Source: Caecitellus pseudoparvulus
Taxonomy: Eukaryota; Protista; Bigyra: Bicosoecida
Direction of reading: 5' to 3'
Length of the DNA: 9,689 nucleotides
Assembly: GCA_965644315.1 (NCBI GenBank)
Contig: CBFFRQ010000209.1
Coordinates: forward strand, 1-9,689
Part shown: positions 1 through 9,689 of the stretch, one piece after another
Position numbering within the stretch: position 1 is the first letter of the stretch
Layout: each line of letters opens with the position of its first letter
Position numbers and translations under genes: made by a program
Notes under the pieces: generated by a model
Told to the model about the DNA's origin: nothing
The model's input: the letters and a program-made list of their open reading frames with translations, nothing else
Databases searched by the model: none

Positions 1-2
1 CT

Positions 3-925
3 CTGAGAGGGCATCGACAAGTGAATGTTCATGCTGGGTCTGAGGGTATCCCTGAGTATGGCTTTCGAATCGCTTGTACGATGGGGCACACCGATGTAGT
101 GAGAGAGCTGCTGGCACTGAGTGGTGCTCGGGAAGTGGACGTACATGCTGGGCCTGAGGGGCAGCCTGAGTATTGCTTCCGGCTTGCCTGTATGCATGGT
201 ATGTTGGATGTGGTGCGCGAGCTGCTGGCGTTGACGGGTGACCGTGCGGTGGATGTGCATGCTGGTTCTCAGGGTGTTCCTGAAACTGCCTTCCGGGTTG
301 CCTGTGCGAAAGGTCACATTGATGTTGTGCGGGAGCTGCTGGCTTTGACCGGGCATCGAGAGGTGGATGTGCATGCTGGAGCTGGGGGCGTGCCTGAGGC
401 TGGCTTCTGGCTTGCCTGTGAGAATGGTCACTTGGATGTAGTGCGCGAGTTGCTGTCGTTGAGTGGGCATCGCGAAGTGGACGTGCATGTGGGGCCTGAG
501 GAAGGAGCTGAGTATGGCTTCTGGCTCGCCTGTGAGAATGGACATGTCGATGTGGTGCGTGAGCTGTTGGCGCTGACCGAGTATCGTGCCGTTGACGTGC
601 ACGCTCGCCAGGAGGCTTGCCTCCAGGCTGCTTGTGCGACTGGGCACCTTGAGGTTGTGCGTGAGCTACTGGCTCTGACGGGTGACCGCGAGGTGGATGT
701 GCATGCTGGACCTGATGGCAATCCTGAGGGTGGCTTCCAGCTCGCCTGTGGGAACGGACATCTAGACGTGGTGCGGGAGCTGCTGGCGTTGAGCGGGCAT
801 CGTGAGGTAGATGTGCATGCTGGGGCTGAGGGCGGGCCTGAGCATGGCTTCGGACTTGCCTGTGCGAGGGGGCACTTGGATGTAGTGCGCGAGCTGTTGG
901 CGTTGAGCGGGCATCGTGAGGTGGA
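3..925 (+). pseudogene. Ankyrin-like repeat gene A, 5' part (open from the window edge; interrupted by a mobile element after nt 925)
   Basis: The frame is open from nt 3 (LRGHRQVNVHAG...). It has eight repeats of DVHAGxxGxPExGFxLACxxGHxDVVRELLALxGxRxV (38 aa/114 nt; one is 34 aa). The ACxxGHxDVVxxLL...DV core matches the ankyrin consensus. The repeat pattern breaks abruptly after GAG GTG GA at 925. Confidence 0.9.
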
Positions 926-934
926 AAATACTCT

Positions 935-970
935 TGGCCCTGCGGGCCATGCCTGCGGCATGCGAGACGC
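935..970 (-). other. Terminal hairpin cluster of the outer element
   Basis: TGGCCC-TGC-GGGCCA (935-949), CATGCC-TGC-GGCATG (948-962) and a weak GCG-AGA-CGC (962-970). On the minus strand the first two loops read c-GCA-g. Confidence 0.8.
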
Positions 971-980
971 TGTCTACCGT
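968..980. repeat. Subterminal inverted repeat of the outer element (42 nt inside the hairpin-bearing end)
   Basis: CGCTGTCTACCGT pairs 13/13 with the reconstructed 3084-3091 plus 5787-5791. Confidence 0.9.
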
Positions 981-3100
981 CCCCATGCCCTGCACTGTGC
1001 CCTGGCTGTGGCCTTGGGCCTCCGGCCGGCCAACCTGCCCCACATGGACTTCCAGCCAAGGCGACCTGTGGACGCCCATCTGCAATGCATTGCCAGCGCT
1101 CCACACAGGGACTTCGCATTCACGCTCTCTGTGCCGCACTGGGCGCTGCGGCAACGGGCATCGCTGATGTGCCCGTCCAGGCCAGCGGACATGATTGGAA
1201 CCTTCCACAGCAAGCACCACACCAGCCCTCCGCGCAGTACCTCGGCCACCACAAGCCCATGCACGACATGCACTGCCCTTCCTGTGTGCTGAAGCATCGT
1301 GCACGTCTTGCCTGAGGCGCGCCTGCCTCGGCACTGCCCTGGTCGCGCGCAGTGGAAGGTGCGACACCAAGTGCGAGTGATGCGGCCACAAGCGCCAAGC
1401 CCTACGCGTGTGGCCTCAGCAGCTGCGACCGCCACATGGCGCATCGGACATGCACGGGAACTGCCAACTGCAGGCATGGGGCCCTGGGACCGCCACAGCG
1501 ATCATGCTGGGCACGGCGCCCACTTTGGCTTGGCCATGGCCCGGAGAGCCGCTGCGCCAATCACGCCGTAGGCAGGCCCACACCCGGACATTCTGCCACG
1601 TGTGCACTGCCTGGCCCATGCAACAGTGTCTGTGCACAGGGTGTAGCAGCCCAGCCCTATGTCACGCTGCACCAGCGTCACAAGTACTCAGCCCGACGCC
1701 CGTTTGTATGATGAAGGTCCTTGGCGCAGTGTCGGTGGAGGTCGGGGACGGCAGTGCCAGCACGCGTGCGCGCACACAAGAGTGCACGGGTGTGGCACGG
1801 AGCAGCAGTATGGCGAGGCAGCTGTGTGTACTTGCTGCACGTGGCTTTGGTGTGGCTCGTTCCAACTTCGTTGGCTTCGGCCAGCTGCGGATACGGGCAC
1901 CCTGGTGCTCTTGCTGGCGGTATGAGCAGCCGTGTCACGCCCTCTGCACATGCCTAGGCCCAGCATGAACCGTAGTGCATGTTCTACGACGGCTGGGCTG
2001 CCGTTCTGGAGCAAGTGCACTGCCGCCGGCCGCGGCCGCCGCGCGCTGCTGCTGGCGCAGCGCGGCGCGGCGCGGCGGCGAGACCGGCGGCGGCAACTCG
2101 GACAACTGCACGATCTGCAACGCATACAGCCTAGGCACATGCACTGGATGAGTCTGCGGCCCAGCATGTAGCCCCAGGTGGGCGGCCTACCGCTGCCGAG
2201 CAAGCACTTGCCTGTCCAGCAAGGTCTCGCCCTGGACCGGTCAGCACTACCTGCACCACAAATCCCTTCGCCTTGGCACCGGGGCAGGCAACTGACTTGC
2301 ATATGGCTCTGTAGCACAAGCCACTGGAGCTCTCCCGCTTACACAAGCACGAAGCTGCTCTGCGAGACGCCAGCCAGGCACCAGCCAGCGCAAGGCTCAG
2401 CACTGCGGCACTTCCCTGAGCCACGGCAAGCGATTCTGCGCCAAGCAGAGCAAACCTCCGTGCCATATGCCGTACCGATGCCCTGACACACTTTGCCAGT
2501 GCGCTAGGGTGCTCAGGTGGCTTGGCACAGGCCTGCCGAGGAAGGCGCCCAGCCAACACGCCTATGCAGCAAAACCTTCACAGGCCAACGGCACAGAACT
2601 GGCCGCTGCGCAGCAGGCAGTAGGCTAAGCATGTAGTATTGTGTCCATAGGCCAGGCGCGTGTCGTTTGCAATGCCGTTGGTGCAAAGCCCTGCCCTGTG
2701 GACTTGCGCGTGGAAGGGGCACAATTTTGCACCGAAAACAAGTGTGCGCACGCCCTGCCGCGCAGCACACGCGCCCCGCTCTGCAAGCACCATTGCATTG
2801 TATGTTCCCTTTGTAGGTACTTGTGTCGGGCACCCCGGAAGGTGAGCGCGTGTCCTGGTGCGTGTGATTGAAAACTCGTGGGATAGTCAATTTCCGGACT
2901 GATTTTCGCGCCCTACACCTGGAATATGCACTGCACGCACTGCAAAACACGTGCAAATACCATTTTGCATATGTACGCAGGTGGAGGATACAATGGCATG
3001 AGCGTGGGCCTTCCAGGGAACTCCAAACGACCATGTGGACTTCGTGCGTGAGCGGCCCCCTTCCCCCACACCCCCTGAACCTAACGGTAGAAAATACTCT

Positions 3101-3136
3101 TGGCCCTCCGGGCCATGCCTGCGGCATGCGAGACGC
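3101..3136 (-). other. Terminal hairpin cluster of the inner element
   Basis: TGGCCC-TCC-GGGCCA, CATGCC-TGC-GGCATG and GCG-AGA-CGC. The stems are identical to the outer copy and the single change is the central loop base. Confidence 0.8.
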
Positions 3137-3147
3137 TATCTACCATC
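3135..3147. repeat. Subterminal inverted repeat of the inner element, hairpin-bearing end
   Basis: GCTATCTACCATC pairs 13/13 with 5771-5783. Confidence 0.9.
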
Positions 3148-4207
3148 CCCATGCTCTGCACTGTGCCCAGGCAGCGGCCTTGGGCCTCCGACCGGCCAAC
3201 CTGCCCCACATGGACTTCCAGCCAAGGCGACCTGTGGACGCCCATCTGCAATGCATTGCCAGCGCTCCACATAGGGACTTCGCATTCACGCTCTCTGTGC
3301 CGCACTGGGCGCTGCGGCAACGGGCATCGCTGATGTGCCCGTCCAGGCCAGCGGACATCAATGGAACCTTCCACTGCAAGCACCACACCAGCCCCTCGCG
3401 CAGTGCCTCAGCCACCACAGGCCCATGCACGACATGCACCGCCCTTCCTGTGTGCTGAAGCGTCGTGCACGTCTTGCCTGAGGCGCGCCTGCCTCGGCAC
3501 TGCCCTGGCCGCGCGCAGTGGAAGGCGCGACACCCAGTGCGAGTGATGCGGCCACAGGCGCCAAGCCCTACGCGAGTGGTCTTAGCAGCCGCGACCGCCA
3601 CATGGTACACCGGACATGCACGGATACTGCCAACTGCGGGCATGGGGCCCTGGGACCGCCACAGCGATCATGCTGGGCCCATGCCCTGCACTGTGCCCAG
3701 GCAGCGGCCTTGGGCCTCCGGCCGGCCAACCTGCCCCACATGGACTTCCAGCCAAGGCGACCTGTGGACGCCCATCTGCAATGCATTGCCAGCACTCCAC
3801 ACAGGGACTTCGCATTCACGCTCTCTGTGCCGCACTGGGCGCTGCGGCAACGGACATCGCTGATGTGCCTGCCCAGGCCAGCGGACATCAATGGAACCTT
3901 CCACTGCAAGCACCACACCAGCCCCTCGCGCAGTGCCTCAGCCACCACAGGCCCATGCACGACATGCACCGCCCTTCCTGTGTGCTGAAGCGTCGTGCAC
4001 GTCTTGCCTGAGGCGCGCCTGCCTCGGCACTGCCCTGGCCGCGCGCAGTGGAAGGTGCGACACCCAGTGCGAGTGATGCGGCCACAAGCGCCAAGCCCTA
4101 CGCGAGTGGCCTCAGCAGCCGCGACCGCCACATGGTACATCGGACATGCACGGATACTGCCAACTGCAGGCATGGAGCCCTGGGACCGCCACAGCGATCA
4201 TGCTGGG
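3148..4207. repeat. 530-bp direct tandem duplication inside the inner element (3148-3677 / 3678-4207)
   Basis: Manual alignment at offset 530 gave 14 mismatches and no indels. The junction is TGCTGGG|CCCATGCCC. The segment is present only once in the outer copy. Confidence 0.95.
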
Positions 4208-5770
4208 CACGGCACCCACTTTGGCTTGGCCATGGCCCGGAGAGCCGCTGCGCCAAGCACGCCGTAGGCAGGCCCACACCCGGACATTCTGCTGTGTGTG
4301 CACTGCCTGGCCCGTGTAACAGTTCCTGTGCACAGGGTGTAGCAGCCCAGCCCTATGTCACGCTGCACCAACGGCACAAGTGCTCAGCAGGACGCCAGAG
4401 TATGTGGTGGAAGGCCCGGTCAGAGAGTCGGTGGAGATCGGGGACGGCGGTGCCAGCAGGCGCCCGCGCACGCAGGAGGGTACAGTTGTGGCACAGTGTA
4501 GCAGTGTGGCGAAGCAGCTGTTTGTACCTGCTGCATATGGCTTTGGTGTGGCTCGTTCCAACTTCGTTGGCTTCGGCCAGCTGCGGATACGGGCACCCTG
4601 GTGCTCTTGCTGGCGGCATGAGCAGCCGTGTCACGCCCTCTGCACATGCCTAGGCCCAGCATGAACCGTAGTGCATGTTCTACGACGGCTGGGTTGCCGT
4701 TCTGGAGCAAGTGCACTGCCGCCGGTCTCGCCGCCGCGCGCTGCTGCTGGCGCAGCGCGCGCGCGGCGACGAGACCGGCGGCGGCAACTCGGACAACTGC
4801 ACGCTTTGCAATGAGTACAGTCCAGGCACATGTACTGGATGTGTCTGCGGCCCAGCAGGTAGCCTCAGCTGGGCGGCCTCCCGCTGCCGAGCAAGCACTT
4901 GCCCGTCAAGCAAGGCCTCGCCCTGGACCGGTCAGCACTACCTGCACCACAAATCCCTTCGCCTTGGCACTGGGGCAGGCAACTGACTTGCATGTGGCTC
5001 TGTGGCACGAGCCATTGGAGCTCTCCTGCTTACACAAGCACGGAGCTGCCCTGCGAGCCGCCAGCCATGCACCAGCCAGCGCCAGGCTCAGCACTGCGGC
5101 ACTTCCCTGAGCCACGGCAAGCGAAGCTGCGCCTAGCAGAGCAAACTTCCGTGCCATATGCCGTGCCGATGCCCTGACACAATTTGCCAGTGCGCCAGGG
5201 TGCTCAGGTGGCTTGGAACAGGCCTGCCGAGGACCGCGCCCAGCCAACACGCCAGTGCAGCAAAACCTGCACAGGCCAACGGCACAGAACTGGCCGCTGC
5301 GCAGCAGGCAGTAGGCTGAGCATGTAGTATTGTGTCCATAGGCCAGGCGCGTGTCGTTTGCAATGCCGTTGGTGCAAAGCCCTGCCCTGTGGACTTGCGC
5401 GTGGAAGTGGCACAGTTTGGCACCGAAAACAAGTGTGCGCACGCCCTGCCACGCAGCGCACGCGCCCCGCTCTGCAAGCACCATTGCATTGTATGTGCCT
5501 TTTGTAGGTCCTTGTGTGGGGCACCCCGGAAGGTGCGCGCGTGTCCTGGTGCGTGAGATCGCAAACTCGTGAAATTTCAATTTCCGGACTGGTTAATGCG
5601 CCCTGCACCTGGAATATGCAGTGCACGCACTGCAAAACACGTGCAAATACCATGTTGCATATGTACGCAGGTAGTGGATGCAATTGCGTGGCCATGGGCC
5701 TTCTAGGGGCTTAGTTGGACTTCTTGCGTGAGTGACCACTGGTACTTCCCCTCCCACACCCTCCGACCTT

Positions 5771-5783
5771 GATGGTAGATAGC
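5771..5783. repeat. Subterminal inverted repeat of the inner element, 3 nt from the opposite terminus
   Basis: GATGGTAGATAGC is followed by TAA, then by CAGCGAA, the remainder of the outer element. Confidence 0.9.
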
Positions 5784-5793
5784 TAACAGCGAA

Positions 5794-6559
5794 TGTGCAT
5801 GCTGGAGCTGGGGGCGGGCCTGAGGGTGGCTTTCGGTTGGCCTGTGGGAACGGACATCTAGACGTGGTGCGGGAGCTGCTGGCGTTGAGCGGGCATCGCG
5901 AGGTAGATGTGCATGCTGGGGCTGAGGGCGGGCCTGAGCATGGCTTCCAGCTCGCCTGTGGGAACGGACATCTAGACGTGGTGCGGGAGCTGCTGGCGTT
6001 GAGCGGGCATCGTGAGGTAGATGTGCATGCTGGGGCTGAGGGCGGGCCTGAGCATGGCTTTCGGTTGGCCTGTGCGAAAGGTCACATTGACGTGGTGCGG
6101 GCGCTGCTGGCGTTGAGCGGGCATCGCGAGGTTGATGTGCATGCTGGGGCTGAGGGCGGGCCTGAGCATGGCTTTCGGTTGGCCTGTGATAAAGGGCATT
6201 TGGATGTGGTGCTTGAGCTGCTGGCTCTGACTGGGCATCGCGAGGTAGATGTGCATGCTGGGGACCTGTATGGGGCTGAGTCTGGCTTCTTTCGAGCTTG
6301 CCAACACGGAAATGCCGATGTGGTGCGAGAGCTGCTAGGCCTCACCGGCCACCGAGCCACTCCCCTCGAAGCACGCCTTGCCGCGGGAGAGGCAGCTGTG
6401 CAGCCAGGCAAGGATGCTGTGTGGGCTGGCACAAGCATTCGACGGGGTCGCAAGGCTGTGGTGCTGCTGCGGAGCGCAAGGAGAGCAGGGAAGCGCCAGC
6501 GACAACCACCTGGCTCGGCCGTGGTGTCTCCAGCAGGCAAGACTGCACGCTCTGAATGA
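5794..6559 (+). pseudogene. Ankyrin-like repeat gene A, 3' part (five repeats plus basic C-terminal tail, TGA at 6557-6559)
   Basis: Joining 925 to 5794 restores GAG GTG GA|T GTG CAT GCT (EVDVHA) in frame, with no base gained or lost relative to the repeat consensus. 731-850 is identical to 5941-6060, linking the two halves. The rejoined frame is 562 aa within the window. Confidence 0.9.
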
Positions 6560-6696
6560 GGGATGGAGTAGGTTTGCACTTCATGCTGCGCCGTACCGGT
6601 TTTCACCACCACGGTTATTTTGGGGATGGTCAAGGTGTCACTGCAGCTGAGACGTGCATGGTTTGGAGGTGGCACTTGAGCGCCAGCCCTGGGAAG

Positions 6697-7034
6697 GGGC
6701 ATGTTGGATTGCTGCGTGGGCTATTGGCGTTGGAGGGCGAGCTTTTTGTGAACATACATGGGATCGATAAGAGTGGGCCTGAGTATGCCTTCCGACTTTC
6801 CTGCCAGAACGGACACATGGACGTAGTGCGCGAGTTGCTGGCTCTCACAGGTCATCGAGCCATCGCCCGCCAGACGCAGATCAAGGGCGGAGAAATAGTT
6901 GTACAGGCGGCCAAGGATGTTTTTGGCGCGGCACTAGCACTCGGCAGGGTCGAGGCACAATGGTGCTCCTATGTGTGAGCCGGACGTTGCCAAGATGGCA
7001 TACTATGGTGGACCGGCCTTCGCTGTGGGTGTAG
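6697..7034 (+). pseudogene. Ankyrin-like gene B relic (about 1.5 repeats plus C-terminal motif, frameshifted)
   Basis: GHVGLLRGLLALEGELFVNIH...GPEYAFRLSCQNGHMDVVRELLALTGHRAI is paralogous to gene C. After KDV, a T5 run (6920-6924) shifts the frame. The other frame continues WRGTSTRQGRGTMVLLCVSR to TAG at 7032-7034, homologous to the tails of genes A and C. The 5' boundary is uncertain. Confidence 0.75.
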
Positions 7035-7062
7035 GGACAACGGGACGCTCGAAGCACATCGG

Positions 7063-7080
7063 CTTACCTAAGGAGGTAAG
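7063..7080. repeat. Short perfect inverted repeat CTTACCT-AAGG-AGGTAAG
   Basis: 7-bp arms and a 4-nt spacer, read directly from the sequence. Confidence 0.6.
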
Positions 7081-7589
7081 TGTGTTGACGCTGATGCCTG
7101 GGCAGGCGGCTGGAAACGCACCGTCACAGGCGCCTGGGCACTCGCACCGCCTACCGCCGGCACCTGCACTGTCACACTGCCCAGCGCCACGGGAAGCCCG
7201 CGGGTGGTGGTGCAGAGCACCTGGCGCTGCAGTGCTGTGGAGGTGGCGTCCCCTCCCGTCAGGCACCATCCTCTCAGCAGTGTCGCTGCCTGCAGGTGCT
7301 CACGGGCAGACACGGTGCCCTGCAAGGCTGCCTCGGGGGACAGGTCGGCCACGGCAGCGGTGGCGGCTTCTGCGGCTTGTGTGTCGGCTTCGGCGGCTGC
7401 AACCTGCTCACGCAGGGCGGCAGCTCGGGCCCGCAGAGCGACCAGGCGCTGGTGTCGGGCTGCCTCTTCGCGTTGTGCAGCGTCAGTGGCTTGACGCGCC
7501 GTCGCAGCGCTGGCTGTGGCCTGTCGCACAGCTTCAGCGACCCGCACCACTTCAGCGGGTAAGGCGGGGAACACTTCTGAGGCAGCAAT
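7068..7589 (-). CDS. Ala/Glu/Arg-rich predicted coiled-coil reading frame followed by a small mixed domain; probably an exon or gene relic
   Basis: Composition is protein-like (AEAVRQATASAATARQATDAAQREEAARHQRLVALRARAAALREQVAAAEA), unlike the other frames here. It is bounded by TAA (7590-7592) and TAG (7068-7070) and has no in-frame ATG. There is a possible acceptor CCTCAG near 7577 and a GTAAG directly after the TAG. Confidence 0.45.
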   Translation of the reverse strand: MAASEVFPALPAEVVRVAEAVRQATASAATARQATDAAQREEAARHQRLVALRARAAALREQVAAAEADTQAAEAATAAVADLSPEAALQGTVSAREHLQAATLLRGWCLTGGDATSTALQRQVLCTTTRGLPVALGSVTVQVPAVGGASAQAPVTVRFQPPAQASASTHLPP

Positions 7590-7625
7590 TTACATTTCAA
7601 ATCATGTGGAATCTTTTATACTTGT
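7586..7625. promoter_or_regulatory. AT-rich island upstream of gene C, possible core promoter
   Basis: CAATTTACATTTCAAATCATGTGGAATCTTTTATA in a GC-rich background, about 100 nt before the ATG at 7721. Compositional evidence only. Confidence 0.3.
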
Positions 7626-7720
7626 GCTGCATTCACTTGCCTGGGCTTCTCCATTCGTGCTGCTGTGCAGGCGAGTTGGTTGGCGTGGGGATCAAGTGCG
7701 GAAACTGGTGCCGCCACGCC

Positions 7721-9064
7721 ATGGCCGGTGTGAGCAGTGGGGAGGGTATATCAGCGCGGTGGCAAGCTGCATGTACGAGTAAACAACTTGATGTACTTCT
7801 TCGTATGCTGCGAGGGGGTGGAGATGGTGCGAGCGCGGATTTGGGGGGCTTGTCACGCGCACACACAACGGCTGGCTTTGTGGTCGCTTGCAAGGCGGGG
7901 CATGTTGGGTTGCTGCGTGCGCTGCTGAAGTTGGAGGGTGAGCTTGCTGTGGATGTGCATGCTGCACCCGTGGGTGATTCAGAGTATGGCTTCCAGTGGG
8001 CATGTCGCAATGGGCATGTTGGTGTCGTACGGGAGTTACTGTCTCTCAGCGGGGACAGAGAAGTGGACGTGCATGTCGGACCAGAGGGCAGGCCTGAGTT
8101 TGGTTTTCGGGCAGCATGCTGCAATGGCCACGTGGGTGTGGTGCGTGAGCTCCTGGCTTTGACTGGCGAGCGATCTGTGGATGTGCACGCGAAAGTCTGG
8201 GGTGTGCCCGAAGCTGGATTCCGAGTTGCGTGTGAGAACGGGCATGTGGATGTGGTGCGAGAGCTGTTGGATCTCACTGGCGATCGTGAGGTGGACGTGC
8301 ATACACGGGACCGAGCAGGGCCTGAGGCTGGCTTCCGACTTGCCTGCCAGAACGGGCATGTGTGTGTTGTGCGCGAGTTGCTAGCGTTGACTGGGCACCG
8401 TGCCATTCATCGAGAGGGGCCTGAGGTTGGATTCCCACTAGCCTGTCAGAATGGGCATGTGTGTGTTGTGCGTGAGCTGCTGGCTTTGACTGGGCACCGT
8501 GCCATCTACTGGAGGGGAACTCTGGTTGGATTCCGACTAGCCTGCGAGAATGGGCATGCTGATACTGTGCGTGAGCTGTTGCCACTGTCCGGTGATCGTG
8601 CAGTTGATCAGAATGGGCTTGACAGTGGTTTCCGGGCTGCCTGTCAACACGGGCACGTGGAGCTGGTGCAAGAGCTGCTGGCCTTGGCTGATGGCAGGTC
8701 GGTGGATGTACATGCAAAGGACAGGGCGGGGTTCGAAGCTGGGTTCCGATGGGCATGTCGAAATGGCCACGCGAACGTGGTGCGCGTATTGCTGGCCTTG
8801 ACCGGGGATCGTGCCGTTGACGTGCACGCTGGGCTTGAGGGCAAGCCTGACTATGCATGGCGGTGGGCATGTCACAACGGGCATCTGGAAGTGGTGCGTG
8901 AGCTGATGCATTTGACCGGACATCGAGCCGTCCCGCGAGAGTTCTTGCGAGCTGATCGTGAAATTGTGCGGTCACTGAAGAATGCCATCTGGGTCGGCAC
9001 CAACTCTCTGCATGGCCGGCGCGCTATGGTGCTGCTGCGGGTCGCTCAGAGAAAGCAAGCATAG
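7721..9064 (+). CDS. Ankyrin-like repeat protein, gene C (447 aa, intact)
   Basis: The ATG is in a Kozak-like context (GCCACGCCATGG). Two degenerate N-terminal repeats are followed by nine repeats (six of 38 aa, three of 33 aa) and the tail KNAIWVGTNSLHGRRAMVLLRVAQRKQA-TAG. The upstream 250 codons of the 697-aa ORF call are not repeat-like and are largely antisense to the 7068-7589 frame. Confidence 0.88.
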   Translation: MAGVSSGEGISARWQAACTSKQLDVLLRMLRGGGDGASADLGGLSRAHTTAGFVVACKAGHVGLLRALLKLEGELAVDVHAAPVGDSEYGFQWACRNGHVGVVRELLSLSGDREVDVHVGPEGRPEFGFRAACCNGHVGVVRELLALTGERSVDVHAKVWGVPEAGFRVACENGHVDVVRELLDLTGDREVDVHTRDRAGPEAGFRLACQNGHVCVVRELLALTGHRAIHREGPEVGFPLACQNGHVCVVRELLALTGHRAIYWRGTLVGFRLACENGHADTVRELLPLSGDRAVDQNGLDSGFRAACQHGHVELVQELLALADGRSVDVHAKDRAGFEAGFRWACRNGHANVVRVLLALTGDRAVDVHAGLEGKPDYAWRWACHNGHLEVVRELMHLTGHRAVPREFLRADREIVRSLKNAIWVGTNSLHGRRAMVLLRVAQRKQA

Positions 9065-9689
9065 CGCTACAAAGACTGGGGCGCAGCCGGAACGGCTACC
9101 TGTGCTAGCTTCAACCAAGGGGGGGATTGAGGAGGGACACAAGACTGTCGAGGAAGGTCAGATTCGAGCAGCCTGCGAGCCGCGTGAAATGCATGGCCTC
9201 TTTCAGATTGTGCGACAGCGACCGAATCCCACAATTTCGTTCGCACCCACGATTTCACACTGCCTTGAACCAGTTCCCAAGGCTTCTCGTGGCTACATTT
9301 CAGCCGCTCTCTGCGAGCGTTGCCACACGCAGCTGTGCAGTGTGTCAATTTCCGCAGGCTCGACACTGCAAGCGCAGGATCGAGTTCCCTGCTGCCTTCC
9401 TGTGGCAGCAAACCTTGCACAAGTGTAGTTGAGCACTTGCTTGGGGCACGATGGACGGCGGCGACACTGCTGACTTCGGAGCGGTGGTGCAGTCCCTGGA
9501 CGCAGGTGTGTGTCTGCGCCGGCGTTACGCGCGCAACGCCAGCCCGTCTCTCACCGCCCGCCACCTGCTGCACATGCAGACGACACTGAGGACTTGGGCT
9601 TGAAACTCGCACCCATGTACGATTCCTCTGTTTCCCTGGACACGGACGGCCGTCGCAACACCGCCTCACCGTCCGAGCTGCTGGCCATG

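Follow-up and report, generated by a model that had tools for sequence, protein, structure and literature searches.

The window analysed here, a stretch of 9,689 nt from Caecitellus pseudoparvulus, carries an ankyrin-repeat reading frame that is interrupted by an insert of 4.9 kb. The locus raises the question whether this insert is a mobile element that integrates at a specific sequence and, if so, whether its own ends guide the choice of that sequence. A sequence-only reading of the window had proposed both. It noted that two insertion sites share GGTRGA^Y, the core of the subterminal inverted repeat (subTIR) of the element, and suggested a ~6-nt target recognized by DNA pairing or by a protein motif common to target and repeat.

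A nested insertion in an ankyrin-repeat gene

The insert consists of two copies of one element family (F1), one inside the other. A variant 2 copy (3092-5786) lies within a variant 1 copy (926-3091 and 5787-5793) (Table 1). The host reading frame is built of units of 114 bp (38 amino acids) and runs into the element, where it meets a stop at 1292. Direct reading shows GGTGGA (920-925) followed by AAATACTCTT from 926, and the host repeat picks up again at 5794 with TGTGCATGCTGG. The inner junction has GGTAGA (3086-3091) followed by a second AAATACTCTT from 3092; the inner copy ends at 5786 with ...GGTAGATAGCTAA, after which CAGCGAA (5787-5793) finishes the outer copy. This confirms the sites first proposed, GGTGGA^T for the outer and GGTAGA^C for the inner copy, in the same orientation and without target site duplication (TSD), with an ambiguity of 1 nt: a single A (T on the opposite strand) may belong to either host or element, so that a 1-nt duplication cannot be excluded.

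The nested arrangement is proven by other genomic copies, which show the same variant 1 and variant 2 ends. All variant 1 copies terminate in GGTAGACAGCGAA, with ...ACGGTAGACAGCGAA as their ending without exception (C68, C69, C151). Variant 2 ends without exception in ...GATGGTAGATAGCTAA (C23 and contigs of runs X5, X6 and X11), and the end at 5786 is confirmed by these same copies, the contigs of the three runs continuing into TGTGCAC.... Positions 926-3091 comprise the whole outer copy minus its first 7 nt on the transposon strand, which is the minus strand of the window. A spliceosomal intron or introner was rejected, as removal at the possible boundaries GTGGAA...ACAG^ or ...ATAG^ would shift the frame by -1 (5 nt instead of 6).

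Table 1 Features of the nested insert and its host gene in the window
Feature	Position	Strand	Remarks
Host ankyrin-repeat ORF, upstream part	21-925	+	From the ORF list; Pfam Ank_2, Ank, Ank_3; 114-bp repeat family
GGTGGA, upstream target half	920-925	+	Cut after 925, or 924 given the A ambiguity; (N)GTGGA^ also at C69, C68, C151 and run X6
Outer F1 copy (variant 1), major part	926-3091	-	One 530-bp internal unit; ~92 % identical to C68, C69, C151_A
Outer 3' terminus (RTS)	926-960	-	Tail AAGAGTATTT(T) (926-934 on +), then two GC hairpins, each with a loop of 3 nt
Outer 3' arm of asymmetric 13-nt inverted repeat	968-980	-	ACGGTAGACAGCG on transposon strand; 42 nt separate it from the 3' end at 926
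Outer copy, other arm, first 8 nt on +	3084-3091	-	Holds GGTAGA (3086-3091), target of the inner copy; arm resumes at 5787-5791
Inner F1 copy (variant 2), complete	3092-5786	-	At GGTAGA^CAGCGAA of the outer copy, same orientation
Inner inverted-repeat arm GCTATCTACCATC	3135-3147	-	Perfect complement of 5771-5783
Internal 530-bp unit, two copies, in inner copy	3148-3677 and 3678-4207	-	Repeat family D4
Inner terminal-side arm GATGGTAGATAGC	5771-5783	-	Begins 3 nt from element end 5786 under the window boundary assignment
CAGCGAA, last 7 nt (on +) of outer copy	5787-5793	-	TTCGCTG, first 7 nt on transposon strand
Host ankyrin ORF, downstream part	5794-6559	+	Begins with TGTGCA, the downstream target half

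Ends of the element

F1 is a non-autonomous element of 2.2-3.2 kb without a protein domain, and a Pfam scan of the longest ORFs of F1 and of its sister family F2 (see below) gave no domain match. The number of 530-bp units varies from 1 to 3 among genomic copies. On the transposon strand the element starts with TT-CGCTGTCTACCGT; at its other end the complementary 13-mer is followed by two small GC hairpins and then by the tail AGAGTATTTT. T runs are found at both boundaries. The inverted repeats, at distances of 2 nt and 42-43 nt from the two ends, are perfect over 13 nt in both window copies, with CGCTGTCTACCGT of the outer copy (968-980) pairing with 3084-3091 plus 5787-5791 and GCTATCTACCATC of the inner copy (3135-3147) with 5771-5783. 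The arms co-vary: three positions differ between the variants on both arms (two G to A in variant 2; end shifted by one base), a compensatory change between CGCTGTCTACCGT (variant 1) and GCTATCTACCATC (variant 2). One genomic copy, C151_B, is a chimera with mismatched arms.

The two hairpins, TGGCCC-TGC-GGGCCA (935-949) and TGCC-TGC-GGCA (950-960), lie 10-35 nt from the end. Folding of 926-990 on the minus strand gave z = -3.9, with the first hairpin as the robust feature. The 5' hairpin of Helitron2 elements is said by Bao and Jurka to be formed by the 5' repeat arm and bases downstream of it. For the 5' 100 nt of F1 only a 3-bp stem was predicted (z = +1.1), no better than for shuffled sequences.

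Genomic copies and target site

The genome contains seven F1 copies in five host loci, with pairwise identities of 90-99.5 %. Both ends are precise in all seven and 5' truncation was found in none. A candidate eighth copy on C44 was rejected as a chance 13-mer without BLAST similarity. All five host loci lie in ankyrin repeats, in one orientation, and in four of them the same codon is interrupted, with (N)GTGGA^YGTGCA as the sense-strand sequence of the ankyrin repeat (Val-Asp^Val-His); the fifth, C23, is displaced from this register by 2 nt, in a host repeat that lacks 1 nt. Contigs from other strains revealed at least three further sites of the ankyrin type, with variant 2 at other ankyrin repeats. 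Two other-strain sites, the C202 site and the C136/C147/C193 sites, are empty in the present genome. The conserved 3' end had no exact-pattern match in scans of JGI metagenome contigs, which is uninformative as to absence. The host flanks of the copies diverge within 5-10 nt of the junction. Site- and orientation-specific integration of F1 is strongly supported, and the proposal of sequence-specific targeting is upheld by the host loci of the genome together with the sites in other strains.

Six further independent junctions carry (N)GTGGA^ and, given these, the shared junction motif exceeds chance. The first position of the motif is occupied by G, A or C, and the motif is therefore better written as (N)GTRGA^ than as GGTRGA^. 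Directly after the junction YGTGCA is present in 7 of 8 host insertions, with a near variant in the remaining one. GGTGGA occurs 33,796 times in the genome, versus 1,452 sites for GTGGAYGTGCA (146 for the reversed control), most of them in ankyrin repeats; similarly, GAGGTGGAYGTGCA occurs 467 times versus 6 in the control. From these counts, and from the YGTGCA or near variant after each insertion, it follows that the 6-nt target first suggested is too short and that the effective target measures ~11 nt, although its critical positions are inseparable from the conservation of the repeat (of the about nine known sites, only one lies outside a single conserved repeat). The look-alike GTGGAYGTGGT has only 231 sites (expected share 14 %), too few to be separated from GTGGAYGTGCA. 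Since the target occurs once per ankyrin repeat unit, its copies number well above a thousand.

F1 has also re-inserted twice into sites that were already occupied, as the nested copy of the window at GGTAGA^C and as a head-to-tail dimer on C151 at GTGGA^, and in both cases just the GTRGA half is retained beside the end of the resident element. The GTRGA side therefore appears to fix the cut position. The YGTGCA side, or wider repeat context, is needed to account for the confinement of naive insertions to ankyrin repeats. The nested insertion also illustrates that the motif within the subTIR can serve as a target.

The sister family F2 and the question of self-guidance

A second family, F2, has 5' and 3' ends homologous to those of F1 and has kept F1-like hairpins. 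It occupies another fixed position of the ankyrin repeat, GTGGT^GCGMGAG; the five F2 junctions all read GTKGT^GCGNGAGCT (one of them GCGTATACT). Since the two families have different fixed sites within the ankyrin repeat, the targeting of multicopy ankyrin repeats is a property of this element group. A search for further families by means of the shared 5'-end motif returned the known F1 and F2 copies only.

F2 bears directly on self-guidance, according to which the subterminal repeat of the element, or a protein that binds it, recognizes a repeat-like target as the guides of IS200/IS605 elements do. The flank of the F1 target, TCCACC/TCCACT, resembles the repeat core TCTACC, and the inner copy landed exactly at this core, in register. 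Moreover, F1 and F2 are both non-coding and have homologous ends but different targets; were they mobilized by one and the same transposase, this difference would have to be encoded in cis. Under self-guidance, subfamilies with a different subTIR core would have matching targets. The F2 core (TCCCCGTCC / GGACGGGGA) indeed differs from that of F1, and its target differs as well, but the core has no counterpart in GTGGT^GCGMGAG. The best matches between the F2 target and its own core are 5-7 nt long, at unrelated positions, and do not exceed those of the cross-controls of F1 ends against the F2 target. Likewise, shared or complementary words between the ends and the targets of the two families did not surpass those of the cross-family controls. 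A target equal to the own subTIR core is therefore not a general rule, and the likeness of TCTACC to TCCACC in F1 stands alone and may be a coincidence. In addition, the predicted fold does not join the F1 repeat arm to the flank, and a motif of 5-6 nt is unable to explain the confinement to ankyrin repeats. The comparison of variants 1 and 2 is uninformative on guidance, as their differences all lie outside the core and their target is common. Self-guided targeting, whether by DNA pairing or by a shared protein motif, is left unsupported by this comparison and we consider it unlikely. Equally unlikely is a reading in which a single Rep/helicase serves both families and the choice between the two ~11-nt targets would have to be placed in the transposon DNA, in the tail/hairpin region and not in the subTIR core. 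If true, HUH integration in a eukaryote would be guided by DNA and open to reprogramming, in analogy to IS200/IS605.

Class membership and mobilization

Helitron2 elements and HINEs are characterized by subterminal inverted repeats, terminal hairpins, T runs at the boundaries, internal tandem units and compensatory changes (PMC3627910, PMC4067079). F1 shares with them the perfect 13-nt inverted repeats, the hairpins at the 3' end, the compensatory arm changes and the lack of a TSD. The target of the Helitron2 class is T^T or T-rich DNA (PMC11417382), which was not found for F1: the empty sites, both reconstructed and real, contain one T, within GTGGA^TGTGCA. F1 is probably a Helitron2/HINE-like, site-specific, non-autonomous element, with rolling-circle mobilization suggested by its architecture alone. 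A Rep (HUH)/helicase supplied in trans would nick the F1 ends and move one strand, which would be joined into the nicked target without duplication. The integration point is the single T within ...TGCAC(A/G)-T-CCAC(C/T)... on the transposon strand.

A search for long copies with the same ends that encode a Rep(HUH)/PIF1 helicase had been proposed. Within the 30.6-Mb assembly no Rep/helicase element with F1-type ends was found. Its only RepHel (C180:14485-~21000, 2092 amino acids) was rejected as partner, having no similarity in 20 kb, unrelated ends and a canonical hairpin-CTAG^T end. A search for additional RepHel copies in the assembly gave matches only to PIF1-type helicases. The autonomous partner may be absent from the strain or from the assembly.

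The lack of a RepHel partner would also fit another or undescribed class that resembles Helitron2, such as a Crypton-like site-specific recombinase element, a Replitron or a site-specific retroelement, and strict specificity for a long target is a typical trait of recombinase-type or R2-type elements rather than of Helitrons. However, F1 junctions share at most 1 nt and hence have no crossover core; a Crypton-like core of 2 nt or more is excluded by the A counts at attL-like, attR-like, tandem and empty sites, which have a single A/T in common. Replitrons have short direct repeats at or near both termini (PMC10288648), and no direct terminal repeat is present in the F1 ends, TTCGCTG... and ...GAGTATTT. 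Furthermore, retroelement features such as poly(A) and 5' truncation are absent and both ends are precise in every copy. The end architecture agrees point by point with the published Helitron2/HINE descriptions, and such a class is unlikely.

Ectopic gene conversion, or homology-driven copying between paralogous ankyrin repeats, could spread an insert within one highly repeated gene family (repeats 65-88 % alike, some near-identical) in one orientation and without a TSD, but is very improbable here: the flanks of the youngest copies (C68, C69 and C151_A, 98.6-99.5 % alike) differ from each other within 5-10 nt of both junctions and thus show no co-conversion tract, C23 lies 2 nt off register, ankyrin homology is missing from one side of the nested and head-to-tail insertions, and structured ends with co-varying repeats point to an element recognized by an enzyme.

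Comparison with known systems

The canonical Helitron on C180 is likewise a rolling-circle element of the same genome, and the sole Rep/helicase source found, but differs by its 3' end (hairpin and CTAG^T), its AT-rich surroundings and ends unlike those of F1 or F2. Closest to F1 are the Helitron2/Helentron HINEs, including DINE-1 (HLE2). These also have subterminal repeats of 12-15 nt whose distance to the 5' end is 0-4 nt and to the 3' end 38-60 nt, palindromes near the 3' end, element-owned T runs at the boundaries and, in some copies, internal tandem repeats. They also lack a TSD, show compensatory changes and occur as directly adjoining copies. In contrast, they insert into TT or T-rich DNA, whereas F1 uses a single T within a GC-rich coding-repeat sequence of ~11 nt; unlike them, F1 is confined to one gene family and has two hairpins at its 3' end, its class being assigned by DNA architecture only.

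Beyond AT or TT, almost no target specificity has been attributed to Helitron-like elements. Within the literature searched, F1 and F2 would provide a first clear case of strict sequence-specific integration among them, two families using two fixed sites of ~11 nt in a multicopy coding repeat. They offer a natural system for studying the recognition of a long target by a Rep/HUH transposase or by the transposon DNA.

IS200/IS605 elements (IS608, ISDra2) are prokaryotic, and their Y1 enzymes act on a target of 4-5 nt that is read by a guide beside a hairpin. As in F1, insertion is strand- and orientation-specific and adjoins a short specific sequence, a TSD is absent, hairpins are subterminal and a resident end can act as a target. 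The correspondence between guide and target of IS200/IS605 has no equivalent in F1 or F2, and the comparison of F1 with F2 argues against guidance in its simple form.

Dada DNA transposons insert in tRNA and snRNA genes, and R1 and R2 in rDNA. Like F1, they settle at a single fixed position within a multicopy sequence, a strategy that keeps damage to the host low. They differ in employing other enzymes and in targeting RNA genes, while the F1 target is a coding tandem repeat whose reading frame is broken by the insertion. For transposon persistence in the compact, gene-dense genome of a marine protist, a large redundant gene family would serve as a safe landing site.

A nested F1 insertion in an ankyrin gene

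The window is the complete 9.7-kb contig C209 of the GC-rich, 30.6-Mb Caecitellus pseudoparvulus assembly (G000); the GC composition of the organism's DNA is 62-70%. A 4,868-bp insert separates the two halves of an ankyrin ORF and consists of two copies of one element, ~92% alike when the halves are aligned against each other, the second with a 530-bp internal duplication. Intact ankyrin units for comparison read GAGGT(G/A)GATGTGCATGCTGG. Direct reading showed host sequence ...CGTGAGGTGGA up to 925 followed by AAATACTCTT..., and the ankyrin repeat restarts at 5794 with TGTGCATGCTGG. A second AAATACTCTT... follows GGTAGA at 3086-3091; this copy ends at 5786 with GATGGTAGATAGCTAA, after which come CAGCGAA and host sequence. 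The GGTGGA^ (outer) and GGTAGA^ (inner) junctions (^, insertion point) described in a sequence-only reading were thus borne out. Variant-1 copies of the element, here named F1, on C68, C69 and C151 all end in ...CTAACGGTAGACAGCGAA, and variant-2 copies (C23 and contigs of other sequencing runs) all end in ...TTGATGGTAGATAGCTAA. These variant-specific ends confirm the nested insertion claimed by the same reading, and the window therefore holds a full variant-2 copy inside a variant-1 copy. Its claim that no target site is duplicated holds in that no duplicated bases were found at the junctions; however, a single A can everywhere be assigned to host or element, so that a 1-nt duplication is possible. 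The A counts are consistent (4 + 2 at host junctions, 5 at the head-to-tail junction on C151, 1 in empty sites). The insert was rejected as an intron, as GT...AG removal shifts the reading frame.

Each of the window's three ankyrin genes closes in a non-repeat tail of similar sequence, ...A(V/I)W(A/V)GT...GR(K/R)A(V/M)VLLR... (6410-6559, 6860-6978 and 8930-9064). Genome-wide motif listings place many ankyrin-repeat arrays close to contig starts, within a few tens of kb (C7, C8, C11, C12, C13, C21, C22, C25), which suggests a subtelomeric or assembly-breaking location of the ankyrin family.

Features of the window, F1 junctions (sense strand) and genomic counts of target motifs
Feature	Position or count	Sequence or structure	Remark
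Host ankyrin ORF, upstream half	21-925	114-bp (38-aa) ankyrin-type repeats	Pfam Ank_2, Ank, Ank_3
Host ankyrin ORF, downstream half	5794-6559	114-bp (38-aa) ankyrin-type repeats	Pfam Ank_2, Ank, Ank_3
F1 copy, variant 1, outer	926-3091 plus 5787-5793		interrupted by inner copy
F1 copy, variant 2, inner, complete	3092-5786		between GGTAGA and CAGCGAA of outer copy
F1 junction, window		GAGGTGGA^TGTGCAT	
F1 junction, C69		GAGGTGGA^TGTGCAA	
F1 junction, C68		GAGGTGGA^CGTGCAT	
F1 junction, C151		GCAGTGGA^TGTGCAT	
F1 junction, C23		GAGGTAAATA^ACATGCT	2 nt downstream, repeat 1 nt short
Motif	33,796 in genome	GGTGGA	no excess over reversed control
Motif	1,452 in genome	GTGGAYGTGCA	reversed control 146
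Motif	467 in genome	GAGGTGGAYGTGCA	reversed control 6

Architecture and classification of F1

On the minus strand of the window F1 reads 5'-TT CGCTGTCTACCGT TAGG ... ACGGTAGACAGCG TCTCGCA TGCC-GCA-GGCA TGGCCC-GNA-GGGCCA AGAGTATTT(T)-3'. Of the two arms of its 13-nt inverted repeat, one is 2 nt away from the 5' end; the other is separated from the 3' end by 42-43 nt that include two small GC hairpins and a tail ending in T. Variant 2 has compensating changes on both arms (GCTATCTACCATC / GATGGTAGATAGC). The long ORFs of F1 contain no Pfam domain. The subterminal repeat, 3' hairpins, T's at either boundary, an internal tandem unit (1-3 copies) and copies lying directly side by side are published features of Helitron2 elements (PMC3627910) and of Helentron-associated HINE/DINE-1 (PMC4067079). 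Folding predicted no convincing 5' hairpin; the target is not TT, and no Rep/helicase element with F1 ends, which the earlier reading proposed looking for, was found in the 30.6-Mb assembly. F1 is therefore called Helitron2/HINE-like on architecture only, from which we infer that it would be mobilised by a rolling-circle mechanism. The sole Rep/helicase protein (C180:14585-20860, minus strand; 2,092-aa open frame with PF14214, PIF1 and DUF6570) was rejected as a partner: it belongs to a canonical Helitron with a hairpin-CTAG^T end, and its ends are unrelated to F1. This end lies at ~14485 (GCCGC-GCTAG-GCGGC...CTAG^T). In the region examined (C180:8000-28000) the Helitron adjoins DNA of 19-27% GC (8-14 kb), and its other flank carries a 103-bp satellite array of at least 48 units (70% GC) from ~23.1 kb.

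Insertion sites of F1

The assembly harbours 7 F1 copies at 5 host loci. Those on C68 and C69 and the copy C151_A are mutually 98.6-99.5% identical, the remaining ones 90-94%. All five loci are ankyrin repeats entered in one orientation, the transposon strand being antisense to the gene. Logan contigs from four further runs, each of marine origin, supplied additional junctions. Variant-2 ends continue into TGTGCACGCAAGG (run X5), TGTGCACACAGCGG (X6) and TGTGCACGCGGCGG (X11), and one 5' junction in X6 joins ACTGGGGCGCGGGAA to GTGGAAAATACTC. One such flank has an empty counterpart in this genome on C202 (...ACTGGGGCGCGGGAAGTGGATGTGCACGCGGCAGATG...), a second on C136, C147 and C193 (...CGCGGGCCGTGGATGTGCACGCAAGGGACTGG...). 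These filled and empty site pairs show that F1 moved after the strains diverged.

Spread of F1 by gene conversion among ankyrin repeats is unlikely. Even for the youngest copies, no more than 5-10 nt separate the junctions from the first differences in host sequence, and the loci are therefore separate insertions rather than long-tract conversion copies; co-converted flanks were not seen. Furthermore, the C23 insertion does not keep the common register, and at the nested and tandem junctions one of the two sides has no homology to ankyrin repeats. The junctions have no common core of 2 nt or longer, which makes a recombinase-type element unlikely as well, and the absence of direct terminal repeats from F1 excludes a Replitron (criterion PMC10288648).

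A target of ~6 nt, as proposed earlier, is not borne out: a 5-6-mer such as GGTGGA alone would put nearly all insertions outside ankyrin repeats, yet none of the five host loci lies there. An ~11-nt site suffices to account for the confinement, since ankyrin repeats contain ~90% of its occurrences; as the F1 sites are few and all in one conserved repeat, the positions actually read among the 11 are not separable from conservation of the repeat. The look-alike GTGGAYGTGGT (231 sites) is too rare to discriminate.

Re-insertion into occupied sites

Two of the 7 F1 insertions are at sites already occupied; given over 1,400 candidate sites, ~0.015 such coincidences would be expected. The inner copy of the window sits at ACGGTAGA^CAGCGAA, and the TGTGCAT half-site is retained 7 nt away. 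C151 (675-6054) carries a perfect head-to-tail F1 dimer with zero host bases at the junction, in which C151_A, a young variant-1 copy at GCAGTGGA^, lies directly against the 3' end of the older, chimeric C151_B (675-3365). C151_B has mismatched inverted-repeat arms, one end being of variant 2 and the opposite one of variant 1, which marks it as a recombinant that is probably immobile. Because both re-insertions keep the GTRGA side intact without an adjacent YGTGCA side, GTRGA^ seems to set the F1 cut. The end of the resident element may stand in for the YGTGCA half, plausibly so if such ends are bound by the transposase.

The sister family F2 and self-guided targeting

F2 is a 2.2-kb element (representative C68:~668,930-671,130, minus strand) whose longest ORF has no Pfam domain. 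It starts with 5'-TTCCTAA TCCCCGTCC TAGGGTGTGGGGG... and ends with ...GGACGGGGA GTAGACCTCCCA TGCC-GAA-GGCA TA GGCC-GAA-GGCC GTTGGATTTT-3', thus having a 9-nt inverted repeat (TCCCCGTCC), two GCC-GAA-GGC hairpins and the tail CGTTGGATTTT. Both ends can be aligned with those of F1 (TTC start, CCGT..TAGG..GTGTGGGGG block, repeat arm, TGCC-GNA-GGCA hairpin, second hairpin, ATTTT end), and the two are therefore sister families. F2 is present on C68, C157 and C175, and C56 carries a copy truncated at its 5' end; on C202 (~4250-4350) an element with another body occupies the same ankyrin position and has only its last ~70 nt (repeat arm, hairpins, tail) in common with F2. All sites are in ankyrin repeats, at ...CACATTGATGT(G/T)GT^GCG(C/A)GAGCTG (Val-Val^Arg-Glu-Leu), a position other than that of F1, and F2 lies in the opposite orientation, sense with respect to the gene. 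One of the five F2-type sites has GCGTATACTG as right flank instead.

The C56 copy (~430,594-432,330) lacks the first ~460 nt; its left junction is elsewhere in the ankyrin repeat, at TTCTTCCG microhomology with host GGCTTCCG, and ~45 nt of host repeat are absent between the flanks. The empty F1 site on C202, filled in X6 and X11, is ~40 nt downstream of the F2-tailed element.

It had been proposed that F1 guides itself to a target equal to the core of its own subterminal repeat. The GTRGA motif is real, and a usable copy lies within F1's own repeat, as the nested insertion shows; the general rule finds no support in F2. The F2 target differs from that of F1 and has neither likeness nor complementarity to the F2 core (TCCCCGTCC), so that the target does not track the core between subfamilies. 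Between ends and targets the longest words in common have 5-7 nt and lie at unrelated positions, equalled by cross-controls of F1 ends with the F2 target, and in thermodynamic folds the F1 repeat arm did not pair with the target flank. On these grounds the rule is not supported by the sequences compared. A cis-encoded guide elsewhere in the F1 and F2 ends is improbable; it would be needed were a single enzyme to mobilise both families.

Comparison with known systems

The sole published target preferences are AT for Helitron1 and TT or T-rich sites for Helitron2/Helentron (PMC3627910; PMC11417382; PMC4067079), unlike the target of F1. The literature searched yielded no Helitron-like family that has a long specific target, an absence that is no proof. 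Strict targeting of multicopy sequences, as by F1 in ankyrin repeats, is known from Dada transposons and from R1/R2, which belong to other classes.
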